Shown here: one piece after another, positions 1 through 64,000 of the stretch
Layout of the letters: every line of letters begins with the position of its first letter
How positions within the stretch are numbered: position 1 is the first letter of the stretch
Virus record (IMG/VR): IMGVR_UViG_3300009716_000731
Span: 1 to 64,000 of that record
Reading direction: 5' to 3' (one strand)
Length of the DNA: 64,000 bases
Source of the DNA: a virus
Lineage: Duplodnaviria; Caudoviricetes
The notes under the pieces: model-generated
What the model was told of the DNA's origin: nothing
What the model saw: only the letters and a program-made list of their open reading frames with translations
Databases searched by the model: none
Translations under genes and position numbers: made by a program

Positions 1-32
1 CAAATATAGTAAATAATTTTAATATATACAAT

Positions 33-578
33 ATGTTATATATTAAAACTTATGAAGAGTTAACATTTGAACCAAAGTCTGTAGAGTGGCAAAAAGAAAA
101 AACAAGTTGGGGTTATCAATATTCATTTGAGATTGATGAAAGACCTATGAGTGTTACTTTTGACCAAGTATTAGAAGAAAGGTTTCCAAGTATGTATGAA
201 AGAGAGTTTAAGTCTGGATATAATTTTGACTTACTTGCGATTGGTGCTAATAAAGTTTTATCCATAGTTACGGCCGCTACTTATGATTTTCTAAAAGAGC
301 ATAGTCCTGAATGTGTGATTATACATCATATCAACGTTGATAGAGAAAAAACATCGGTTGAGAAACTTAACAAAAGAGCAAAAGGAAGTTTTAATTTCTT
401 AAAGGATATTAAAAAGTATTGTCCTGAGTATAATCTCAAATACTTTGGTCAAAAATATATTAACTCTAATGGCTCTATTGTAACTATTTGCTTTATCTAC
501 AAAAATAGTTTTGATCCTTATAAAGTTATTGAACATTTTGATAGAGGACAAGGAAAATATACAGAGATTAATCCATGA
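33..578 (+). CDS. hypothetical protein with N-terminal MxYIKTYEE tag
   Basis: 181 aa ORF; TAATATATA at 20-28 just upstream; N-terminus matches the recurring tag family. Confidence 0.8.
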   Translation: MLYIKTYEELTFEPKSVEWQKEKTSWGYQYSFEIDERPMSVTFDQVLEERFPSMYEREFKSGYNFDLLAIGANKVLSIVTAATYDFLKEHSPECVIIHHINVDREKTSVEKLNKRAKGSFNFLKDIKKYCPEYNLKYFGQKYINSNGSIVTICFIYKNSFDPYKVIEHFDRGQGKYTEINP

Positions 579-1981
579 AAAGAATAAATAATTTTAGCAA
601 ATATAATCTAATAGCTGAGTCTATAATTTACTTTAGTGATGATTTTAATTCCATATTAAATTCGATTAGAGATGAAGCTAATTATGATAGAGAATATGAT
701 GTTGCTGACTTGGCTGCTTTTTTGCAACATGTTTGTGGTAAAGATTCTAACTTATCACAAAACTATGTAAATGTTGCTGATAATGGTTTGGTAAAATATA
801 TAATGGATAATAGAATTAACTATGATGATGTTCAAGTTGACTATGATTATATGTTTGATATAAAACATATTCAAGGTTATCTACCAATGTCAAAGAGTAA
901 GAGTTTATTGGGATTAGACTATATTAAACAAGATGATATTCAAAAATATAAAAACTCTTTTAAGTTGCTGGAAACATTAGAAGGTTGGGAACATTATATT
1001 TTTCTACTGCAGTTAAATGAAGAAGGTAATAAGAATGAGGCAAAAAGTTATCCAATGACAAGAGCAAGAGATATAAAGTATGAAGAAAAGAAAAAGCATA
1101 TACTTTTACATAAAAGAATTGAGAGTGTTAATCAAAAACCTTTTACTCCAAAATTACCTAAAAATTTTAGTGAAGTTCGATTAGGAAGATTTATCAATAA
1201 AACTATGCAAGAATTTGGATATAATAGATTTAATAATTCAACCATTGAAAAATTTGTCAATTATTATAAGTCTATATTTATATTTAATCGTGATGCTCAC
1301 AAAAACTTTCATATTGTTTCAGGAGAAGATATTAAATACTACTACAATGAAGATACTTACGAAACTAAAAAAGGTCATTTAGGCGCTTCTTGTATGAGAG
1401 GTAAGCATTGTCAAAGTTATCTTAGTATTTATACTGATAATCCAGATGTTTGTAAAATGTTAGTTTTAACTGGAGATAAAAAAGACTCTGGTAAGTTAGG
1501 TAAAAAGATAATAGGTAGAGCCCTTTTATGGACTTTAACTGATGGTAGTTTATATATGGACAGAATCTATACTAATAATGATGCTGCTATTAAAATTTTT
1601 AAGAAATGGGCTAAAGATAATAATTACCAAGATTATACCTTTGATAACCCTGATCTTTTATCAGTCAAGATTAAAGCTAAAGATTATGGTAATTATCCCT
1701 ATATGGATACATTTGGGTATTATTTAATAAAGAAAGGTATCTTAACAAATCATTCTGAATTTACTGACTTTTTAGACATTCCTAATGTTAAACCGGAAGC
1801 ATCTTTTGGTAGAAAGACACTTAATTTTATTAAGTCGTTTGGTTCTAACTTACCTTTTTCTTCTGCAATGAGGAAAAGAAATCCTGAAGTACTTCGATTA
1901 AAAAGTACCTCAGGAAGAGGAAGTAATACCGAATGGATTTTAGATGCAAGATCCTCGCAAGGTTGGAGAAGATCAAATTAG
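575..1981 (+). CDS. SCM/GRALLW/MDRIY family phage protein (paralogue 1, no Cys-rich tail)
   Basis: Motifs GRF..IEKFVNYYK, LGASCM, IYTDNP, IIGRALLW, YMDRIY, YPYMDTF shared with 42813, 55134 and 56501. Confidence 0.8.
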   Translation: MKRINNFSKYNLIAESIIYFSDDFNSILNSIRDEANYDREYDVADLAAFLQHVCGKDSNLSQNYVNVADNGLVKYIMDNRINYDDVQVDYDYMFDIKHIQGYLPMSKSKSLLGLDYIKQDDIQKYKNSFKLLETLEGWEHYIFLLQLNEEGNKNEAKSYPMTRARDIKYEEKKKHILLHKRIESVNQKPFTPKLPKNFSEVRLGRFINKTMQEFGYNRFNNSTIEKFVNYYKSIFIFNRDAHKNFHIVSGEDIKYYYNEDTYETKKGHLGASCMRGKHCQSYLSIYTDNPDVCKMLVLTGDKKDSGKLGKKIIGRALLWTLTDGSLYMDRIYTNNDAAIKIFKKWAKDNNYQDYTFDNPDLLSVKIKAKDYGNYPYMDTFGYYLIKKGILTNHSEFTDFLDIPNVKPEASFGRKTLNFIKSFGSNLPFSSAMRKRNPEVLRLKSTSGRGSNTEWILDARSSQGWRRSN

Positions 1982-2793
1982 CAATAAATAAAGCAACTAC
2001 CATTCCAAACACCACCACGTTCATTTACTGCTGGATTAAATAAATCTTCAAGAGCCATAACAATTTTTTGTAAATCACCTTTGTAAAATCCTGCGCAGTT
2101 GATACAATTTATTTCAACAATTTTCCAACCATCTGGTGTTAAACAAATATCCATTACAAAAGCTTTTGCTACTTGATATATATCAGACATTTTTTGAGCA
2201 AACTCTAATCCTTCCGGATCAACATTTTCAGACCAAACAACATTCTCGTTGAATTTATACCAAGAAGAAGTAATAACTTTACCACCAATAATCCAAACTC
2301 TTGCTTCTTTGTAAATCTTAATTGGTTCTGCAACTTGTATATTTACAGGTGGTATCACTCCTAAGTATTTTTCTTTAACTCTTTCTATTGTATCTTCCCA
2401 TTTGATTTGTGTAAATACTCCACCATTAAAAACTTTAGAGTCTTTACTTGGTCGAATAAACTTAGTTTTACCATCAAAGAAAATAGGATCAGATATATCT
2501 TGTAATTTACTCTTATAATTTAGTAAGTTTTCTTTGTAGTGATCTTTATAGATAGTAAAGTCGTGGTTACCACCATAGAAAGATCCAGGTTTCCAATCCA
2601 TATTAGTTGCTAATCTAGCAGCTCTAACAGAACCAAAAACAAATATGTCTTTACGTTTAACCATGAGATCGCTAAGCTCACCTTTCTCGTTAATTTTAAC
2701 GATTTCATAAGGTAGCTTTAATTTGGTTAAAGTCTCAAAAATTTTATTATAGTTTTCTTCTCGGAAAACATTTTCTTGTACTACGTAAAACAT
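1978..2793 (-). CDS. ATP-grasp domain protein (R2K-like)
   Basis: FIRPSKDSKVFNG, EARVWII, FVMDI...IVEINCINCAGFY are typical of phage ATP-grasp proteins. Confidence 0.7.
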   Translation of the reverse strand: MFYVVQENVFREENYNKIFETLTKLKLPYEIVKINEKGELSDLMVKRKDIFVFGSVRAARLATNMDWKPGSFYGGNHDFTIYKDHYKENLLNYKSKLQDISDPIFFDGKTKFIRPSKDSKVFNGGVFTQIKWEDTIERVKEKYLGVIPPVNIQVAEPIKIYKEARVWIIGGKVITSSWYKFNENVVWSENVDPEGLEFAQKMSDIYQVAKAFVMDICLTPDGWKIVEINCINCAGFYKGDLQKIVMALEDLFNPAVNERGGVWNGSCFIYC

Positions 2794-2879
2794 TATATAT
2801 AAATTTTATATAAAAATAAAAATAATATTTAAAACTTCCTATTTTTATTTCAAATCTATTTTTATTTTAGTTATTTTAG

Positions 2880-3135
2880 AAGAGAAATCAGGTAGTATAT
2901 CAATTAGTAATGCTTTATAATAAATCACAAGATAAAATATCTGATTTTTTACAGAAGGTACTTCTGGTCTTTCTAAATTTTTTATCTAAAATAGAAACTT
3001 TTAGTTTTGAATTTTGTTACCACTTTTTATCCAATCTATTTTGCAGTTTGCTGAACTGATTTCATTCTGTTTCTTGTTTTTTCATCATAAAATTCTTACA
3101 TAAGTAGAAACATTTCTCTACATATTGAGATTATT
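2880..3135 (-). pseudogene. degenerate partial duplicate of the genes at 3888-4328 and 4373-4570
   Basis: 3061-3133 aligns by eye with 4435-4506 (shared AGAAACATTTCTCTACATATTGAGATTAT); 2932-2975 aligns with 4010-4066 (ATAAAATATCTGATTTTTT...TCTGGTCT); frameshifts and stops present. Confidence 0.7.
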
Positions 3136-3141
3136 AAAAAC

Positions 3142-3891
3142 TTATTCTAACAAATCTATTTTTTCTTGATTCATAAAGTCTGGATCTCTAGAATCAATAC
3201 CTAAATCTATAAAAGCTTCTAATTTATCAATATCAATTTTAGACCACCATTTATGTATTGGATTATCAAAACAATATAAAGATATACACGATGGAGTAAA
3301 CTCAAGATTAACTAATTGATTATTATTACAATCAAAATAACCACCAACTGATTTAGGAGATCCTTCTAATGTGGTTAATTGATTATTTGAACAATCAAAA
3401 GAACCAACTGATTGTGGAGCACCTTCTAATGTGATTAATTGATTATTATCACAATAAAAACCATCTCCAACTAATTTAGGAGCTCCTTTCAAACTTGTTA
3501 ATTTATTATTATCACAATAAAAATTACCACCGACTGATTGCAGAGCCCCTTCCAATGTAGTTAATTTATTATATGAACAATCAAAATTACAACCAACTGA
3601 TTTAGGAACTCCTTCTAATGTGGTTAACTTATTATCTGAACAATAAAAACTACTACCAACCGATTTAGGAGCACCTTCTAATGTGGTTAATTTATTATAT
3701 GTACAATCAAAAGAACCAGCAATATTTTTAAATTTTAGTGGTAATTTAGTTAATTTTTTATTTTTTAAATTAACATTTCCATCAACATCAATAGAGCCAT
3801 CTTCATTAATGGTATAGTTATTTATACCATACTTTTGACATATAGATTCTATATTTTCTATGCTTTCATTAAACTTTCTTAAATATATCAT
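3142..3891 (-). CDS. leucine-rich-repeat-like protein (NxLTTLEGAPxSVGGxFxC repeats) with N-terminal tag
   Basis: About seven tandem 21-22 aa repeats; starts MIYLRKFNES. Confidence 0.85.
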   Translation of the reverse strand: MIYLRKFNESIENIESICQKYGINNYTINEDGSIDVDGNVNLKNKKLTKLPLKFKNIAGSFDCTYNKLTTLEGAPKSVGSSFYCSDNKLTTLEGVPKSVGCNFDCSYNKLTTLEGALQSVGGNFYCDNNKLTSLKGAPKLVGDGFYCDNNQLITLEGAPQSVGSFDCSNNQLTTLEGSPKSVGGYFDCNNNQLVNLEFTPSCISLYCFDNPIHKWWSKIDIDKLEAFIDLGIDSRDPDFMNQEKIDLLE

Positions 3892-4328
3892 AATATTTTT
3901 TTTGCTTTTATTTCAAGTCTAATTGTTTGTATCTTAAATGTAAGTGAAGTATCTTGCTCTTTTAATAATTCTTTTATTGTAAATCTTATACCATATGCTG
4001 GTGTTATAAATAAAATATCTGATTTTTTTATAGAGGGCACTTTTGAATCTCTCTCTGGTCTATCTACTTCATAGTATTCAGTAAGTTCTCTCAGAAAGTT
4101 AGGAAAGTACATCTTTACATCATTCCAATAAAAACACTTCATATTTAATTCTGAAATAGCAACTCTAACTGCGTAATAATTATCTCTTTCTATAATTAGT
4201 GTGTCTATCTAAAATCCTTCATCAATAAGGTAAGCTAGTCGATTACTAACAAACTCATAAACTTCTGCTTCTAATGATTCTACTTCTTCGTAAGAATTTA
4301 CACTTTCAAATAATCTTAAATATTTCAT
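3888..4328 (-). CDS. N-tagged hypothetical protein interrupted by one in-frame TAG (readthrough candidate or pseudogene)
   Basis: MKYLRLFESV...LAYLIDEGF-TAG(4209-4211)-IDTLII... continues in frame into ORF 3888..4142; TAATATATA upstream; resembles 5558..5932 (LEDEGFDIEV). Confidence 0.7.
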
Positions 4329-4372
4329 AAGGTATATATTATATATTATATACCTAATTCATCTAATTTTCT

Positions 4373-4570
4373 TTATCTTATGTTCATTTTTATAGTAGGA
4401 TCATTATTTATAATTTGTTGAGCTTTTGATTTCATTTCATTTCTCGTCTTTTCATCATCAAATTCCCACATATAAGTTAGAAACATTTCTCTACATATTG
4501 AGATTATATGTTCATCCGATTCACCATATTTTTCCACACTACTAACTACATCATTTATTACTTCTATCAT
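4373..4570 (-). CDS. hypothetical protein; TAA falls inside the C-terminal tag (IR*RKLDELGI)
   Basis: 65 aa ORF; the frame continues RKLDELGI to a second stop at 4346. Confidence 0.6.
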   Translation of the reverse strand: MIEVINDVVSSVEKYGESDEHIISICREMFLTYMWEFDDEKTRNEMKSKAQQIINNDPTIKMNIR

Positions 4571-4845
4571 AACCTTTTAATCCTCCATTCTAAATATTTT
4601 TTGACCTCTTCATGTTGTTTAAGGAAATCTAAGGTATAGTAATACAACCCCATATCTTTTTCAGATATGAATCTGTGTATTTGGCGGTGACAATCAGACT
4701 TACATATCCAAATTCCATTAGATTTCATATAATCTTTTTTATATAATTTTCCAAATTTTTTAGATGAATGAAGTGTTTTTGGTATAAGGTGATGGAAGTT
4801 TAATTCTGAGTAATCACATCCGCATAATTCACATTTATCTTGCAT
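4567..4845 (-). CDS. small HNH-like protein
   Basis: CELC...HHLIPK...CKSDCHRQIH pattern. Confidence 0.7.
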   Translation of the reverse strand: MQDKCELCGCDYSELNFHHLIPKTLHSSKKFGKLYKKDYMKSNGIWICKSDCHRQIHRFISEKDMGLYYYTLDFLKQHEEVKKYLEWRIKRL

Positions 4846-4943
4846 AATAATTTTATTTTATAAATAATAAAAGTTTTTTACAAAAATAGCGATTTTCGTA
4901 AAAAAACGCGTATATATAGGATAAAAATAAGACCTAAATTTAT

Positions 4944-5072
4944 ATGAAAGATTTATTCATCAAATGGTTTGGTTGGGAATGTTATTGTGAATGGTTTCAC
5001 TATGTTCGCACTGATAAAAACGATTCAACTATGTGGTATTGTGATGAATGTAAAAAATCGAGAAAAAAATAA
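4944..5072 (+). CDS. 42 aa Cys/Trp-rich microprotein (possible zinc ribbon)
   Basis: Manual translation MKDLFIKWFGWECYCEWFHYVRTDKNDSTMWYCDECKKSRKK*; fills the intergenic gap; TATATATA upstream. Confidence 0.5.
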   Translation: MKDLFIKWFGWECYCEWFHYVRTDKNDSTMWYCDECKKSRKK

Positions 5073-5122
5073 TTGTTCAACTAATATAATTTTTATTATA
5101 TAAATTCCATAAATTTGTATTT

Positions 5123-5572
5123 ATGGATGAACAATTAAAACAAATCGTAGATTATTTAATTGACTCGACTGAGTCAGGAGAAATCATTTGGTCTTATTGT
5201 AATGGACACGTAGGTAATAGAGAAAATACTTATTACTTAGAGACTACGTTAGAAGATGCCGAAGCTAGAGTAACTATGCCTATACATCTTGATAATTCTG
5301 GTAATTTAGATAGAAAGCAATGTATTATTATTCATCATAAAGAGATAAGTGGTGGATATGAAGTTTATTCTTCAAATCAAGCAAAGAATATTGCTCAGTT
5401 AGAACAAGCTGTATTTGATAAGTCTCAACATATATTTTTAGCTAATAAAGTTTCTAGTCCGTTAGGTATTATTTTGGATAAGATTAGTAAGCAATATAAG
5501 CGTGATAAGAAAATTGAATCTTTATTAGAATCGACAGAACCTGAGAAAAAGAAGTTTTTAGGTATTTTTTAA
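5123..5572 (+). CDS. hypothetical protein with C-terminal RDKKIESLL tag
   Basis: 149 aa ORF; TAAATTTG promoter-like motif near 5110. Confidence 0.75.
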   Translation: MDEQLKQIVDYLIDSTESGEIIWSYCNGHVGNRENTYYLETTLEDAEARVTMPIHLDNSGNLDRKQCIIIHHKEISGGYEVYSSNQAKNIAQLEQAVFDKSQHIFLANKVSSPLGIILDKISKQYKRDKKIESLLESTEPEKKKFLGIF

Positions 5573-5932
5573 TTTTCCTAATTTGCACCTCATATAAAAT
5601 AATGATTTACAGGTTGTGTCTTTACTTATTGTAAAATAACCATATAATATTGGATCATATACTTTGTTATCTATAACATAATTTATTTTAACATCTTCGT
5701 AGTTTCTTCTAAGATAGTCAGCTATTGTTTTAACATAAACATCAATATCAAGAACGTCAAATGGTTCTCCTTTGCTGATTTTTATTCTTAGAACTGGGTG
5801 TAAGCTTTCTTTGACTTTTGCTACTTCTATATCAAAACCTTCATCTTCTAACCAAATACATCTTGATCTGATTTCATAACCTAAGCTGTCCAATTCCTGA
5901 TTAGAAAACTCTTCAAATAGTTTTATTCTCAT
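5558..5932 (-). CDS. N-tagged hypothetical protein
   Basis: Starts MRIKLFEEF. Confidence 0.75.
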   Translation of the reverse strand: MRIKLFEEFSNQELDSLGYEIRSRCIWLEDEGFDIEVAKVKESLHPVLRIKISKGEPFDVLDIDVYVKTIADYLRRNYEDVKINYVIDNKVYDPILYGYFTISKDTTCKSLFYMRCKLGKLKNT

Positions 5933-5945
5933 ATTGATTATATAT

Positions 5946-5975
5946 AAAAAAGACCACCTAAAAAGTGGTCTTTTT
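5946..5975. terminator. intrinsic terminator
   Basis: AAAAAAGACCAC-ctaaaaa-GTGGTCTTTTT. Confidence 0.7.
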
Positions 5976-5976
5976 C

Positions 5977-6207
5977 TTAATTTGCTAACATTTGATATAA
6001 ATTATCTTTATGTTGTAAAAGTTTTATTTTTAATTGGTTTAATACCTCGTCAGATGTATTCTCTGCACCAGTTTTTATTCTGTGAACCTCATGTTCTATT
6101 TTGTGATATTCGTCAAATAGTTTTCTAAAATGTGCATTTTCGATTTTCATTTTATGAATTTTCTCAGAAAATTCTGGGAACTCATTCAATAAGCTATGTT
6201 TTTCCAT
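5977..6207 (-). CDS. YdcH/DUF465 family protein
   Basis: HSLLNEFPEF..KIHKMK.ENAHFRKLFDEY...LK...L..KDNLY..L pattern. Confidence 0.75.
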   Translation of the reverse strand: MEKHSLLNEFPEFSEKIHKMKIENAHFRKLFDEYHKIEHEVHRIKTGAENTSDEVLNQLKIKLLQHKDNLYQMLAN

Positions 6208-6288
6208 AATAAATTAGTTTTTTATTCAATATTTATAGACTAAAAAGTAATTTTGTTTTTTAATATATAATAAAAAATATTTTTTGAT

Positions 6289-6510
6289 ATGAAATATATT
6301 AAAACATTTGAAAGCTTTAGCTTTAACGAGTCTAATCAAGATATTTACGATCACTTAGATAAAAATATTGATCCTAATAGTTTTACATCTTTCTCACAAT
6401 ATCATGATGCTTGTATTGAAGCTTGTGGTAAAAATGAAGTTCCTAAAGATCTTGCTGAATATTGCAAAGATTGTTGGGAGGATAGGAATGCAGAAGAAGT
6501 AGAAATATGA
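6289..6510 (+). CDS. N-tagged hypothetical protein
   Basis: MKYIKTFESF; TAATATATA at 6261. Confidence 0.75.
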   Translation: MKYIKTFESFSFNESNQDIYDHLDKNIDPNSFTSFSQYHDACIEACGKNEVPKDLAEYCKDCWEDRNAEEVEI

Positions 6511-6746
6511 AAAATATAATTTCATTTTCTTTGTTTGAGTCTCACGCAACACTTAAGCCAGGTGCTTCCGTTGAATTTAGACATCCTAATTACCATAAAT
6601 TACATCACGGTGAAATTGTTGAATTGGATGATAGATTAGTTGTTATTAAAGATGAAGCTTCTTCAGCACCATTAACGTTTGCAGATAAAGATGGCGAGTT
6701 GGTTACTATTAGAAGATCAGATTTAGGACCAATGTATGAAAACTAA
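6507..6746 (+). CDS. N-tagged hypothetical protein (possible SH3-like barrel)
   Basis: MKNIISFSLFES; start overlaps the upstream stop (ATGA). Confidence 0.7.
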   Translation: MKNIISFSLFESHATLKPGASVEFRHPNYHKLHHGEIVELDDRLVVIKDEASSAPLTFADKDGELVTIRRSDLGPMYEN

Positions 6747-6785
6747 ATAATAATTATTTAATATAATATTATTAAATAATTTTTT

Positions 6786-6998
6786 ATGTTAGTAAGAAGT
6801 CAAGTTACAGCAGATGGTATAACAACCGGTAGATTCTATGAGGTTAAATGTTTTACTAAAGATGGAAATCATGTATTAATTATAAATAATAGATTTCAGA
6901 TGGTAGCTTATCCTACTTCTTACTTTGGAATACTTTCCAAAAAAGAAAGATTTGTGAAAATGATTCGTGAAAAAACGTTTCCTATAAATAATATATAA
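6786..6998 (+). CDS. hypothetical protein
   Basis: 70 aa ORF in a co-oriented run. Confidence 0.6.
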   Translation: MLVRSQVTADGITTGRFYEVKCFTKDGNHVLIINNRFQMVAYPTSYFGILSKKERFVKMIREKTFPINNI

Positions 6999-7002
6999 TT
7001 TC

Positions 7003-7821
7003 ATGAAATATATTAAGTTATTTAATGAAGAATTAAATCCTTCTACGTATGTAAATGCTGCTGTTAAATTAAAGGGTTATAACCACTATGACAGGGCACA
7101 TAATTTAGAGAATTGGGCTTTAGAGCTTAAATCTAGAGAACATAATAAAAAAGTTAAAGATCTTAGAGATAAATTATCAGAAAGAGGAACTTTTGATTGT
7201 TCTATACATTCTAATATAGATGAAATTTTTACTGGAAAATTTTACATAGATTTTGATGTTGATGAATATTCTTTTATTGATAACGCATCATATGTATTTA
7301 TTGGTAAACATTATAATCGTGGTGAAAAGATTGATTCTATATTAAATGATGAAGATGTTAAGTATAGATATGAACATAATGTTGGTATTCCTATTTGGGT
7401 AGGATTTATGCCAGTTGATGATGAAACCCTAAAAGGAGTTGAAGGTTTGAATTTAGGCGATAATCTTTATATAAATTCATATGGTGTTATTTATTCAATG
7501 TCAATTGACTTAGGTTTAACATCAACGGATAGAAATGCTAATAAAGATTGGAATACTTATTTTAATCCAGAACAATCATATTTAGGATTTGAATCTCAAG
7601 ATTACTATGATATTTTATTCTCAGATAGAAGAAATGCTATTAAGTTTAAGAGATTATTTATTGATATGATAACTAAAAAATCAGAGTTATCTGATGCAAT
7701 AAAAAAAGCATTAGATAAAGCTTATGAATCAGATCGTGATTTATTTCCAAAAGATGCGTATGAAAGAATAGCAAATTCTATTTCAGCAAGATTTTCTATT
7801 AATAAGTTTTATAGAGATTAA
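7003..7821 (+). CDS. N-tagged hypothetical protein
   Basis: MKYIKLFNEE; TAATATATA upstream; internal RGEKIDSIL resembles the C-terminal tag. Confidence 0.8.
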   Translation: MKYIKLFNEELNPSTYVNAAVKLKGYNHYDRAHNLENWALELKSREHNKKVKDLRDKLSERGTFDCSIHSNIDEIFTGKFYIDFDVDEYSFIDNASYVFIGKHYNRGEKIDSILNDEDVKYRYEHNVGIPIWVGFMPVDDETLKGVEGLNLGDNLYINSYGVIYSMSIDLGLTSTDRNANKDWNTYFNPEQSYLGFESQDYYDILFSDRRNAIKFKRLFIDMITKKSELSDAIKKALDKAYESDRDLFPKDAYERIANSISARFSINKFYRD

Positions 7822-7858
7822 TTTTTTTATTATCTTTGTATATTAAACTATTAAATAT

Positions 7859-7897
7859 ATGAAGAAATTAATATTACTATTGTTATTATTTTGTGTA
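7859..7897 (+). pseudogene. signal-peptide-like gene start truncated by an insertion
   Basis: TATCTTTG at 7831, then MKKLILLLLLFCV runs into GC-richer non-coding sequence. Confidence 0.45.
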
Positions 7898-8060
7898 AGC
7901 CGAATTTCCAGACCAAAACCAATCAGCATCTATTGCAGTTGACGGATGTGAAACTTTTCGCACGGTAACTGACTTTCATACTCAACCCTTGTTAGATAAG
8001 CACCTGACCACTCTCTACTTAAATAATTAGTAGCATTTTCAAGACAAGACATAATAGTAT
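7895..8060 (-). ncRNA. putative structured RNA or non-autonomous IS end (possible orphan TnpB-type omega/reRNA)
   Basis: Visibly GC-richer non-coding block with internal complementarity (CTACT/AGTAG, CAGTT/AACTG, AGTCAG/CTGATT); abrupt boundary at GGCTTAC. Confidence 0.35.
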
Positions 8061-8061
8061 G

Positions 8062-8105
8062 ACATTTTTCATAGAAAAAGGAAACATTTTTCATAGAAAA
8101 AGGAA
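8062..8105. repeat. perfect 22-bp tandem duplication
   Basis: ACATTTTTCATAGAAAAAGGAA x2. Confidence 0.9.
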
Positions 8106-8172
8106 ATAAAGTTCTTCCTTAATAAAAATGAGAATAAAATAATAATATATAATAAAAAAATACTATTAAAAG

Positions 8173-8523
8173 ATGGCACTTAAAAAATTTAACCAATTCT
8201 TAAACGAGAATTTAGAAGATTCAGAAGATATGGCTCCAGAAAAACCAACAGGACCTGTAACATTATATAGACTAACATCTCACTCAGTTGTAGATCTTAA
8301 CGATCCAGGTGAGTTTTATGTAGATAATTTAGAAGCTGTTGATCCTTCTCTTTTAGAAAAACCAGGTCAAGATTTATTTTTATTGACCGTTACTACTGAT
8401 TCATCTAACATTGATGAAGAAGGTTCTAAAGCAGAAGCAGAAAAATTAGGTAATGAATCTATCATTATGGTTAAAGACTCTGCATTATGTGAAGTTGAAA
8501 AAGTTGAGCCTTATAAAAAATAA
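8173..8523 (+). CDS. N-tagged acidic hypothetical protein
   Basis: MALKKFNQFLNEN; TAATATATA upstream. Confidence 0.8.
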   Translation: MALKKFNQFLNENLEDSEDMAPEKPTGPVTLYRLTSHSVVDLNDPGEFYVDNLEAVDPSLLEKPGQDLFLLTVTTDSSNIDEEGSKAEAEKLGNESIIMVKDSALCEVEKVEPYKK

Positions 8524-8532
8524 TAAATTATA

Positions 8533-8763
8533 ATGAAACATTTACGAAAATTTAATGAGTCTGATTCTAACTATGAAAGACTTAGACCTAAAGTAAAACA
8601 TCTTATTCAATACTTATCGGAGTTAGATCCTGAAATGAATGTTTATTTAGATAAAGATGGATGGCAGGGTTATGGTGATACAGAATTAGATATAGTAAAA
8701 ACTAGTGGATTATTTGATGTATTTACACACGGTGATAAATCTACTCTTATCATCAATAATTAA
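8533..8763 (+). CDS. N-tagged hypothetical protein
   Basis: MKHLRKFNES. Confidence 0.75.
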   Translation: MKHLRKFNESDSNYERLRPKVKHLIQYLSELDPEMNVYLDKDGWQGYGDTELDIVKTSGLFDVFTHGDKSTLIINN

Positions 8764-8778
8764 AAATAATTAATACAA

Positions 8779-9033
8779 ATGAAACATATAAAAAGTTTTA
8801 ATGAAGGAATTTTTGACAAAGCACCAACTGATGTTCGTGATTTATTCTTTGAGTTTGAGAGATCTAGAAAAAAACATATAAATGAGGTTGAAGAGATATA
8901 TAATAAAGCTTTAGAAACAAAAGATGAAAGATATATTCAAGAATTAAGATCATATATATCTATGTTGAAAAAAGTTCCTGCTAATCTTATGAAGATAGAT
9001 AATGAATACATCGGTAAAATAGACGTTGACTAA
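8779..9033 (+). CDS. N-tagged hypothetical protein
   Basis: MKHIKSFNEG. Confidence 0.75.
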   Translation: MKHIKSFNEGIFDKAPTDVRDLFFEFERSRKKHINEVEEIYNKALETKDERYIQELRSYISMLKKVPANLMKIDNEYIGKIDVD

Positions 9034-9094
9034 AACTTTCCATAAAAATTAAATAAAATAATAGATAGGATTTACTCCTATCTTTTTTTATGTT

Positions 9095-9994
9095 ATGAAG
9101 AAATATATTGAATTATTCGGTAAAGAAATAGAGTTAAAAACTCATAATTGTCATCTTTTTGGTCAAGAAGCACAAGAAGTTGAAGAACCTTATGTAAACT
9201 TTTATATAAGAACTAAATTTTGCAATGCAAAGTGTCAATTTTGTACTTATGCAGATGATGCAAATAAATTATCACTAAAAAGATTAGAAGAGGTATTTCA
9301 AGAAATTACTTCTAAAATTAAAATAAGAAAGGTTGCTGTCTCTGGTGGTGAGCCAACTTTATATTGGAAAAACTTTGTTGATATAACCAACATGTCTTTA
9401 CAATATGCACCTGATGCTGAATTAAGTATGAATACTGACGGATTTCGTTGGAAGCAATTATTTGAGGATCCAATTTACAAACATTATCACTATATTCAAT
9501 TATCAAGACATCACTATGATCAAGAAAAAAATGATGATGTATTTAAGTGTAAAACTCCGACAGATGAGGAAATACGTTGGGCTGCTGATTTACAAACACA
9601 TCCACATCAAATACAATTTAGATGCAATCTAATAAAGAATTATATTGATACAAAAGAAGAAGTATTTAAGTTTTTAGAGTGGACTAATTCTGTTAGAATA
9701 AATGATGTTGGTTTAGTTTCCTTAATGCCGGTAAATGATTACTCAAAAGAAAATTATATTTACTTTCATATTAAAGAGTTGATTGGTGATAATTTCTTTT
9801 TAACCAAAGAGTGGAAAAGATATGGTGGAGGATGTGAGTGTTTTAACTATGTTTATATGCCACCAGAAGAATATTTTAGACAACCAATGAAAGTATATCA
9901 TAAGAATACTTTTGCACCGTCAGACGTAAGAGAAACGCTTGTATTTGATGGTCAGAATGTTAGATTAGGATTTGATGGAGAGATAATATATTAA
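9095..9994 (+). CDS. radical SAM protein
   Basis: CNAKCQFC (CxxxCxxC), SGGEPTL, MNTDG. Confidence 0.9.
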   Translation: MKKYIELFGKEIELKTHNCHLFGQEAQEVEEPYVNFYIRTKFCNAKCQFCTYADDANKLSLKRLEEVFQEITSKIKIRKVAVSGGEPTLYWKNFVDITNMSLQYAPDAELSMNTDGFRWKQLFEDPIYKHYHYIQLSRHHYDQEKNDDVFKCKTPTDEEIRWAADLQTHPHQIQFRCNLIKNYIDTKEEVFKFLEWTNSVRINDVGLVSLMPVNDYSKENYIYFHIKELIGDNFFLTKEWKRYGGGCECFNYVYMPPEEYFRQPMKVYHKNTFAPSDVRETLVFDGQNVRLGFDGEIIY

Positions 9995-10020
9995 AAAAGA
10001 GACTTAATAAGTCTCTTTTT
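9993..10020. terminator. bidirectional intrinsic terminator
   Basis: AAAAAAGAGACTT-aat-AAGTCTCTTTTT between convergent genes. Confidence 0.8.
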
Positions 10021-10023
10021 ATT

Positions 10024-10305
10024 TTAACATGAAGATCTGCTATATCTAGCTCCACCACCACAACCATCGTCATAGTAATGTCTTTCAGGAGCAGGTGCAG
10101 GAGCTGGTGCTACTGGCCTTACTGGTTCAACTTGAGGTTCTATATCATGTTCAACACAGAACTCCATATAAGTTGATTTTTGTACGTCTCCTGCTTTAAC
10201 TAAATCATAAACAGCAGCATTAAATTTTTCTTCTAATTGTGCGCCTTTATATCTTTTGCTGTAAAAAGCGTGTAGTTTTGTTAATAAGTCTATTTCTTGT
10301 GACAT
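10024..10305 (-). CDS. hypothetical protein with PA linker and Gly/Cys-rich tail
   Basis: ...PVAPAPAPAPERHYYDDGCGGGARYSRSSC. Confidence 0.7.
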   Translation of the reverse strand: MSQEIDLLTKLHAFYSKRYKGAQLEEKFNAAVYDLVKAGDVQKSTYMEFCVEHDIEPQVEPVRPVAPAPAPAPERHYYDDGCGGGARYSRSSC

Positions 10306-10370
10306 TATTTTATTTTATTTTTTAATTTACCAATCACATGCAAATCTTATTGTATCTAATTCGTAATCCT

Positions 10371-10646
10371 CTAATAATTTAAGAATTGCTGGATAGTATT
10401 TTCTTTTTTATCCAAATACTCACTTGCATTACCATTAATTACTTTATTACACCAATCTTTAGAGAACCTGCTGGATAGCATACCTTCATCCCACATATCC
10501 ATCTTATCAAAGAATTCATTTCCATCGAAGTCAAAGTCATTATTATCTATAAATTCTAAAAAATCAGATGCACTTGCAACAGGTTCTATGAATACACCTC
10601 TTTTGGTAGACTCACTTATTTTATTAAATTTTCGTAAATGTTTCAT
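10371..10646 (-). CDS. N-tagged hypothetical protein, probably frameshifted near the 3' end
   Basis: MKHLRKFNKISES; the -1 frame gives ...KYYPAILKLLEDYELDTIRFACDW* ending near 10327. Confidence 0.65.
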   Translation of the reverse strand: MKHLRKFNKISESTKRGVFIEPVASASDFLEFIDNNDFDFDGNEFFDKMDMWDEGMLSSRFSKDWCNKVINGNASEYLDKKENTIQQFLNY

Positions 10647-10684
10647 AATATTATTTTTTTTATAAGGTTCAACTTTTTCATAAC

Positions 10685-11698
10685 TTATATATTAAAATTA
10701 TTTTTTACAATTTTAACACATTCATCAAATCTTTCTTTCCAATCTCCACCAACTTCAACATAATTATATCTTCTTGCTGAAAGTTCAGATTTTATTCTAT
10801 CATAATGTTGTTGTCTTTCTTCTAAAAAATTTCTAGTTCCATCTTGAATAGCTTCACAATCAGGTTTCAATAACAAATATAAATCATAAGGTTTGCTATT
10901 TGCTATTTTAACTTCTAACTGATCTTCTACTTCTTTATAATCATCATCTTTACAATACATAGAAACAAAAAGCAAAGTAGTTATATCCTCCGTATCACAA
11001 AATAATAATTTATTAGAACGTTTTATCAACCAATCTTCTAATGATTGTCTTCCTTCTGAAATAGGAATAAAATCTTCTAAACCTACTTTATTCCCATTTG
11101 ACTCATAAACCAATCTTCCATATTCTTCAACAAAATTAGTCTCAAAATAACTTGCAAGATTTTTAGTCATAGTTGATTTACCAACTGATTCTGGACCCAT
11201 TATGGCAATTCTTTTCACAAAAAATGGTTTAGCTTCTTTTGTAAGAAAGTCCCACTGATCAAATGGGTTATTTCTAACTGCTGTTCCAGATGTTGGTATT
11301 TTTACTCTTTCTTTATCAACTAAATAATGTTCTACTCCTAAATACCGAGCAAAACTCTCACCATAATCTTCGGATGTAAAAACAACATCTAACTCTTTAA
11401 CTAAATTATATATTTGAGGAATCCAATATGAATAAAACTCGTCTAATGAACCACACTCATAATCATGTTGTGGTAGCCCAGTATCATCAAACTGATATAC
11501 TGCTACATTAGCGTTGTCCTGGTAGGTTTTCTTTATAGATTCATATCTAACTTCACCTGGAATACTTTGCGTCTTATTATGAGATATAATGACGTGAACT
11601 TTTTCACAATTTTCGATTGCGGTGTCTATTAGGTACTTGTGACCTAAATGGAAAGGGAAAAATTTTCCCAATACCAGACCGTTTTTATATTTTTTCAT
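10685..11698 (-). CDS. nadR: NadR-type NMN adenylyltransferase / ribosylnicotinamide kinase
   Basis: GKFFPFHLGH (HxGH), SGTAVR, Walker A GPESVGKST, EEYGR, DGTR. Confidence 0.9.
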   Translation of the reverse strand: MKKYKNGLVLGKFFPFHLGHKYLIDTAIENCEKVHVIISHNKTQSIPGEVRYESIKKTYQDNANVAVYQFDDTGLPQHDYECGSLDEFYSYWIPQIYNLVKELDVVFTSEDYGESFARYLGVEHYLVDKERVKIPTSGTAVRNNPFDQWDFLTKEAKPFFVKRIAIMGPESVGKSTMTKNLASYFETNFVEEYGRLVYESNGNKVGLEDFIPISEGRQSLEDWLIKRSNKLLFCDTEDITTLLFVSMYCKDDDYKEVEDQLEVKIANSKPYDLYLLLKPDCEAIQDGTRNFLEERQQHYDRIKSELSARRYNYVEVGGDWKERFDECVKIVKNNFNI

Positions 11699-12230
11699 AT
11701 TTTTTCCATTGTTTCAATCCAGTAATTGCTAAAACTAAAAATACCGAATAAGTTATCATTGATAAGTAATCTTTATTACTTAGAAAAAGTAGTATATAAA
11801 GTATATCTGCTATAATCCAATAATACCAAGTTTGTATTTTTTTATTTGCTAAAAGTATCATTGCTACTAAGCTTAGTGATGTTGTTGTGCTATCTAATAT
11901 AACACATTTACTTTCACTAAAAGTATTTAATAAAAAAATAACTAAAAAATTGATTGCAAAAAATAAAAGACCGAAATAAGTATTCTCTATTTTATTTAGG
12001 CTGCTTACTTTAATATCATCAGAAGATTTCCAATTATACCAGCCATATAAACATTGTGCTAAAAATACCAATTGTAAAATTGTGTTTGCTAATAAGCCAA
12101 TATTATGAAAGTGTAGCATGTAAAATAGTATACCTACTATACCTAATGGCCAAGTAAGTACACTATTTCTAACCGATGCAACAACTGATGATAGGCTAAA
12201 AAGCGTTGCTAATAACTCTATAACGTTCAT
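11685..12230 (-). CDS. pnuC: PnuC nicotinamide riboside transporter
   Basis: Multi-TM; WPLGIV, LQ..F....YGWYNW, LDS.TT.LS, W..WII.D; adjacent to nadR. Confidence 0.88.
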   Translation of the reverse strand: MNVIELLATLFSLSSVVASVRNSVLTWPLGIVGILFYMLHFHNIGLLANTILQLVFLAQCLYGWYNWKSSDDIKVSSLNKIENTYFGLLFFAINFLVIFLLNTFSESKCVILDSTTTSLSLVAMILLANKKIQTWYYWIIADILYILLFLSNKDYLSMITYSVFLVLAITGLKQWKKYEKI

Positions 12231-12567
12231 TTAATTTTTTTAATAATAATTCTATTACCTGTCTAATAACATTTTTATGTATAGCAACTCGTTTATTAAC
12301 AGAAAACTTTTCTGTAAAAATTCCTCTTTTGAATGTTACCGTAAACCTCTCTTTTTCTGCAAAATATTTTATAGATAAACTATCAGTATTTAACTCTGAG
12401 TTAAATTCCCTTTCTTCATAAACTAAATATGTTGAGTGATCGAGTATCTTACCATCTTTATCTTTTCTAAAGTCTGGTTTAATCATATAATCAAAATAAA
12501 CAACATCATTGAACCTATCAAAGCACTTGAATTTATCTAAAATATGTTCTACATATATGTTTTTCAT
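12196..12567 (-). CDS. hypothetical protein
   Basis: 123 aa ORF between the TonB receptor and pnuC. Confidence 0.6.
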   Translation of the reverse strand: MKNIYVEHILDKFKCFDRFNDVVYFDYMIKPDFRKDKDGKILDHSTYLVYEEREFNSELNTDSLSIKYFAEKERFTVTFKRGIFTEKFSVNKRVAIHKNVIRQVIELLLKKLNERYRVISNAF

Positions 12568-12577
12568 TTTATTTAGT

Positions 12578-14521
12578 TTAGAATAGGTACTTAATAGTTA
12601 CTAATGCATTAATTGGTGGATTTGCAAATAATTGTCTATCTTCTTGTCCTTCAATCATATATCCATTAGTAAAATAAGTAACGCTTGTGATGTTATTTAC
12701 ACTCAATACTATTGAGTAATCCTTATTAATATAACCAATATTACTATCTATTCTTGTAAAACTTGGAATAGAATATTGGTTATCTAAGTCTAAATAACTT
12801 GAAGATTGAGATTTGGAAAGAATTTCTAATAGAAATCCTTTTTTCTCAAATGTTGCTCTAAGATTGTGATTAAATCTAGGTAGCAAAATATGCTCTCTAC
12901 CTTCTTTAGCTGATGACTTATTAAAAGCTCCATTATATGATATTGACAAATTATCTGATAGTATAACTTTAGTGTCTAATTCAACACCCGCTCTATAGCT
13001 ATTTTTTACCAATTCAGAATTTGGAACGCCACTAGGCTGAGTTCCTCCTGATTGAGCGATTTCTCTCATAAAATCCATGAAAAATAGATTAGCTTGTAAA
13101 TAAATTATTTTTGATCTGTGATTGATTCCTAATTCATAATCTATCATTTTTTCCACAGTATTATTCAGAGTTCCTGAGAAATAGTCTGCTGGATTAGAAC
13201 CATCATTAAATAAATAAGTTCTAGTTGGTTCTCTATGAGATAATCCTGCACTCAAATAATAATTAGTAGAAGAGTTTTGTTGAAAAGTTAATCCTATCTT
13301 AGGATTGAAAAAGTTCCATTCGATAGTATTAAATCTGAAAGGATTATAGCTGAAACGAATGCTTCTATATTGTAAATCGGTTGAAAAATAAAACTTTTCT
13401 ATTTTATATGATCCTTTTAGATACGTGTTAAATTCGTTCTTTACTCCGTAATTATTATTTGAGCTATCCCATGTATAACTATGATTTCTTTTATAGGAAT
13501 TTGCACTTACTCCCAAATCAAATTTTAAATCAGATGAGTAGTTTAAGTTATTAATAACTCCAAAATAATCAGAATTCAAGAATAAGTTCCTATTTCCTCC
13601 GTCTGGGGTGAAATAAGCTGAAAGGTAATCATAACCTCCATTAAGCACATTATAAAAACCTGATGTATGAAGCCTTAATGATGGTGATAGCTTTTTTGTA
13701 TATTCTAATTGAAAAAATGACTGTGTGAAGTTATCTTGTCCATCATTTTGATTATAGTTTGTTCTAGGATTATTTGCTATATCATTTTCGCTTACACCTA
13801 ACCAAGACATTCCATTTCTTGAGTTTCCAATAAAACTAGTAAACTTTAATCGGTTATTTTCTCCAAAATAACCTCCACTCATAAACACTGATCTTCCATC
13901 ACCTCCAGATCCATATCTATATCCATTTGTTCTATAATATGATGTGTTGATGTAAAGTGCTAATTTTTTTTTAGATAGTCCAGAACTAAAAGTTCCGGAT
14001 GTTCTTATTGTATTGAATTCTCCGAATGTGTATTTAATATTAGATCCTTTTTCTGTTCCATCAGGTGAAATAAAATTGACAGAACCTGCAAAAGATGCCA
14101 CTCCATTAGTAGATGTACCTACTCCCCTTTGAATTTCCATTGACTGTATATTGTCTATGAATCCTGGAAAGTTAGAAAGGAATACTCCTTGATCTTCCGG
14201 ATCATTTAGAGGTGCTCCATTAAGGGTCATGTTCATTTTCGTTTGATCTAACCCTCTCATTCTAAAATAAGTATAACCAAACGCAGTTCCATTATCCGAG
14301 TGAAAAGTTACATTAGGAGTTTGTGATAGAATAGTAGAGACTTCTTGACCAATTGAAGTTTTTTGTAAAACCTTTCTATCTAAAATAGACTTTGAAATTG
14401 GAGAAGTTTTGTTACTTCTCACACCATAAATAGATACATCTTTTAAGTTGATTGTATCATTCTGTGAATAAATAGTAGTCATAAATAAGCTTATGAGTAC
14501 TGTGAAAATTTTTTTAATCAT
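12578..14521 (-). CDS. TonB-dependent outer-membrane receptor
   Basis: Signal peptide; plug motifs FRMRG...NGAPLND, IQRGVGTSTNG...GSVNF; beta-barrel ending in C-terminal F. Confidence 0.9.
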   Translation of the reverse strand: MIKKIFTVLISLFMTTIYSQNDTINLKDVSIYGVRSNKTSPISKSILDRKVLQKTSIGQEVSTILSQTPNVTFHSDNGTAFGYTYFRMRGLDQTKMNMTLNGAPLNDPEDQGVFLSNFPGFIDNIQSMEIQRGVGTSTNGVASFAGSVNFISPDGTEKGSNIKYTFGEFNTIRTSGTFSSGLSKKKLALYINTSYYRTNGYRYGSGGDGRSVFMSGGYFGENNRLKFTSFIGNSRNGMSWLGVSENDIANNPRTNYNQNDGQDNFTQSFFQLEYTKKLSPSLRLHTSGFYNVLNGGYDYLSAYFTPDGGNRNLFLNSDYFGVINNLNYSSDLKFDLGVSANSYKRNHSYTWDSSNNNYGVKNEFNTYLKGSYKIEKFYFSTDLQYRSIRFSYNPFRFNTIEWNFFNPKIGLTFQQNSSTNYYLSAGLSHREPTRTYLFNDGSNPADYFSGTLNNTVEKMIDYELGINHRSKIIYLQANLFFMDFMREIAQSGGTQPSGVPNSELVKNSYRAGVELDTKVILSDNLSISYNGAFNKSSAKEGREHILLPRFNHNLRATFEKKGFLLEILSKSQSSSYLDLDNQYSIPSFTRIDSNIGYINKDYSIVLSVNNITSVTYFTNGYMIEGQEDRQLFANPPINALVTIKYLF

Positions 14522-14607
14522 GTTTTAATTATTTAATGCAAATATACAAAAAATTTATATTTTAGGAAAATATAGTATATAATTAAAAAGAGACTAAATG
14601 ACCTCTT

Positions 14608-15012
14608 TTATTTATAACCAAAATCCGCTGGACTTTCTCCCCAATCTCCAGTTTCCCATTTTTTAACTAAGTTAAAATATCCAGGAATTTTTGATAGGTG
14701 AACTTCCGCTCTAGCCATTAAATTTAGCGATCTTTCTGTTTTTAGATTCGACTTTAATGTAGATTTTGCTTTTTTATTTCTTACCCAAGCTATTGCGGTT
14801 TGACTATCTGAGTAAACCTCAGTATAGCCATTTTTAATAGCATAATCTAATGCGTGTACTAAACCAATAAACTCAGCTATGTTATTAGTAGAGTCACCAA
14901 TTTTAACATTAAATAAAACTTCTCCAGTTGCTATATCAACTGCTTGGTAACCGGCGGCACCGGGATTACCACGACTACTTCCATCTACACAAATTCCTGA
15001 TGTTGGTCTCAT
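14608..15012 (-). CDS. rnhA: ribonuclease H
   Basis: VDGSSRGNPG, TNNIAEF, YSDSQTA, KWET..WGE.PADFG.K. Confidence 0.88.
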   Translation of the reverse strand: MRPTSGICVDGSSRGNPGAAGYQAVDIATGEVLFNVKIGDSTNNIAEFIGLVHALDYAIKNGYTEVYSDSQTAIAWVRNKKAKSTLKSNLKTERSLNLMARAEVHLSKIPGYFNLVKKWETGDWGESPADFGYK

Positions 15013-15123
15013 ATTTTAATTATTTTTACAAATATAATATATTTTTTTGTAGTAAAATAAATAGAGATATAAAAAAAGATAAAATGGATTTTATCTCCAT
15101 TTTATCTTAATTTAAGCTTCATA

Positions 15124-15477
15124 TTATTCGTTTACTGGTTTATCCTCAGCTAAAACTTTTTCAAGCTTTTTATCTCTGATGTATTCTAATGTAGCTGGTT
15201 TATATCTAGTTTCTGTAAACTGATATGGTTCAGCGTGAGATACGCTATCCCAGTATGGAGAGTCCCAAGATGAATAAGTACCATCTAAAAGAACATACAT
15301 ATCTAATTTCTCAAAGTAAAGTGTAATGTAGTATTCATTACCATCACCCCAGTGTTGATCATAAACGGTTGATACTTCTGAGTTTTTTCCGTATGTATCG
15401 TTATTATAGATTTCATAGAAAAAGTCAGTGTCTCCAGATTTAATTTTTTCGATAATTGTTTCTCTTGTGTATTTCAT
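15124..15477 (-). CDS. phage hypothetical protein with C-terminal RDKKLEKVL tag
   Basis: G.YSSW motif; C-terminal tag. Confidence 0.75.
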   Translation of the reverse strand: MKYTRETIIEKIKSGDTDFFYEIYNNDTYGKNSEVSTVYDQHWGDGNEYYITLYFEKLDMYVLLDGTYSSWDSPYWDSVSHAEPYQFTETRYKPATLEYIRDKKLEKVLAEDKPVNE

Positions 15478-15480
15478 ATT

Positions 15481-16191
15481 TTAGTTTTTTAATTTCTTAT
15501 ATTGATTATAAAATGTTGAATTGCTTGGATTAAAATAAATCGTCTGCCAATTTTGTATTATATAGTCTGATAACCAGACTGGGTGTAATCTTGTTACAAG
15601 ATTTTGTTGTGCTTTTTGATAAGCTAGTCTATCAGGTAGATTACTAAATCTTTCTAACGAGATTACGAATGCTTCCTCAAAAAGTACTTCTTTTCTATCG
15701 TTTTCTGAAAGATTAAAAAACTTTTCAGGTGATGGATTTACATCATTAATAATCATCTTTTTATATGTTGGATTTGGATTCAACATTTGATGTAAATCAT
15801 CATGATTTATTTTACGTTTAACTCTATCGTCGAAAAACTTACCGGGTTGTACTTCAAAGTCAGTTCTTTTTTGTACACCGTGTACTGTTTCCCAATGTTG
15901 TCTCAGTTGTATTAAAAAATCTGGTAAAAGTTTACAACCTTTGATTTGTAAAAATCGAATATCAGACATTGTTTTTTGCCAGTGTATGTCATAGATAGCA
16001 TGACTTACTTTAACAGTGTAAAGCTCGTCGGGTGTCATTTCTCGATCAGGAGCAAATGGCATATAGTAATATTCAACAGATTTGTTAGATTGTTTTAATT
16101 TTGACTTATCATTTGTAATCCAGTCAATATCATTTGGTTCTCTAAAATCAGCAAAATATTTTTTAATAAGTGATGATCCAAATAAATACAT
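15481..16191 (-). CDS. phage nucleotidyltransferase-like protein
   Basis: GS...REPNDIDW N-terminal motif; LYTVKVSH; HDDLH. Confidence 0.55.
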   Translation of the reverse strand: MYLFGSSLIKKYFADFREPNDIDWITNDKSKLKQSNKSVEYYYMPFAPDREMTPDELYTVKVSHAIYDIHWQKTMSDIRFLQIKGCKLLPDFLIQLRQHWETVHGVQKRTDFEVQPGKFFDDRVKRKINHDDLHQMLNPNPTYKKMIINDVNPSPEKFFNLSENDRKEVLFEEAFVISLERFSNLPDRLAYQKAQQNLVTRLHPVWLSDYIIQNWQTIYFNPSNSTFYNQYKKLKN

Positions 16192-16562
16192 TATCTAAAT
16201 AAGTTAATAGTTAAAGGTGATGCAGGTATGTAACCTGTTTTAATTTGTTCGCAAGCTAAAAAGTATAACTCTGCTATAACTTCTTTAGGTTGATTATTTG
16301 TTAGCTCGTTAATAAATCTAACAAATTCATTGTAAGGAAGTAAAAGCTTTTGTATTCTCTTTCTATCAAAAAAAGTTAGAATCGTGATAATCATTTCATA
16401 TCTAATTATTTGATCACTTACTTTTAGTAGATGTGAGATTCTTTCATCTGATGAATTTTCAATGATGTATTTAGTTTCATCAAATGAAATATCACCGCTA
16501 TTGAATTTTTTGTTCAATAGCGTAATATTTTCTAAGTCTTTTATTTGATTTTTATTTAACAT
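16191..16562 (-). CDS. hypothetical protein
   Basis: 123 aa, translationally coupled to neighbours. Confidence 0.65.
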   Translation of the reverse strand: MLNKNQIKDLENITLLNKKFNSGDISFDETKYIIENSSDERISHLLKVSDQIIRYEMIITILTFFDRKRIQKLLLPYNEFVRFINELTNNQPKEVIAELYFLACEQIKTGYIPASPLTINLFR

Positions 16563-16846
16563 TAAATTTTAGATAAGATAAATTGCTTCATTTCAGTAAC
16601 TTCTGCTTTAGTAAAGCCAGAGCTTTCAATGTTACCTTCCCCAGTAGTTTCAATTTTAATTGTTGAGAATCCAAATAGTGGACATTCAATATTTACTGAT
16701 GCAATTTTAGAAAAAGGAATTGTTTTTTCTTTTCCGCTAAAAAGTCCAGGTTGAGAAATAGTGATTGAACTTTCACCAATAATAATTTGATGAGAAAAAA
16801 TCTTACTTGTTGAACTTGATAGTTTTGATGCTTTATAAATCTTCAT
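16562..16846 (-). CDS. bacterial PH-like domain protein
   Basis: GLFS.KEKTIPFSKIASV......FG..TIKIET.G pattern. Confidence 0.65.
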   Translation of the reverse strand: MKIYKASKLSSSTSKIFSHQIIIGESSITISQPGLFSGKEKTIPFSKIASVNIECPLFGFSTIKIETTGEGNIESSGFTKAEVTEMKQFILSKI

Positions 16847-16881
16847 ATAAATAGTTTTATTTTTTGCAAATATAATAAAAA

Positions 16882-17616
16882 TTAAAATAAGTTTTTTGTT
16901 TTATTTCTAATTTCTTGACAGAAATTTTTATCATCATTTAATTTTTTACCGTAAGATGGTATTATCTTAGTAAATTCATCAGTAAAATCTTCTGCGAAAC
17001 ATTTCTCAATTAAGTCAATCATAATTGATACTGCTGTCGAAGCACCCGGTGATGCACCTAGAAGGACTGCTAATGATCCATCAGATGATTTAATTACTTC
17101 TGTACCAAACTCTAAGATGCCTTTACCATTAGCATCTTTTTTAATTACTTGTACTCTTTGACCTGCGGTTTCTAAAATCCAATCTTTAGGATCAGCATTA
17201 GGTATAAATTCTCTTAAATAGTTAATTTTTTCTGACTTAGATTGTCTAACTTGATCAATTAGATATTTAGTTAAAGGAATATTACTTAGTCCTGCACTAA
17301 CCATTGTGACAATATTATAAAGATTTATAGACTTAAATAAGTCAAAGTAAGAACCATTTTTTAGGAACTTGGTTGAAAATCCAGCATAAGGTCCAAATAG
17401 TAACTCTTTTTTACCATCAATATATCTTGTGTCTAAGTGTGGTACAGACATTGGTGGTGCACCAATTTGTGCTTTACTATAAACTTTAGTGCTGTGTTTC
17501 TCAATCACATCAGGGTTGATACATCTTAACCATTGACCACTAACTGGAAAACCTCCATAACCAACTCCTTCTTCGATACCAGATTTTTCTAAAAGGTGAA
17601 TTGAAGCACCTAGCAT
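16882..17616 (-). pseudogene. mqo: malate:quinone oxidoreductase, C-terminal half only
   Basis: [55 protein letters not shown]; N-terminal FAD-binding half absent. Confidence 0.85.
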
Positions 17617-17624
17617 TTTTTGTT

Positions 17625-17765
17625 ATGTTGATTGGAATCATTTGCCAAAATTCAATTGATGACTTCAAAGGTAGTATCTATGATGATATTATCAGTATTT
17701 CTTTTTTAGGAAGTATATTTTTATCTATTATTTCAAATATTTTTCTTTCTTTTATAAAGAATTAA
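17625..17765 (+). pseudogene. hydrophobic 46 aa ORF, probably the 3' remnant of a membrane protein gene
   Basis: MLIGIICQNSIDDFKGSIYDDIISISFLGSIFLSIISNIFLSFIKN*; back-to-back with truncated mqo, no room for promoters. Confidence 0.4.
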
Positions 17766-17799
17766 AATTTTTTATTACCTTTGTAAAAAATTTAGTTTT

Positions 17800-18273
17800 A
17801 TGACAGAAAGTGAAAAATTCTTCAAAAATGTTATCAATGCAGTTTTATCTTTAGATATAGATACTCATGTTAATTCTATGAAAAGAGTTGATAAATATCT
17901 TAATGAAGATAATAGTAGGTATATTGAAAAAGGAGCTTCTATATTTGAACCTCAGTTTTTTGGAAAAGGATCAAAACAAGGATTTACCGTTTCTATAATT
18001 AAGGTAGATAAAAGCTTATTTACATCACATAAATATATTTGTATTGTTAAGATTGATAATGTATATGCTAGTCTTAATAGACTTTATTATGATAAAAAAG
18101 AGCATCAAAAAGATATTAAGTTGATGTTTGATCATTTAGTACAAAGAAATTTACTTTTAGAAGAAAGTCGTAGAGAAGAAAAGTTCAAAGAATATAATGG
18201 TAATTTATCTAAGTTTATAAATATTTCACAAGTTCGTGATGAAAAACTTAATGATTTATTATCAGATAAATAA
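17800..18273 (+). CDS. hypothetical protein with C-terminal RDEKLNDLL tag
   Basis: TACCTTTG upstream near 17776. Confidence 0.75.
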   Translation: MTESEKFFKNVINAVLSLDIDTHVNSMKRVDKYLNEDNSRYIEKGASIFEPQFFGKGSKQGFTVSIIKVDKSLFTSHKYICIVKIDNVYASLNRLYYDKKEHQKDIKLMFDHLVQRNLLLEESRREEKFKEYNGNLSKFINISQVRDEKLNDLLSDK

Positions 18274-18331
18274 TTTTTATTTATCTTTGCAAAGAATTAA
18301 AAACAAATAATTAAAAAATAATATATAAGAT

Positions 18332-18388
18332 ATGAAAGTTACAAAAACAACATTACGAATCATTATGATTGACTTAACGAGTCAGTAG
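18332..18388 (+). CDS. putative attenuator leader peptide MKVTKTTLRIIMIDLTSQ*
   Basis: 18-codon uORF after TATCTTTG (near 18282) and TAATATATA motifs, overlapping the antiterminator strand. Confidence 0.65.
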   Translation: MKVTKTTLRIIMIDLTSQ

Positions 18389-18450
18389 TGCTATTTTTGT
18401 ACCTATACGAAACTACTAACCCTGTCAATCATTTTGACAGGGTTTTTTTT
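18365..18450 (+). promoter_or_regulatory. transcription attenuator (terminator/antiterminator)
   Basis: Terminator AACCCTGTCAA-tcatt-TTGACAGGGTT plus T-run (18418-18450); ATGATTGAC (18365-18373) complements GTCAATCAT (18424-18432); competing TGACT/AGTCA hairpin. Confidence 0.7.
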
Positions 18451-18477
18451 ATTTATCAAAAATTAAAATTAATTATT

Positions 18478-18684
18478 ATGAAAACAAAAGATACGTCCTG
18501 GTTGCAGGACAAAATACAAGATATAAAACGAAGAAAACGAAGATTAAAACTAATACAAGATCCAGAACTTGTTAAGAAAGGTAAAAAAGATCTAAAACGA
18601 GAATATAGAGCGAGTAAAAGATCAGAGAAAAACTTTCTTAAAGAGTGGATTAAAAATGAATTAAACGATGAAAACAAAGAATAG
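18478..18684 (+). CDS. small highly basic protein
   Basis: 68 aa from the ATG after the attenuator (MKTKDTSWLQDK...), Lys/Arg-rich. Confidence 0.7.
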   Translation: MKTKDTSWLQDKIQDIKRRKRRLKLIQDPELVKKGKKDLKREYRASKRSEKNFLKEWIKNELNDENKE

Positions 18685-19378
18685 AATTAAAAATTTAAGA
18701 AGTATATCACCAGACTATCCAAGGATAGCTCATTTAGATAAATCTATATCAACTATGACTCACGATGATATTGTGACTGAGTCTAAGATAACTTTTCCTT
18801 TAACTGCTTGGGTTCAAGAAAAAGTTGATGGTGCTAATATGGGTGTTTCTTGGACTTCTGGTCCGATAGTAAGAAACAGAAATCATATTCTTAAAAAAGG
18901 ATATATTGAAACCGATACACCTGCTAAATTACAATTTCGACCAGCTTGGAATTGGATTCATAAGCACGGTGCTGATATAAGAAAGTTGTCAGAATTATGC
19001 CATTCTCCAATTACAATTTATGGAGAGTGGATGTATGCTACTCACTCTATTTATTATGATAGATTACCAGATTTATTTTTAGCTTATGATATTTACATAG
19101 TAGAAGATAGAAAATTTGTAGCTCCTGATGTTTTTGAAGATTTGATGAAGCAAACTCAAATAGCTTACATCAAGTCAAGAAAGATTACATTAGATAGTAT
19201 GCAAGATGTAGTTGATTTATCAGAAGCTAAGTCAGATTATAGAAATGGATTATCAGAAGGTATTGTAATTAAGTTATCCAATGGTAGATGGCAAACAGAT
19301 TCTTTTAAGGTTGTTAATAAATTCTTTGAGAGAAGAAATGACTTTAATACTGAGTTATTAAAAAATAAAACAATCTAA
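18668..19378 (+). CDS. RNA ligase family protein (Rnl2-like)
   Basis: Motif I QEKVDGAN, III IYGEW, IIIa FLAYDI, IV EGIVIK, V FKVV. Confidence 0.85.
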   Translation: MKTKNRIKNLRSISPDYPRIAHLDKSISTMTHDDIVTESKITFPLTAWVQEKVDGANMGVSWTSGPIVRNRNHILKKGYIETDTPAKLQFRPAWNWIHKHGADIRKLSELCHSPITIYGEWMYATHSIYYDRLPDLFLAYDIYIVEDRKFVAPDVFEDLMKQTQIAYIKSRKITLDSMQDVVDLSEAKSDYRNGLSEGIVIKLSNGRWQTDSFKVVNKFFERRNDFNTELLKNKTI

Positions 19379-19379
19379 T

Positions 19380-20021
19380 ATGAAACAATATCCAAGAATA
19401 CCGTATTATGATGCCGGCTTGTTTGGTGAACAAGTTTACGCATTTGATAAAATTGATGGGACGAATGTTCGATTTTGTTGGAATCGAAAAAGAGGTTGGT
19501 ATAAATTTGGAACAAGAAGCAATATGATTGATGAAAGACACGATCAATTTGGAGAAGCAGTTACTTTATTTTTAGATAAATATGGTGATGAACTACCAAA
19601 GGTTTTCCGAAAGGAATTCCCAAATGTTGATAATTTCGTTGTTTTTTGTGAATATGCCGGGGAAAATTCATTTGCTGGTTATCATATTGATGAGCCAAAA
19701 GATGTTATTCTTTTTGATGTAAATGTTTATAAGAAAGGAATTTTACCACCAAGAGATTTCATAAGAAAGTTTGGTCACTTACATATTCCGGAATTGATTT
19801 ATCAAGGTGATTATAATATGGACTTAATAAGAGATGTGCGTGAAAATGTATATGACTTAAAAGAAGGTGTTATATGTAAAGGAAGTAGAAAGTCAAAAGG
19901 ACAAGATTTAGTTTGGATGACAAAGATTAAAACTAACTTATGGTTAGAGCGAGTTAAAGATAAATTAGGAGAAATTGCTTTACTTGAAGAGGTAAATGGT
20001 AATAGAAATTTATTAATTTAG
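19380..20021 (+). CDS. RNA ligase-like nucleotidyltransferase
   Basis: FDKIDGTN, FCEY, LFDV, KEGVICKG, TKIK. Confidence 0.8.
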   Translation: MKQYPRIPYYDAGLFGEQVYAFDKIDGTNVRFCWNRKRGWYKFGTRSNMIDERHDQFGEAVTLFLDKYGDELPKVFRKEFPNVDNFVVFCEYAGENSFAGYHIDEPKDVILFDVNVYKKGILPPRDFIRKFGHLHIPELIYQGDYNMDLIRDVRENVYDLKEGVICKGSRKSKGQDLVWMTKIKTNLWLERVKDKLGEIALLEEVNGNRNLLI

Positions 20022-20071
20022 GATAAACAAAAGAGAGGTTTTTATCTCTCTTTTTTTATATATATAGTATT

Positions 20072-20854
20072 ATGAGATATTTGAAGAGTTTTATTATTTT
20101 TGAAAATACGGATTATAGTTACTTGAAAGATGCAGATGCTTTAGATGATTTTATTAGAGAAGAGGTTAAGCCATATTTACCTGATGGTGTTATTATTAAG
20201 ATTAGAAAGAAAGTTTGTAATTTGTCTGGGTTTATAAGAGAACTGATTATAAAGTTTAGAGAACCGAATAAAGAAAATTTTGCTAAATGTGAGATAATAG
20301 AGTTTAATGATATTTTGCCTGCGATTGAACATCTTAATAGTGTTCTTAAAGACTTTGAATTAGCTAAAATATCAAGAAACTTTAGCTATTTTAGCTACCC
20401 TGCAAATAATATTGATCGTCTAAAGAATACGGTAGACAAAATCTATACTTTTGAGTTTAAGCTTAAAAAGTTAGACACCAAAAAAGCAGATGTAAATGAG
20501 TATTTGACTGATGAGTTTTTTTTATGTTGTGTTGATAGAAATATAGAAGTTACAACTGGAGTTATTAATGGTCATTTAGCACTTAAAGCTCACTTAAATT
20601 ATAATGGTAAGAATGTTAGATCTTTATCAGACCCTAAATTTGTTATGTATGATGATGACTTTTATTTGGAATTCTCAGATTCTGTTCATAAATTTGAAAA
20701 ATTTTACAAGTTAAAATTAAGTAGTATAATTATAGAAGGTCAAAAGAAAGAGGATTTTTCCGGAACTAAAATGTTTAGAACTTTAGGAGAGTTTGAGGAT
20801 TATCCAAAATTTGACTTAAAAGTAACTATGATAAGAATTTCATTTGAATTATGA
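20072..20854 (+). CDS. N-tagged hypothetical protein
   Basis: MRYLKSFIIFEN; TATATATA upstream. Confidence 0.75.
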   Translation: MRYLKSFIIFENTDYSYLKDADALDDFIREEVKPYLPDGVIIKIRKKVCNLSGFIRELIIKFREPNKENFAKCEIIEFNDILPAIEHLNSVLKDFELAKISRNFSYFSYPANNIDRLKNTVDKIYTFEFKLKKLDTKKADVNEYLTDEFFLCCVDRNIEVTTGVINGHLALKAHLNYNGKNVRSLSDPKFVMYDDDFYLEFSDSVHKFEKFYKLKLSSIIIEGQKKEDFSGTKMFRTLGEFEDYPKFDLKVTMIRISFEL

Positions 20855-21630
20855 TGTATATAAAATGCTTTGAAAAATTTGAAGATGATTTAGGTGCTAT
20901 AACTAAAAAGTATGGTAGGTCTTCCTATTTATCTACATCAACAAAAGATAGATTAAAACAACTCAGAATACCTATACATAAATTTGTTGAAACTTATGAA
21001 AAGGTAGAATTGATTAAAGGATTCAAAGAAGATAAAGATTTACTTGATAATTTATTAATTTCATTAAAAGATCACTTTTATGATTATCCAATTAGATTTG
21101 ATGATGAAAGTTCACGATACGGTGATGGATATAGGGCTGATTTGTTTTATATAAATCCTTATATAAAGATATATAATAGATTTAAGTGTCTATGGAGTAG
21201 TGACAGCTTTAATGTTTATCCAGCTAGAAAAAGTACTGAGGATTTAGTTGTTGAAATTTTTAACGAGTTAAGAAAAGGTAAGCAAAAAAAATTAGATGAA
21301 CCGTCAAGTCTTAGAAAAGGTGAAAGAGATTATGGGTCGAGAACTAGAATGATAAGATCAAGTGAGTTTGAAAGACCTGATATTTCGGTTGGTTTAAGTT
21401 TTAGACTTAATTATTTTTATATAGGTGAGCTTAGTGATTTTGGTTGGGGTGATGAAAATTATTGGGAACAAAGAAAGAAAAAAGACAAGATTGAAGAAGA
21501 GATACTAGAATACTTAAAAGATCACGTGATATATCGTTACTTTTATATGTTAGGTTATAAAAATATTGACTTTGATGTTAAAAGAGATTATTCTACTTCA
21601 TCTTTTGAGGTAAAAATAAATAATATATGA
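20851..21630 (+). CDS. N-tagged hypothetical protein
   Basis: MMYIKCFEKFED. Confidence 0.75.
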   Translation: MMYIKCFEKFEDDLGAITKKYGRSSYLSTSTKDRLKQLRIPIHKFVETYEKVELIKGFKEDKDLLDNLLISLKDHFYDYPIRFDDESSRYGDGYRADLFYINPYIKIYNRFKCLWSSDSFNVYPARKSTEDLVVEIFNELRKGKQKKLDEPSSLRKGERDYGSRTRMIRSSEFERPDISVGLSFRLNYFYIGELSDFGWGDENYWEQRKKKDKIEEEILEYLKDHVIYRYFYMLGYKNIDFDVKRDYSTSSFEVKINNI

Positions 21631-21683
21631 TATGTCAAAAATATAACCCTTAATTATTTATATATAAATAAAAATAATTATTT

Positions 21684-22397
21684 ATGAAAGTATGTAAAAC
21701 ATGTAATGTTGAGAAAAGTATTGAAGATTTTCACAAAAAACAAAGTAGATGTAAAGAATGCTTAAAAGTTAAATATCTTGAAAATAAAGAAGAGATCTTA
21801 AAGAAAACAAATGAGTATTATCATTCAAACAAGGAGCTAAATAGAGAGAAGAGAAGAGAATATTATCATAAAAATAAAGAGATTTTAAGACCTAAAATGA
21901 ATAAGTGGAAAAAGGATAATAAAGATAAGGTCAAAGAATCTAATAAACTATGGTATGAGGCCAATAAAGTTGATATATCAGTTAAGAGTAAAGCTTATAA
22001 TAGTTTACCTGAAAATAAAATTAAGAGAAGAGAATATCATAAAAATAGAAAGGAGAATGATACTTTATATAAATTACGGGTTAATATAGTTTCATTAATA
22101 AGAGAGTCAATAAAAAGAAGAGATTTTATAAAGAAGTCAAAATCTATCGATATACTTGGTTGTTCATTTGATGAATTTAAGGTATATATAGAGTCAAAAT
22201 TTGAACCTTGGATGAATTGGGATAATCATGGTTTATATAATGGTGAGTTAAACTATGGTTGGGATATAGATCATATTATACCTTTATCCTCTGCTACTAC
22301 GGAGGAAGATATAATCAGATTAAATCACTATACTAACTTACAACCTTTATGTAGCTTTACAAATAGGTATATTAAAAAAGATAAATTATCATATTAA
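21684..22397 (+). CDS. HNH endonuclease-like protein (free-standing)
   Basis: N-terminal CxxC..CxxC; LGCS...MNWDNHG...WDIDHIIPL...LNHYTNLQPL. Confidence 0.8.
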   Translation: MKVCKTCNVEKSIEDFHKKQSRCKECLKVKYLENKEEILKKTNEYYHSNKELNREKRREYYHKNKEILRPKMNKWKKDNKDKVKESNKLWYEANKVDISVKSKAYNSLPENKIKRREYHKNRKENDTLYKLRVNIVSLIRESIKRRDFIKKSKSIDILGCSFDEFKVYIESKFEPWMNWDNHGLYNGELNYGWDIDHIIPLSSATTEEDIIRLNHYTNLQPLCSFTNRYIKKDKLSY

Positions 22398-22407
22398 TAT
22401 ATATAGT

Positions 22408-22998
22408 ATGAAATATCTAATATTTTTTGAAAGTTTTGATGTTAAGGCACATTTAAGTAATAGGGGTATTGATCCTGAAAAAACTCAACTAATTATTGAT
22501 GAGGATTCTGGTGATACTTTTTTCTTTCTATATAACTTATCAGGTCAAATGGTAGGTTATCAGAAGTACAATAGTGCATACGATAAGAAAGGACAAGATG
22601 CTAGAAAGATGGAAGACCCTAAAAAGACTAAATACTATAACTGGGTTGGTGATGAACCAGAAGGAAAAAAGATAGCAGTTTGGGGATTAGAATCTACAAG
22701 TTTTACAGATAAATACTTATTTATAACTGAAGGTATATTTGATATAGCAAGAGCACATCAAGCAGGTTATCCAGGTATTGCAGTTCTTTGTAATGATCCA
22801 AGTCCACAATTGGCTAATTGGTTAAAAACTTTACCACAAACTAAAATTGTTATTTATGATAATGACAAAGCTGGTGAAAAATTAAGAAAATTAGGAGATT
22901 ACTCATTCTCTGTTGAAGGTGGTAAAGACCTAAATGATTTATCAGAAGAAGAAGCAAAAGAATTCTTAGATGATATTATAAATTCAATTGAAAACTAA
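22408..22998 (+). CDS. Toprim (primase-like) domain protein with N-terminal tag
   Basis: ITEGIFD, YDNDKAG, GKDLND. Confidence 0.8.
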   Translation: MKYLIFFESFDVKAHLSNRGIDPEKTQLIIDEDSGDTFFFLYNLSGQMVGYQKYNSAYDKKGQDARKMEDPKKTKYYNWVGDEPEGKKIAVWGLESTSFTDKYLFITEGIFDIARAHQAGYPGIAVLCNDPSPQLANWLKTLPQTKIVIYDNDKAGEKLRKLGDYSFSVEGGKDLNDLSEEEAKEFLDDIINSIEN

Positions 22999-23022
22999 AT
23001 TTATAAACTCTATATAATAGGT

Positions 23023-23421
23023 ATGAAAAAACCTGATGCTATTGTATGGAGTCCAGAAAATGGTTATGATGCTAAATTAAGATCATATCCTACCAACGTT
23101 GGTGCACCGTCTTTTAATTTACCTGACATTTCAAAAATCAAAAATCAATCTGCTAAAAAGATGTATGAGGTTTTTGATAGAGAAAGAATTGAACTCTTAG
23201 AAAAAGCTGAGAAATTATTAGAAGAGTATAACACTTCTATGATGATATGGGATTCTAAAATATCATTTGAACCTATAATAGGTAAAAAATATCATTTATA
23301 TAATTTTGATGGTGTAAATACTTTATCACTTATAGCACCAAATGAATGGAATAAGAAAGATTTTTTTATAGGTAGTTTTATTCTAAATCATGATAATAAG
23401 TGGATAAAAATTTCTGAATAG
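23023..23421 (+). CDS. DUF2452-like protein
   Basis: YPTNVGAPSF, FEPIIGKKYHLY, LSLIAPNEW. Confidence 0.65.
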   Translation: MKKPDAIVWSPENGYDAKLRSYPTNVGAPSFNLPDISKIKNQSAKKMYEVFDRERIELLEKAEKLLEEYNTSMMIWDSKISFEPIIGKKYHLYNFDGVNTLSLIAPNEWNKKDFFIGSFILNHDNKWIKISE

Positions 23422-23458
23422 TATTTGCAAGTAATAATTTTTCATGTATCTTTGTTAT

Positions 23459-23887
23459 ATGAAAAAAATACTCTTATTACTTACGGCATTTGTGTCACTG
23501 ACCTTATCAGCACAAAAAGACACTAAAAATTTTACCCCTACTAACTGGGTAACTGACTTGGGTAACTTTTATACACCTGAGCAAGAAGCAAAATTAAATA
23601 GTCTTATCTCTGACTATGAAAAGAAAACATCAATTGAAATTGGTGTAATTACTACTGAGTCTTTAGATGGACAATCTATTGAAGAATTTGCAAGTGAGCA
23701 GTTTAACCGATTAGGTATCGGTAAAAAAGGAGCTGACAACGGTATTCTTGTTTGTTTTTCGTTGAAAGACCGCAAAAGTCGTGTTGAGGTAGGAAATGGT
23801 ATGGAAGCATTTCTATCTGATGCTACTTCTTGGGATGCTTTGCAAGTTATTAAACCAGAGTTTTTATTATTAAATGCTATTCTATAG
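23459..23887 (+). pseudogene. TPM-domain exported protein, truncated after IKPEF
   Basis: Signal peptide, WVTD, GIGKKGADNGIL, RVEVGNGME; tail reads antisense of the neighbouring gene. Confidence 0.7.
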
Positions 23888-24252
23888 CTTTTTGTGTTAC
23901 TTCTAAATTTTATTTCTTTATTGTAAGAAATAAAATTTGAGAAATTAACTAAATGTTGTTTATCTTTTTCAGACAAACATATTTCAAAGCTATTATCTTT
24001 AAGATAAGCATCTGCTATCAAAAATCCAAGCCAATAAAAGCTTTGTGGTGTTTCTGATAATAAATTATCTAACGAGTTTTCTCTTTTTGAGAAAATATCA
24101 TTAAGTTTATGTTTTTTAGTAAATTGTGTTTTTTTAGTAGAACACTTTTTACACTTAGAGTTCTTCTTTCTTGCTGTATAAAAGTCACTTTTCCATCTAT
24201 AATAGATTTTATTGTTACAGATTGGACAGTCTCGATATATTTGGTTTTCCAT
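23855..24252 (-). pseudogene. LAGLIDADG homing endonuclease, truncated
   Basis: YWLGFLIADAY motif; after FNNKNSG the ORF reads antisense through the TPM gene. Confidence 0.7.
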
Positions 24253-24311
24253 ATTATATATATTATTTTCTTAATCTGGAAAACCTACTAATCTTGACTG
24301 TTTTCATCTTT

Positions 24312-24542
24312 TTATAAATTAGCGTTAGACTTAAATAGTCTCTCAGCCAATTCAATGTTTACTTCAAGTAAAAGTTGTACTAAAACCTCATTATCAGTTC
24401 CTTTGATTTCGGAAAAGTTATAATTTGATTTACCTTTTAATTGTTTAACAATTGATTTATTAGGAATACTTGGATTAGCTAATTGATGACTAATCGCCAT
24501 GATTTCTGTGTCTGAGAGTGTTTCGAGTACTGATTTGAACAT
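24312..24542 (-). CDS. hypothetical protein
   Basis: 76 aa; TATCTTTG upstream on the minus strand. Confidence 0.65.
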   Translation of the reverse strand: MFKSVLETLSDTEIMAISHQLANPSIPNKSIVKQLKGKSNYNFSEIKGTDNEVLVQLLLEVNIELAERLFKSNANL

Positions 24543-24603
24543 AACTTTATTATTTTATACAAAGATAGAAAATTATTTTGATTATTAAAATTATTTTTGA
24601 TAA

Positions 24604-24813
24604 TTATCCACCATATGCATCAATAACATATCCGTTCTTAACTCTAAAGTTGATTCTATCCATTCTAAGATCCATTGTTAGCATAAATGATTGACCATCT
24701 TGCTCAACAATTCTTACTGTGTAACCACCATCTTTGGCATACTGTGTAGCTTCTTCAAGTGTCTTACCTTCATACTCTCCTTTAGTAATCATTCCATTAT
24801 TTCTAAGTGCCAT
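24604..24813 (-). CDS. I78/potato-inhibitor-like protease inhibitor
   Basis: TMDLRMDRINFRV..G.V....GG motif. Confidence 0.65.
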   Translation of the reverse strand: MALRNNGMITKGEYEGKTLEEATQYAKDGGYTVRIVEQDGQSFMLTMDLRMDRINFRVKNGYVIDAYGG

Positions 24814-24862
24814 AATTTTATATTTTTCTATTTATATTATTTATAACAAAAAGTCGAGATCT

Positions 24863-25510
24863 TTAATCTCGACTTTTTATTTTTGCTTTTTTCCAGTTTC
24901 TGGTCCAATGTTCATCTGTCTGAACATGATCTTTTCTAACCCATTTCATAACATTTTCAGCAAAGTCGTCATTATGAAACATACCTGCTGATCTTACTAC
25001 AACACCTTCTATTTCACCACCTAATTCTGATTGTTTACTAACTAAATCGTCAACTAGTGATTTTAATTCTTTTACTGAGTTTACTACACCTTTGAAAAGT
25101 ACTGGTACAGTTGGTATATCTAATAGATACGAATACTCTTCTACTTGTTGCCAAGGAATCCAAATATTATTATCTCTAACACCAAAGATATAGAAATATG
25201 ATTCAAGGTTAGTATATTCTATACTATGTACTGCATAAAGACTTTCTCCAAAAACATATGTTTCATCATCTAGGTAATTACCTATAATAGAATGTAGTTT
25301 TTTTAGTTCAACATCCCAGGGATTTGTTGTAAATACTGCATGTGAACGTCCATATACTCCATCTTTTTTTATACAAGAGTTTGAACCATCCAATTTTTCA
25401 GTAATAACAATCTCTTTACACAATAGATAATTTACATCTTTGGATATTTTATCATCATTTGTTGAACCTGGAGACCAAGGTAAATGATAAGTTCTTGGGT
25501 ATTTTGACAT
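24863..25510 (-). CDS. RNA ligase family protein
   Basis: KYPRTYHLPWSPG, TEKLDGSN, FGE, EGVVVR, KWVR..HVQTDEHW. Confidence 0.88.
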   Translation of the reverse strand: MSKYPRTYHLPWSPGSTNDDKISKDVNYLLCKEIVITEKLDGSNSCIKKDGVYGRSHAVFTTNPWDVELKKLHSIIGNYLDDETYVFGESLYAVHSIEYTNLESYFYIFGVRDNNIWIPWQQVEEYSYLLDIPTVPVLFKGVVNSVKELKSLVDDLVSKQSELGGEIEGVVVRSAGMFHNDDFAENVMKWVRKDHVQTDEHWTRNWKKAKIKSRD

Positions 25511-25588
25511 GATTTCTATTTTTTACAAATATATAGAGAAAAGTTTGAAAAAACAAGTTTTTCAGTTATCATATTTAATATATACTAT

Positions 25589-26515
25589 ATGAAAGAATGT
25601 CCTTTTTGTAATAAGATAGTAGGAAATGACCCACATATTTACTTTTGTAAAAGTAAAACAACTAATGATAAAAATGAGATAAAGTTTTTATACATAAGTA
25701 AGAATTTCCCACTTATATCTGATAAAGATAGTGTAATAGAAAATTATATAAATAATTTAAAAAGTTTACCAGATATTAAAAGAGAGTTTGGTATTGATTT
25801 TAAATCTTTTTTATTTCTTTTGGAATATCATAATATTCAAAAAAGGAATATATCAGAGAGTTCTAAACTTATTTCTGTTGATAAGTATAAAAAAACTTGT
25901 AAATTGAAGTATGGTGTTGATAATGTATCAAAAGTTGCTAGTGTGAAGGAGAGTAAGAAAAAAACATTTATGAGAAATTATGGTGTTGATAATATCTTTA
26001 GAGATACTGAATTTAAAAAGTGGGTAGCTGAGAATAATTTTGCTTGGAATAATTTAACTGAGGAAGAAAATAAATTAAGAGTTTTAAAACAGACTATCTC
26101 TATAAAAAAATATTGGAATAATTTAACAGATGAACAAAAGTATAAGTTATATGATTATAATGGAACTTCTAAGTTAGAGACTAAAATATCAGAGGTTTTA
26201 AATAGTCTATCAATATCATATACTACGCAGTTTCATATTAAAGGTAAGATATTTGATTTTAAAATATCTAATACTAATATACTTATTGAGGTTAATGGTG
26301 ACTATTGGCATTGTAATCCTATTAAGTATAATATTGATGAAGTTGTTAAATTTCCTGGTGAGGTTCGAAAGGTTAAAGATGTTTGGAAAAAGGATAGTGA
26401 TAAGAGGGAAAGGGTTGAAAAGATTGGATATAAAGTTATTTATATATGGGAAGATGAGATAAGAAAGACTAAAGATTTGAGCAAATTGGTATTATCTAAA
26501 TTAAATATAGACTAA
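25589..26515 (+). CDS. DUF559/Vsr-like putative homing endonuclease
   Basis: KYGVDN repeats; IEVNGDYWHCNP...GYKVIYIWEDE. Confidence 0.75.
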   Translation: MKECPFCNKIVGNDPHIYFCKSKTTNDKNEIKFLYISKNFPLISDKDSVIENYINNLKSLPDIKREFGIDFKSFLFLLEYHNIQKRNISESSKLISVDKYKKTCKLKYGVDNVSKVASVKESKKKTFMRNYGVDNIFRDTEFKKWVAENNFAWNNLTEEENKLRVLKQTISIKKYWNNLTDEQKYKLYDYNGTSKLETKISEVLNSLSISYTTQFHIKGKIFDFKISNTNILIEVNGDYWHCNPIKYNIDEVVKFPGEVRKVKDVWKKDSDKRERVEKIGYKVIYIWEDEIRKTKDLSKLVLSKLNID

Positions 26516-26547
26516 TTTTTCAGTATATAATTTTTAATATATACAAT

Positions 26548-27009
26548 ATGAAGTATATTAAAGCATTTAATGAAGGTTTGCTTGATCAAAGTGAATTAGA
26601 TAATATAAGAGATATATGTGACGGAACTTTAGCTTATTTATTTGACGAGGTAGATGGCTCAATAAATATAGATCCATATAAAGGAACATTATATAATTAT
26701 ATTGAGGTGAAAATTGTTTTTAGAAAAGGTAATACTTGGAATAGAATAGAAGATTATATCATGTCATTATATCAAAGATTAGATAATGACTATGATGTTA
26801 AACCAATAGTTAAGCTTTTCACTTTAGATAGTGATGCTGATAAGGAAATAAAGTATTATGATTTAGATAATTCTAAATTCACTGATATTTTAGGTAGAGA
26901 ATTAAAATCTTTTGGTTATCTAAATAAATATGATATAAATAAAAATTTAATATATTCTGTTACTCTTAAAATTAGAGATAGATTTCATAAAAAAAGCCTT
27001 ACTAAGTAA
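26548..27009 (+). CDS. N-tagged hypothetical protein
   Basis: MKYIKAFNEG; TTAATATATA upstream. Confidence 0.75.
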   Translation: MKYIKAFNEGLLDQSELDNIRDICDGTLAYLFDEVDGSINIDPYKGTLYNYIEVKIVFRKGNTWNRIEDYIMSLYQRLDNDYDVKPIVKLFTLDSDADKEIKYYDLDNSKFTDILGRELKSFGYLNKYDINKNLIYSVTLKIRDRFHKKSLTK

Positions 27010-27019
27010 GGCTTTTTTT
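26989..27019. terminator. bidirectional intrinsic terminator
   Basis: AAAAAAAGCCTTAC-taa-GTAAGGCTTTTTTT. Confidence 0.8.
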
Positions 27020-27854
27020 ATTTTTGAAATTCGTCAAACTTCATAATTCTTGACTCAACAACAGTCTCTCTTCCAGATGTTGCGTTTCTTTCGATATTTT
27101 TCCATCTTTTGTTCAAGAACTCTAATTTCGCTTTGTCGATTTTACAGTTTCTATCTGAAATGTTTCCTTCATTAAACATATCAATCATTTGTTGCATACT
27201 TAATGTTGGATGTTTTTTATCAAACATTGGATCTGGATGTGACCAACCAAACTTAAACAACCAGTTTAACAAAGCCGCTTTGCTGTAATCTTTGTAATCA
27301 TCAGTTGTTCCATTACCACTTCTTTTTGAAAGTTTTTTATTACCATCAAATAACAAACCAGCGTGGATAACTTTAGGAAATGCTTTAGAACCTTCAACCT
27401 CACAAATCATATCCCAGATTTTTCTTTGCTTAACCTCATTAGCAATGTGATCTACACCACGGATAATATGGGTAACATCGTAATCGTAATCGTCTAAGAT
27501 TGAGCAAAAGTTGTAAGTAGGAAATCCGTTATTTCTTAAAATAACCATAGAATACTCTCCCATATCAATTTCGTAACCATTCTCGGTCTTAGTACCAATT
27601 TTCTCAGCAACTTCTTTATATCTATCTAATCTCTCAGATTGTCTGAAAGTTAAATCATAGTCTAATCCATAATCATGCATTTGATCATAGATATAATCTA
27701 CCCACTCTTCTCTGTTTCTTTCTTGATCAGTATCATCAATTCTAAGAATGAATTTACCGTTATTAGCTCTTGCCATCAAATAATTTAATAGAGCTGTGCG
27801 AAGGGTTCCAAGATGAAAAAAGCCAGTCGGCGACGGCGCGACGCGTGTTACCAT
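27018..27854 (-). CDS. minimal glutamyl-tRNA synthetase-like protein (catalytic domain only, GluQ-RS-like)
   Basis: RVAPSPTGFFHLG, LRIDDTD, QSER, PTYNF...DD...VTHIIRGVDH, KLSKR; no anticodon-binding domain. Confidence 0.85.
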   Translation of the reverse strand: MVTRVAPSPTGFFHLGTLRTALLNYLMARANNGKFILRIDDTDQERNREEWVDYIYDQMHDYGLDYDLTFRQSERLDRYKEVAEKIGTKTENGYEIDMGEYSMVILRNNGFPTYNFCSILDDYDYDVTHIIRGVDHIANEVKQRKIWDMICEVEGSKAFPKVIHAGLLFDGNKKLSKRSGNGTTDDYKDYSKAALLNWLFKFGWSHPDPMFDKKHPTLSMQQMIDMFNEGNISDRNCKIDKAKLEFLNKRWKNIERNATSGRETVVESRIMKFDEFQK

Positions 27855-27968
27855 AATATTTTAATTATTTTTAGTTATATATTAATTTTTATTATGCAAA
27901 TATACCACTTTTTTGAAAAAATAAAAACTTTTTTCACAAGGGGGTGTTATTTATTTTATATATAAATA

Positions 27969-29066
27969 ATGAAAAACTATATTTATATTTTGAAAGACCC
28001 AGTATCTAATGAAATTAAATACGTTGGAAAAAGTAATAATCCTGATAATAGACTTAAAAGACATCTTAGTGAGTCTAATCTAGTTGAATCTTGGACTTCT
28101 AAAAATAAGTGGTTATTATCTTTAAGAAAAAATAATTTATTTCCAATAATGGAAATTATTGATTCAACTGAATTAGATAATATCAACGAGTTAGAGGTTT
28201 ATTGGATAAAGTATTATCGTAATCTTGGTTTCAAATTAACTAATAGTACTGATGGTGGTGATGGTTTTGACTGGACTGGTAGGAGACATACCAACGAGTC
28301 TATCAAGCGGTTGAGATTATGTCATCCAAATAGGAAAGAGATTATTCAATTTGATTTAGCTAACAAAATAGTTAAAATTTATAATTCTATTCATGAATGT
28401 GAGTCTATTACTGGTTTAAGTCGTTCACATATAATTAAATGTTGTAAAAATGGTAAAAATAAAACCGTTGGTGGATTCTATTTTAGATATATCGATAATT
28501 ACTTTCCTTGTATTAAATCAATGACTGAACCTGATATGATTTATATAAATTCTAAAATAGAGGAATTCAATTTATCAAAACCGACTTATATAACTAAAAA
28601 AGAAAAATTAAGAAATAAATTAAAAGAGTCTGTTAAATCTAAGAAAAAGTCGATAATACATTATGATTTAGATGGTAATATATTAGGTAGATACGAATCT
28701 ATGAGTGAGGCTAGGAATTATACTGGATGTCACATCGGGTTAATCTCTAATTGTTGTAATAAAAAGAGTTATTATACAGTAAATAGCACTACTTTTAGAT
28801 ATGAGGGTGATGTATTTGATTATAAGCCTTATAATGTTAGTATTCAAGTTAATAGTAAAAGGGTATGTAAGTATGATTTAGATGGTAAACTAGTTGAGAT
28901 ATATGATTCGATCAAGCAAGCTATGAGAAATAATGGTATAACTAGTGATTCTAACATAGTATCTTGTTGTAAAAAGAAAACTAATAAGAAAACAGGTAAA
29001 TTTATTAAAGTTAAAGGATTTACATATAGATACTTTGACGAAACAGAAGGTAGAGATTTAATATAA
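27969..29066 (+). CDS. GIY-YIG homing endonuclease with NUMOD1-like repeats
   Basis: YIYIL...KYVGKS..R...H; LTN.T.GG; three x YDLDG..I..Y.S...I..CC repeats. Confidence 0.85.
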   Translation: MKNYIYILKDPVSNEIKYVGKSNNPDNRLKRHLSESNLVESWTSKNKWLLSLRKNNLFPIMEIIDSTELDNINELEVYWIKYYRNLGFKLTNSTDGGDGFDWTGRRHTNESIKRLRLCHPNRKEIIQFDLANKIVKIYNSIHECESITGLSRSHIIKCCKNGKNKTVGGFYFRYIDNYFPCIKSMTEPDMIYINSKIEEFNLSKPTYITKKEKLRNKLKESVKSKKKSIIHYDLDGNILGRYESMSEARNYTGCHIGLISNCCNKKSYYTVNSTTFRYEGDVFDYKPYNVSIQVNSKRVCKYDLDGKLVEIYDSIKQAMRNNGITSDSNIVSCCKKKTNKKTGKFIKVKGFTYRYFDETEGRDLI

Positions 29067-29092
29067 AAAGCCACTTAATCAGTGGCTTTTTT
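29065..29092. terminator. bidirectional intrinsic terminator closing the amber cluster
   Basis: AAAAAGCCACT-taatc-AGTGGCTTTTT. Confidence 0.8.
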
Positions 29093-29095
29093 ATT

Positions 29096-29497
29096 TTATG
29101 ATTTATAAAAATCTCCTTTTTCTTCAACATATTTAAGTCTTGTTTCCTCAGCTTGTTTTCTTAACTTAACATATTCTTTTCTTAAAAGTTGAATTTGTTG
29201 TTCTTTTTTACTTGTTTCTAAGACAACTTTGAAATCGATTATATTTTTTAGTTTTAAGTACCAGAAGAAGTTATTAAAAGATTTTTGTCCTCTTTTTTTA
29301 TTGATTACAAAAATTCTTCTTGCTAATTTTTTTCTTCCTGATTGTGTTAAGTGATCAATCTTAAAGTTTATAAACTCTAAGTGTGATTGTTCTTCACCAT
29401 CTACTTTTATTACATATTTTTTATTTTTTGCAACCTCTGTTGCTAAAACCATTATATCTTTAAGGTTTTTGTTTAATTCGTTTACTTTTGTTTCCAT
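29096..29497 (-). CDS. basic hypothetical protein
   Basis: 133 aa; preceded by the amber-containing leader. Confidence 0.75.
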   Translation of the reverse strand: METKVNELNKNLKDIMVLATEVAKNKKYVIKVDGEEQSHLEFINFKIDHLTQSGRKKLARRIFVINKKRGQKSFNNFFWYLKLKNIIDFKVVLETSKKEQQIQLLRKEYVKLRKQAEETRLKYVEEKGDFYKS

Positions 29498-29521
29498 AAT
29501 TTTTATATTTTTTTTTAGTTA

Positions 29522-29584
29522 TTATTTTTTTATTGACCTAAGAAAAAATATAAAAGTTGGACCTCTGATTACAATCTATCTCAT
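29522..29584 (-). promoter_or_regulatory. amber-containing leader ORF MR*IVIRGPTFIFFLRSIKK*
   Basis: ATG AGA TAG ATT at 29584-29573. Confidence 0.6.
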
Positions 29585-29591
29585 ATTATTA

Positions 29592-30185
29592 TTATTTTTT
29601 GAATTCTGTAAATTTTTTAATTTTGAAAATTCTTCTAACATTTTCTAATTTAGCTTTTATATCAGTAAGAAGTTGTGTTTGTTCTTTATTAAGATCAAGT
29701 TTTTCAACTGCATCCACAATAGCACAAGTTTCTCTGTAATAGTTATTTCTAAATCTTTCAGAAGCTGTGAAAGCGTCTGCAATATTATTAAATCTATCTG
29801 ATAGCTTAACTGTTAAAGCATTTTCTGACATGTGAGTCATTTTGTAAATAAGGTAGTCCATTTTACTACCACCCCATTTATGTTTAATTTCATCTGTATC
29901 TGATGTTAATTCTAAAACTATATCAGCAATTTCTTTTCCAAAGATTTCTTTGATTTCTGCATAACCTTCCCATTTGTTTTCAAAGCAATCTTCAATTACA
30001 TCATGTAAAAGCGCAGCTACCAAAACAACAACGTTGGTTGTATAGAGCTTACAAGTTCCATTTACTTTTTGCACGTGAGCATCAAAGTAAGGCTGACCTG
30101 TAAATTTTCTTACTTGTCCTTCGTGTTTTGCTTTAGCATAATCCCATGCTAATTTTTCTAGTTTTGTTATAGGTGCGTTCGCCAT
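29592..30185 (-). CDS. HD-domain protein, RelA/SpoT hydrolase-like
   Basis: A..KHEGQVRK.TGQPYF.HV, AALLHDVIED, VKLSDRFNN. Confidence 0.85.
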   Translation of the reverse strand: MANAPITKLEKLAWDYAKAKHEGQVRKFTGQPYFDAHVQKVNGTCKLYTTNVVVLVAALLHDVIEDCFENKWEGYAEIKEIFGKEIADIVLELTSDTDEIKHKWGGSKMDYLIYKMTHMSENALTVKLSDRFNNIADAFTASERFRNNYYRETCAIVDAVEKLDLNKEQTQLLTDIKAKLENVRRIFKIKKFTEFKK

Positions 30186-30219
30186 AATCCTTTTCTTTTT
30201 ATATATTACAAATATAATA

Positions 30220-30828
30220 TTATTTTTTCAATATCCACTCATAATAACCTTCTTTTTTGTTATTATCTACTCTTTCCCATAGTCCTGAATTTTGTACTGA
30301 GTCTGTCATATGTATATTAGAACCGAGTGGTTTTCCATTTTCATCGTAGATTTTCCAGGTATAATAGATATGCATACCTCTTTCAGTATCTACTCTTTTA
30401 TCTTGAAACCAAGTCCATCCTTTTTTCGCATTTTCAATCATTTCATTTTTTCCTTGTTCAAAAAACCTTTGATCTATCTCTTCATTTGAGTCAAATGCTT
30501 CTTTTGCTTTATCTATGATTCTTTGCTCTCTTTCATTTTTAATAACATAGCCTAACTCAAACTTAAATTTTTTCTCCATTTCTTCCCATTTCATACCTCT
30601 TTGGTATCTATTTTCTACATAATCCCATACTTCTTCGCAATAAATATCGACTTTATATCCTTTGGTAGAATAAACATATTCATCATTTTCGTTTATGTAT
30701 GCGTACGGACCATCCCAATATCCTTCTTTTGCTACTGCAAATTTTGGAATACCACCTTCCATTCTGATGTGACCATTTCCTTCTGGGTCAGCTTCTTGTA
30801 AAATCTTAATAAATTCTTTTGTTGTCAT
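30220..30828 (-). CDS. hypothetical protein
   Basis: 202 aa; EGYWDGPY motif. Confidence 0.75.
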   Translation of the reverse strand: MTTKEFIKILQEADPEGNGHIRMEGGIPKFAVAKEGYWDGPYAYINENDEYVYSTKGYKVDIYCEEVWDYVENRYQRGMKWEEMEKKFKFELGYVIKNEREQRIIDKAKEAFDSNEEIDQRFFEQGKNEMIENAKKGWTWFQDKRVDTERGMHIYYTWKIYDENGKPLGSNIHMTDSVQNSGLWERVDNNKKEGYYEWILKK

Positions 30829-30830
30829 AA

Positions 30831-31751
30831 TTAATTTTTATTTTTTAATAAAGTAAGCACTTGCTTTCCTCTTTTATCGATTTGTTTATATTTTATCTTA
30901 AATGATTGACTTTCAATACCACCAAACATACTTGCGTTTGCGTGTAATTCACAAAGTGCAGTAACTAATAAGGTTAAAACTGTTTGTATTGAATTATTCT
31001 TAACAAAATCTTCTACTTCATTTGCTTTGATGGTATGAAATACCATATCCTTTAAGATTAAGTCTGCGACAATCTTATTGTTAGAAATTTTGTTATAAGT
31101 ATCAAATGAAACTTGTGCGTGGTTTGGAAAATGTCTTTTACCTTCTTCATCAATCATAATACAGTAAGGTTTACCACAATCATGCATTACTTGATATTCA
31201 GTAATATCTTTTTCTGAGTGTAAATTACTCATAATAAAGTCTCTATTATCAGTAAACCAAGTTGGTAGTTTCCAATTCTCGGTTTTATTATCTGATAAAT
31301 CTTTGAAGTGTTTAGCTACAGAGAGGCCGTGTTCTAATACATTTTGTGTATTAGTTTGCGGAGTATTGATCATATCAGATATGACTTTATTGAAAGATGA
31401 TTTTTTAGGTTTACCTAAAAGTGGAAGGTATGAAACTTTCTTTCTGACATCTTTATCTGCATATAAACAAATAGATGTAAGTTCATCATTTAAGTCGGGT
31501 TCGTAAAATTTTGTAACAGGAGTTAATTTAGATAACTTTTGATATAAAGCATCTAATTCTTTTTTATTGTTTACTTGTAAACAAATGATTGAGTTGGAAT
31601 TTTGTTTCCAATCATTAAATTGTTGAGGAAATTCGTGTGCAAAGTCTGCAACTGAATGACAACTTTGTTGACTCTGATAACCATAACTAAGATCTGATCT
31701 TGTTATAACCATCATTTTTGTTTTCTCTTGTTTGTTTTTAATCTAAGTCAT
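30831..31751 (-). CDS. Pth2-like peptidyl-tRNA hydrolase domain fused to an HD domain; proposed start ATG-ACT-TAG-ATT
   Basis: KMMVITRSDL..G....Q..H, FYEPDL...LTSIC (Pth2-like); EHG...HDCGKP...HFPNHA (HD); ATG at 31751 is 12 codons upstream and in frame with 31715, TAG at 31743-31745. Confidence 0.75.
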
Positions 31752-31774
31752 TTTTATATAATTTTTAATTTTTT

Positions 31775-32659
31775 CTAATTTTTTTCAATATTATCGGAAT
31801 ATTTTATTCTAAATAATTTTATATTATTATTTTTACAATATTTATTTTTAATATTATCTCTCTTTTTTGAAATATGTAGTGCCTCGTTTCCTCCAAAATA
31901 ATCAACTGCCTCATAGTGTTGCCTACCATCGTACTCTATACATATATTGTATTCATTTAGATAAAAGTCAAATTTTAATTTTGATTTATAGATACAATCA
32001 TCAAATGTTTTATTTCTTATAAATTTTATATTACTATTAGATAGGTATTTATCTATGAATATTTCACCTTTTGAATCGCTACACTTCTTACACCCAAATC
32101 CTTTTAGATGATGATAAGGTGATTGAGTAAATTCTCCATGTTTTGGACAAACTATTGTAACTTTTACACTATTATTTATAAAAATAGTTTTATCATAATT
32201 ATATTTATTACTATGTATATCTTTTGCAATTTCTATAAACTCTGATTTTGTTTTATTATAATTATTTGAGCACTTTGAGCATCCTATACCTTTTATATGA
32301 TGTAGTGGAAGTTGTTCAAAGTTTCCATGTTCTGGGCAAGTTATGATAATTTTGGTATTTGTGTTTATATAAATGGAATTTTGGTATTTGTACTTATTTT
32401 TATGTATTTTATTAGATTCATTTATAAAATTTTCTAAACCCTTTGAGGATGAAGTACTTCTTTTCTCATTACCACACTTTGGACAACCACATCCTTTTAA
32501 GTAATGATTCTTAGGGCTTTGAGTGAAATTTCCATGTATAGGACAAGTTATAATAATTTTGGTATTATTATTTATATAATTAGAATACTCGTATGAGTAA
32601 AAGTTATTATGTTTTATTGATGACTTTTCAATAAATATCTGTAGTTTTTTATTTTCCAT
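31775..32659 (-). CDS. putative homing endonuclease (ITCPxHGxF...GCxKC repeats plus Vsr/DUF559-like domain)
   Basis: Three zinc-finger-like repeats; FDFYL...IEYDGRQHY. Confidence 0.8.
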   Translation of the reverse strand: MENKKLQIFIEKSSIKHNNFYSYEYSNYINNNTKIIITCPIHGNFTQSPKNHYLKGCGCPKCGNEKRSTSSSKGLENFINESNKIHKNKYKYQNSIYINTNTKIIITCPEHGNFEQLPLHHIKGIGCSKCSNNYNKTKSEFIEIAKDIHSNKYNYDKTIFINNSVKVTIVCPKHGEFTQSPYHHLKGFGCKKCSDSKGEIFIDKYLSNSNIKFIRNKTFDDCIYKSKLKFDFYLNEYNICIEYDGRQHYEAVDYFGGNEALHISKKRDNIKNKYCKNNNIKLFRIKYSDNIEKN

Positions 32660-32719
32660 ATTATATATATTAAAAAATAAAAATGGTTTGTTGTGGTTAG
32701 TAACCTTAATCTACATCAT
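32660..32719 (-). promoter_or_regulatory. amber-containing leader MM*IKVTNHNKPFLFFNIYN in frame with the endonuclease ATG
   Basis: ATG ATG TAG ATT at 32719-32708; 20 codons to the ATG at 32659 with no other stop. Confidence 0.6.
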
Positions 32720-32754
32720 AATTTTGTTTTTTTTATTTATATATTAGTTATTTG

Positions 32755-32832
32755 TGATCCCACCAGGATTCGAACCCGATAACGCTGGGTTTAGAAGCCA
32801 GCTCACCACCAAGGTGATTACGTTGAAGGACC
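32755..32832 (-). tRNA. atypical tRNA with CUA (amber) anticodon
   Basis: GGTCCTT/TGGGATC-A acceptor; T arm TCGGG-TTCGAAT-CCTGG; anticodon arm GCTGGC-TTCTAAA-CCCAGC; non-canonical D arm TCACC-TTGGT-GGTGA; TATCTTTG promoter just upstream. Confidence 0.75.
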
Positions 32833-32883
32833 ATTTCTTTAATTGTTATACAAAGATACAACTATTTTTTATACCACCAAATT

Positions 32884-33087
32884 TTATTCTTGTTTTTTTA
32901 GATCATCAATTGCATATTGTTCTAAAATAGATGGATTGTGAATCCATTCTTTCCAAACATCAAAATCTTTTAATCGCTCGAATGTTTCTTTTGGAATTAA
33001 AACAAATCCATCTGGTGCTACTGCACCAAATTTATGATAGTGAGCGTTTTTTATTTTTTCTTTTATTTGTTCTTCTTTTGTTTTCAT
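32884..33087 (-). CDS. hypothetical protein
   Basis: 67 aa from ATG 33087. Confidence 0.6.
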   Translation of the reverse strand: MKTKEEQIKEKIKNAHYHKFGAVAPDGFVLIPKETFERLKDFDVWKEWIHNPSILEQYAIDDLKKQE

Positions 33088-33379
33088 CAATTTGTTCTAA
33101 ACTTACTTTTTTATAACTAATTATCTTTTTATAAAATTTTGGGGACAATTTATATATCAGACTTTCTATTTTTCCTAAAAAAATATTTTTCCAGCTACCT
33201 ACATTACATAGAGCACAATCATTTTTGTATTCTTGGTGTGCACTACAAATAGAGTGCCATTTTTTCTTAAAAATAAAAAATCCTTTATCTTTCATATAAT
33301 ATTTATCTAAAAACTTATTAATTCTTTTGTCTAACTCTTTATTCCCAGAATTAAATTTTTTATTTCTATATACTGACAT
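33032..33379 (-). CDS. hypothetical protein with CxxH...CxxC motif
   Basis: ICSAH...CALCNVG. Confidence 0.6.
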   Translation of the reverse strand: MSVYRNKKFNSGNKELDKRINKFLDKYYMKDKGFFIFKKKWHSICSAHQEYKNDCALCNVGSWKNIFLGKIESLIYKLSPKFYKKIISYKKVSLEQIDENKRRTNKRKNKKRSLS

Positions 33380-33424
33380 TTTTATTTATATAAAAAATGG
33401 ACTTAATAGTTTAATATATACATT

Positions 33425-34444
33425 ATGAAGTATATTAAAACAGTTGATGAGTATTCTATAAATGAAGAATTGGAATTCAAAATGAGTTGGAGAGGATTTT
33501 TATTAGGTATATGTATTGTTGCTGCTTATAGGCACTATTTTCCTGCTAAGAAAAATCTCACTTTAGGTGAAATGAATAGAATTGTTGCTGATGTTGATAA
33601 CAAACCCACATTAAAAGAAAAAATTGCTATTAATGCTATAAAAAATAGCTTAATATCAGATCTTAAGCAAGATAAGAAAATCTCAGATGATGAAAGAAAG
33701 AAGCTAATAGATGGTATTAATACTATACCTTTTGTCTTAGTTGATACTGATACTATCCAACTAATTACTGGAAGGGATGCACTTGGTTGTTATTTTGGTT
33801 ACTTGGATAATTTCAAGAATCTAATGACAGTAATATTAGTTGATAGGGAAAGAATTAAATTAGGTACTGATTTTGATGAGGTTATACTACATGAGTTAAG
33901 ACATTTAGTTGATGATTTATTGGTTGATGGTAGAAAAGAATACAGTGAATTATCAAATATTGTTGATATATTAGACAAGGATATTGTTTTGAGGAATGAA
34001 GCAGGAGAGAGAAAGATAAGAAAAAAGATAAATGATTATATTGACGTAATGGTTAAAAAAACCGGTAGAGAAAATGATCCAAAGACTCAGGAAATTGGTC
34101 AAAGACTAAAAGATCAATATTTTGATATTATTTTTTTAGATAAAGATAAAATGAATTATTTAACATCATCATCGGAGATATATGCAAGATTTCATGGATT
34201 AAAAAGATGGATGATAAAAAATGGTTATCTAAAAGATATGAATAGTGAAATAACACAAGATATTATTGTTAAAATGATGCAAAATGAGCAATTGTTGGAT
34301 GTAAATATTATCAGAAAAGACTTCTTCCAATTATTATTTTATATGGATGTTGATTTTATAGGTAAAACGAAAAGTGATGTATCTAAACTAAACTCAATTG
34401 TAACAAATTATAGAGATTATATATCAAATGAAAAACCCGCTTAA
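33425..34444 (+). CDS. N-tagged zincin-like metalloprotease with a TM segment
   Basis: MKYIKTVDEYSINEE, hydrophobic stretch, LHELRH (HExxH), downstream EIYAR. Confidence 0.7.
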   Translation: MKYIKTVDEYSINEELEFKMSWRGFLLGICIVAAYRHYFPAKKNLTLGEMNRIVADVDNKPTLKEKIAINAIKNSLISDLKQDKKISDDERKKLIDGINTIPFVLVDTDTIQLITGRDALGCYFGYLDNFKNLMTVILVDRERIKLGTDFDEVILHELRHLVDDLLVDGRKEYSELSNIVDILDKDIVLRNEAGERKIRKKINDYIDVMVKKTGRENDPKTQEIGQRLKDQYFDIIFLDKDKMNYLTSSSEIYARFHGLKRWMIKNGYLKDMNSEITQDIIVKMMQNEQLLDVNIIRKDFFQLLFYMDVDFIGKTKSDVSKLNSIVTNYRDYISNEKPA

Positions 34445-35700
34445 AAGCGGATTTTTTCTTTTATAGCAGGCATATAAATTTCAATCAAATCGATCAATTC
34501 TTTTTTACATTCTAAAGTCAATGATTTACTTTTATTTTGATTCATCAAAATCATAAATGAACTAACAACTTTATTAAACTTAAAAGCTTCTGTATAGTCA
34601 AATATAGTTTTCTTAAATACTTCTATGTCAATAGTTTCCTCACCAGTTTTTTCCAACCAAGTTTTCATTCGATTAATAAATCGTCTAATACCAATTATAT
34701 TTTCATCTGACCAAGAACCACCATCAAAATAGTGACCAATAAACATCAAGTAAAATCTAATTTCATCTGAGTCATAACCATCCAAACTTACTACATTATC
34801 TTTTGACTTAGACATTTTTTCACCATTATTCAATATCATTCCTTGGTGTATCAATTTAGTAATAGGTTCCTCAAAATCAATAAAACCTATATCATACAAA
34901 AACATTGTAATAAATCTAATGTAGATCAAATGCATACAAGCATGTTCTGATCCACCAATATACAAATCTGCTGGTTTTGGTTTAATACCTTTCATCAAAC
35001 AATAAACAATAGTATAGATAGAACTATCTACAAAAGTGTCCATTGTATCGGTCTCACCTTCAATTGGAATAGGACAACCCCAATTTCTTTGTCTTGATAC
35101 GCACCAATCATGTTGATTTTCCAACCAATTTCTTTGAGCTTTTATCGTTGATTCCGGAAAATCGATTTTATCCAAATTAGCAATCAATCTTTCTTTATAA
35201 TCAGTAATTCTAAAATACCATTGATTCAAAATTTTCTTTTCAACTTGATTTGAGCATCTATCACATTTACCATCTTTTACTTGCTCTCTTGCCAAGACGG
35301 TTTCGCAACTATTACAAAAGTCAACTTCACCATCTTTTTTATAAGCCAATCCTTTATCATACAATTGCTTAAACAACCACTGTGTCCATTTAATGTATTC
35401 AGCATCTGAAGTAATCAACATTTCCTCATATTGAGTATTCATGTTTTTCATTTGCTGTCTAAAGTTTTCTATATTTTCATAGGTAACTTCTCTTGGATCC
35501 CTACCTACTTTTTTCGCATAGTTTTCTGCAGGCAATCCAAAAGCATCATAACCAAAAGGTTGAAAAACGTTAAATCCTTGATAACGCTTATATCTACAAT
35601 AACTATCTACAATAGCATAGTTATACCAATGACCACAATGCAATCCTGACCCTGATGGGTAAGGAAACATTGGAGTTATATACAAATTTTTTTGATCCAT
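34441..35700 (-). CDS. minimal leucyl-tRNA synthetase-like protein
   Basis: MFPYPSGSGLHCGH, GYDAFGLPAEN, DWCVSRQRNWG.PIP, ETDTMDTFVDSS, YIGGSEHA.MHL, KMSKS; 419 aa, CP1 editing and C-terminal domains missing. Confidence 0.88.
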   Translation of the reverse strand: MDQKNLYITPMFPYPSGSGLHCGHWYNYAIVDSYCRYKRYQGFNVFQPFGYDAFGLPAENYAKKVGRDPREVTYENIENFRQQMKNMNTQYEEMLITSDAEYIKWTQWLFKQLYDKGLAYKKDGEVDFCNSCETVLAREQVKDGKCDRCSNQVEKKILNQWYFRITDYKERLIANLDKIDFPESTIKAQRNWLENQHDWCVSRQRNWGCPIPIEGETDTMDTFVDSSIYTIVYCLMKGIKPKPADLYIGGSEHACMHLIYIRFITMFLYDIGFIDFEEPITKLIHQGMILNNGEKMSKSKDNVVSLDGYDSDEIRFYLMFIGHYFDGGSWSDENIIGIRRFINRMKTWLEKTGEETIDIEVFKKTIFDYTEAFKFNKVVSSFMILMNQNKSKSLTLECKKELIDLIEIYMPAIKEKIRF

Positions 35701-35909
35701 TTTTTTACTTTATCTTTAAGTGTTGGTTTTAGTAAAGTTTGTAGCTTTTTATCTCTTTTGTCTATCTTTTCTTGTTGCTTACAATCGTCACATATACTTG
35801 GTCCGCTTACAAACCAAATTTCTCCTGTTTGGTTATTCATTTTAATATCTTCTCTGGTAGAAGGTGTAAATCTTTTACTACATTTCTCACAATCAAAATC
35901 AATCATCAT
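35676..35909 (-). CDS. zinc-ribbon protein with RDKKLQTLL tag
   Basis: CEKC...CDDC. Confidence 0.65.
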   Translation of the reverse strand: MMIDFDCEKCSKRFTPSTREDIKMNNQTGEIWFVSGPSICDDCKQQEKIDKRDKKLQTLLKPTLKDKVKKWIKKICI

Positions 35910-36358
35910 TATATTGTGTATTTTTTTGTCATATCTGTACCAGCAAATTGTTCAATTTTGCGAATAGCAGATGATGATATATGTTCATATTCTTTATCAC
36001 AGGTTAGATAAATAACATTTATATCTTTCTTAAAATCACTTGTAAATCTAAATTGATTTACTTCATAATCTAAGTCAGTACCGTTTCGTAATCCTCTAAT
36101 TATAATTACTTTACAACCTTCTTTCTCATAATCTTCAACAAGTTCATGTAGAAATTTATTGTAAGTTATAACTGGTCGATTGAGTCGCTTTTCTATTTCT
36201 TTTGGGTCTTCTCTTTCGGGGTAGTTTTTATCTGGATTTATACCAATAGCAACTATGACATTTCCTTTACCAAAAATGCGCTCAGCTTTTTCAATGATGT
36301 TTAGGTGTCCAATATGCATTTTGTTAAATGAGCCGGGATAAATTGCTATTGTTCTCAT
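35909..36358 (-). CDS. coaD: phosphopantetheine adenylyltransferase
   Basis: IAIYPGSFN..HIGH, IIRGLR..TD..YE, HISSSAIR. Confidence 0.8.
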   Translation of the reverse strand: MRTIAIYPGSFNKMHIGHLNIIEKAERIFGKGNVIVAIGINPDKNYPEREDPKEIEKRLNRPVITYNKFLHELVEDYEKEGCKVIIIRGLRNGTDLDYEVNQFRFTSDFKKDINVIYLTCDKEYEHISSSAIRKIEQFAGTDMTKKYTI

Positions 36359-36443
36359 AATTCTTTTTGTATTATATAATTAAAATAATGATGTCCTCTA
36401 TGAAAAGGTTGATAATTATAACAAAATTAAGAAAAAATTTTTA

Positions 36444-37376
36444 CTATTCCAAACTTGCTAAGTATCTTTCAGCATCTAATGCTGCCATACAACCAGTACC
36501 TGCCGCAGTAATAGCTTGTCTATAAACATTATCTGCTACGTCACCGGCTGCAAAAACACCTGGTATATTAGTTTTAGTTGTTCCTTTTTCAGTAACGATA
36601 TATCCAGTTGAATCTAATGTTAAATAATCCTTAAATATATCTGTATTTGGCTTATGACCAATTGCTAAAAAGAATCCTGTTGCTGGTATCTCAGTTACTT
36701 CTTCTGTTAAGGTATTTTTAACTCTGATTTTAGTAACAACTTGACCGTCTCCAACAACTTCTTCGGTTACCGTGTTCATAAGTATTTCAATGTTTTCCGT
36801 ATTTTTAACTCTATCAACCATAATTTTAGAAGCTCTAAAATCACTTCTTACTAACATAGTTACTTTTTTACATATTTTAGATAAATAGTGTGCTTCTTCA
36901 CAAGCTGAGTCTCCAGCACCAACTACTACAACATTTTGATTTCTATAAAAGAATCCATCACAGATAGCACATGCAGAAACACCACCACCTAATTCTAAGT
37001 ATTTTTGTTCTCCTTTTACACCAGAGTATTTTGCAGTAGCTCCAGTTGATATAATTACGGTATCAGCTTCGATTTGATGATCGTGATTGATTGTAATTAT
37101 TTTTTTATCTGTTGAAAAATCTACTTTCGTTACCAAATTATTTCGTATGTCTGTACCAAATCTTTTAGCTTGTTCTTCCATGTTATTCATAAGATCAATA
37201 CCTTTTATACCATTTATAAAAGCTGGGTAATTTTCAACATCATTGGTTGTTGTTAGCTGTCCACCAGGTTGCATTCCTTGATATAAAACAGGTTTCATAT
37301 TTGCTCTTGCTGCATAAATTGCAGCGGTATACCCTGCAGGTCCTGATCCTATAATAATACATTTAACTTTTTCCAT
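36444..37376 (-). CDS. trxB: thioredoxin reductase
   Basis: GSGPAGYTAAIY, GGQL, CAICDG, FAAGDV...YRQAITAAG.GC.AA. Confidence 0.95.
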   Translation of the reverse strand: MEKVKCIIIGSGPAGYTAAIYAARANMKPVLYQGMQPGGQLTTTNDVENYPAFINGIKGIDLMNNMEEQAKRFGTDIRNNLVTKVDFSTDKKIITINHDHQIEADTVIISTGATAKYSGVKGEQKYLELGGGVSACAICDGFFYRNQNVVVVGAGDSACEEAHYLSKICKKVTMLVRSDFRASKIMVDRVKNTENIEILMNTVTEEVVGDGQVVTKIRVKNTLTEEVTEIPATGFFLAIGHKPNTDIFKDYLTLDSTGYIVTEKGTTKTNIPGVFAAGDVADNVYRQAITAAGTGCMAALDAERYLASLE

Positions 37377-37408
37377 AATATTTATATAATTATTACTATA
37401 TTTGTTTT

Positions 37409-37855
37409 ATGAATGCAACCAAAAAGTTAAGAGAATTAGGATTTACTAAGATACCTTTTCATAAGCCAAATCCATATAATGATGGAGAAGCTATGATACT
37501 GGATGATCATACTACTAAGCATGTAATTGATAATAAGACAGGTAGGTATGTTCAGGTAAAAGAAAAAAAGATACATCCAAAACAAGATTCACATTGGAAA
37601 TTGGTATTTAATGAACAATATATAATTTGGATTATGGTTAGTAATAATGTAGTTGATAAGGTTTATTTACAAGATAATTTTAATAAAACTAAGAAAACTG
37701 CATATGGATTCTCGTTAAGAAATGACTTAACAGAGTTATATAATTTTAATGGTAGTTTTGGTACATCCACTAAGATAGTTAGTAAAAAACAAATTATAAA
37801 CTTATTACCATTAAGTATTAAAAGAGATTTTATAATAAAAGATTTATTCAAATGA
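37409..37855 (+). CDS. hypothetical protein with C-terminal RDFIIKDL tag variant
   Basis: TATATTTG upstream. Confidence 0.7.
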   Translation: MNATKKLRELGFTKIPFHKPNPYNDGEAMILDDHTTKHVIDNKTGRYVQVKEKKIHPKQDSHWKLVFNEQYIIWIMVSNNVVDKVYLQDNFNKTKKTAYGFSLRNDLTELYNFNGSFGTSTKIVSKKQIINLLPLSIKRDFIIKDLFK

Positions 37856-38040
37856 AAGAATATAAGCCAATAATAATAGATCATCTTGATCTGATAGGTG
37901 ATAAAACATATTTAGATGATGAAACATTATCGTCTTATCATGTTATGGCTTATAGATTAAAGAAGTTAGCTAAGAAAAATATGAGAAAAGTTAAACGAAT
38001 AGAAAAAATAAAAAGAATATGCCTGAAGGACCAGAATTAA
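37852..38040 (+). CDS. hypothetical protein
   Basis: 62 aa, ATGA coupling; RIEKIKRI tag-like end. Confidence 0.55.
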   Translation: MKEYKPIIIDHLDLIGDKTYLDDETLSSYHVMAYRLKKLAKKNMRKVKRIEKIKRICLKDQN

Positions 38041-38096
38041 AAGATATAGCTTATATAAGAGATCAAAAAATTGATAAATTATTAAACGATAAATAA
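38019..38096 (+). pseudogene. 25 aa mini-ORF: Fpg/Nei-like start fused to the C-terminal tag
   Basis: MPEGPELKDIAYIRDQKIDKLLNDK*. Confidence 0.5.
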
Positions 38097-38123
38097 AAAG
38101 AGAGACTTTCGTCTCTCTTTTTT
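38096..38123. terminator. bidirectional intrinsic terminator
   Basis: AAAAGAGAGAC-tttc-GTCTCTCTTTT. Confidence 0.8.
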
Positions 38124-38977
38124 TATTCTACTCCTTGCATTAGCTCAAATGCTTGTTCTTTTATTTGTTTTTGTAATAACTCCATAGCTCTTGCTAATCT
38201 TGTTAAACCAATTCCAGCACCATATCTTGGGAAAAAGTCGTGTGATAAAAAGTCATTTAATTCTTTAACAACTCTTTCTTCTCCAAATAAGTCAAATAGT
38301 TTTTTAGCGTAACCACCATTTTCGATAGTATAGAACATTTCTCTCATTTTCTCAACATCACAACTTCTTTCAGCAGAACCAATAGTTTCTTGACCGAATA
38401 AAATAACATCTACCTTATTAAAAATGTTATCTTGGTTGTGTTTCATATTCCAAAATGGATTTGTTCTAATTGGAAAGTTTTGTAAAGAAACACAATGTCC
38501 TAATTCTTTCCACATTCTTGCTTCGTGTTCGTTCTCAAGAATTTCCACTCCACCATATTCTTGACATAAATCATCATAGTTTCTTTCTACTGGTGAACCA
38601 AAACCTAAATAAACTAAAAGTTCATGTTCTAATTTTAGAAGATCTTCCATTGTTCCTTTTGACTCAAACTCAAACATAGGAAAAATAGTTTCATGTCTTC
38701 CTTCGATAGGATTTTTTTCAGCACGGTAAGATGTAGTTATACAAAATACTCCTTCCCATTCTGGATTTTTTAATAATTCATGTTCTAACCACATTTGTCC
38801 TGTTTGTGGTAAAGGCCATACTTGATTGTTCCATTGATAAGTTTCAACAGAGTGAGGATTTTCACAAGCTGCTAAGATTGATAATCTTGGTTGAGCTGGA
38901 ACCTCGATGAAATTTTTTGACAAAAAAAATTCTCTTAGTTTCTGAACTAGAGAATGATACATTAAAGTGTTACGCAT
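38123..38977 (-). CDS. AsnRS/AspRS catalytic-domain-only homologue (AsnA2-like)
   Basis: Class II motifs LREFF...FIEV, SYRAE...GRH...F.M.EFE, ETIGSAER, GAGIGLTRL; no OB anticodon domain; ATG 38977 preferred. Confidence 0.8.
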   Translation of the reverse strand: MRNTLMYHSLVQKLREFFLSKNFIEVPAQPRLSILAACENPHSVETYQWNNQVWPLPQTGQMWLEHELLKNPEWEGVFCITTSYRAEKNPIEGRHETIFPMFEFESKGTMEDLLKLEHELLVYLGFGSPVERNYDDLCQEYGGVEILENEHEARMWKELGHCVSLQNFPIRTNPFWNMKHNQDNIFNKVDVILFGQETIGSAERSCDVEKMREMFYTIENGGYAKKLFDLFGEERVVKELNDFLSHDFFPRYGAGIGLTRLARAMELLQKQIKEQAFELMQGVE

Positions 38978-39084
38978 AAGAAATTTTTTTTTTGAGTCAA
39001 TTAAAAATTGTCTCAAATGTTAGTTATTATTAAATTCTAGATATATATAAAAAAATTACCTTTTGTTTAGGTAATTTTTATTTT

Positions 39085-39459
39085 TTATATTCCAATTTCA
39101 TTTAGTTTATTTTCTCTATACATTGGCATAAATACTTCTTCAAGAATAGTTAGGCTTTTTCTTTCTGAATCTGTTAGACTTGAAACTTTATATCTTAAGC
39201 TACTACCCGTATTTCTTTTGTTATTTAGTTCTTCGTAGATGTTTTTTATTTCTTCAATATCAATATCTTGATATTCACTTTCAATAACTATATCTTGTAT
39301 ATTATAATTTTGATGATAAATTTCTTGTGTGAATTCTTTTGATATTTGTTTACTTACTCTAATAAATTTTTGCTTACTTGTTTGATATATTACAACATTT
39401 AGTTGATCTTTTGACTCGTTTGTTAAAATTTCTGCTTTTATTAGCGTAAGTTCATCCAT
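39085..39459 (-). CDS. hypothetical protein with C-terminal RENKLNEIGI tag
   Basis: 124 aa. Confidence 0.7.
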   Translation of the reverse strand: MDELTLIKAEILTNESKDQLNVVIYQTSKQKFIRVSKQISKEFTQEIYHQNYNIQDIVIESEYQDIDIEEIKNIYEELNNKRNTGSSLRYKVSSLTDSERKSLTILEEVFMPMYRENKLNEIGI

Positions 39460-39512
39460 TTTTATTAATTATTTTTTGTTTTATATATTTATATATTAAT
39501 ATATAATATGCT

Positions 39513-41411
39513 ATGATAGTTAAAAGTTTTAATAATTTTATTAATGAAAATATGGATCAAGCAAAATCCATAATTTCTAAGAAGATGAAAGCGTTTGAGA
39601 AGCTTAAAGATCTTCTATCTAAAAACATGGGATATATTGGTAAGTTTACTGAATATCTAATGTCAGAGAATATATCGTATGAGCAGTTAGAAGAATTATA
39701 TAAAAAGATAATAGATCTAAAGTCTAAAAATGTTACGTTAGATATATCTAAATTAACTTATGAAAAAGCTTTAGATAAAGCTCAAGACTCATATAATGAT
39801 TTATCAGTTAATTCATTAATTAGTAAATTTCCTTCTTTACAAAAAAGTTTAGCAAGAGAAGCTATAAAAAATAATAGTTCAAACTTTAATATTTTATTAA
39901 AGGTATCTAAAAAAGATAACTTAGAAGCTTTTATTAGTAAAGTAGCAAGATATAAAAGTAAAGAACAATTATTAGATGCTCTCAAACTTTTCTCAAAAGA
40001 TGCTAAAAATGATAGAGAATATGTTAAATCTATTTTACCTGAACTTAAAAGTAAAATAGTATTTGAGAATGATGAGATTATGATTGTTTATGTTCCTAAA
40101 CATGAAGATATAAAAGTATTAGGATCTGATACTTCTTGGTGTATTGTTGGTGGTATGTGGAGTAGATATACGACCGGTAGATACCAATACATACTTTATA
40201 ATTATGACTTAGATGAGTATAATCCACTATTTAAGATTGGATTCACTCTAAATCCGAATGGTTCTGTTCATGCAGCACACGATATATTAGATGGTTCTTG
40301 TTCTCAGGTATTAGAAGCTATTTTAGCTAAAAATAATATAACTAAGATAAATTTAATTACTGGTTTAGGTGATATAGAAGGAGCTGTTAAAAAAATTGAG
40401 GTTAAAGATATAAAAGCTAATACTTCAATAGCATCTATTGAACTACTAATTAATTCTTCTGATAAAGAAACTTTAGCTTTAATTGTTAAGAAATTATTAC
40501 AAGTTTATAAATGGAGTAAAACTTTAGGATTTGAAAGAAGTGTAAGTGATGGTAGAAAGAATCTATTAATAAAATCAGTAAAACAATTATTTGCAGGTGT
40601 TGATTTAATTGATCGTGAAAAGTGTAATGCTGTTGATGAATCTTTATTCTCATTTGTTAATTATTATAAGGGAAGTTTTACCAATTTCTTTAACAAAGAC
40701 TTCTTTAGTTGGAGTCTACCAGCTAATGTATTATTAAAAGTTATTGATAAGTGGAGCGATGAAACAATTATAAAAGGTGCAGTTTACTCATCTGATTTGA
40801 TGGTTAGTGGTTATATAGATTATACCAAACCAATTGACGATTCTAAATTTAGAAAAGGTATAGAAGCTACTAAAAAATTATCAGATAGGTTAAATAAAAT
40901 CTATAAAGATAAATCATATTTAGAATATGAAGGTAAAATAAATTTGAATCCATTTTTTAGTAGAATAGTTTTCTTAAATTATGTTTTAGGTAGACCAGAA
41001 GCTTGTCCTAAAGAATTACTAAAGTATGCTAATAATAATTCATATCCAGGATTATTTGATAAAGAAATTGATATAAGTGGTCAAACTATTTTAGGATCAT
41101 ATGTAAATGATTATCCAATTGAAAGTATTAAGAAGAAAGATTATCAAGATGCTTATATAAATATAGGAGATTGGAGAACATTTATTAGATTTATCCCAAG
41201 AATACTTAGACATCTTAATGGCTATAAGTTAGTATTTAAGATAGGTAAAAATAGTTTGAGAGATATTGCAACTCGTGGAAGCTATGGAACAATTCCTGAG
41301 ACGGATATTATTTACTTAAAAAAGATGCAGGATATAATGCGTAAGTTCCCTCAAAGATTAGTAAAAGGTAAAAAAGTTACAGAAGGTAACATAACAATAG
41401 AAGTAGTTTAA
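39513..41411 (+). CDS. large N-tagged hypothetical protein (LG.DTSWCI motif)
   Basis: MIVKSFNNFINEN; TTAATATATA upstream. Confidence 0.8.
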   Translation: MIVKSFNNFINENMDQAKSIISKKMKAFEKLKDLLSKNMGYIGKFTEYLMSENISYEQLEELYKKIIDLKSKNVTLDISKLTYEKALDKAQDSYNDLSVNSLISKFPSLQKSLAREAIKNNSSNFNILLKVSKKDNLEAFISKVARYKSKEQLLDALKLFSKDAKNDREYVKSILPELKSKIVFENDEIMIVYVPKHEDIKVLGSDTSWCIVGGMWSRYTTGRYQYILYNYDLDEYNPLFKIGFTLNPNGSVHAAHDILDGSCSQVLEAILAKNNITKINLITGLGDIEGAVKKIEVKDIKANTSIASIELLINSSDKETLALIVKKLLQVYKWSKTLGFERSVSDGRKNLLIKSVKQLFAGVDLIDREKCNAVDESLFSFVNYYKGSFTNFFNKDFFSWSLPANVLLKVIDKWSDETIIKGAVYSSDLMVSGYIDYTKPIDDSKFRKGIEATKKLSDRLNKIYKDKSYLEYEGKINLNPFFSRIVFLNYVLGRPEACPKELLKYANNNSYPGLFDKEIDISGQTILGSYVNDYPIESIKKKDYQDAYINIGDWRTFIRFIPRILRHLNGYKLVFKIGKNSLRDIATRGSYGTIPETDIIYLKKMQDIMRKFPQRLVKGKKVTEGNITIEVV

Positions 41412-41412
41412 T

Positions 41413-42303
41413 ATGAAATTTTTAAGATTATATGAAGCGTGGGTCAAAAGTGGACCGAGATATATACCAAGTGGTGCTAAATTTAAGAGTAAAGATCCTA
41501 ATGATGATGCTATTTATAAAGTAATTGGTTCGGGAGAAACCACATTATCTTATAATAGTGATAAAGATCCTGAGGTTAAAAGAGATAAGATTTATAACTT
41601 CTTAAAGAATTATGATGAGATATTAGAGCCATTATTAGAACCTAATACTGAAGATACTATTCCAGAAGTTGGTTCTAGATGGATTAATAAAGAAAATAAT
41701 ATTGCTATTGTACATAGAATAAATAACAATTTATTATATTTTTATTTATTAAATGATCCTAGTAATCTTATATCAATGTATATAAGAGAATTTTTATGTA
41801 AGTTTATTCCTAAAGATAAAGATATTTATAGAGATGATATAGAGCTTGACTTTAATAAATCAGTTTATATTGCAGATGAAAAAGCTATAATAGGTGCTTT
41901 TTACATTAAAAAAGAGACTGATAAAGCTTATGAAATATTAAATATAAAAGAATATCAAAGAGATAGTGTTTTTATGGATGGTGCAGACCCTTATTCTGTT
42001 TCTATACATACTACTTTTCTACCTAAGTCTCAGTGTAAAATAATAAAACCGGTTGAAAGTAAAGAAGGATTTTTTTATATAAAAGTTCCTTATTGGTTAT
42101 ATAAAGAAAAGACTGATCTTCAAATAAAAAGATTACCGGTTAGACTTAAAAGAATTTCTATTAAAAATGATGATTATAATAAAAAAGATTTTCTTAAAAT
42201 GTTTGGCAATCCTCATGTAATTAAATATTTCCAAGGTTCAAATCCTGATAAATTAACTAATCAACATATTGAGTCTTATGCTAAGCATGGAAATCTTTCA
42301 TAG
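41413..42303 (+). CDS. N-tagged hypothetical protein
   Basis: MKFLRLYEA. Confidence 0.75.
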   Translation: MKFLRLYEAWVKSGPRYIPSGAKFKSKDPNDDAIYKVIGSGETTLSYNSDKDPEVKRDKIYNFLKNYDEILEPLLEPNTEDTIPEVGSRWINKENNIAIVHRINNNLLYFYLLNDPSNLISMYIREFLCKFIPKDKDIYRDDIELDFNKSVYIADEKAIIGAFYIKKETDKAYEILNIKEYQRDSVFMDGADPYSVSIHTTFLPKSQCKIIKPVESKEGFFYIKVPYWLYKEKTDLQIKRLPVRLKRISIKNDDYNKKDFLKMFGNPHVIKYFQGSNPDKLTNQHIESYAKHGNLS

Positions 42304-42770
42304 ATCATAAAGTTGAAATCATATTGGTGTTTTTCATCTTTATCATGAAATTCTACTGAATTTAATATCCATTCACTTCCTATTTCTGGAAAGAAAGTAT
42401 CTGCATCATCAATTGTAGTATTTACTTTTGTAATATCAATTCTATCTAATAGATGCATACTTTGTTTGTATATTTGACCACCACCAATAATAAATACGTC
42501 TTCTCCTTTTGTAAATTCAATAGCTTGTTCAATTGTTTTGAAAGTAAAACAATTTTCAGGTACTTGATAATTTTCTTGATTTGTTATAATTAAGTGAGTT
42601 CTATCTGGAAGAGGTTTTGGGAAAGTCTCAAATGTTTTTCTACCCATTAAGATAAAGTTACCTGATGTAACTTGTTTGAATCTTTTGAAGTCATCTGGTA
42701 AGTGCCAACACAAATCATTATTTCTACCAATTGCCCAATTATTAGAAGCTGCTACTATTGCTGTAATCAT
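42276..42770 (-). CDS. folA: dihydrofolate reductase
   Basis: AIG.NNDL.WHLPDD..RFK..T, MGRKTFE, PLP.R, IIGGGQIY, DTFFP. Confidence 0.95.
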   Translation of the reverse strand: MITAIVAASNNWAIGRNNDLCWHLPDDFKRFKQVTSGNFILMGRKTFETFPKPLPDRTHLIITNQENYQVPENCFTFKTIEQAIEFTKGEDVFIIGGGQIYKQSMHLLDRIDITKVNTTIDDADTFFPEIGSEWILNSVEFHDKDEKHQYDFNFMIYERFPCLA

Positions 42771-42812
42771 TAAATATAGTTTTTCTTTTTATATTTAATA
42801 ATCTATAAAAGT

Positions 42813-44387
42813 TTATTGACACTCGTAGCAGTCTCTTCTTCCTCTACCACCACATTCATCACACTCTTGCTCACCAGAGCCATCACAACGTGAACATTCA
42901 TATTCACCAGTTCCATCACAATTTGAACACTCTTCTCTACCTGATCCATCGCAACGATTACAATTTCTGGTTCCTTCACCGTCACAAGTAGTACAAGTTT
43001 CTCCATCAACTTCACCAGTTCCATCACAAGTTGAACAATCTTCTACACCTTCTCCATCACAGTAACCACAATCAACTTGACCACCACCGCTACAGTCATA
43101 ACATTCTACATTACCGCTGCCGTGACATCTGTAACAACTTTCTACACCACTTCCGCTACATTCACCACATTCAATTTCACCAGATCCACCACATTCGTCA
43201 CAAGAACCGTTGCCACCAGAAGTATCTGTTAGTTCATAATCGTATGAGTTAGAGGTACCATTATAAAGATAACCTGCTGTATCGTAGTACTTGAAGCTAT
43301 CCATATAAGGATAGTATCTCATACCATTCCATTTTAGTTTAATTTCTGCTTTGCTTTCATCATAACTTAATTCATTACCATTAAACATTAAGGTCATATC
43401 ACTATATGTTTGATATTTTTTATAATTAAATCCTTTCTCAATTGCAAATTCCTTAAATAAGGTTTCATCAGCAGAATTTATAACATAAACTCTATCCATT
43501 ATTTTTCTACCTTGTACATCAGTCCAAAGTAATGCTCTTCCGATTATTTTACTTTCATCGTCTTTAGCTTTAAGTATGATTAGTTGACATACTTCTGGAT
43601 TTTTAACATATATATCTAAATAAGGTTGACATTTATCATATCTCATACAAGAACCACCTAATGTACCTGCAATTTTATAATAATTATCTGCTAAGTACCA
43701 ATATCTTATTTGTTCCTCTTTAACTATTTCAAATCTACTAAATACATCTTTTTCTTTTTGAATAGTTGCTTTATACTTATTAACAAAATCTTCAATTTGT
43801 CTATCTGTAAATTCTATATCAGCTTTTCTTAATATAGCTCTAAGAAATCTACCAACATTCATATCAGATTTTGTTAGTTTATTTATATCATATTCAATAC
43901 CTCTATGAGCTATGAAGTTTTGATACTCTTTATTATTTACTTCCCAAGTAATAAGACAAAATGGAATTGTTTTCATTTTTCTTCCATAAATCTTATCTAT
44001 TTCTTCTTGTTTTAGATTTTTAATTTTAACTTCTTCACCTGTTCGTGGATAACCTTCCTCACCTAATGGATAAGTTCCTTCCTCTTTTGCTTTTTCGAAC
44101 ATACCAGAATAAACTTCATCTGGATTTTTTACTTTAGCAGGTGCTCTTTTAATTCTATCTTCTGGTATAAAGAAAATCTTATCTTCCTTATCTAAATCAA
44201 ATGTGATATGATTAGTGTTTACATCTACTTCTTTTCCTTGTAAAGAAAGTAATTTGTCTTTTAGTTCACTACCTTTTATAAGGTTTAGTAAGTCAACAAA
44301 TTTTTTATCAAATACTATATTTGCTTCGAGTAGTAACTGTAATTGACTTTCATTAATAAAGTCAGCATATTTATTTAAGTTTCTCAT
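42813..44387 (-). CDS. SCM/GRALLW/MDRVY family protein with a long CxxCxGxG repeat tail
   Basis: Shared core motifs; about 11 CxxCxGxG units at the C-terminus; N-terminal tag KYADFINES. Confidence 0.85.
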   Translation of the reverse strand: MRNLNKYADFINESQLQLLLEANIVFDKKFVDLLNLIKGSELKDKLLSLQGKEVDVNTNHITFDLDKEDKIFFIPEDRIKRAPAKVKNPDEVYSGMFEKAKEEGTYPLGEEGYPRTGEEVKIKNLKQEEIDKIYGRKMKTIPFCLITWEVNNKEYQNFIAHRGIEYDINKLTKSDMNVGRFLRAILRKADIEFTDRQIEDFVNKYKATIQKEKDVFSRFEIVKEEQIRYWYLADNYYKIAGTLGGSCMRYDKCQPYLDIYVKNPEVCQLIILKAKDDESKIIGRALLWTDVQGRKIMDRVYVINSADETLFKEFAIEKGFNYKKYQTYSDMTLMFNGNELSYDESKAEIKLKWNGMRYYPYMDSFKYYDTAGYLYNGTSNSYDYELTDTSGGNGSCDECGGSGEIECGECSGSGVESCYRCHGSGNVECYDCSGGGQVDCGYCDGEGVEDCSTCDGTGEVDGETCTTCDGEGTRNCNRCDGSGREECSNCDGTGEYECSRCDGSGEQECDECGGRGRRDCYECQ

Positions 44388-44440
44388 AAATGTATATATT
44401 AAAAAAAGATTTATAGAAATTAATTTTAATATATATATTT

Positions 44441-46045
44441 ATGAAATATATCAAATTTTTTGAAGAAGCAAATATTAATCTTTTAGAATTAGATAAGCTT
44501 AAAGGTGTTGATACAAGAGGACAAATATTAGTTAATAAATTATCATCTAATGAGCCTAAATTAGATTTTAATAAAGGCGAACAACTAGTTAATCTAATGT
44601 TAAATATGGATGACGAGTGGGTTATTCCAAGTATTGCAATTCAAGATATTCTAACAAATGGTTCTTATGATTCTGATAAAGCTAAACAATTATTCTTGAA
44701 AAACAATAGATATAAAGACGTTTTTAAGTCTGGTACTGATACTTATAAACTAAATCAAGTAAAGAAAACTCCAGATTTTGGATCTTCTGGTCCTGGTATT
44801 TTAACTAAAAAGTATGAGATAATACAGTCATTATTTATTGCATATAAGATTACTTACCCTAATTTAGATCTAACAACTTCTAATATATCAAGCTTTCTAC
44901 AAGATTATAAACAACAAAAAAGTGATAATGCTAAAAAAGGTGTTCTTAAAAGAATCGGATTACATATAGATATAGATGTGATTAGTGATGAAGATATTTT
45001 AGAGTTATCTAATAATAAAGATTGGTTTTCGACTTTCACTAGAATACCTGAAGCTTTATGGAATATGACAATTGGTAGAAATAGATTATTTTCAACAACT
45101 GGTAAATATTTATTTTTTCATATAACTAATAAAGATATAGATTCTCCTGTGTTTAAGCTAACTAAAAAATTTAACTCATTTACTAAAGGAGTTAAAATAG
45201 GATTTCCTAAGTTTTGTCCGGCTGATCTTTGGGTTGTTAAAGCAAATGCTTTACCAGAAATAAATAGAGCTATAGATTCTTGTGTTAATATAAATGATTT
45301 AATAACTTTGGTGGATATGTATTTTGGTAGTATTGATATGATACCAATATCTCTTAAAAAGGTTCTAAAAGGAGAAAGTTTCAAAATTATTGTTAATCGT
45401 ACGGTAGGTAAAAAGCTTCCAGACTTTTATATTAAAAGTTTTATGTTGGCAGATGACCCTTTCAAAGGAGCGGGAACAACAATAGTAACAAAATCTGTTT
45501 GGACTAGTGAAAATCCAGTACCAGGTGAAAAACCAGAGGAGCTTGAGAGAGTTGTTAAAATTGATTCATCTGAGAAAGGTAAAGCAATTGATGCTGAAAT
45601 CACTGGAAAAAGTTCAAAACAAGGTAAAATATCTTTTGATGCTATTAATAGAATTATTAATACACATCGAGCACATTGTAATCTTATAAAAATTGATACT
45701 TTGTCTGAGTTAAAACCATTAAGTATAGAGCAACTTAAAGTTAAGATACAAACTCATTATGATATTTTAACAAATTTAAGACTTGTAAATGCTAATATTG
45801 CTTATCAAACAGCAACAAGATTAAGTTCAAAAGGTAAAGAGTATCAAACAAGATTAAAAACTTTAACAACCGAACACGATTTTATGACTAAGTTACAAGC
45901 CTTACAAGTTACTATTTGTATAGCTCAGGTTTATATGGATAGTCCTATTGAAGGTAATAAATTAATGACAAGTTTAATGAGATATGCGTTATCTATTCAA
46001 ACTGATGTATTTGATACAACTCCAAAATATTTAAGGGTTATATAA
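44441..46045 (+). CDS. N-tagged protein with a possible PD-(D/E)xK-like nuclease core
   Basis: MKYIKFFEEA; PADLW...IPISLKK motif. Confidence 0.6.
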   Translation: MKYIKFFEEANINLLELDKLKGVDTRGQILVNKLSSNEPKLDFNKGEQLVNLMLNMDDEWVIPSIAIQDILTNGSYDSDKAKQLFLKNNRYKDVFKSGTDTYKLNQVKKTPDFGSSGPGILTKKYEIIQSLFIAYKITYPNLDLTTSNISSFLQDYKQQKSDNAKKGVLKRIGLHIDIDVISDEDILELSNNKDWFSTFTRIPEALWNMTIGRNRLFSTTGKYLFFHITNKDIDSPVFKLTKKFNSFTKGVKIGFPKFCPADLWVVKANALPEINRAIDSCVNINDLITLVDMYFGSIDMIPISLKKVLKGESFKIIVNRTVGKKLPDFYIKSFMLADDPFKGAGTTIVTKSVWTSENPVPGEKPEELERVVKIDSSEKGKAIDAEITGKSSKQGKISFDAINRIINTHRAHCNLIKIDTLSELKPLSIEQLKVKIQTHYDILTNLRLVNANIAYQTATRLSSKGKEYQTRLKTLTTEHDFMTKLQALQVTICIAQVYMDSPIEGNKLMTSLMRYALSIQTDVFDTTPKYLRVI

Positions 46046-46331
46046 ATCTTTTTACATTACCCATTTTATCAAGTATTACATTTTTACCATCTTTTCTTCT
46101 TGCGATAATTTCAATACCTGAAAATCTTGCTTCATAAATATCATTAGCTAAGGTTCTAACAGGATTACCCATTGCGTCTTTTAATATTAGTTTACCATCA
46201 TTAGCAGTAACTAAAAATTGATTACTATCTTGATCAAAAGTGGCAAAATTAACATTTTCTGCAATTCTTCTTCCTGGATTTCCCCATTTATCACATACAT
46301 ACAAAGTACCATTTAATATCTTAAATAACAT
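46038..46331 (-). CDS. hypothetical protein with D..GNP repeats
   Basis: DKWGNP, DAMGNP, DKMGNV. Confidence 0.7.
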   Translation of the reverse strand: MLFKILNGTLYVCDKWGNPGRRIAENVNFATFDQDSNQFLVTANDGKLILKDAMGNPVRTLANDIYEARFSGIEIIARRKDGKNVILDKMGNVKRFI

Positions 46332-46361
46332 AACTTTAATAAATTTTAATATATATATTAT

Positions 46362-46508
46362 ATGAAAAAAAAGCCTTTAGGTCTAAAAATAAATCCTGAG
46401 CTTTGGGAACGATTTACAAAGCACGTAGAATATGTTGGTTATGACCGAACCAAGCTATTTAAGAAGATTTTGGAAAATTTTCTACAAAAAAACACTAAAA
46501 AAGAATAA
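46362..46508 (+). CDS. 48 aa ribbon-helix-helix-like protein
   Basis: MKKKPLGLKINPELWERFTKHVEYVGYDRTKLFKKILENFL...; TAATATATA upstream. Confidence 0.55.
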   Translation: MKKKPLGLKINPELWERFTKHVEYVGYDRTKLFKKILENFLQKNTKKE

Positions 46509-46556
46509 TTAAAAAATATATTTTATATATAGGTTAGAAAAAATAAATATGACACC

Positions 46557-46748
46557 ATGACAGCTCAAAAAGACACATTTATAGAATACAGATTAGATTA
46601 TATTGAGAGTGGTGAAAAACAAGAAATGTATCATGGGATGTTATCTAAGATTTTAAGATTTGTTAGAAACGAATCTCTTAGAGATTATAGCATTTATGGT
46701 CTTACTACCAAAGACGAATGGAAGCTTCTTATGAAAATAGGTAAGTGA
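46557..46748 (+). CDS. hypothetical protein
   Basis: 63 aa followed by a terminator. Confidence 0.6.
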   Translation: MTAQKDTFIEYRLDYIESGEKQEMYHGMLSKILRFVRNESLRDYSIYGLTTKDEWKLLMKIGK

Positions 46749-46754
46749 ACACAT

Positions 46755-46784
46755 AAAAAAAGAAGAGTAAAAACTCTTCTTTTT
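46755..46784. terminator. bidirectional intrinsic terminator
   Basis: AAAAAAAGAAGAG-taaaaa-CTCTTCTTTTT. Confidence 0.75.
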
Positions 46785-47752
46785 TATTTTTTATATTCTT
46801 CAAAGAATATTTCAAAGATTGCTTGCATAACTGGTACACATATTGAATTACCTGCTAATGCAACGTGTTTATTCCATAATATATTAGTTGATAAAAGTTT
46901 ATCTATATCATCGTCTTTAACTCCCATAAAACGATAAGCTTCTCTTGGTGATATAAATCTCATTCTACCATCATCTAGCATTATTTGTGTTATGTCAGTA
47001 GTATTTAAGCAAGGAGAACAAGCATCTATTGAGTAAATTCTGCGTCTTTGTTCAAACTTTCTATCTAATCTTTTAGCTAAAAGCTTACAAATACCTTTAT
47101 CTTTAGTTTCTACTAGCTCAATAGGTGGATTAATAAATAAGTTAGAATCTACTTCACTTTCTAAAAATTCTCTCATAGAAACTGTAGGTTGTTGTTTCTT
47201 AACAACGGAATATAATTTTTGGTTAACTGATTCATGTGATTCATTTAAGATAGAGAACATAAATACTCTTTCTCTATTTTGAGCACAGCCATAATCTGCA
47301 CCATTTAAGACGATCCAGCTACTACCATATCCTAATGAGGATAAAGTGTTTATATATTCTTTGAATTGAGTAATATGATTTTTAGATACTAAGTTTTTTA
47401 CATTTTCCATTAGTAAAAACTTAGGTTTGTTGTAAGTAACAATTCGTTCTACTTCATAAAGTAAACCACTACGAGTTCCTTGTTTTATTCCTCTCTGTAC
47501 ACCAGCTAAAGATATATCTTGGCAAGGAAAAGAGTAGGTTAAAAAATCACATTCCGGAAAGTTTTTTTCGTCTATCTTCTTAACATCACCAAGATTACCT
47601 AATACTGTTTTATGTAACGAGTCGTATGCTATATTTGCATTTTTTAATATATCACAGTTTGCAATATTTATGTAGTTTATACCGGCATATTTAAGTGCTA
47701 ATTCTTGTGTTCCATAGCCTGAGAAAAGACTAATTAATCTTAATTGTTTCAT
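46784..47752 (-). CDS. DNA (cytosine-5)-methyltransferase
   Basis: LFSGYG, FPCQDIS, ENVK, QNRERVF, AGNSI. Confidence 0.92.
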   Translation of the reverse strand: MKQLRLISLFSGYGTQELALKYAGINYINIANCDILKNANIAYDSLHKTVLGNLGDVKKIDEKNFPECDFLTYSFPCQDISLAGVQRGIKQGTRSGLLYEVERIVTYNKPKFLLMENVKNLVSKNHITQFKEYINTLSSLGYGSSWIVLNGADYGCAQNRERVFMFSILNESHESVNQKLYSVVKKQQPTVSMREFLESEVDSNLFINPPIELVETKDKGICKLLAKRLDRKFEQRRRIYSIDACSPCLNTTDITQIMLDDGRMRFISPREAYRFMGVKDDDIDKLLSTNILWNKHVALAGNSICVPVMQAIFEIFFEEYKK

Positions 47753-47781
47753 TTTATTTATATGATGATAAATAAAAATGT

Positions 47782-48261
47782 TTAATCTAAGTGACGAACA
47801 CTTTTGTGACTTGCTTTTGGTTTATTTGAATGGCTCCATAATCTAGCAAAAGGAGTTGAAAAGTAGTTGTTATAAATTAGAGTATCATCTAAGTGTAAAC
47901 TAATACCATTATCTTTACAATAATCACCTTTAGTTTTATCCCATAAAACATCATCAAATTTTACTTGTTTTGTTCCATCAGGAAATTCAATTTCACCTAA
48001 ATTATCAGCACCTGAGTTTAATAAAAAGTCATAAACTGAAAATTTGTGTGTCCAATGAATATTATATGATCTTAGCTCATTTTCTAATTTTTGTGTCCAT
48101 TCACCACCAGTGATGATATGCACTTCTCCACCATTTTTAATTATTGATTCACTTAAAAATGAGAAGAATTCTGGCATGGCATCAATTACACCATGTATGT
48201 CTAAACCTACCTTGAAGGTATCTTTAGAATTTTCGTTTACTATTGAGCTAAATTTTATCAT
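47782..48261 (-). CDS. HAD-like protein with N-terminal tag
   Basis: GLDIHGVID, HIITG, K...LHLDD. Confidence 0.65.
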   Translation of the reverse strand: MIKFSSIVNENSKDTFKVGLDIHGVIDAMPEFFSFLSESIIKNGGEVHIITGGEWTQKLENELRSYNIHWTHKFSVYDFLLNSGADNLGEIEFPDGTKQVKFDDVLWDKTKGDYCKDNGISLHLDDTLIYNNYFSTPFARLWSHSNKPKASHKSVRHLD

Positions 48262-48271
48262 AATTTATATA

Positions 48272-48658
48272 TTAAATTATTTCTTCGATTTTTTTATCCC
48301 TTAATTCAGCAATTGTCGGAATTTCATATACAAAGATATGAAAATAATTTGAATTATTCACAACATGCATATTCAAATTATTAGATGTGGAAGACATATT
48401 TAGCTGAGGTTCTGTAACCAAGCAACTTTTAACATACTTATAAAATTCAGGAACTTCAAAGTCTTCTATAGTTGAATCTATAATCATTAAGTCAATAATC
48501 TTTTTTTGTTCTGACTCTATATTATTTGAGTATAATAATTTTATTGTATTTGTGTAAGGTATACAAATATCAATTAATTCGCTAAACTCAGGTATGTTTA
48601 TTATATAAGTTGTTCTATCTTGTAGATAGATATATTCAGTTATAGTTTTATACCTCAT
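48272..48658 (-). CDS. hypothetical protein with C-terminal RDKKIEEII tag
   Basis: 128 aa. Confidence 0.7.
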   Translation of the reverse strand: MRYKTITEYIYLQDRTTYIINIPEFSELIDICIPYTNTIKLLYSNNIESEQKKIIDLMIIDSTIEDFEVPEFYKYVKSCLVTEPQLNMSSTSNNLNMHVVNNSNYFHIFVYEIPTIAELRDKKIEEII

Positions 48659-48996
48659 ATTCCTATTTTTTTAAGTTTTATTTCTCTATAATGTTGTATA
48701 TCATCTAAAATATAAACATCATGCTTAGTTAAAAATATAAAATCATCTATATTTTCAATTATATTTTCTGTTGTACTGAGTTTAATTACTCCTTTTATCG
48801 ATTCTATACGATTATCAACTTTTATGGAAGATTCATTTGTAACTATTCCTTTACTCTTCATTAAAGAATATTTCTTTGATATAATATCATAAGCTATATC
48901 AAAATATTTATTTTCCATATCTATTATGATAAATCTAATTTCATTTATATTCTCAGTATAATTTCTTATTATATTACCAATTTTAATTACTTCCAT
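48655..48996 (-). CDS. hypothetical protein with C-terminal REIKLKKIGI tag
   Basis: 113 aa. Confidence 0.7.
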   Translation of the reverse strand: MEVIKIGNIIRNYTENINEIRFIIIDMENKYFDIAYDIISKKYSLMKSKGIVTNESSIKVDNRIESIKGVIKLSTTENIIENIDDFIFLTKHDVYILDDIQHYREIKLKKIGI

Positions 48997-49396
48997 CTAA
49001 TAATTTATCTATTTGTAGATCTCTATTAAAAGGCACCCAGTCAAAATTATCTTGTACAGTTGGTATGTTACTTTTATAGATGAATTTTTTAATTCTATAT
49101 TTTCTTCTTATTTCCTTGTTTGTTGTAACAAGGAAAGACTCTGGTCTAATTATACCTTTTATTTTGATATATCTAACGTCAACATCTTTTGTATATAAAT
49201 CAGTGATTCTTTTATATTCTGCTATTGATTCTTCGCCTTTTGAAAAATCAATATTTATATCATTATAATAATTATCAATATCTGTTATAATGCTTATTTT
49301 ATCGATATAAATTTCCTCTACATCATACTCTTCACCATAAAAATAGTTTGGTATAACATAGTCTAATTGTTTTTTATTTATATATCTGATCTTCAT
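48983..49396 (-). CDS. hypothetical protein with C-terminal RDLQIDKLL tag
   Basis: ATG 49396 preferred (the upstream start lies in a hairpin). Confidence 0.7.
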   Translation of the reverse strand: MKIRYINKKQLDYVIPNYFYGEEYDVEEIYIDKISIITDIDNYYNDINIDFSKGEESIAEYKRITDLYTKDVDVRYIKIKGIIRPESFLVTTNKEIRRKYRIKKFIYKSNIPTVQDNFDWVPFNRDLQIDKLLDGSN

Positions 49397-49444
49397 ATAA
49401 GCATGATATAAAATAAAAAAGTGGAAGTTTAATTCCACTTTCTT

Positions 49445-50287
49445 TTATAGTATCGATAATCCTGGTTTAGAATTTATTGTTGATAGTGATAATCTACCTG
49501 CAAAATCATCGTAAAATCCTGGCATAATCATAGCTGTAGATTCAATACCCATCATTTTAGCAGGTTTTAAGTTTGTTACAAATAGTAATGTTTTACCAGT
49601 TAACATATCAACGTAATTATCTCCTAATGTCGGTTTGATATTTGTTACGACTGTTCTAAGTTGATCTTCACCAAAGTCAACTTCTAATTTGATAAGTTTA
49701 TCTGATTTAGGTACATCTGTTACCGATTTAATTGTACCTGGTTTAATTTCTAATTTAGCAGAAATGTCTAAAAATTCACTGAATTCAATTTTATCTTTCA
49801 TGTTTAATATATTTATTGCTTTAATTTTACATTCTTCTTTTAGTCCTGGTATTCCTAATTTCCAGGGTTTTACTGGTTCTCCTGTTGAACAGTTTACAAA
49901 ATAATCTTGTTGTTCATCTAAGAAGTCTTGTATATCATCTAAGATAACATACTGAGTTACTTCTGGGTGTCTATCTAACCAAAGTTTTATTTCATGTCCT
50001 CTTTTTACTTGGTCATAATAGACTATATCTGTTGCTTCGCATACATCTACACAGTCTGGTGTTATGTCTATTATTTCTCCTGGTAGTTGACGTTCTTTCC
50101 ATAGGTCTAGCATTCTTTCAATACCTTTATCTTTCCAAGTGGAAGAGATAACGATTTTTGCACCTGTTTTTTCAATAATTTCCTTTAAGTTCTGGACGTA
50201 TTCATCCCTGAAGATATGACCAAATTGGTCTTTAACTGCATAATCTACGTTTAGTACACCGTCTATGTCCAAGAATATAGTTTTCAT
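49445..50287 (-). CDS. HAD phosphatase (RNA-repair type) fused to a Trbp111/CsaA-like tRNA-binding OB domain
   Basis: FLDIDGVLN, IVISSTW, RGHEI..WL, YVILDD; then SDKLIKLEVDFG...VTNLKPAKMMGIES.AM; TATCTTTG just upstream of ATG 50287. Confidence 0.8.
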   Translation of the reverse strand: MKTIFLDIDGVLNVDYAVKDQFGHIFRDEYVQNLKEIIEKTGAKIVISSTWKDKGIERMLDLWKERQLPGEIIDITPDCVDVCEATDIVYYDQVKRGHEIKLWLDRHPEVTQYVILDDIQDFLDEQQDYFVNCSTGEPVKPWKLGIPGLKEECKIKAINILNMKDKIEFSEFLDISAKLEIKPGTIKSVTDVPKSDKLIKLEVDFGEDQLRTVVTNIKPTLGDNYVDMLTGKTLLFVTNLKPAKMMGIESTAMIMPGFYDDFAGRLSLSTINSKPGLSIL

Positions 50288-50385
50288 AATTGCAAAGATA
50301 TAAATAATTATTAAAACATGCAACATCATGATATATAACTTATAATAATTTGATTTTTTACAATTTTTAATTAATATATACTAAT

Positions 50386-50865
50386 ATGAAGTACTTAAAA
50401 TTATTTGAAAATAAATATACTGAGAGAAATAGTGAAGAAACGGTAGATGTTATTAAATTAGATACTATGCCTTTAAGATCACCAGTATATCAAAAAGGTG
50501 AAATAATTATCTGGTCAGAATCTCGTGATGTTGATTTTGATTTTGCAGATAAACTATTGAAAAGAGTGGGTCTTAAAATTATAGGTGAACCTTATGATAG
50601 AGGTTTTTTAGTTAAATGTGAACCTGGTAAAGAGGAAGAAACAGCTAAAATGATTATTAATAGATTCCCTGAATTCTTTGATAGCTATGAAAGAGAGGAT
50701 ATTAGATTACCTTTTATCACTGATAAGGTAGAAAAAATATCAGATAAGGTTGCAGATATAGAATCTTTCTTTGAAAGTACTTTACAAAGAAATGTAAATG
50801 TTACTAAATATAATAAATATATTGATGATATAATCAATGAACTTAGTAAATTAAAGATAAACTAA
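50386..50865 (+). CDS. N-tagged hypothetical protein
   Basis: MKYLKLFEN; TTAATATATA upstream. Confidence 0.75.
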   Translation: MKYLKLFENKYTERNSEETVDVIKLDTMPLRSPVYQKGEIIIWSESRDVDFDFADKLLKRVGLKIIGEPYDRGFLVKCEPGKEEETAKMIINRFPEFFDSYEREDIRLPFITDKVEKISDKVADIESFFESTLQRNVNVTKYNKYIDDIINELSKLKIN

Positions 50866-50915
50866 AAAGTCCCATCAGAATGATGGGACCGAGGTGGTAA
50901 AAAATGAACAACTAC

Positions 50916-51200
50916 CTAAATGATTTTTACAAATTCGTTATTTGCTACGGCTTTAGCAATCCACCTATTTAATTCGGAACCTTTCATTTCATTATAAAAA
51001 GTAGTTGTTCCTAAATCGGATGATAGTGCAATTTTAGATTGTCCGTTATCACTCACAGTATCTTCTATAGTTGAAATAGGAAATTGATAAACTTCATCAG
51101 CTATTTCAATTGTGTAGTATAAATTACCACTAACATAATGACTAAACTTAGCCATTGCTTTTGATTTATATAGTTCTTTCTTAATAAAATTTAAGTCCAT
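50916..51200 (-). CDS. hypothetical protein
   Basis: 94 aa; TATCTTTG upstream. Confidence 0.7.
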   Translation of the reverse strand: MDLNFIKKELYKSKAMAKFSHYVSGNLYYTIEIADEVYQFPISTIEDTVSDNGQSKIALSSDLGTTTFYNEMKGSELNRWIAKAVANNEFVKII

Positions 51201-51345
51201 TGTTTTTAATATTTTTGTGGTATCAAAGATAGATATTCTATTTTATATTACCAAATTAATTTTGTTCCTTATAATAATCGAAGTGTGTTCTTTCTCTTAG
51301 GGAGCACTTAATTATTTATATATAGTATAAATAAAAAGTTTACAA

Positions 51346-52161
51346 ATGGAATTAAAAACTTATATAAGTAAAGAAGAATTAGAATTATTATTGAGTAATA
51401 ATATATCATTCAAAGAATGTTTGAGTATATTAAACGTTAGTAATAGAACTCTTAAAAAATATAGAAAATTATATGGATTCTCTTTAGATAGAGTTATAAA
51501 AGACTTCTCCAGTAAGTGTCATAGATGTGATAATATAGTAGATTATAAATCTACCTCAGCTAAAGAAAAAGTATATTGTAGTAGATCTTGTGCTAATAAA
51601 AGAGAACATACCGAAGAAACTAAACAAAAGATGTCTATTAGTGCTAAATTGAACTATGTTAAGGACATACCATTTTGTCTAAATTGTAATGCTGATATAA
51701 GTCATAAAAAGAATAAGATTAAATTTTGTTCTAGGAGTTGTGGTTCTAAATATACTATGAATACCGATGAAGGTAAGGAAAGAATTAAAAATATGGTAAA
51801 AAAATCTGTAATATCACAATCCAGAAGAAGTAAGAATGAGATTCTTTTCTATGAAAAATGTAATAATTATTTTAACTCAGTTGAGAATAATATTGTTATG
51901 TTTAATGGTTGGGATGCGGATATTATAGTTCATGACTATAAGATTGCTGTTTTATGGAATGGTGTTTGGCATTATAAACAAATATATAAAAGTCAGTCAT
52001 TGAAACAAATACAAAATAGAGATAGAATAAAAATAAAAGAAATTATTGATTATGGTTATGAACCATATGTTATAAAAGATATGGGTAAATTTTCTATAAA
52101 AAAAGTAGATGAAGAGTTTAATAAATTCATAGAGTATATAAATAAAAAATCCGAATACTAA
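51346..52161 (+). CDS. putative homing endonuclease (CSRSC zinc fingers plus PD-(D/E)xK-like domain)
   Basis: YCSRSC, FCSRSC, HTEETKQKMS, RSKNE, WDADI, WNGVWHY. Confidence 0.7.
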   Translation: MELKTYISKEELELLLSNNISFKECLSILNVSNRTLKKYRKLYGFSLDRVIKDFSSKCHRCDNIVDYKSTSAKEKVYCSRSCANKREHTEETKQKMSISAKLNYVKDIPFCLNCNADISHKKNKIKFCSRSCGSKYTMNTDEGKERIKNMVKKSVISQSRRSKNEILFYEKCNNYFNSVENNIVMFNGWDADIIVHDYKIAVLWNGVWHYKQIYKSQSLKQIQNRDRIKIKEIIDYGYEPYVIKDMGKFSIKKVDEEFNKFIEYINKKSEY

Positions 52162-52175
52162 TTCGGATTTTTTAG

Positions 52176-52250
52176 TGTCCGTGGTAGGGTTCGAACCTAC
52201 GCGTCTCCTCGTTATGAGCGAGGCGCCTTAACCAACTTAGCTACACGAAC
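52176..52250 (-). tRNA. tRNA with CAU anticodon (elongator Met or Ile2)
   Basis: Canonical cloverleaf GTTCGTG...CCTCG-CTCATAA-CGAGG...GTAGG-TTCGAAC-CCTAC-CACGGAC-A; no encoded CCA. Confidence 0.9.
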
Positions 52251-52354
52251 ATATATTTATATATACTATTTTTTATTTTTGTTGAACAAAATTACAAAAT
52301 ATTTCTTAACAATAAATAATTTATATTAAAAATTTTTTTCTTATCTTTGTCGCT

Positions 52355-52711
52355 ATGGAAATAAAAGTAGTCAATAATATCGCATTTAGGGTTATTCAAA
52401 GAATGGATTTTCCATTTGATGAAGAGTTTATTATAGCAGAAGATATTTCACATTTCTATGCGGATGCTAATACTATAAATATAGTTCTTTTAAGAGATAA
52501 TCCAACCAAGCCAATTATGACATATAAAGATGTCTTAGAAGAGATTGAGTATTTATATGATGATTCTATTAGATGGAGAAGTGATGAGATTAGAGATAAG
52601 CTACGTTTTTTTTATCATAAAGTATCTAATATAATGAAAACTTATAAAAGAGAAGAAAAGATTAATAAACTATTACAAGTAAATAAATGGGAGTTACATC
52701 TAGCATGTTAA
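52355..52711 (+). CDS. hypothetical protein with REEKINKLL tag
   Basis: TATCTTTG at 52342. Confidence 0.7.
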   Translation: MEIKVVNNIAFRVIQRMDFPFDEEFIIAEDISHFYADANTINIVLLRDNPTKPIMTYKDVLEEIEYLYDDSIRWRSDEIRDKLRFFYHKVSNIMKTYKREEKINKLLQVNKWELHLAC

Positions 52712-53208
52712 AAAATAAAATATATTTATTTGATAAATGGTTATCTAGTGGTGAAAATATGCTTTATTTATTATCATTACTGATTATATCAGTAGTAATG
52801 ACTAATTTTGAAGTAACTCTTTTCTATGGTATTGGCTTATTATCACTTATTTGCTTTTATATGGTTTTTATTAAAATGAAAATCAATTCTAAAGAATGGC
52901 AACTTGATAAGTCGGTTTATAAATTACCAATAGTAGGTGAAACAATAGTTGTGCAAAAAGACTTTAAGTATGATTTAGCTAAGGTTCAAAATAGTAAAAA
53001 TTATATTTATAGTAAGGCGCTACAAAACTTACTAAAAGGATTTGAATTTGATGTAGTTAGTATAGAAGAATTGGAAGATGATTGGATAGTTGAATTACAA
53101 TTTAATTCAAGAAGTAAGCCTATTGAATTATTTTGGTTAGATGTAAAAGATTACTTTATGACAATTGCAGATATAAGAGAAGATAAATTAAATAAATTAT
53201 TAAAATAA
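52705..53208 (+). CDS. membrane protein with C-terminal REDKLNKLL tag
   Basis: Two hydrophobic segments. Confidence 0.7.
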   Translation: MLKNKIYLFDKWLSSGENMLYLLSLLIISVVMTNFEVTLFYGIGLLSLICFYMVFIKMKINSKEWQLDKSVYKLPIVGETIVVQKDFKYDLAKVQNSKNYIYSKALQNLLKGFEFDVVSIEELEDDWIVELQFNSRSKPIELFWLDVKDYFMTIADIREDKLNKLLK

Positions 53209-53210
53209 TG

Positions 53211-54164
53211 TTACTTTATAATATCTGATTTCCATAAAAAGTCTTTATATAAATTATCAGTATTTATTGATTTGTAAAGTGCTGTTTTGTTTTTTATACC
53301 TAAAAATAGTATAACATCTGATATATCTATAAATTCATTTATTAGTATAAGTTCTTTGTTGTATTGTTTTATATTTATATATTTTTTACCTTTGTTATTA
53401 AGCTTATTCTTAAATTTTAATTGTATATCAATTATATCATCTTTTTTTAGCATATTATAGCTAAAATAATAGTTTTTATGCTTAGAACATTTTCCTTTTA
53501 ACACTAACTTAATACCATTTGTATTTAGATTTAGACTTTTACTACATTTATTTATACTATCCCATTCTTCTATTAAGTTACCATCTAATGAATATTGATA
53601 TATTTTTACTTTTTTAAGTCCCTTATCTTTTCTAACATTTATGTTATTTTCAATAAAAATTTTTCTTAGAAAAGTTCTACTTATATTTAATAATAAGCAT
53701 ATTTCTCTAGTTGTTTTATTCTCATTATATAATTTGGTAACTATAGGTGCTAATATATCTCGTTTTGACTTCCATCTATCATGTATTATTTTTTTTGTTG
53801 AATCTTTCATTTTTAATCCACCGTTATTAGAAGCCTTAGGTCTTGCATTATATCCATTTATATATGTATTAAACTTATCTATATAATATTGTTCTCTTAA
53901 TAGACAATGATCTATTGCACACTCTTCAACTATTTCAAATATTAAATTGTCACCATTGAAGTATTTATTGAATGCTTTTTGTAAAATATTACACCCTGAA
54001 TTATTATTTTTTAATTGAGATATATGTGATTTCCATCTTCCATAAAATCCATCTTCACCAGAAGCACTACCTATGTAAATTTTATTAGATTTAGAATCAC
54101 AGAAGAATATTTTATACACTCCAGTTGTCTTTGGAAATTTATCTATATCGTTTATTTTATACAT
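53211..54164 (-). CDS. GIY-YIG homing endonuclease
   Basis: GVYKI...IYIGSA...RW..H, LQKAFNKY, REQYYID, GYN; NUMOD1-like repeats. Confidence 0.85.
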   Translation of the reverse strand: MYKINDIDKFPKTTGVYKIFFCDSKSNKIYIGSASGEDGFYGRWKSHISQLKNNNSGCNILQKAFNKYFNGDNLIFEIVEECAIDHCLLREQYYIDKFNTYINGYNARPKASNNGGLKMKDSTKKIIHDRWKSKRDILAPIVTKLYNENKTTREICLLLNISRTFLRKIFIENNINVRKDKGLKKVKIYQYSLDGNLIEEWDSINKCSKSLNLNTNGIKLVLKGKCSKHKNYYFSYNMLKKDDIIDIQLKFKNKLNNKGKKYINIKQYNKELILINEFIDISDVILFLGIKNKTALYKSINTDNLYKDFLWKSDIIK

Positions 54165-54257
54165 GTAAATAGTTTTTTTATTATATATAAAAATAAGTGA
54201 CTACCATTTATATAAATATAAAAAACTTTTATTATTTTTGTAAAAAAAATAACAATA

Positions 54258-54926
54258 ATGTCACAGTTACTACTAAACTCTAAAAATATACCTTCTTTAG
54301 ATGAAATTATTAGAGTCTCTAAAATTCATCCAAGTAGAATACATAATGTTTATATCTTCGGCTCGCAGGTATATGGAACATCAGATCATAAGTCTGATTG
54401 GGATATTATAATGGTTGCTAATAACTCAGTTGAATCAACAGAGATTTCACATCCTTTGTATAATATACATATTTTAACACCTAATAAATTTCAAGCTGAT
54501 TTAGACTGGCATCGTATGAATGCGTTGGAATGTTATTTTGCACCAGATTGGGCAAAATTAAAAGAAACTAAGGATTTCAAATTTCAATTAGATAAAGCTA
54601 AGTTAAGACATGCTACATCACATATTTCTTCCAATTCTTGGGTTAAAGCAAAGAAAAAATTAGAGGCAGGTGAAGAAAGAATTGCTCTTAAATCATTATT
54701 TCATTCTATTAGAATTCCTATGTTTGCATCACAGATTGCAACAAATGGTAAAATTTCTAATTTTGATGCGGCTAATTTTATTTGGAGAAGATTAACAAAA
54801 CAAGAAGATACTTTACTACCAAGATTAAATGATAAATGGGAATGGAATTCACTAGTAAATGAGTTTAGAGCTACTCATAATTTGATGTTATCAATGTTTA
54901 GAAATTCAGTTAGACAAGAAAAATAA
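54258..54926 (+). CDS. nucleotidyltransferase (pol-beta superfamily)
   Basis: FGSQVYG....SDWD motif; KSLFHSIRI. Confidence 0.75.
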   Translation: MSQLLLNSKNIPSLDEIIRVSKIHPSRIHNVYIFGSQVYGTSDHKSDWDIIMVANNSVESTEISHPLYNIHILTPNKFQADLDWHRMNALECYFAPDWAKLKETKDFKFQLDKAKLRHATSHISSNSWVKAKKKLEAGEERIALKSLFHSIRIPMFASQIATNGKISNFDAANFIWRRLTKQEDTLLPRLNDKWEWNSLVNEFRATHNLMLSMFRNSVRQEK

Positions 54927-55133
54927 ATATAAATCAGTTGTTAGATTCCCTGTGAATTTAGATTATGCTAGTTTATACACAAATACTACTAAAGGTTGGT
55001 ATCGTAAAAGTTTTTGGAGAATTGTAAAAATTAAGAATATATTAAAAGCTTGTCAATAAGACAAGCTTTTTTTATTAAATCATTATTTATAAAATTAAAA
55101 ATTAATATATACTAAAAAACTATTTTTTAGATT

Positions 55134-56498
55134 ATGTTACAAAAATATAATGATTTTATCTTAGAATCACAAGTTTATCAACTTTTATTAGAATCTGATG
55201 TTGTTTACTCAGACAATTTTAGAAGAGTTTTATCAAAAATAGATAATCCGGTTGCTAAAAAAATACTAGAAATTGAAAATAAAGATTTACCAGTTACAGC
55301 TAACTACTTCGATATTGATGTAAAAAGAAATGACTATTTATACTTTACTCCTGATAGAAAAGCACAAGAAATATTAAATGATCCTAAAAAATACGCAAGA
55401 TTTGTTGGTCGTGAAGGTGGTTGGTTAAAACATACTGAAGCTAATGCTAGAATTTTTGAGAGATTAGGTTATGTTCCAGGAGAGCATTCACCATATAATG
55501 GTAATGAAGTAGGTGAAGTAATCTCTGAGGTTGAATCAACGATTAATCCTGGTAAGTTTTGGGTTTATGTTAAATTTCCAAGCGGACAAGGTGTTTATAA
55601 TAAACAAAAATTAAGATTTGTTGATGATCGTCAACAAATGATTTGGCAGAAAAATCGTCAAGATGTTAGAGTTGGTAGAACAATGAAAGCTCTTTTAGAT
55701 ATTGCTAAAAATTCTGGTGACGAATCAGCTAATTTTAGCGCAAGAGATTTAGAGATTTTTGTTAACCTTTACAAAGCTCAAATGGATAAGTTCAATGATA
55801 AGTTTTCTTTATTTGATGTTGTTCAAGGTGATGACATATATCATTTTTATCAATATGATAACTATTATGAACCTGATTATACATTAGATAATTCTTGTAT
55901 GTCTCATGCTACTGATGATATGTTGTCTATTTACACAGATAATCCAACTGTTTCATTAGTAATTTTTAGAGCAGATCATGATGATAATTTTGATTATATT
56001 GTAGGACGTGCTCTTTTATGGGAGTTATTAGATGGTAAAAAGTTTATGGATAGAATATACTCAAATAGAGATTCTGATGTTGAGTTATTTAAGCAATATG
56101 CACAAGAAAATGGATGGTATTATAAAAAAACTAATAATAGTTCAGGTGGTCAATATGAAGCTTACTCACCAGAAGGTAAAATAGAAAAAATTGATATATC
56201 AGCACAATTAAAAAAAGGACATGATTGTTTTCCTTATATGGATACTCTTAAATGGTATAATACAGGAACTGGTGTTATGTCAAGTGTTAGACCGGAAAAA
56301 GGTTTTTGTTATTACTGCGAAGATACTGATGGTGGTTATGATGCTGAGTGTAGAACTTGTAGTGGTAATGAGTGTATTGAATGTCCTGAGTGTAATGGAA
56401 CAGGTGAGATAATTGAAAATGGAGAGCAAGTAGAATGCCCAAGATGTGAGGGAAATTGTGAAATAACTTGTCCAGATTGTGAAAATGCTGATTGGTAA
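55134..56498 (+). CDS. SCM/GRALLW/MDRIY family protein with CxxC tail
   Basis: LDNSCM, VGRALLW, FMDRIY, FPYMDT; N-terminal tag KYNDFILES. Confidence 0.85.
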   Translation: MLQKYNDFILESQVYQLLLESDVVYSDNFRRVLSKIDNPVAKKILEIENKDLPVTANYFDIDVKRNDYLYFTPDRKAQEILNDPKKYARFVGREGGWLKHTEANARIFERLGYVPGEHSPYNGNEVGEVISEVESTINPGKFWVYVKFPSGQGVYNKQKLRFVDDRQQMIWQKNRQDVRVGRTMKALLDIAKNSGDESANFSARDLEIFVNLYKAQMDKFNDKFSLFDVVQGDDIYHFYQYDNYYEPDYTLDNSCMSHATDDMLSIYTDNPTVSLVIFRADHDDNFDYIVGRALLWELLDGKKFMDRIYSNRDSDVELFKQYAQENGWYYKKTNNSSGGQYEAYSPEGKIEKIDISAQLKKGHDCFPYMDTLKWYNTGTGVMSSVRPEKGFCYYCEDTDGGYDAECRTCSGNECIECPECNGTGEIIENGEQVECPRCEGNCEITCPDCENADW

Positions 56499-56500
56499 TT

Positions 56501-57835
56501 ATGATCTCTAAATACAATGATTTTATACTTGAAAGTAAATTAGAACTTTTATTGGAAGCAAAATTAGAGCTTACGAGTAATTTTTGTAAAGCTCTTGATT
56601 CTATGTCTGATAATAAGATTGCTAAATTTATATTATCATTAAATGATAAAGATATTGAAGATTTAGATCGAAATCTTATTGATATTACTGATTATGAAGA
56701 TAAAGTTTCTTTTATTGCTCAAAATAGATATGACTCAACAAGATTTTATAAGATGATTGATTCTGGTGATGTTTATTCTGGATTATCAGAGAGAGCATTT
56801 AAGAAAGGTTTGATTAAAAATTATGATTACTATAGAGGAATTGATACTCCATTGTTGGGTACAATTGAACCATTTGATGTTTCTGATATAGTTTCCTCTG
56901 ATTTCAATAGAATAGTTTATAAGTTTACTTATAAAGATGATGATGGTATTGAAAGAGATGTTATTACTGGTGATAAATATTTAGTTAGAGATTTTTCTAA
57001 TTCTACTAAAACAGAAATATCTGTTGGTAGATTTATAAGAGCATTTTTGCGTAAGCTAAATTTTGAGTTTACTGATAAAGAAATTGAAGAATTTGTAAAC
57101 AAGTATAAAGCTTATATACGAATCAAAAATGATATTTTTAGTAGATTTCGTGAAGTTAGTGGAGAACAGATAAAAGAATATTATAGAGAAGAAAATTATC
57201 AAAGAGGTGGTGGTAGTCTTAATAATTCTTGTATGAGACATGAAAAATGTCAACCTTATTTAGATATTTATTCTAAAAACCCAGAAGTTTGTAAATTAAT
57301 TATACTTGAATCAGATGATGAAGATGATCTTATATCTGGTCGTGCTCTTTTATGGACTGATACTAAAGGTAGGAAAATAATGGATAGAGTTTATACTACT
57401 GATAGTTCTCTTATAGAACTTTTTATAAAATATGCAATTAAAAATAATTATTTATATAAACAAGAACAAGACTTTTATGCTGACACTTTTTTAGTTAAAG
57501 ATAATAAAGTTTTAAGTAAAGAAGAATCAAAAGTAGTTATAAAGTTAAATGATTTGAAATATTCAAAATATCCTTATATAGATACTTTTAAGAATTATTA
57601 CTATGAGGAAAATATTTTAACTAATTTTTATATCAATAAAGCAATAGCAAATGAGTTGGGTATTAAATCTACATGGTGTTATACATTAGAATATACAGAT
57701 GGATCTTATTTGGATGAAGATGAAGAATGTCCAAGATGTTATGGTTCAGGTGATGCTCGTTGTCCAGAATGTGATGGTGAAGGTTGTGATGAATGTGATG
57801 GTATTGGATTTACAGAATGTCCTGGTTGTCAATAA
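56501..57835 (+). CDS. SCM/GRALLW/MDRVY family protein with CxxC tail
   Basis: LNNSCM, SGRALLW, IMDRVY; N-terminal tag KYNDFILES. Confidence 0.85.
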   Translation: MISKYNDFILESKLELLLEAKLELTSNFCKALDSMSDNKIAKFILSLNDKDIEDLDRNLIDITDYEDKVSFIAQNRYDSTRFYKMIDSGDVYSGLSERAFKKGLIKNYDYYRGIDTPLLGTIEPFDVSDIVSSDFNRIVYKFTYKDDDGIERDVITGDKYLVRDFSNSTKTEISVGRFIRAFLRKLNFEFTDKEIEEFVNKYKAYIRIKNDIFSRFREVSGEQIKEYYREENYQRGGGSLNNSCMRHEKCQPYLDIYSKNPEVCKLIILESDDEDDLISGRALLWTDTKGRKIMDRVYTTDSSLIELFIKYAIKNNYLYKQEQDFYADTFLVKDNKVLSKEESKVVIKLNDLKYSKYPYIDTFKNYYYEENILTNFYINKAIANELGIKSTWCYTLEYTDGSYLDEDEECPRCYGSGDARCPECDGEGCDECDGIGFTECPGCQ

Positions 57836-57861
57836 AAAAAAGGAGACTAATGTCTCCTTTT
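57834..57861. terminator. bidirectional intrinsic terminator
   Basis: AAAAGGAGAC-taat-GTCTCCTTTTT. Confidence 0.75.
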
Positions 57862-58599
57862 TTATTTTTTCAAAACTTCTTTGGTGTAATACTCATCAAA
57901 TCCATTAAGATAAGTAGTAATTGGTGTTGATTTTTCTGTAATGATAATCTCATCAATAAAACCAAAGTCTAATGCTTCTTGTGAATTTAACCATTTATCA
58001 CGTCTTGCACTTTCTAAAACTTCATCAAAAGATTTTCCACTATTTTCTGCCAACATTTTGAAAAGAACATAGTTATATTTTTCTGATTCCATTTGAGAGA
58101 TACGATTATCTTCAACGTGACCACTTGCTCCAGAAGAAACTTGGTGAATCATAACTTTTGAGAAATTAAGAGAAGCTCTTTTACCTTTTGTTCCTGATGA
58201 TAAAAGAATTGAACCCATAGATGCTGCCATACCAGTGTTGATTGTTTGTACATCTGAGTTGATATATCTCATAACATCTACCATACCAAGACCTGCTAGT
58301 ACTGAACCTCCTGGTGTATTAACATGCATTGTTATGTCTTTTTTCTCAACGGAGTCTAAATACATTAGCTGAGCTTGGACAACATTACACATTTGCTCAT
58401 TAACAACACCGGCTACCCAGATAATTCTATCTCTCATTAAGCGAGAGAATACATCAATTTGAGTCATTCTCATTTCTCTTTCTTCAAGAATGTAAGGGGT
58501 CATACTATTCTCTACTAAATTTTTTTCAAAGTAGTGTAAATTCATAGATGAGATACCATTACTTAGTGCGTACTTTTCAAAATCTTTTTTAATATCCAT
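57862..58599 (-). CDS. clpP: ATP-dependent Clp protease proteolytic subunit
   Basis: TPYILEER...DVFSRLMRDRII, NTPGGSV, GMAASMG, MIHQ, RDKW. Confidence 0.93.
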   Translation of the reverse strand: MDIKKDFEKYALSNGISSMNLHYFEKNLVENSMTPYILEEREMRMTQIDVFSRLMRDRIIWVAGVVNEQMCNVVQAQLMYLDSVEKKDITMHVNTPGGSVLAGLGMVDVMRYINSDVQTINTGMAASMGSILLSSGTKGKRASLNFSKVMIHQVSSGASGHVEDNRISQMESEKYNYVLFKMLAENSGKSFDEVLESARRDKWLNSQEALDFGFIDEIIITEKSTPITTYLNGFDEYYTKEVLKK

Positions 58600-58674
58600 A
58601 ATTATTTATTAAATGTTATACATATCCTCCAGTAGAGGAACTATATTTTATAATATATAAACATAAAAAAGTTT

Positions 58675-59550
58675 ATGAAAAAAACATTTATTTACGGATT
58701 ATTTTCAGAAAGGGATAATATCATAAGATATATTGGTAAATCTGATAACCCTAATAAGAGGTTAAAAACACATATTTATCAAATGAATGATAGTAATACT
58801 CATAAAAATAATTGGATTAGAAAAGTAGTTTCAAATGGGGAAAAATTATGCTATAAAATAATTGAGGAGGTTTATTATCATGAGTGGAGACAGAAAGAAA
58901 TATTCTGGATTAGTAAATATAGCAATTTAGTCAATACATCTAAGGGTGGTCAAGGTGGTAGAGGTATTAAATATAATATATCATATGAGGATTGTAAAAA
59001 ATGGATTTCTGAAAACCTTACTATTAAAAGTAAAAGTAATTGGATGTTAAATAGTAAAAATTTACCCGACTTTATACCAAAAAATCCATACGAAACCTAT
59101 AAGAGTAGAGGATGGGTATCATGGGGTGATTTTTTATCTACTAATAGAGTACAAGATAATAAGTTATGCAATTATCTTTCCTATGAGGAAGCAAAAGAGT
59201 GGATAAAACTAAACATGTCGAATAACATAAATAGTAAAAATTGGAAAACAGTTAATAAAAACGAATTAATTCCTAATAGACCTGAAAGATATTATAGAAA
59301 TAAAGGTTGGATATCTTGGTCTGATTTTTTATCAAATAACAGAGTACAGAATCAAAAAAAAGAGTTTTTAGGTTATGATGATTTTATTAATTTTTTTATA
59401 GAGAATAAAATAATAATATCAAATATTTCTGATTGGTATAAATTTAGAAAAGATGCTCCTATTTTTATATGCAGTCGACCAGATATTTATTATAAAAATA
59501 AAGGTTGGATATCATGGGTGGAATTTTATAAAAAAATTATTATTTGTTAA
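58675..59550 (+). CDS. GIY-YIG homing endonuclease with GWxSWxDFL repeats
   Basis: FIYGL...RYIGKS..P..RL..H; three P...Y...GWxSW repeats. Confidence 0.8.
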   Translation: MKKTFIYGLFSERDNIIRYIGKSDNPNKRLKTHIYQMNDSNTHKNNWIRKVVSNGEKLCYKIIEEVYYHEWRQKEIFWISKYSNLVNTSKGGQGGRGIKYNISYEDCKKWISENLTIKSKSNWMLNSKNLPDFIPKNPYETYKSRGWVSWGDFLSTNRVQDNKLCNYLSYEEAKEWIKLNMSNNINSKNWKTVNKNELIPNRPERYYRNKGWISWSDFLSNNRVQNQKKEFLGYDDFINFFIENKIIISNISDWYKFRKDAPIFICSRPDIYYKNKGWISWVEFYKKIIIC

Positions 59551-59584
59551 ATATTTTTCATATTTTTGTCAAAAATATACAAAT

Positions 59585-60178
59585 ATGAAAAACGCGATTA
59601 AGCTATTTGACTTTGAAGGTACGCCGGTTTACCTTAAATACTGGTTCTTTATTTTACTTTTGCTAGGAATAGATAAATTTATTTCTATTTTTATTGCTGT
59701 ATTAGTTCATGAATTAGCACATACTTATGTAGCTAAAAAATTAAATCATTATGTAGATCACGTTTATTTAGATTTACTTAATGGTGCTGCTGCTATTGAT
59801 ACATCATATTCTTCTTATAAAGACACAATTAAAATTGTGGCAGCAGGACCTATTTCTAATTTACTTTTGTTTGGTATTGGTTCTTTTCTAATGAGTGTTA
59901 TACCTAGTAGCTTCTTAGAAACCTTTTGTTTTATTAATATTCTATTGTTTATTTTTAATATTTTACCAATTTATCCATTGGATGGTGGTCGAATTAGTAA
60001 AGCTTGTATGCAGTGGTTGACTAAACCATCTACTGGTCGAAAGTATAATGGATATTTATCAATGGTTACAAGTATCCTTTTAATGATATTTGGAATATAT
60101 TCACAAGATATTATTTTATCATTATTTTGCATCTTTTTCATTTATATCGCATATAAAGAAATAACACAATTATATTAA
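59585..60178 (+). CDS. site-2 protease (M50) family membrane metalloprotease
   Basis: HELAH, AGPISN, FNILPIYPLDGG. Confidence 0.88.
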   Translation: MKNAIKLFDFEGTPVYLKYWFFILLLLGIDKFISIFIAVLVHELAHTYVAKKLNHYVDHVYLDLLNGAAAIDTSYSSYKDTIKIVAAGPISNLLLFGIGSFLMSVIPSSFLETFCFINILLFIFNILPIYPLDGGRISKACMQWLTKPSTGRKYNGYLSMVTSILLMIFGIYSQDIILSLFCIFFIYIAYKEITQLY

Positions 60179-60684
60179 TGTTAGATATAGGTAAAACAAA
60201 TCTTTTCTTAAACGAGAACAGTTATGTTGTTAGTAGAATAATAAATTATTACGATCTTATGGGTCGTAATTGTTTATTTTTAGACGGTGTTGATAGTAAT
60301 ATACATGTTAAATGTAGCAAGATTACTGTTACTTCCAATAACATATCAGAGTTACTAATTAATAATCTTTTTAGAGTTGATATTATTATTGCAACTTCTA
60401 TGACAAGATATGATACTTTATTAAGTAAAATTAGAGAAGTTACAGATTTACCCGTTATATTGATTACTGATAATTTTATCTATTCGGAAAAAGATTTACA
60501 AAATTTCGATTTTATATACAGATTGTATAAAATAGATGATACTAGTTATATAAATTTTGAAGATTATGAAAATAAATTTTTAGAAAAATCAAGAGTTAAT
60601 GACATTAAAAATAGTTGGGATATGTCATTAGCAGATATAAAGAAACAATATATTAGAGAAGAAAAAATTAATAAATTATTATAA
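60178..60684 (+). CDS. hypothetical protein with C-terminal REEKINKLL tag
   Basis: 168 aa. Confidence 0.7.
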   Translation: MLDIGKTNLFLNENSYVVSRIINYYDLMGRNCLFLDGVDSNIHVKCSKITVTSNNISELLINNLFRVDIIIATSMTRYDTLLSKIREVTDLPVILITDNFIYSEKDLQNFDFIYRLYKIDDTSYINFEDYENKFLEKSRVNDIKNSWDMSLADIKKQYIREEKINKLL

Positions 60685-60688
60685 AAAT

Positions 60689-61114
60689 ATGAGTAAAGCT
60701 TATGTTATTTTAGAAAAAGGTTATGAATATGATGATAACATTTATAATCAAACTGATGGTGGTGATCCAAGACTAATTTGTTTCAGTAAAGAAGATGCTG
60801 AACAAAGAATTAAAGAGCTTAATATTAAAGAATATAAGACAACTTCTATTAGAAATTATGCTTATGATGTATCAGAAATTTTGAATGTTGATTTAGCAGA
60901 ATATGAAGCATTTCAAAAAGAAATGAATGATAAATATGGTAAGGTAAAATCAAAATATTCTTGTGATAGTGATGAATTCAAGCTACATGAATCAGCAAAT
61001 GAAGAAGAAGCTCTTCGTTATCAACGAATGGTAGATATATCATTCTATGAGTACAAAGAAACTGATATTGATGTACAAAGTCACCGAGACAAAAAAATTA
61101 ATGATATTCTATAA
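60689..61114 (+). CDS. hypothetical protein with C-terminal RDKKINDIL tag
   Basis: 141 aa. Confidence 0.7.
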   Translation: MSKAYVILEKGYEYDDNIYNQTDGGDPRLICFSKEDAEQRIKELNIKEYKTTSIRNYAYDVSEILNVDLAEYEAFQKEMNDKYGKVKSKYSCDSDEFKLHESANEEEALRYQRMVDISFYEYKETDIDVQSHRDKKINDIL

Positions 61115-61144
61115 AAGAGATTTATAATAAAGAATATATACTTT

Positions 61145-61975
61145 ATGAAAAAGTTTATATTCTTTATTTTTTTATTATTTATAGTTATTTTTTCTTGTAA
61201 AAGTAGCAAAGATAAAGTAGAATCTTCGACTCCGAAACCGGAAGCTAAGTTAGATACTTGTCAAGCACCTATTGTTTCTGATCAATTGGTTGAGTCTTCA
61301 AGAGAACCAGCTAGTGTTGAGGAGGAAGAAATAGCTTCATCAGAACCAAGACCTTCAAAAAATGAAGTACTTAATAGAAAACCAAAAGTAAATAAACTGG
61401 AAAAAGAATCTAATACTAATTTAGATGCTAACTCTATAAATATTAATAAAGGTTTGCTTGCTTATTCGGTTCCTCTTGAAATGAAAGTTGGTGAGGAATA
61501 TACTGTTAAAGTTAGAATAACTAAACAAAAAGATAGGACTGTTTTAATAGTTGGAGATAATCAAATTCCAATATCTGATGATACAACAAATGTTAGAGTA
61601 GAATCGATAAGAGTATCCTCTGTTATGTCAGCTTCACTTTATGGTAAAAAAGGAGATTTTGAGATTGAATCAACATCAACAGAATTTCAAAATATTGAAG
61701 ATTTTGGTTACACTGAATGGTCATGGTTAGTGACTCCGTTAAAAGGAGGACAAAATAATCTTAAACTTAATATAAAAATTAGAATACAAGATAATGGACA
61801 AGACTTTTATAAAGACATAACAGTTTTTGAAAAGAAAGTAAAAGTCAAGTCAAATATAACATCAAGTTTTTTTGATTTTGTAAAACAAAATTGGGAATGG
61901 TTTATGAGTGTTATATTTATTCCTTTAATAAGATGGTTATTCTTATGGTGGAAGAATAAAAAAAGAAGAAAATAA
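61145..61975 (+). CDS. lipoprotein with a C-terminal membrane anchor
   Basis: Lipobox-like IFSC; WEWFMSVIFIPL...WWK tail. Confidence 0.7.
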   Translation: MKKFIFFIFLLFIVIFSCKSSKDKVESSTPKPEAKLDTCQAPIVSDQLVESSREPASVEEEEIASSEPRPSKNEVLNRKPKVNKLEKESNTNLDANSININKGLLAYSVPLEMKVGEEYTVKVRITKQKDRTVLIVGDNQIPISDDTTNVRVESIRVSSVMSASLYGKKGDFEIESTSTEFQNIEDFGYTEWSWLVTPLKGGQNNLKLNIKIRIQDNGQDFYKDITVFEKKVKVKSNITSSFFDFVKQNWEWFMSVIFIPLIRWLFLWWKNKKRRK

Positions 61976-62027
61976 AGATGTTTAATAAACATCTTTTTTT
62001 ATTACAAATAAAAAAATAATAAAAAAT

Positions 62028-63260
62028 ATGGATAATATTAATTTAATTGAGTCTTTTTCTGAGTTAAAGGACATGAAAAACATCGATAAAAATTCGATGG
62101 TGAAAATAATGCAAGAAGTTTTCAAGACTATTATTGCTAAAAAATATGGAACAGCAGATAACTTCGATATTATTGTTAATCCTAATAAAGGTGATTTAGA
62201 AATCTGGAGAAATAGAATTGTTGTTGAAGATTCTTATGAAGATTTTGACGAAAATTTACATATTAGAATCACTGATGCTAATAGAATTGAGGATGGTTTT
62301 GAATTAGGTGAGGACTTTACTGATGAATTAAAAATTGCAGATATTGGTAGAAGATCAATCTCAACAATTCGTCAATTTCTAAAATCTAAAATTTTAGATT
62401 TAGGTAAGCAAAATATCTATAAGAAATATAAAGAAAGAGAAAACGAAATTATTGTAGGTGAAGTTCATCAAGTAACTCGCAAAGAAGTAGTTATTTTAGA
62501 TGATGAAGGTGCAGAATTTATTTTACCAAGAACTGAACAAGTACCCGGTGATTACTTTAGAAAAGGCGACTCTGTTAGAGCATTATTAAAAAGTGTTGAG
62601 ATTGATGCAGGTAAACTACATATGATTTTATCAAGAACATCTAATAAATTTATGGAGAAATTATTCGAATATGAAATTCCAGAAGTTTTTGATGGTTTAG
62701 TTATTATCAAAGGTGTTGTAAGAGAACCTGGTAAAAAGGCAAAAGTTGCAGTTGAATCTTACGATGATAGAGTAGATGTTGTTGGAACTTGTGTTGGTGT
62801 TAAAGGTGGTAAAATTTTACCAATTGTTAGAGAGTTAAATAATGAGAATATTGATATTATTAACTATACAACTAACAGTTCACTTTATGTTATGAGAGCT
62901 TTAGGTAATATGAAATGTGATGTTACTATTGACAATGTTACTAAAAGAGCTATTGTTACTATGCCATCTGAGTTTATTTCATCTTCGATTGGTAAAGGTG
63001 GGTTAAATATTAAATTAGCTAGTAAATTAACAGGTTATAAAATTGACTTATACAGTGATGATATTTCTGATGAAGATGTTCACTTAGATGATTTCATTGA
63101 TGAAATTGATGGTTGGATTATTGATCAACTTAAAGAAATTGGTTGTGATACTGCAAAGAGTGTATTAAAACATTCAGTTTCTGAATTAGTAAAACGAACA
63201 GATTTAGAAGAAGAAACCATTAGAGAAGTAATAAATATATTAAGTTCAGAGTTTGAATAA
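62028..63260 (+). CDS. nusA: transcription termination/antitermination factor NusA
   Basis: LIESFSE.K..KNID, S1 domain, LSRT...LFE.EIPEV, REPG..AKVAV, CVGVKG, IGKGG.NIKLA; Bacteroidota-like C-terminal tail. Confidence 0.93.
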   Translation: MDNINLIESFSELKDMKNIDKNSMVKIMQEVFKTIIAKKYGTADNFDIIVNPNKGDLEIWRNRIVVEDSYEDFDENLHIRITDANRIEDGFELGEDFTDELKIADIGRRSISTIRQFLKSKILDLGKQNIYKKYKERENEIIVGEVHQVTRKEVVILDDEGAEFILPRTEQVPGDYFRKGDSVRALLKSVEIDAGKLHMILSRTSNKFMEKLFEYEIPEVFDGLVIIKGVVREPGKKAKVAVESYDDRVDVVGTCVGVKGGKILPIVRELNNENIDIINYTTNSSLYVMRALGNMKCDVTIDNVTKRAIVTMPSEFISSSIGKGGLNIKLASKLTGYKIDLYSDDISDEDVHLDDFIDEIDGWIIDQLKEIGCDTAKSVLKHSVSELVKRTDLEEETIREVINILSSEFE

Positions 63261-63286
63261 AAAAAGACCCAATTGGGTCTTTTTTT
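63259..63286. terminator. bidirectional intrinsic terminator
   Basis: AAAAAAAGACCC-aatt-GGGTCTTTTTTT. Confidence 0.8.
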
Positions 63287-63869
63287 ATATCTTATAGTTA
63301 TCAAAGTCAGAGTATTTTGGTTTCTCATTTACTAAATAATATTTTTCTGTTATTCCGTTATATTTTATGATTTTTAGGAAAGCATCCGGTACGGTTGCAC
63401 CACTTGGTAATTTTATAGAATTTGGTGAGAATATTAGTTTTATTTCAACTTCAACCGAATATTTTTTAGCTAATTCCCTTTCATAGATTTCGAGTAATCT
63501 CCAAGCTCCTCTGTTAAGATATTGATTTTGTAAAGCACAATTTAGATAAGTAAATGTTTTATATAAGGTTTCTTTATCACAGTTAAAGTCCGCAGCAGGA
63601 GCACAATGCCCTTTATCATAGATATTATTTTCATAATCTTTATCATCTGACGTTTTGTATTCTTTTTCTATATAGAAATCCATACCTTGTCTGGATGCTT
63701 GGTCATTTTGACATAAAATTTTATAGTTAACTCTTAGTGGTTGTTCTAATTTTTCTGAGTAAACAACTTTGAATATTCCTTTATCAATGAAAACACTATC
63801 TCTTAGTGTTTGTGATAATGAAATAAAACTTACCAATAAAAGTAAAGTGGTAAATAAAATCCTTTTCAT
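63285..63869 (-). CDS. secreted DNA/RNA non-specific endonuclease
   Basis: Signal peptide; YDKGH.APAADF, TF...N..LQ...LNRG.W..LE. Confidence 0.88.
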   Translation of the reverse strand: MKRILFTTLLLLVSFISLSQTLRDSVFIDKGIFKVVYSEKLEQPLRVNYKILCQNDQASRQGMDFYIEKEYKTSDDKDYENNIYDKGHCAPAADFNCDKETLYKTFTYLNCALQNQYLNRGAWRLLEIYERELAKKYSVEVEIKLIFSPNSIKLPSGATVPDAFLKIIKYNGITEKYYLVNEKPKYSDFDNYKI

Positions 63870-63913
63870 AAAATCTTTTTTATGTATATATAAAAATTAA
63901 TATATATAATTTT

Positions 63914-64000
63914 ATGAGATCAATAGTAGCAATAATTCTAATTATTATATCATTTACGTTAGGTATTTTATCTGATGTTAACTATTTCAATGATGTAAGA
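63914..64000 (+). CDS. partial ORF with a hydrophobic N-terminus (runs off the window)
   Basis: MRSIVAIILIIISFTLGILSDV...; TTAATATATA upstream. Confidence 0.5.
   Translation, partial: MRSIVAIILIIISFTLGILSDVNYFNDVR

What the first reader, a model, noticed from the sequence alone, without database searches (positions are those of the whole stretch)
29096..32860. Candidate amber-gated regulon: CUA tRNA plus three ATG-NNN-TAG-ATT starts controlling a Pth2-HD / (p)ppGpp-hydrolase-like cluster
Seen: on the minus strand a TATCTTTG promoter precedes a CUA-anticodon tRNA (32832-32755), and within 3.2 kb the same pattern recurs three times in intergenic positions: ATG ATG TAG ATT (32719), ATG ACT TAG ATT (31751) and ATG AGA TAG ATT (29584). 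The amber is always codon 3 and is always followed by ATT. The first two are in frame with the downstream CDS (endonuclease; Pth2-like/HD fusion); the third is a 20-codon leader before a basic 133 aa gene. The cluster also holds a RelA/SpoT-type HD protein. Known: two-codon minigenes (lambda bar type) cause peptidyl-tRNA drop-off that Pth must recycle, and suppressor tRNAs compete with RF1 at UAG. Inference: full expression needs the dedicated tRNA or RF1 shortage, giving a switch that reports translation stress and turns on tRNA-recycling and anti-stringent functions. I do not know of a description of this arrangement, but I could not search.
Basis: partly seen in the sequence, partly recalled or inferred. 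Interest (0 to 1): 0.95.

Follow-up and report, generated by a model that had tools for sequence, protein, structure and literature searches.

The report
Suppressor-tRNA-gated phage gene cluster
A fragment of a huge phage that otherwise uses the normal genetic code puts a UAG stop at the third codon of a tRNA-end enzyme gene and of a tiny stalling leader before another conserved gene, beside an odd-shaped UAG-reading tRNA; these genes are probably made only when that tRNA overrides the stop, a design shared by dozens of distant large phages for which I found no published description.

Summary
The motif count alone is at chance (3 found, 2.35 expected), but comparison with relatives shows the feature is real.

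- **Gate on Pth2-HD.** In 80 viral loci with Pth2-like/HD homologues, 57 have ATG, 1-6 codons, then TAG in frame before the protein. Only 5 of 349 neighbouring long ORFs do.
- **No alternative start.** Many homologues have no other start codon.
- **Linked tRNA.** 35 loci carry a CUA tRNA on the same strand. One TGA-gated locus carries UCA tRNAs.
- **TAG is otherwise a stop.** It ends 22 of 165 ORFs in this contig.
- **Window tRNA.** It is non-canonical and is missed by ARAGORN and Rfam, but compensatory changes maintain its stems.
- **Motifs 1 and 2.** They are one gate, duplicated when a homing endonuclease inserted into it.
- **Motif 3.** It is a conserved amber-containing leader, read as M-x-UAG-I..R-G-P-T or ..R/K-x-P-P-stop, so RAPP-like. 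Its 3' flank pairs with the start region of the 133-aa gene.

Best reading: a suppressor-tRNA-operated switch with two devices. The links to translation stress, RF1 shortage and the stringent response are not supported.

This scan has already reported both devices on other genomes. Six literature searches found no published description.

The parts
32849..32861 (-). Promoter-like word TTGTATCTTTGTA (Bacteroidota-type -7 TAnnTTTG) about 17 nt upstream of the tRNA-like gene
   Evidence: Conserved at the same spot in relatives L003, L004, L005, L013 and L111. Not enriched genome-wide against a reversed-pattern control. Function is inferred.
32755..32832 (-). Non-canonical tRNA-like gene, 'type A'. 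It has a 7-bp acceptor stem, an 8-nt connector, a 5-bp/5-nt D-like hairpin, an anticodon arm with loop UUCUAAA (anticodon CUA) closed by a C.C mismatch, and a canonical T-arm. No CCA is encoded.
   Evidence: Not called by ARAGORN or Rfam tRNA. Five distinct copies in other phage contigs keep 92.7% of cells paired, with 5 pairs changed on both sides; 3 of the 5 D-hairpin pairs are compensatory. A canonical tRNA with the identical anticodon arm exists at L106:3442-3516.
32708..32719 (-). Gate copy 1: ATG ATG TAG ATT. This is the original start of the Pth2-HD gene, now in front of the inserted endonuclease gene.
   Evidence: Its upstream sequence is homologous to the sequence in front of Pth2-HD in L004 and L013. 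L005 has the same junction. It is in frame with the endonuclease ATG at 32659.
31775..32659 (-). Homing endonuclease gene (294 aa) inserted just after TAGATTAA of the gate
   Evidence: PHROG 559 at E 3e-69 and PHROG 9084 'homing endonuclease'. Pfam zinc-ribbon and DUF723 hits. Absent at this place in L004 and L013.
31740..31751 (-). Gate copy 2: ATG ACT TAG ATT, in frame with Pth2-HD. TAG lies at 31743-31745.
   Evidence: ACTTAGATTAA is conserved in L001-L006 with an in-frame ATG 2-4 codons before the TAG.
30831..31751 (-). Pth2-like/HD fusion gene. It is 294 aa from the internal ATG at 31715, and 306 codons from the gated ATG at 31751.
   Evidence: Pfam PTH2. AlphaFold model at pLDDT 93. The N-domain matches archaeal and human Pth2 structures at TM about 0.7. 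The C-domain matches the PDB chains titled 'tRNA processing enzyme' 3wfo-3wfs.
30220..30828 (-). 202-aa ORF of unknown function between Pth2-HD and HD_4
   Evidence: No Pfam or PHROG hit. No gate.
29592..30185 (-). HD_4 (RelA/SpoT-hydrolase-type) phosphohydrolase gene, not gated
   Evidence: Pfam HD_4 at E 1e-12 and PHROG 990. It starts at a plain ATG.
29522..29584 (-). Amber-interrupted leader ORF: M-R-UAG-I-V-I-R-G-P-T, then 10 further codons. TAG lies at 29576-29578. Relatives stop right after R-G-P-T.
   Evidence: The leader is conserved upstream of every 133-aa-family gene examined. There are 25 pattern hits, all in that position, against 0 for the same pattern with TAA or TGA in 285 kb. 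The R-G-P-T codons differ only synonymously among clade members.
29538..29561 (-). Arm that hides the start region. It covers the Gly-Pro codons and the U-rich stretch just after R-G-P-T.
   Evidence: In the MFE fold it pairs with 29493-29518. The duplex is -12.4 kcal/mol and no shuffle out of 200 does as well. Equivalent pairings occur in relatives.
29493..29518 (-). A-rich initiation region and the AUG of the 133-aa gene, sequestered by the leader's 3' flank
29096..29497 (-). 133-aa basic helical protein with the invariant C-terminal motif E-K-G-D-F-Y-K. Function unknown.
   Evidence: Alignment A3. Model at pLDDT 88. No informative fold, Pfam or PHROG match. Among 28 loci of this family (some duplicate), 24 have a Pth2-like hit nearby and 21 a CUA tRNA.

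Best explanation
The cluster is a translational switch operated by the phage's own UAG-reading tRNA, built from two devices.

**Device 1, direct gate.** The Pth2-like/HD gene starts at ATG 31751, and its third codon is UAG. Without a suppressor, RF1 ends translation after two residues. With charged tRNA(CUA), the ribosome reads on into the enzyme.

**Device 2, gated arrest leader.** The short ORF at 29584 also has UAG as codon 3. Only after readthrough does the ribosome reach the R-G-P-T motif (R/K-x-P-P-stop in relatives), which is RAPP-like. A ribosome sitting there covers and melts the helix that hides the A-rich initiation region and the AUG of the 133-aa gene. That gene can then be translated.

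**Status of each step.** Conservation of the stops, of the leader peptide, of the pairing and of the tRNA linkage is shown here. Readthrough, stalling and activation are inferred.

**Gate copy 1.** The copy in front of the endonuclease is a by-product of the endonuclease inserting into the gate.

**Inferred purpose.** The outputs are enzymes that act on tRNA 3' ends (ester hydrolysis by Pth2, phosphoester hydrolysis by HD) plus an unknown partner. The gating would restrict them to the time when the phage's tRNA genes are expressed and working.
For: - **Conserved gate.** In 80 IMG/VR loci (39-80% identity, GC 22-61%, contigs up to 508 kb), the first in-frame stop before the homology is TAG in 66. 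In 57 of these an ATG lies 1-6 codons upstream. Further gates at codons 8-13 and internal TAGs were found.
- **Background.** Only 5 of 349 other long ORFs in the same loci show this pattern (Fisher p 6e-46).
- **No alternative start.** The first canonical start lies 54-114 codons inside the domain in L015, L016, L018, L020 and L024, and L038 and L072 have none at all. In L007 the only route is ATG TTG TAG.
- **RBS position.** Shine-Dalgarno sequences sit before the ATG that precedes the TAG, for example in XacN1, L072, L085 and L090.
- **Linked tRNA.** A CUA tRNA lies on the same strand within 3 kb in 35 of 80 loci. L053 has an ATG..TGA gate and two UCA tRNAs.
- **TAG is a real stop elsewhere.** It ends 22 of 165 ORFs in this contig and 42 of 349 in the loci. 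There is no excess of TAG-split frames.
- **Context of the gate.** The base after the gate stop is A in 36, G in 13, C in 6 and U in 0 of 55 gates. After terminal TAGs it is U in 10 of 44. From my own knowledge of E. coli amber-suppression context effects, this fits selection for efficient suppression.
- **The odd tRNA is maintained.** It shows compensatory changes. Relatives with the same tRNA type have gates with no alternative start (L110/L004, L160).
- **Leader.** There are 25 hits of the pattern, all in leader position, against 0 for the TAA/TGA version. True RAPP endings occur in L047 and L073. Only synonymous changes occur in R-G-P-T.
- **Pairing.** The leader flank pairs with the start region at z of -2.5 or lower in 11 of 20 loci, and similarly.
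- **RAPP and RGPP are experimentally established arrest motifs** (PMC10951233, PMC7897499, PMC12992588).
Against: - No expression, proteomic or ribosome-profiling data were available.
- The window's tRNA fails every standard tRNA detector. Its charging and the amino acid it carries are unknown.
- The window's Pth2-HD gene has an ATG at the domain start (31715), so it may be expressed without readthrough.
- The window's leader has lost the stop after R-G-P-T and ends in Thr rather than Pro.
- The window's helix is A/U-only, with a whole-region z-score of only -1.5. RNAalifold gave no consensus structure.
- Some lineages (L143, L148, L153) show no direct pairing with the start region.
- Five family members have no gate: L044, L057, L066, L083 and L092.
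- 43 of 80 loci show no called suppressor tRNA within 3 kb.
- The function of the 133-aa protein is unknown.
Confidence: 0.7

Rival explanations
1. Decaying remnant. In this particular phage the tRNA-like element is a pseudogene and the gates are relics. Pth2-HD starts at ATG 31715, the endonuclease at 32659 and the 133-aa gene at 29497, all independent of readthrough.
For: ARAGORN and Rfam do not call the tRNA. The window lineage has gained an ATG at the domain start, where sister lineages have TTA. The leader has lost its stop. A homing endonuclease has disrupted the original gate.
Against: The TAGs, the leader peptide and the hiding arm are all intact. The tRNA type keeps its stems through compensatory changes in five distinct copies. 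Relatives with the same tRNA type (L110/L004, L160) have gates with no alternative start. The promoter-like word is conserved.
Confidence: 0.15
2. Start-stop uORF without readthrough. ATG-NNN-TAG is a two-codon minigene that always terminates, in the manner of lambda bar. The main ORFs start by re-initiation or at a non-AUG codon such as the ATT that follows. The CUA tRNA is unrelated.
For: ATT follows the TAG in 17 of 55 gates, and from my own knowledge AUU can initiate (infC). Minigenes of this size exist. The window has a downstream ATG.
Against: In most gates the next codon cannot initiate: AAC, GTT, CTT, GTA, GGC, ACG. L007 has GTT and then no start for 46 codons. The stop type matches the neighbouring tRNA: TAG with CUA in 35 loci, TGA with UCA in L053. 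The spacing between stop and domain varies in whole codons. The leader peptide after the TAG is under purifying selection.
Confidence: 0.1
3. General stop-codon reassignment. The phage uses code 15 (TAG read as Gln) throughout or in a block, and these TAGs are ordinary sense codons.
For: Public gene callers translated many homologues with TAG read as Q. Recoded huge phages are known (bioRxiv 10.1101/2021.08.26.457843).
Against: Code 11 gives 88% coverage by ORFs of 100 aa or more, and TAG ends 22 of 165 of them. Reading TAG as sense adds no more coverage than reading TGA as sense. TAG-split frames are no more frequent than TAA- or TGA-split ones. Near-start TAGs in the contig are limited to this cluster.
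Confidence: 0.03
4. Chance recurrence of an A/T-rich word in A/T-rich spacers.
For: 3 matches against 2.35 expected in the window, and 45 of 100 shuffles reach 3.
Against: The motifs are conserved at orthologous positions in relatives down to 28-46% protein identity. The gate pattern differs from background at p 6e-46.
Confidence: 0.02

Closest known systems
Stop-codon-recoded phages with their own suppressor tRNAs (TAG read as Gln 'code 15', TGA read as Trp 'code 4'; bioRxiv 10.1101/2021.08.26.457843; PMC9523058)
   Same: A phage-encoded CUA (or UCA) tRNA reads in-frame stops in phage genes of a standard-code host. A regulatory, timing role for such stops has been proposed.
   Different: Here TAG remains a working stop (22 of 165 ORFs). 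Only two or three sites are affected. The stop sits in the first few codons. The targets are tRNA-end enzymes and a small unknown protein, not lysis or structural genes. That preprint contains neither 'HD domain' nor 'hydrolase'.
RAPP/RGPP-type regulatory arrest peptides (ApdA, ApdP; SecM with RAGP; PMC7897499, PMC10951233, PMC12992588)
   Same: A short upstream ORF ends in R-x-P-P or R-G-P next to a structure that hides the initiation region of the next gene. Two relatives end in exactly R-A-P-P.
   Different: The known ones monitor protein export and have no internal stop. Here the arrest motif is reached only after UAG readthrough. The leaders are only 7-13 codons long. The window's version ends R-G-P-T and has lost its stop.
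Orphan amber-suppressor tRNAs of standard-code jumbo phages (e.g. Xanthomonas phage XacN1, PMC5852040; Cronobacter phage GAP32 'Sup-tRNA')
   Same: The same kind of tRNA in the same kind of phage. XacN1 ORF364 and the GAP32 genes 398-399 belong to the gated family.
   Different: The XacN1 authors extended ORFs past their terminal TAGs and found no target. The target lies before the annotated start (SD, ATG AAG TAG), or in GAP32 at codon 47, where it splits the annotation.
prfB (RF2) autoregulation through an early in-frame UGA (my own knowledge)
   Same: An in-frame stop early in a translation-factor gene turns the contest between termination and continued decoding into a regulatory signal.
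   Different: prfB uses a +1 frameshift and senses RF2. Here continuation is in frame through a dedicated tRNA, and nothing shows that the products feed back on termination.
Lambda bar-type two-codon minigenes
   Same: ATG, one sense codon, then a stop, with a link to peptidyl-tRNA hydrolase biology.
   Different: bar minigenes are stand-alone and act by peptidyl-tRNA drop-off. Here the frame continues into a conserved protein that often has no other start.
Synthetic amber-suppressor gene circuits (e.g. PMC7969014)
   Same: The same logic as an engineered AND gate: the target carries an early UAG and the tRNA is supplied separately.
   Different: This would be a natural, widely conserved version with an added arrest-leader device.

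Membership tests
Canonical tRNA (Rfam RF00005 / ARAGORN model) | Reaches the family's score threshold or is called by a tRNA finder | tested here: not met
   No RF00005 hit at gathering or E-value threshold. Only a 16.3-bit tRNA-Sec match against a cutoff of 47. ARAGORN finds nothing even at lowered thresholds.
Canonical tRNA (Rfam RF00005 / ARAGORN model) | Four-arm cloverleaf with a 7-bp acceptor stem, a T-arm with GTTCGAATC and a 7-nt anticodon loop | tested here: inconclusive
   The acceptor stem, T-arm and a U-U-CUA-A-A loop are present and supported by covariation. However, the connector is 8 nt instead of 2, the D-arm is a 5-bp/5-nt hairpin and pair 31:39 is C.C.
Canonical tRNA (Rfam RF00005 / ARAGORN model) | Expressed, processed and aminoacylated | not testable with these tools
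   No run data could be obtained.
Pth2 peptidyl-tRNA hydrolase (PF01981) | Profile match above the curated cutoff | tested here: met
   28.6 bits against a cutoff of 23, over residues 1-65.
Pth2 peptidyl-tRNA hydrolase (PF01981) | Pth2 fold | tested here: met
   Foldseek matches to 2zv3, 3erj, 1wn2, 1q7s and 1xty, with TM by target 0.67-0.74 and rmsd 2.3-3.3.
Pth2 peptidyl-tRNA hydrolase (PF01981) | Catalytic residues and hydrolase activity | not tested
   Active-site residues were not mapped.
HD-domain phosphohydrolase | H...HD...D metal-binding motif | tested here: met
   H129, H178, D179, H195, H199 and D223 are invariant in alignment A1.
HD-domain phosphohydrolase | Profile or fold match | tested here: inconclusive
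   No Pfam HD hit for the window protein. There is a weak one for homologue P0062. Foldseek matches 3wfo-3wfs 'tRNA processing enzyme' at E 5e-4 to 8e-3 with TM by query about 0.4, and more weakly PhnZ.
Code-15 (TAG-recoded) phage | In-frame TAG in many genes, with low coding density under code 11 | tested here: not met
RAPP-like arrest peptide leader | C-terminal R-A/G-P-P or a close variant at the end of a short upstream ORF | tested here: inconclusive
   Relatives end in RAPP, RNPP, REPP, RPP, KPP, RGP or NGP followed by a stop. The window has R-G-P-T and reads on for 10 more codons.
RAPP-like arrest peptide leader | An RNA structure that hides the downstream initiation region and would be disrupted by the stalled ribosome | tested here: met
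   The window's helix is weak because it is A/U-only.
RAPP-like arrest peptide leader | Demonstrated ribosome stalling | not testable with these tools
   Needs toeprinting or ribosome profiling.
Lambda bar-type minigene | A stand-alone two-codon ORF whose product drops off as peptidyl-tRNA | tested here: not met
   The frame continues into conserved protein, and many relatives have no other start.

The most novel reading that the evidence does not exclude
The CUA tRNA, the gate and the arrest leader form a closed sensing loop. The suppressor tRNA has no coding job. It serves as a reporter of whether phage tRNAs are being made, matured and charged, or of how far RF1 is outcompeted. Its readout releases enzymes that act on tRNA 3' ends, either to repair phage tRNAs, to disarm host tRNAs, or to tune the suppressor itself. 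Non-canonical tRNA shapes, such as the window's 8-nt-connector form and the D-armless form in sister phages, would then be fully functional decoders.
Probability: 0.25. Interest if true: 0.95.

Novelty: new variant of a known kind. Interest (0 to 1): 0.85.

Why it matters
- **A natural target for orphan suppressor tRNAs.** Standard-code jumbo phages carry amber-suppressor tRNAs whose clients were unknown. The XacN1 authors searched for targets and found none (PMC5852040). This finding offers one.
- **A natural gene switch.** It would be a widespread case of a gene switch operated by a tRNA through a stop codon, in two forms: a direct gate and a gated arrest leader. The design matches circuits that synthetic biologists build by hand.
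- **Better annotation.** Many database entries for this family are truncated, split, or translated with the wrong code.
- **Unusual tRNAs.** It points to non-canonical tRNAs that standard finders miss.
- **Testable.** Cultured carriers (pT24, XacN1, GAP32 and relatives) make it directly testable.

Tried and rejected
- **tRNA finders.** ARAGORN with introns, lowered thresholds and mitochondrial mode gave only a spurious or 'mt' CUA call.
- **Rfam.** A permissive E-value search gave only a 16-bit tRNA-Sec match.
- **Code 15 or code 4 for the contig.** Rejected.
- **Genome-wide near-start TAG scan of the 151-kb contig.** No convincing gate outside this cluster.
- **Search for the window's tRNA in the contigs of L001, L002, L003 and L005.** Only the promoter-like word matched. 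Those phages carry a different tRNA-like form.
- **Promoter word enrichment in the contig.** Equal to the reversed-pattern control.
- **RNAalifold on six leader regions.** I used per-sequence duplex energies instead.
- **Function of the 133-aa protein.** Foldseek on PDB, VIA-align wide and the ESM Atlas gave only generic helical-bundle resemblances, with Z at most 6.4. Pfam and PHROGs gave nothing.
- **Amino-acid identity of the suppressor tRNAs by nearest isotype.** Inconclusive. Arg was the commonest nearest type, and ARAGORN's gene ends were inconsistent.
- **Quadruplet decoding of UAGA by the 9-nt loop.** Considered and rejected. It would shift the frame into a TGA before the Pth2 domain, as read directly.
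- **attP or tRNA-fragment explanation for the tRNA-like element.** Dropped. It is a full-length element under structural selection, and none of the neighbouring genes I scanned matched an integrase family.

Full report
**1. What is in the window**

The window is the first 64 kb of a 151-kb viral contig with 27% GC. CheckV rates it about 26% complete. Near-identical copies of one of its proteins lie on contigs of about 620 kb, so it is probably a piece of a huge phage.

Table 11 explains the coding. ORFs of 100 aa or more cover 88% of the contig, and 22 of 165 end in TAG. Reading TAG as sense gains no more coverage than reading TGA as sense. Frames split by a single TAG are no more common than frames split by TAA or TGA.

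The minus-strand cluster at 29096-32861 reads in this order:
- a promoter-like word;
- a 78-nt tRNA-like element;
- ATG ATG TAG ATT;
- a homing endonuclease gene;
- ATG ACT TAG ATT;
- the Pth2-like/HD gene;
- a 202-aa ORF;
- an HD_4 gene;
- ATG AGA TAG ATT, which opens a 20-codon ORF;
- a 133-aa gene.

**2. Checking the observation**

The three words are at the stated coordinates. Their number alone is what chance gives: 3 found, 2.35 expected. Any significance therefore has to come from comparison with relatives.

ARAGORN and Rfam's tRNA model do not recognise the tRNA-like element. It nevertheless folds into four arms with CUA in the anticodon loop.

**3. The Pth2-HD gate is a family trait**

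Close relatives (L001-L006, about 80% identity) keep ACTTAGATTAA before the gene. An in-frame ATG lies 2 to 4 codons before the TAG. Three of them have TTA GTA GTT where the window has ATG ATG GTT, so they have no start after the TAG.

A 46%-identical relative with the two domains in swapped order (L007) begins ATG TTG TAG GTT. It lies directly behind a canonical tRNA(CUA) and has no other start for 46 codons.

Public gene callers had translated many homologues with Q at this place. The DNA there is TAG.

Across 80 further loci:
- 66 have TAG as the first upstream in-frame stop, and 57 of these have an ATG within 6 codons.
- Several more have the gate at codons 8-13, or a TAG inside the gene.
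- Five loci have no gate.
- In the same loci, only 5 of 349 other long ORFs show the pattern (p 6e-46).
- TAG terminates 42 of those 349 ORFs.

The base after the gate stop is never U: 0 of 55 gates, against 10 of 44 terminal TAGs (p 2e-4). It is A in 36. From my own knowledge of E. coli amber-suppression context effects, this context favours suppression over termination.

Where hosts use Shine-Dalgarno sequences, the SD stands before the ATG that precedes the TAG.

A CUA tRNA lies on the same strand within 3 kb in 35 of 80 loci. The one locus that has an ATG..TGA gate and tRNAs in range carries two UCA tRNAs.

Cultured phages share the design:
- pT24 has ATG AAA TAG ATA, and its GenBank protein is cut short.
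- XacN1 ORF364 has an SD, then ATG AAG TAG, four codons before the annotated start.
- GAP32-like phages have TAG at codon 47, which splits the annotation, and a 'Sup-tRNA' 2.3 kb away.

The XacN1 paper states that no target of its two CUA tRNAs could be found (PMC5852040).

**4. The window's tRNA**

Five distinct copies of this 'type A' form occur in other phage contigs. They keep 92.7% of cells paired. Five pairs changed on both sides, three of them in the D-like hairpin.

A canonical tRNA with the identical anticodon arm, including the C.C mismatch at 31:39, exists in L106. Type A therefore looks like a remodelled descendant of a normal suppressor tRNA.

Relatives that carry type A have gates with no alternative start (L110/L004, L160). 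This argues that type A works.

Sister phages have a quite different CUA element at the same syntenic spot (L003, L005, L013, L161). By eye it appears to lack a D-arm. I did not fold or model it.

**5. Motifs 1 and 2 are one gate**

The sequence upstream of motif 1 is homologous to the sequence directly upstream of Pth2-HD in L004 and L013. The endonuclease gene sits exactly after TAGATTAA, and a second copy of the gate follows it. L005 has the same two junctions.

The in-frame link from motif 1 to the endonuclease ATG may or may not be used.

**6. Motif 3 is an amber-gated arrest-type leader**

Homologues of the 133-aa protein share the invariant C-terminal E-K-G-D-F-Y-K (alignment A3). They were collected from 28 viral loci and three metagenome contigs.

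The loci with a readable upstream region, with two exceptions (L147, L158), have a mini-ORF 80-185 nt upstream. Its form is M, 1-4 residues, TAG, then I, V or L, a few residues, then R-G-P-T, R-x-P-P, K-P-P or N-G-P, then a stop. Examples are MK*IIRGPT*, MKDT*IINRPP* and MS*VKPP*.

A pattern search finds 25 such ORFs in 285 kb, all in that position and strand. The same pattern with TAA or TGA gives none.

In Pth2/HD loci the same device ends in exactly R-A-P-P (L047, L073) before another small basic gene. In L078 it precedes a Pth2-like gene.

Within the window's clade the R-G-P-T codons vary only at synonymous positions: GGT/GGA, CCA/CCC/CCT and ACT/ACG/ACC.

The sequence just after the leader's stop pairs with the start region of the main gene. 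In L142 an 11-nt stretch is the exact complement of the start region around ATGGAAAC (z -3.0). In 11 of 20 loci the duplex has z of -2.5 or lower, and in 7 no shuffle out of 200 matches it.

In the window, 29538-29561 pairs with 29493-29518, including the AUG. L160 and L161 differ by an A-U to G-C exchange in this helix.

RAPP and RGPP are experimentally established arrest motifs (PMC10951233, PMC12992588, PMC7897499).

The inference is as follows. Only a ribosome that has read through UAG reaches the motif. It dwells there and uncovers the next gene's start.

The window's copy has lost the stop after Thr and reads 10 codons further, through the hiding arm. That should also open the helix.

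**7. What the outputs are**

- **Pth2-HD.** The model is confident, at pLDDT 93. Its N-domain superposes on archaeal and human Pth2. Its C-domain superposes on chains titled 'tRNA processing enzyme' (3wfo-3wfs). From memory these are a bacterial tRNA nucleotidyltransferase, which I did not verify. Both activities would concern the tRNA 3' end.
- **The 133-aa protein.** It is helical and has no informative match. Among the 28 loci of its family (some duplicate), 24 have a Pth2-like hit nearby and 21 a CUA tRNA, often immediately downstream. Only 10 of 83 Pth2/HD loci hold it within 3 kb.
- **The HD_4 gene.** It is not gated.

**8. Literature and earlier notes**

Six searches found recoded phages, orphan jumbo-phage suppressors, PTH2 in jumbo phages (PMC7824862, which contains neither 'stop codon' nor 'suppress') and RAPP arrest peptides. 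None described either gated device.

This scan's own notes already describe both devices on other genomes. I read those notes after my, and they agree with my results. They are not independent evidence.

**9. Verdict**

The cluster is a small regulon operated by amber suppression.

The following are corrected:
- There are two devices, not three independent gates.
- The mechanism is not bar-like.
- There is no evidence for stress or stringent-response logic.
- The tRNA is non-canonical.
- Gating in this window may be leaky.

Noticed in passing
window 31775-32719 (-); L005:3990-4990: A homing endonuclease gene is inserted exactly after TAGATTAA of the amber gate and duplicates the gate. The conserved gate sequence itself may be the homing site. 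The endonuclease ORF is in frame with the upstream ATG ATG TAG.
   Followed up: partly
L003:4690-4760, L005:3715-3790, L013:1300-1365, L161:1385-1455: Sister phages carry a second kind of non-canonical CUA element at the same syntenic place. By eye it appears to lack a D-arm: an acceptor stem, a short connector, a long imperfect anticodon arm with loop CUCUAAA, and a T-arm. I did not fold or model it. ARAGORN does not call these elements either.
   Followed up: partly
L095 (Cronobacter phage GAP32, record 290461-291027): In GAP32-like jumbo phages of Enterobacteria the HD gene carries its TAG at codon 47. GenBank therefore annotates it as two or three small hypothetical genes.
   Followed up: partly
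L047:2496-2985, L073:2507-2975, L078:2265-2698: Amber-gated leaders that end in exactly R-A-P-P precede a different small basic gene just upstream of Pth2/HD. In L078 an M-R-S-TAG-N-R-G-P leader precedes a Pth2-like gene that has no in-frame gate.
   Followed up: partly
window 27018-27854 (-), 34441-35700 (-): Two shortened class I aminoacyl-tRNA-synthetase-like genes flank the cluster: a 278-aa Glu/Gln-type catalytic domain and a 419-aa Leu/Met-type core. The same neighbours recur in relatives L013, L160 and L161.
   Followed up: no
window 27969-29066 (+): A second mobile endonuclease gene (GIY-YIG with NUMOD1) lies between the 133-aa gene and the synthetase-like gene. A homologous insertion is present in L160.
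   Followed up: no
window 52175-52250 (-): The only canonical tRNA in the 151-kb contig is a tRNA-Met (CAU).
   Followed up: no
whole contig: CheckV rates the contig about 26% complete. 98%-identical copies of the 133-aa protein lie on contigs of about 620 kb. The window probably belongs to a phage of roughly 0.6 Mb related to the 'uncultured phage' records LR745206 and LR756502.
   Followed up: no
L053, L069, L070: Three family members have ATG..TGA gates instead of TAG. L053 carries two UCA tRNAs in the same locus.
   Followed up: partly

What the first reader, a model, noticed from the sequence alone, without database searches (positions are those of the whole stretch)
30831..31751. Pth2-like hydrolase fused to an HD domain, with a minigene as its own start
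The N-terminal part has Pth2-like motifs (K..VITRSDL, G...Q..H, EPD...T) and the C-terminal part is an HD domain (HDCGKP, HFPNHA). The Lys typical of the Pth2 start lies upstream of the annotated ATG, supporting initiation at ATG-ACT-TAG. A Met-Thr-stop minigene would generate the substrate that Pth removes, suggesting feedback control; the HD domain might heal tRNA ends (inference).
Basis: partly seen in the sequence, partly recalled or inferred. Interest (0 to 1): 0.7.

Follow-up and report, generated by a model that had tools for sequence, protein, structure and literature searches.

The report
Amber-gated phage Pth2-HD tRNA enzyme
A huge-phage gene for a two-part enzyme that probably works on tRNA ends keeps a UAG stop as its third codon, and a UAG-reading tRNA lies 1 kb upstream, so the enzyme is probably made mainly when that tRNA overrides the stop, not by the "minigene feedback" first proposed.

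Summary
Window 30831-31715 (-) encodes a Pth2-fold domain fused to an HD domain, and ATG-ACT-TAG (31751-31743) lies in frame 9 codons upstream.

- In 71 distinct homologous loci (30-100% aa identity, 23-72% GC) a short ATG leader, 2-4 codons in 66, ends in frame in TAG 70 times and TGA once.
- 65 of the 71 have no ATG/GTG/TTG between the stop and the domain. GC-richer relatives place a Shine-Dalgarno before the leader ATG.
- ARAGORN found 26 tRNA(CUA) genes in the fetched loci, 25 on the gene's strand. Cultured Tenacibaculum phage pT24 is one such case.
- The window has its own odd-shaped tRNA(CUA) at 32832-32755 (-), behind a Bacteroidota-type promoter.
- This 151-kb phage piece otherwise uses the standard code.

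Best reading: translation is gated by amber suppression. A generic minigene would accept any stop codon.

This copy is also a chimera. A homing-endonuclease cassette sits in the leader and brought a 5' tract with an internal ATG-ATG, a possible suppressor-independent start.

The enzyme's role is inferred. The HD domain is closest to that of CCA-adding enzymes, and the Pth2 domain lacks the usual Gly-Lys lysine.

I found no paper describing this. This scan has reported the same device on other DNA and on this genome.

The parts
32851..32881 (-). Bacteroidota-type promoter, TTTG-N19-TAtcTTTG, ending 18 nt before the tRNA
   Evidence: Read. Almost invariant in 5 relatives and kept before the tRNA-like genes of L002, L005, L009 and L010. 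The consensus it is compared with is from my own knowledge.
32755..32832 (-). Odd-shaped tRNA(CUA), 78 nt, anticodon CTA at 32794-32792. It has an 8-9 nt linker between the acceptor and D stems and a 5-bp/5-nt D arm.
   Evidence: Missed by standard ARAGORN and by Rfam; found only in ARAGORN mitochondrial mode. Folds as a cloverleaf. 92-94% conserved in L006, L011, L021 and L027/28. 93% of cells paired against 33-54% for slid controls, and two D-stem pairs change on both sides.
32711..32719 (-). Resident amber leader ATG ATG TAG, the original 5' end of the enzyme gene. It is now in frame with the homing-endonuclease ORF.
   Evidence: Same leader and upstream sequence as the closest relative L001, where it directly heads the Pth2-HD ORF. 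In-frame continuity shown.
31775..32659 (-). Homing-endonuclease gene (DUF723/HNH-like, 294 aa) inserted right after TAGATTAA
   Evidence: Pfam and PHROG hits. Identical junction in L002, where the endonuclease ORF ends at the leader TAG.
31743..31751 (-).
31656..31760 (-). Co-conversion tract: leader, spacer and the first ~20 codons come from a 'type A' allele
   Evidence: 85-93% identical to L002 (60-column windows) but only about 60% to L001 here. Downstream it is 88-100% identical to L001 (mostly at least 95%) and mostly 65-88% to L002.
31716..31742 (-). Nine in-frame codons (IKNKQEKTK) between the TAG and ATG-ATG; they include the conserved Lys before strand 1
   Evidence: Strand E9-15 of the model.
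31413..31715 (-). Pth2-fold domain, starting at the internal ATG ATG (31715-31710)
30831..31400 (-). HD domain of the CCA-adding-enzyme type, plus the stop codon
29592..30185 (-). SpoT/RelA-type HD_4 hydrolase gene. In relatives it follows the Pth2-HD gene directly.
   Evidence: Pfam HD_4 at 1e-12; NCBIfam spoT_relA N-terminal part; synteny.
29522..29584 (-). Third amber leader, ATG AGA TAG ATT, heading a mini-ORF (M-R-stop-IVIRGPT...)
   Evidence: Conserved after the HD_4 gene in L002, L005, L009, L010, L011 and L013.

Best explanation
The gene encodes a two-domain enzyme. The N-terminal domain has the Pth2 fold, an esterase type that acts at the tRNA 3' end. The C-terminal domain is an HD phosphohydrolase closest to the HD domain of CCA-adding enzymes. 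Across the family, the gene starts at a normal ribosome-binding site with ATG plus 1-3 codons, and then carries an in-frame UAG. Ribosomes finish the protein only if the UAG is decoded. The decoder is most likely the phage's own tRNA(CUA), which lies on the same strand: 1 kb upstream here and next to the gene in many relatives. Synthesis of the enzyme is therefore tied to the presence of an active amber suppressor.

Shown: the conserved TAG, the lack of another start codon in most relatives, the link to tRNA(CUA) genes, the standard code elsewhere on this contig, and both folds.

Inferred: that the tRNA is made and charged and that it reads this UAG. Also inferred is that the enzyme works on tRNA 3' ends, either clearing by-products of suppression or holding the suppressor in check.

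In this window a homing-endonuclease cassette has landed in the leader. It brought a 5' tract with an internal ATG-ATG, so this copy may also be made without suppression. That shorter product would lack the conserved Lys.
For: 1. TAG conservation. 71 distinct loci have TAG 70 times and TGA once. The leader is 2-4 codons in 66 of them. 65 of 71 have no ATG/GTG/TTG between the stop and the domain. The spacer is 2-73 codons long and always open.
2. Start site. Shine-Dalgarno-like GGAG/AGGAG precedes the leader ATG in GC-richer loci such as L066, L048 and L054.
3. Sequence context after the stop is TAG-RTT-AA: purine at +4 in 68 of 71 and T at +5 in 64 of 71.
4. tRNA linkage. 26 of 77 tRNAs that ARAGORN found in the loci read CUA, and 25 of those 26 lie on the gene's strand, just upstream or downstream.
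5. Cultured case. Complete phage pT24 has ATG AAA TAG heading its homologue. Its annotators started at a later Met, which truncates the domain. It also has a tRNA(CUA) 2.5 kb upstream on the same strand.
6. Huge-phage case. The 634-kb phage LR745206 has ATG AAC AAT TAG.
7. This window has a conserved, promoter-driven tRNA(CUA) with compensatory D-stem changes.
8. No general recoding. Code 11 gives dense ORFs. Only 5 early-TAG long frames occur in 151 kb, and two of them are in this locus.
9. The two domains are always adjacent: fused in 49 loci, HD gene first in 14, split or in another frame in 21.
Against: - Nothing is experimental.
- The window's tRNA is abnormal in shape, standard tRNA finders reject it, and its charging is unknown.
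- TAG ends about 14% of long ORFs in this genome (26 of 188), so a strong suppressor would also run through the phage's own stops.
- Of the 71 distinct loci, ARAGORN found a tRNA(CUA) in 20 and a pattern search found an odd form in 7 more. By sequence identity or the shared promoter I placed odd forms in at least 6 further loci and in the window. The rest are mostly short contigs or 1.5-kb flanks, so absence there is uninformative.
- The close relatives L002, L005, L009 and L010 carry a 65-66 nt CUA 'form 2' RNA whose tRNA fold is unclear.
- This copy has an internal ATG-ATG, and the endonuclease gene separates it from the resident leader.
- The codon after TAG is nearly always Ile or Val (ATT, ATA, GTT, GTA), which could instead point to an unusual restart.
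Confidence: 0.6

Rival explanations
1. In this window the ATG-ACT-TAG leader is only a relic carried in with the homing-endonuclease cassette. The protein is simply made from ATG-ATG at 31715, independent of any suppressor. This is compatible with amber gating in the rest of the family.
For: The internal ATG-ATG occurs only in 'type A' alleles: the window, L002 and L005/L008/L013. The 5' ~105 nt were co-converted from such an allele. The endonuclease gene separates the gene from the resident leader.
Against: The product would lack the Lys before strand 1, which is conserved family-wide. Type A alleles still keep the TAG leader, the open in-frame spacer and a CUA tRNA-like gene behind the same promoter.
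Confidence: 0.15
2. The early UAG is read through by ordinary near-cognate host tRNAs whenever release factor 1 is slow or scarce. It would then act as an attenuator or an RF1 sensor, like the in-frame UGA of prfB, and needs no dedicated tRNA.
For: The stop is specifically TAG, the RF1-only codon. It follows a very short nascent peptide and has a purine at +4. Many loci show no tRNA(CUA) within their short flanks.
Against: It does not explain why about a third of all tRNAs next to the gene read CUA and lie on its strand, nor the tRNA(CUA) in complete phage pT24 and in this window.
Confidence: 0.12
3. Termination-reinitiation: ribosomes translate the 2-4 codon leader, stop at UAG, and restart at the adjoining AUU/AUA/GUU codon.
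For: The codon after TAG is ATT, ATA, GTT or GTA in most loci. ATT and ATA are rare bacterial start codons (table 11).
Against: At least eight lineages have ACT, AGC, AAC, TTA, GCA or CTG after the TAG. GTT and GTA are not start codons. Any stop codon would serve, yet TAG is used in 70 of 71 loci. The model gives the neighbouring tRNA(CUA) no role.
Confidence: 0.08
4. One reading: Met-Thr-stop is a lambda-bar-like minigene. Its dropped-off fMet-Thr-tRNA is the substrate of the encoded Pth, giving feedback control.
For: The leader is a 2-4 codon ORF with a real ribosome-binding site. Two-codon minigenes are known to load Pth (lambda bar; my own knowledge). Without suppression it would behave as a minigene.
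Against: The stop is TAG-specific and always in frame, and most relatives have no separate start codon for the enzyme. The leader codon before the stop varies (Thr, Lys, Leu, Asn, Ser and others), so no particular tRNA is targeted. The Gly-Lys lysine of canonical Pth2 is Tyr in this family, so Pth activity itself is unproven.
Confidence: 0.05

Closest known systems
Stop-codon-recoded phages with their own suppressor tRNAs (TAG read as Gln, 'code 15'; shown by metaproteomics in crAss-like phages, PMC9523058)
   Same: A phage-encoded tRNA(CUA) is used to read in-frame TAG codons in phage genes, and recoding has been proposed as a timing device.
   Different: Here the rest of the 151-kb contig uses the standard code and TAG ends ordinary genes. 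The TAG sits at one fixed place, codon 3-5, of one gene family plus a mini-ORF. That is a single-gene lock, not a genome-wide code.
prfB (RF2) autoregulation through an early in-frame UGA (own knowledge)
   Same: A translation-related gene keeps an early in-frame stop, so its synthesis reports on how that stop is handled.
   Different: No frameshift is needed here, because the ORF continues in frame 0. The product is not known to act on the stop codon. A dedicated tRNA gene accompanies it.
Lambda bar minigenes and Pth (own knowledge)
   Same: An ATG plus one to three codons plus a stop, behind a ribosome-binding site, in a phage, with a link to peptidyl-tRNA hydrolase.
   Different: bar minigenes end in TAA or TGA and are not in frame with a downstream enzyme. 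Here the stop is TAG only, always in frame, and paired with tRNA(CUA).
Archaeal and eukaryotic Pth2 (PDB 1wn2, 2zv3, 3erj, 1xty, 1q7s) and PTH2 of jumbo phages, placed in RNA repair by Iyer et al. 2021 (PMC7824862)
   Same: Same fold (Z 14.4) and a Pfam PF01981 hit above the cut-off. Phage PTH2 is already known as a family.
   Different: The Gly-Lys lysine aligns with Tyr, and the Asp of the D-A-G motif aligns with the Glu of E-P-D. The domain is fused or adjacent to an HD domain. The paper's text contains no mention of a suppressor.
HD domain of class II CCA-adding enzymes (PDB 3wfo-3wfs). The E. coli Cca HD domain has 2',3'-cyclic phosphodiesterase and phosphatase activity (own knowledge).
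   Same: Best structural match (Z 14.8) and the only sequence-level PDB match for the C-terminal domain: HDxGKP...HFPNH aligns with HDIGKP...FYEH.
   Different: There is no nucleotidyltransferase head. The domain stands behind a Pth2 fold instead. Its activity is untested.

Membership tests
Pth2 (PF01981, peptidyl-tRNA hydrolase 2) | Profile match above the curated threshold | tested here: met
   Pfam 28.6 bits against 23, but only profile positions 3-73 of 115 are covered. The stricter NCBIfam equivalog cut-offs are not reached: 22.7 against 82, and 22.4 against 126.
Pth2 (PF01981, peptidyl-tRNA hydrolase 2) | Pth2 alpha/beta fold | tested here: met
   1wn2_A at Z 14.4, rmsd 1.9 A over 105 residues. 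Foldseek 2zv3 at E 9e-6 with target-normalised TM 0.72.
Pth2 (PF01981, peptidyl-tRNA hydrolase 2) | Conserved Gly-Lys lysine and D-A-G aspartate. They are reported as essential in S. solfataricus Pth2 (K18, D86); that role is from my own memory and was not checked in a paper here. | tested here: not met
   HMM alignments to 24bt, 2zv3 and 1rzw place Tyr (G-Y-Q) at the Lys and Glu (E-P-D) at the Asp. Q17, H20, E72, P73 and D74 are invariant in the family.
Pth2 (PF01981, peptidyl-tRNA hydrolase 2) | Hydrolysis of peptidyl-tRNA | not testable with these tools
   Needs an enzyme assay or complementation of pth(ts).
HD-domain phosphohydrolase superfamily | H...HD...H...D metal-binding residues | tested here: met
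   H129, H178-D179, H195, H199, D223 and H227 are invariant in 18 homologues. The corresponding residues are also invariant in 54, except the first His of HFPNH, which is nearly invariant.
HD-domain phosphohydrolase superfamily | HD fold | tested here: met
   3wfo_A at Z 14.8. PhnZ, PPX/GppA, PgpH, the GlyRS-beta HD domain and YhaM score 8-10, and SpoT 7.8. There is no PF01966 hit for this single sequence, but PF01966 is on record for homologues P0062 and P0077.
Genome-wide TAG recoding (code 15) | In-frame TAG in many genes; ORFs fragmented under code 11 | tested here: not met
   Dense code-11 ORFs. Reading TAG as sense adds less ORF length than reading TGA as sense. Only 10 frames are split by TAG and 5 long frames have an early TAG in 151 kb. 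The contig is probably a fragment of a larger genome, so the rest is untested.
Genome-wide TAG recoding (code 15) | Phage-encoded tRNA(CUA) | tested here: met
   Window 32832-32755 (-), odd-shaped.
Bar-type minigene | Free-standing 2-3 codon ORF ending in any stop, not continuous with a downstream ORF | tested here: not met
   TAG in 70 of 71 loci, always in frame with the enzyme ORF, and usually the only start available.
prfB-like autoregulatory stop | The product acts on its own in-frame stop, and a frameshift is required | tested here: not met
   The ORF continues in frame 0. Any action of the product on UAG decoding is unknown.

The most novel reading that the evidence does not exclude
The locus is a self-contained orthogonal translation switch. 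An abnormally shaped tRNA(CUA) would be charged not by host enzymes but by one of the phage's own domain-stripped synthetases encoded nearby: the 419-aa LeuRS core at 34441-35700, or the 278-aa GluRS-like core at 27018-27854. It would open UAG-locked genes. The main product, a Pth2-HD enzyme acting on tRNA 3' ends, would then deacylate or trim that same tRNA, forming a negative-feedback homeostat for suppression.
Probability: 0.12. Interest if true: 0.9.

Novelty: new variant of a known kind. Interest (0 to 1): 0.75.

Why it matters
If this is right, large phages that otherwise use the normal genetic code keep a private lock and key. The lock is a UAG at a fixed early codon of one enzyme gene. 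The key is a phage tRNA that reads it.

That would be a natural translational switch, distinct from genome-wide recoding and from the RF2 frameshift. It is widespread (23-72% GC; lake, soil and marine phages) and testable in a cultured system, Tenacibaculum phage pT24.

There is also a practical consequence. Annotators truncate these genes or call them under a wrong code. pT24 BPT24_235 starts at a later Met, and database callers used TAG=Q.

The odd tRNAs and the mini-synthetases beside them may interest people who build orthogonal translation systems.

Tried and rejected
- **Genome-wide TAG recoding.** Rejected for this contig.
- **A promoter or other DNA motif.** ACTTAGATTAA is not enriched in the window: 6 matches with up to one mismatch against 8.2 expected.
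- **"The internal ATG arose after loss of the tRNA."** I expected type A alleles to lack a CUA RNA. BLAST with the window's tRNA found nothing in five related records, and a positive control worked. However, the same promoter in L002, L005, L009 and L010 drives a different 65-66 nt CUA tRNA-like RNA. Both type A and type B alleles carry one, so the idea fails.
- **Standard tRNA detection.** ARAGORN and Rfam at E<=1 do not find the window's tRNA. ARAGORN on about 350 kb of three related records found only Met and Cys tRNAs and one unassigned call.
- **Hopping or frameshifting.** Not needed, because the ORF is in frame 0 and the spacer is conserved as protein.
- **First structure string for the pair count.** It was one column out of register and gave meaningless numbers. 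It was corrected.
- **Literature.** Six of the seven full-text searches looked for phage suppressor tRNA together with Pth2, an amber leader, recoding or huge phages; none found a description of this device. The seventh, for the Pth2 catalytic residues, found no usable source.
- **Shuffle test on the tRNA.** With only 5 sequences the covariation is not significant (132 of 500). Only the slid-register control and the two double changes support the fold.

Full report
**What is at the coordinates**

The minus strand carries a 294-aa ORF at 31715-30831. Nine codons upstream and in frame lies ATG ACT TAG at 31751-43.

The N-terminal ~100 residues match Pfam PTH2 (E 1.8e-6, above the gathering score). 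A family profile matches solved Pth2 proteins at E 2e-7 to 4e-4.

I made an AlphaFold2 model of the 303-aa form that starts right after the TAG (54-sequence alignment, pLDDT 94.8). It has two domains.
- Residues 5-110 superpose on P. horikoshii Pth2 at Z 14.4, rmsd 1.9 A. Foldseek finds the other Pth2 structures.
- Residues 115-303 are an HD fold. The best match is residues 250-447 of a class II CCA-adding enzyme, 3wfo, at Z 14.8. That is clearly above the next HD proteins at about 10.
- 3wfo-type chains are also the only sequence-level PDB match for this domain: HDxGKP...HFPNH aligns with HDIGKP...FYEH.
- The H/HD/H/H/D residues are invariant or nearly so in 54 homologues.

**The Pth2 domain is not canonical**

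The Gly-Lys lysine of archaeal and human Pth2 aligns with a conserved Tyr (G-Y-Q). The Asp of D-A-G aligns with the Glu of an invariant E-P-D. From memory, that Lys/Asp pair is essential in S. solfataricus Pth2; I could not confirm this in a paper here. I therefore treat "peptidyl-tRNA hydrolase" as a fold assignment, not a proven activity.

**The leader is a family trait**

The closest database homologues looked 10-12 residues longer (MTQINK...). Look-up showed that their "Q" is a TAG which the gene caller had read as Gln ("with_TAG=Q").

I collected 13 close loci, 80 metagenome loci, phage pT24 and a 634-kb uncultured phage. I anchored each by tblastn and walked upstream in frame. Among 71 distinct loci (30-100% aa identity, 23-72% GC):
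- The first upstream stop is TAG in 70 and TGA in one.
- An ATG lies 2-4 codons before it in 66.
- 65 have no ATG, GTG or TTG between the stop and the conserved K-L-x-V-x-T-R start of the domain.
- The spacer between stop and domain varies from 2 to 73 codons and is always open.
- GC-richer loci have GGAG or AGGAG at the usual distance before the leader ATG.

Four distant stand-alone Pth2 paralogues have ordinary ATG starts and no such leader.

pT24 has ATG AAA TAG followed by 16 open codons. Its annotators chose a downstream Met, which cuts off the first strand and helix.

**Why this is not a generic minigene**

TAA ends 140 of 188 long ORFs in this genome and TAG only 26, yet the leader stop is always TAG.

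ARAGORN on the fetched loci found 26 tRNA(CUA) genes among 77 tRNAs. Of these, 25 lie on the gene's strand. They sit either 120-960 nt upstream of the Pth2 domain start or within a few hundred bases after the gene. pT24, a complete cultured genome, has one 2.5 kb upstream on the same strand, annotated tRNA-Sup.

**The window's own tRNA**

Standard ARAGORN and Rfam find nothing near the gene. The minus strand at 32832-32755, however, reads as a 78-nt tRNA with anticodon loop U-U-CUA-A-A, a normal T arm, and an 8-9 nt linker before a 5-bp D stem.
- It is 92-94% conserved in five relatives.
- 93% of cells pair, against 33-54% in slid controls, and two D-stem pairs change on both sides.
- It sits 18 nt behind a conserved TTTG-N19-TAnnTTTG promoter, which from my own knowledge is the Bacteroidota type.
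- Other close relatives carry a different 65-66 nt CUA RNA behind the same promoter. Its fold is unclear.

**The code elsewhere is standard**

ORFs are dense under code 11. Reading TAG as sense gains less ORF length than reading TGA as sense.

In 151 kb only five ATG-(1-6 codons)-TAG leaders are followed by 90 or more open codons, and two of them are in this locus. A third conserved ATG-AGA-TAG-ATT heads a mini-ORF after the neighbouring HD_4 gene, here and in six relatives.

Related contigs are estimated at 13-60% complete. This contig is therefore probably a fragment of a much larger phage, and the rest of its genome is untested.

**This copy is a chimera**

Directly after the tRNA comes ATG ATG TAG ATT AA (32719...). 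This is the leader of the nearest relative L001, whose protein is 96% identical. Here it runs in frame into a 294-aa DUF723/HNH homing-endonuclease ORF.

The same junction, TAGATTAA followed by GGTTAC, occurs in L002, where the endonuclease ORF ends exactly at the second leader's TAG.

The first ~105 nt of the window's gene region are 85-93% identical to L002 but only about 60% to L001. The remainder is 88-100% identical to L001, mostly at least 95%. That is the co-conversion signature of homing.

The imported tract carries ATG-ATG at the start of the domain. This offers a suppressor-independent start whose product would lack the conserved Lys.

**How it most likely works**

Ribosomes start at the leader ATG and meet UAG after one to three codons. 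They complete the enzyme only if the UAG is decoded, most plausibly by the phage tRNA(CUA). The conserved purine at +4 (TAG-RTT-AA) is, from my own knowledge, a context that favours suppressor tRNA over RF1.

The Pth2 and HD parts are always neighbours: fused in 49 loci, HD gene first in 14, split or frame-shifted in 21. Both have relatives that act on tRNA 3' ends.

The purpose is inferred. The enzyme may clear or repair tRNA by-products that arise when stops are overridden, or it may feed back on the suppressor.

The rivals are listed with odds: a relic leader in this copy, RF1-limited read-through, restart at the next codon, and minigene feedback.

**What is known**

PTH2 in jumbo phages is described as part of RNA repair (PMC7824862). 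Phage suppressor tRNAs and code 15 are established (PMC9523058). Six searches aimed at this device found no paper on an amber-locked Pth2 gene.

This scan has reported the same device on other genomes and on this one. My coordinates for the tRNA agree with note e1-5749637. The third leader came to me as a lead from e1-5749636, and I then verified it.

Noticed in passing
window 31775-32659 (-), with flanks 32705-32719 and 31743-31760: A DUF723/HNH-like homing-endonuclease cassette is inserted exactly after TAGATTAA of the amber leader. That sequence is repeated on both sides, and the endonuclease ORF is in frame with the upstream leader. In L002 the whole stretch (leader, endonuclease, Pth2-HD) is one frame interrupted only by two TAGs. 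In the window, one base fewer in an A-run makes the endonuclease ORF end 8 codons earlier, at another TAG.
   Followed up: yes
window 34441-35700 (-): A 419-aa LeuRS-like catalytic core (leuS_bact 375 bits, matched in four pieces) that appears to lack the editing and C-terminal tRNA-binding domains. It is conserved in synteny in relatives L002 and L005, and could be a candidate charger for the odd tRNA.
   Followed up: partly
window 27018-27854 (-): A 278-aa GluRS/GluQRS-like catalytic domain without an anticodon-binding domain. The same gene lies near the locus in L005.
   Followed up: partly
window 29592-30185 (-): A small SpoT/RelA-type HD_4 hydrolase (197 aa). In relatives it directly follows the Pth2-HD gene. 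It resembles small alarmone hydrolases.
   Followed up: partly
window 29522-29584 (-): A third ATG-AGA-TAG-ATT leader heading a mini-ORF (IVIRGPT...). It is conserved after the HD_4 gene in six relatives. In the window the frame stays open for 17 codons, against 7 in relatives.
   Followed up: partly
window 30220-30828 (-): A 202-aa ORF with no family hit lies between the Pth2-HD and HD_4 genes. Relatives L002 and L005 have no gene at this place, so it is probably an insertion.
   Followed up: no
window 27969-29066 (+): A GIY-YIG/NUMOD homing-endonuclease gene (365 aa), the second free-standing endonuclease within 5 kb.
   Followed up: no
L002 2718-2782, L005 3480-3545, L009 2684-2749, L010 2688-2753: A 'form 2' 65-66 nt RNA behind the same promoter. 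It has a T arm and a CUCUAAA loop but no evident D arm. In L005 and L009 the acceptor pairing has two mismatches. It could be an armless suppressor tRNA or a decaying one.
   Followed up: partly
L052, L061, L071 (about 750-1400 nt downstream of the Pth2 start): Some phages carry two different tRNA(CUA) genes side by side. One begins with U1 and, in L052, ends G73-CCA, so U1 could pair with A72. From memory these are bacterial tRNA-Gln identity features. The other has A73.
   Followed up: no
L019 (LR745206.1) 2475-4073: In a 634-kb uncultured phage the amber-led Pth2 part and the HD part are separate ORFs, with a 219-aa ORF of unknown function inserted between them.
   Followed up: partly
L045, leader: The only exception among 71 loci: its leader ends in TGA (ATG GAA GAA AAC ACT TGA ATT). 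No tRNA(UCA) was seen in the 2.4-kb contig.
   Followed up: no

Follow-up and report, generated by a model that had tools for sequence, protein, structure and literature searches.

Our analysis showed that a huge phage with a standard genetic code carries a 78-nt tRNA(CUA) gene of non-canonical shape at 32755..32832 on the minus strand of the window (the whole 64-kb stretch of DNA analysed, taken from the start of an IMG/VR virus record of 151 kb with an estimated completeness of ~26%). Judging from its conservation and covariation, this element is a selected RNA gene and not a relic, and it is probably a working amber suppressor tRNA that unlocks one or two UAG-gated genes lying close to it. 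Relatives recovered via genes in common are phage contigs that reach 519 kb; the G+C content of the window is 27%. Coding density hardly depends on the code used, being 0.877 with code 11, 0.888 with TAG read through and 0.885 with TGA read through, and genome-wide reassignment of TAG was rejected because of this nearly flat profile. The record contains two in-frame internal TAG junctions, both of which are ordinary adjacent genes.

The sequence of the element had been given, with its helices, in a preliminary description of this DNA; it matches the minus strand exactly and every helix named there is present. We assign the gene from its sequence, from covariation and from a model (R1) built from close copies, which scores the element at 108 bits and finds it as a single copy in the record. 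Its parts, all on the minus strand, are the acceptor 5' strand (32832-32825), a connector (32824-32818), the D hairpin (32817-32803), the anticodon arm (32802-32784), the variable loop (32783-32779), the T arm (32778-32764), the acceptor 3' strand (32763-32756) and a discriminator A (32755); CCA is not encoded. The anticodon CUA (32792..32794, element positions 39-41) lies within a 7-nt loop, UUCUAAA, and its central place, already proposed, is confirmed by its conservation among homologues. This loop, the T loop UUCGAAU and the D loop UUGGU, with a GG of the G18G19 type, are canonical features and all of them are conserved. The layout is not that of a canonical tRNA, which would have a 7/5 cloverleaf with a 2-nt connector, a 4-bp D stem, a residue 26 and a score above threshold.

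ARAGORN made no call at the element in standard, relaxed-score or intron mode; its only find, both in the window and across all 151 kb of the record, was a tRNA-Met (52175-52250). The Rfam tRNA model RF00005 also found this tRNA-Met and gave no gathering-level match at the element. The best match of the Rfam tRNA clan over the element was tRNA-Sec, with 16.3 bits against a gathering score of 47 (RF01852); we rejected membership of that family on this score, on the anticodon (CUA, not UCA) and on the short variable loop. Neither the tRNA nor the tRNA-Sec model accommodates a connector of 7–8 nt. Minimum-free-energy folding returned the D hairpin, a 5-bp anticodon stem, the T arm and the acceptor stem with z = -1.8, but thermodynamic folding is not significant by itself (z from -0.65 to -1.8), so that comparative evidence is needed for the structure.

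Close copies were sought by pattern scans and in loci anchored on a neighbouring leucyl-tRNA synthetase (LeuRS) gene, and five further distinct ones were found (L002, L038, L039, L041 and L045), each behind the same promoter. They are 90–99% identical to the window element, while their downstream flanks are 47–71% identical. A distant copy, L163:6397-6476, scored 38.9 bits against the model from the close copies and comes from a phage in which the HD-domain gene shows just 56% identity to that of the window. Pattern scans of IMG/VR DNA returned only L002 and L163 as relatives, the remaining matches, which were discarded, being tRNA-Arg(UCU) genes of canonical form or a canonical suppressor unrelated to the element; GenBank phages gave generic T-arm matches and nothing homologous to the element.

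Among the six close sequences, in-helix changes all keep pairing, with the exception of an A.G at the fifth T-stem pair of a 7/5 reading in two of them. Two D-stem pairs covary (17:29, U-A/C-G; 18:28, A-U/G-C/G.U), and the other variable columns are wobble-compatible positions of the anticodon and acceptor stems, loop position 38 and the variable loop. The preliminary description had called for a covariance test of the unusual helices, and this test indicates that they are real: when L163 is added, compensatory changes are seen in 12 of 23 pairs and pairing in 91.9% of cells, figures which lean towards the model's structure, considering that the seven-sequence alignment (A4) was model-guided (MAFFT misaligned L163), and in which most of the covariation is contributed by the single divergent sequence. 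None of 500 shuffles reached the observed pairing and covariation, and slid controls paired at 33–57%. The compensatory changes fall in three helices, namely the acceptor, D and anticodon stems, and L163 retains the odd layout even though most of its stem pairs differ on both sides. The anticodon is invariant, with CUA in 7/7 sequences of this form (type A, L163 included) and in 4/4 of a sister form (type B, see below), and so are Y32, U33 and A37 of the loop in type A, L163 and type B. It had been held that a lack of covariation or of a conserved CUA among homologues would speak against the element. Both are present, and the conserved fold and CUA bear out the idea of a remodelled, non-canonical tRNA with a central CUA.

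The comparison also refines the fold. The data favour an 8/4 arrangement, with a predicted 8-bp acceptor stem containing one U.U and a 4-bp T stem. Acceptor pair 8:73 is C-G in six sequences and changes to G-C in L163; U7.U becomes U-A there, so that all eight acceptor pairs of L163 are perfect. A fifth T pair would have to be A.G in two sequences and U.C in L163, which argues for a T stem of 4 bp. An 8-bp acceptor stem in turn makes the connector of the window element 7 nt long rather than 8. The rest of the fold comprises a connector of 7–8 nt, a 5-bp D stem with a loop of 5–6 nt, and an anticodon stem of 5 bp that ends in a conserved mismatch beneath the UUCUAAA loop; residue 26 is absent. 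This closing mismatch is never a true pair, six sequences having C.C and one A.C, and both it and U7.U stay mismatched throughout the window's clade. L163 shares the arrangement, with a 4-bp T stem, an 8-nt connector, a 5-bp D stem, a GG-containing D loop of 6 nt and an anticodon arm made of a 5-bp stem, an A.C closing mismatch and the loop UUCUAAA. The variable loop is 5–6 nt, and the discriminator is A in the type-A elements of the window's clade and G in L163. Of the architecture first described, the long connector, the 5-bp D stem with its 5-nt loop and the missing spacer before the anticodon stem thus stand, while the 8-nt connector is better read as 7 nt and the 6-bp anticodon stem as 5 bp plus a mismatch. 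A proposed AAC:GUU contact between connector and variable loop finds a counterpart in GAA:UUC of L163, two compensatory changes by direct reading in one sequence.

The element appears to have its own promoter. A predicted Bacteroidota-type promoter lies at 32851..32881 (minus strand), with TTTG at 32881-32878 and, after 19 nt, TATCTTTG at 32858-32851; its end is 18 nt from the 5' end of the tRNA. TTTG and TAnnTTTG form the established Bacteroidota promoter consensus, and TTTG-N19-TAnnTTTG motifs precede both genes and the element. The motif is kept ahead of every type-A and type-B element as well as of many genes in related loci.

The probable target of the tRNA is a two-domain gene for a tRNA-cleaning enzyme at 30831..31751 on the minus strand, 1 kb downstream of it, which encodes a PTH2-like domain (Pfam PTH2, E = 1.8e-6) and an HD-type ('HDCGK') domain. 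Its leader reads ATG ACT TAG in frame, with the ATG at 31751-31749 and the TAG at 31745-31743, and a conventional ATG follows 12 codons downstream at 31715. A leader TAG is present at codon 3 or 5 in 6/6 orthologues. In three of these loci (L118-L120) the conventional ATG is replaced by TTA, and there is no ATG, GTG or TTG for ~120 codons. A profile of the C-terminal HDCGK domain (A3) extended the comparison to 31 loci, in which TAG gates at codons 2–9 recur on PTH2-like and/or HD genes down to 34% identity, often without an alternative start. Many orthologues have no start codon for 44–121 codons past the TAG, yet the conserved domain begins directly after it, which argues that the TAG must be translated. 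In 15 of the 21 distinct distant loci ARAGORN found an ordinary tRNA(CUA) within 3.5 kb, whereas it found a tRNA(CUA) in none of the 33 LeuRS-anchored loci. Since distant loci pair gated genes with an ordinary tRNA(CUA), the odd element holds a normal suppressor's place in a conserved module of tRNA and gated gene.

A possible second target lies between the two, namely a 294-aa zinc-ribbon/DUF723-like ORF at 31775..32719 (minus strand) with an in-frame ATG ATG TAG leader, the TAG of which (32713-32711) is 17 codons ahead of a conventional ATG at 32659. The leader is shared with the one orthologue found, in L121, where an in-frame insertion of 6 nt precedes the TAG and a single synonymous change is the other difference; with two near-identical copies to compare, the case for a second gated gene is weak. 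In L121 (2984-4879) the sole stop of this ORF is the very TAG that gates the PTH2-like gene, so that read-through there would fuse the zinc-ribbon/DUF723-like and PTH2-like proteins. Other gates were seen as well. In distant phages a third gene family (N-terminal ...YTQ[YF]VPS) has a TAG at codon 3–5 beside a CUA tRNA (L140:1658, L143:1788, L141:2995), and in IMGVR_UViG_3300006467_000563 (L123/L144) a gated gene has the reverse domain order, HD first and PTH2-like last, with a gated start ATG TTG TAG ~45 nt past the canonical tRNA(CUA) that ends a tRNA/tmRNA array. In the window itself, a gene for a RelA/SpoT-type HD hydrolase domain (29592-30185, minus strand; HD_4, E = 1e-12) lies downstream of the gated gene, and a GIY-YIG/NUMOD homing endonuclease (27969-29066, plus strand) is encoded near it.

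We propose that a host-type promoter of its own would drive transcription of the tRNA, that cellular or phage enzymes would trim both its ends and add CCA, and that some synthetase would charge it for the decoding of UAG. Ribosomes would thereby be carried through the UAG at codon 3 of the PTH2-like/HD gene, and perhaps also through that of the intervening ORF, and synthesis of the PTH2-like/HD enzyme would depend wholly or largely on the presence of a working suppressor. That so odd a tRNA would be processed, charged and accepted by the ribosome is what we infer, and our views of the amino acid carried and of the reason for the gating are inferred likewise.

Several observations count against a suppressor. 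TAG is the stop of 22 of the record's 156–158 or so long ORFs (14% of genes), and behind these 22 we saw no back-up stops nor any tendency towards them, so that a strong suppressor would extend many phage proteins. An ATG shortly upstream of a 5'-bounding TAG is only weakly enriched genome-wide (4/23, versus 8/120 for TAA). The motif ATGNNNTAGATT occurs three times where 2.35 are expected, which is not above chance; a 'ATGNNNTAGATT regulon' was therefore rejected as a motif, its third copy (29584) opening nothing but a 20-codon frame with a TAA stop. This third unit, ATG AGA TAG ATT at 29524-29584 on the minus strand, is upstream of a 133-aa ORF (29096-29497). The gated gene of the window also has a conventional ATG ATG at the start of its domain, so that here the UAG leader is not strictly required. 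Moreover, we know of no precedent for a connector of 7–8 nt among working elongator tRNAs. In favour of a suppressor, 8/4 tRNAs are known to function as suppressors with bacterial ribosomes (PMC5389517).

The closest sister phages (L005-L010) carry, in the same slot behind the promoter, a CUA element of another kind, 65–66 nt long, which we call type B (L006:7854-7918, L007:7832-7897, L008:7840-7905 and L009:8087-8152). Its D arm is absent and replaced by a linker of 7–9 nt, and its anticodon arm is long and irregular, with an internal loop and three covarying outer pairs. The anticodon loop YUCUAAA is again closed by a mismatch and reads C-CUCUAAA-A. Two of the four sequences have degenerate T loops and two have acceptor mismatches. 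Type-B elements presumably work, given that their phages keep TAG-gated PTH2-like genes without alternative starts. D-armless tRNAs of the mitochondrial type, which are organellar and work with specialised factors, resemble type B in this respect; the window element keeps its D hairpin.

The defects of type B are among the points that would suit a tRNA mimic, that is, a non-decoding decoy or regulator that might, for example, sequester a host anticodon nuclease, RF1 or some other factor that binds tRNA, with the ATG..TAG units being independent mini-ORFs of the start-stop or bar-like kind. The abnormal shape, which standard tRNA models reject, would suit it too, as would the 14% of genes for which the phage retains a TAG stop; and a two-codon ORF ahead of a peptidyl-tRNA hydrolase gene recalls the bar minigenes of lambda. 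We nevertheless consider a mimic unlikely. The TAG must be translated in the many orthologues without a nearby later start, canonical tRNA(CUA) genes fill the same slot in distant phages, and a decoy has no need of an exactly conserved Y32-U33-CUA-A37. The uncharged regulator or decoy envisaged in the preliminary description is hard to reconcile with conserved in-frame UAGs that open neighbouring genes and need a UAG reader. Decay to a functionless tRNA pseudogene is the least credible explanation, in our view barely worth entertaining: it would account for the failure of tRNA finders and for the invariant U.U and C.C mismatches, but the element is far more conserved than its flanks, its promoter is conserved, and its layout is retained in the distant phage of L163. 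The compensatory changes in the acceptor, D and anticodon stems largely refute this explanation.

The remaining alternative takes up a likeness of the acceptor end to tRNA-Arg, noted earlier and indeed visible against phage tRNA-Arg(UCU), also in the loop. On this account the element derives from a phage tRNA-Arg(UCU), has a 9-nt anticodon loop and either still reads AGA, perhaps as a form resistant to an anticodon nuclease, or reads the quadruplet UAGA with a frameshift. The acceptor end and the string CUUCUAA are like those of canonical tRNA-Arg(UCU) genes of related phages (L013, L060), the conserved closing mismatch permits a 9-nt loop, and an A follows both long-ORF leader TAGs (31745, 32713) and the TAG of the mini-ORF at 29584 (TAG ATT). 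On the other hand, the type-B loop, C-CUCUAAA-A, would place C and not U at position 33. A four-base reading of UAGA throws the downstream ORFs out of frame while a triplet keeps them in frame, and the residue after the gate varies in distant loci (I, V, A, T, N, M, L), all of which makes such a tRNA-Arg derivative very improbable.

The element extends two known kinds of tRNA, 8/4 tRNAs and phage suppressor tRNAs, of which it is a structural variant. Phages with recoded stop codons (code 15: Lak, crAss-like and others) encode suppressor tRNA(CUA), and the element would, as proposed, be a phage-borne UAG reader like theirs; it differs in that TAG is not reassigned genome-wide in its phage and that the tRNA is structurally non-canonical. 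Another such case is XacN1, a jumbo phage with the standard code and two CUA tRNAs with no identifiable target (PMC5852040). By comparison, a specific candidate target is visible here, in the form of a UAG in the first few codons of PTH2-like/HD genes. As for 8/4 and 9/3 tRNAs, some are phage-borne, and some are stop-anticodon suppressors active in E. coli; they have long variable arms (Mukai et al., Nucleic Acids Res 2017, PMC5389517; these comparisons draw on part of that paper). Like the 8/4 allo-tRNAs, the element divides its 12-bp acceptor/T branch 8/4, combines a long D stem with a small loop and has an anticodon stem of more than the usual length. It differs from them in its 5–6-nt variable loop and A73 (G73 in L163), where allo-tRNAs carry G73 or U73 and the long variable arm that goes with serine identity. 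Its single-stranded acceptor/D connector of 7–8 nt is not described for allo-tRNAs in that part of the source.

A kinship with tRNA-Pyl, suggested earlier, was not borne out. The likeness consists of the CUA anticodon, a 5-nt D loop, an anticodon stem of six layers and D and anticodon stems that adjoin directly. In tRNA-Pyl the connector is 1 nt long and the variable loop 3 nt, residue 73 is G, G18G19 and TΨC are lacking and PylRS is the partner, whereas the element has G18G19, a standard T loop, A73, a variable loop of 5–6 nt and a long connector. PylRS (PylS; TIGR02367) had no match in the 151-kb record, itself an estimated ~26% complete. Our full-text literature search turned up no account of either the gated module or this fold.

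Because standard finders miss the gene, phages of this kind seem to lack a suppressor, and those of their genes that a UAG interrupts give the impression of being truncated or of starting at the wrong place. The 8/4 class would be extended by a form with a short variable loop and a 7–8-nt connector, apparently braced by a small helix between connector and variable loop, which offers a test case for the extent to which the tRNA core can be rebuilt and still function. Together with the gated PTH2-like/HD gene, the tRNA suggests a compact natural translational switch, made of a private suppressor and a stop codon that opens one or two genes. Such a switch would account for amber suppressors without targets in standard-code jumbo phages such as XacN1, and tRNAs of this kind are candidates for new orthogonal parts in genetic-code expansion.

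As to charging, a truncated LeuRS of bacterial type (419 aa; 34441..35700; TIGR00396, E = 6e-112) is encoded upstream of the tRNA on the same (minus) strand. This LeuRS core keeps the HIGH-type motif HCGH and KMSKS and is without the CP1 editing domain and the C-terminal domain; its best match among solved structures is 3ziu, the LeuRS of Mycoplasma mobile. A73 and U35 of the element are compatible with leucine or lysine identity. One could thus imagine that the 8/4 shape and long connector hide the tRNA from host synthetases and that the LeuRS core, 1.6 kb upstream, is its dedicated charger, the two making up an orthogonal aaRS/tRNA(CUA) pair of natural origin in a phage with the standard code. 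If so, the phage would have, in the UAG at codon 3 of the PTH2-like/HD gene, an indicator that its own translation module is active. We think this pairing quite unlikely. The LeuRS core adjoins the odd tRNA in the closest clade only, and none of the 25 loci outside that clade has a LeuRS within 3.5 kb. A LeuRS was accordingly rejected as a conserved partner of the odd tRNA, and the charging enzyme of its own that the preliminary description had allowed for is left without comparative support. More distant LeuRS-bearing phages have the gene beside tRNA-Leu arrays, with no CUA tRNA. In L016, L022, L023 and L026-L028 the LeuRS core (match at 6001) comes directly after such arrays, and several of those tRNA-Leu genes are 74–75 nt long and lack the long variable arm that tRNA-Leu usually has. 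Within a tRNA array of a phage, at L016:5176-5248, ARAGORN called a tRNA with a four-base anticodon (acat).
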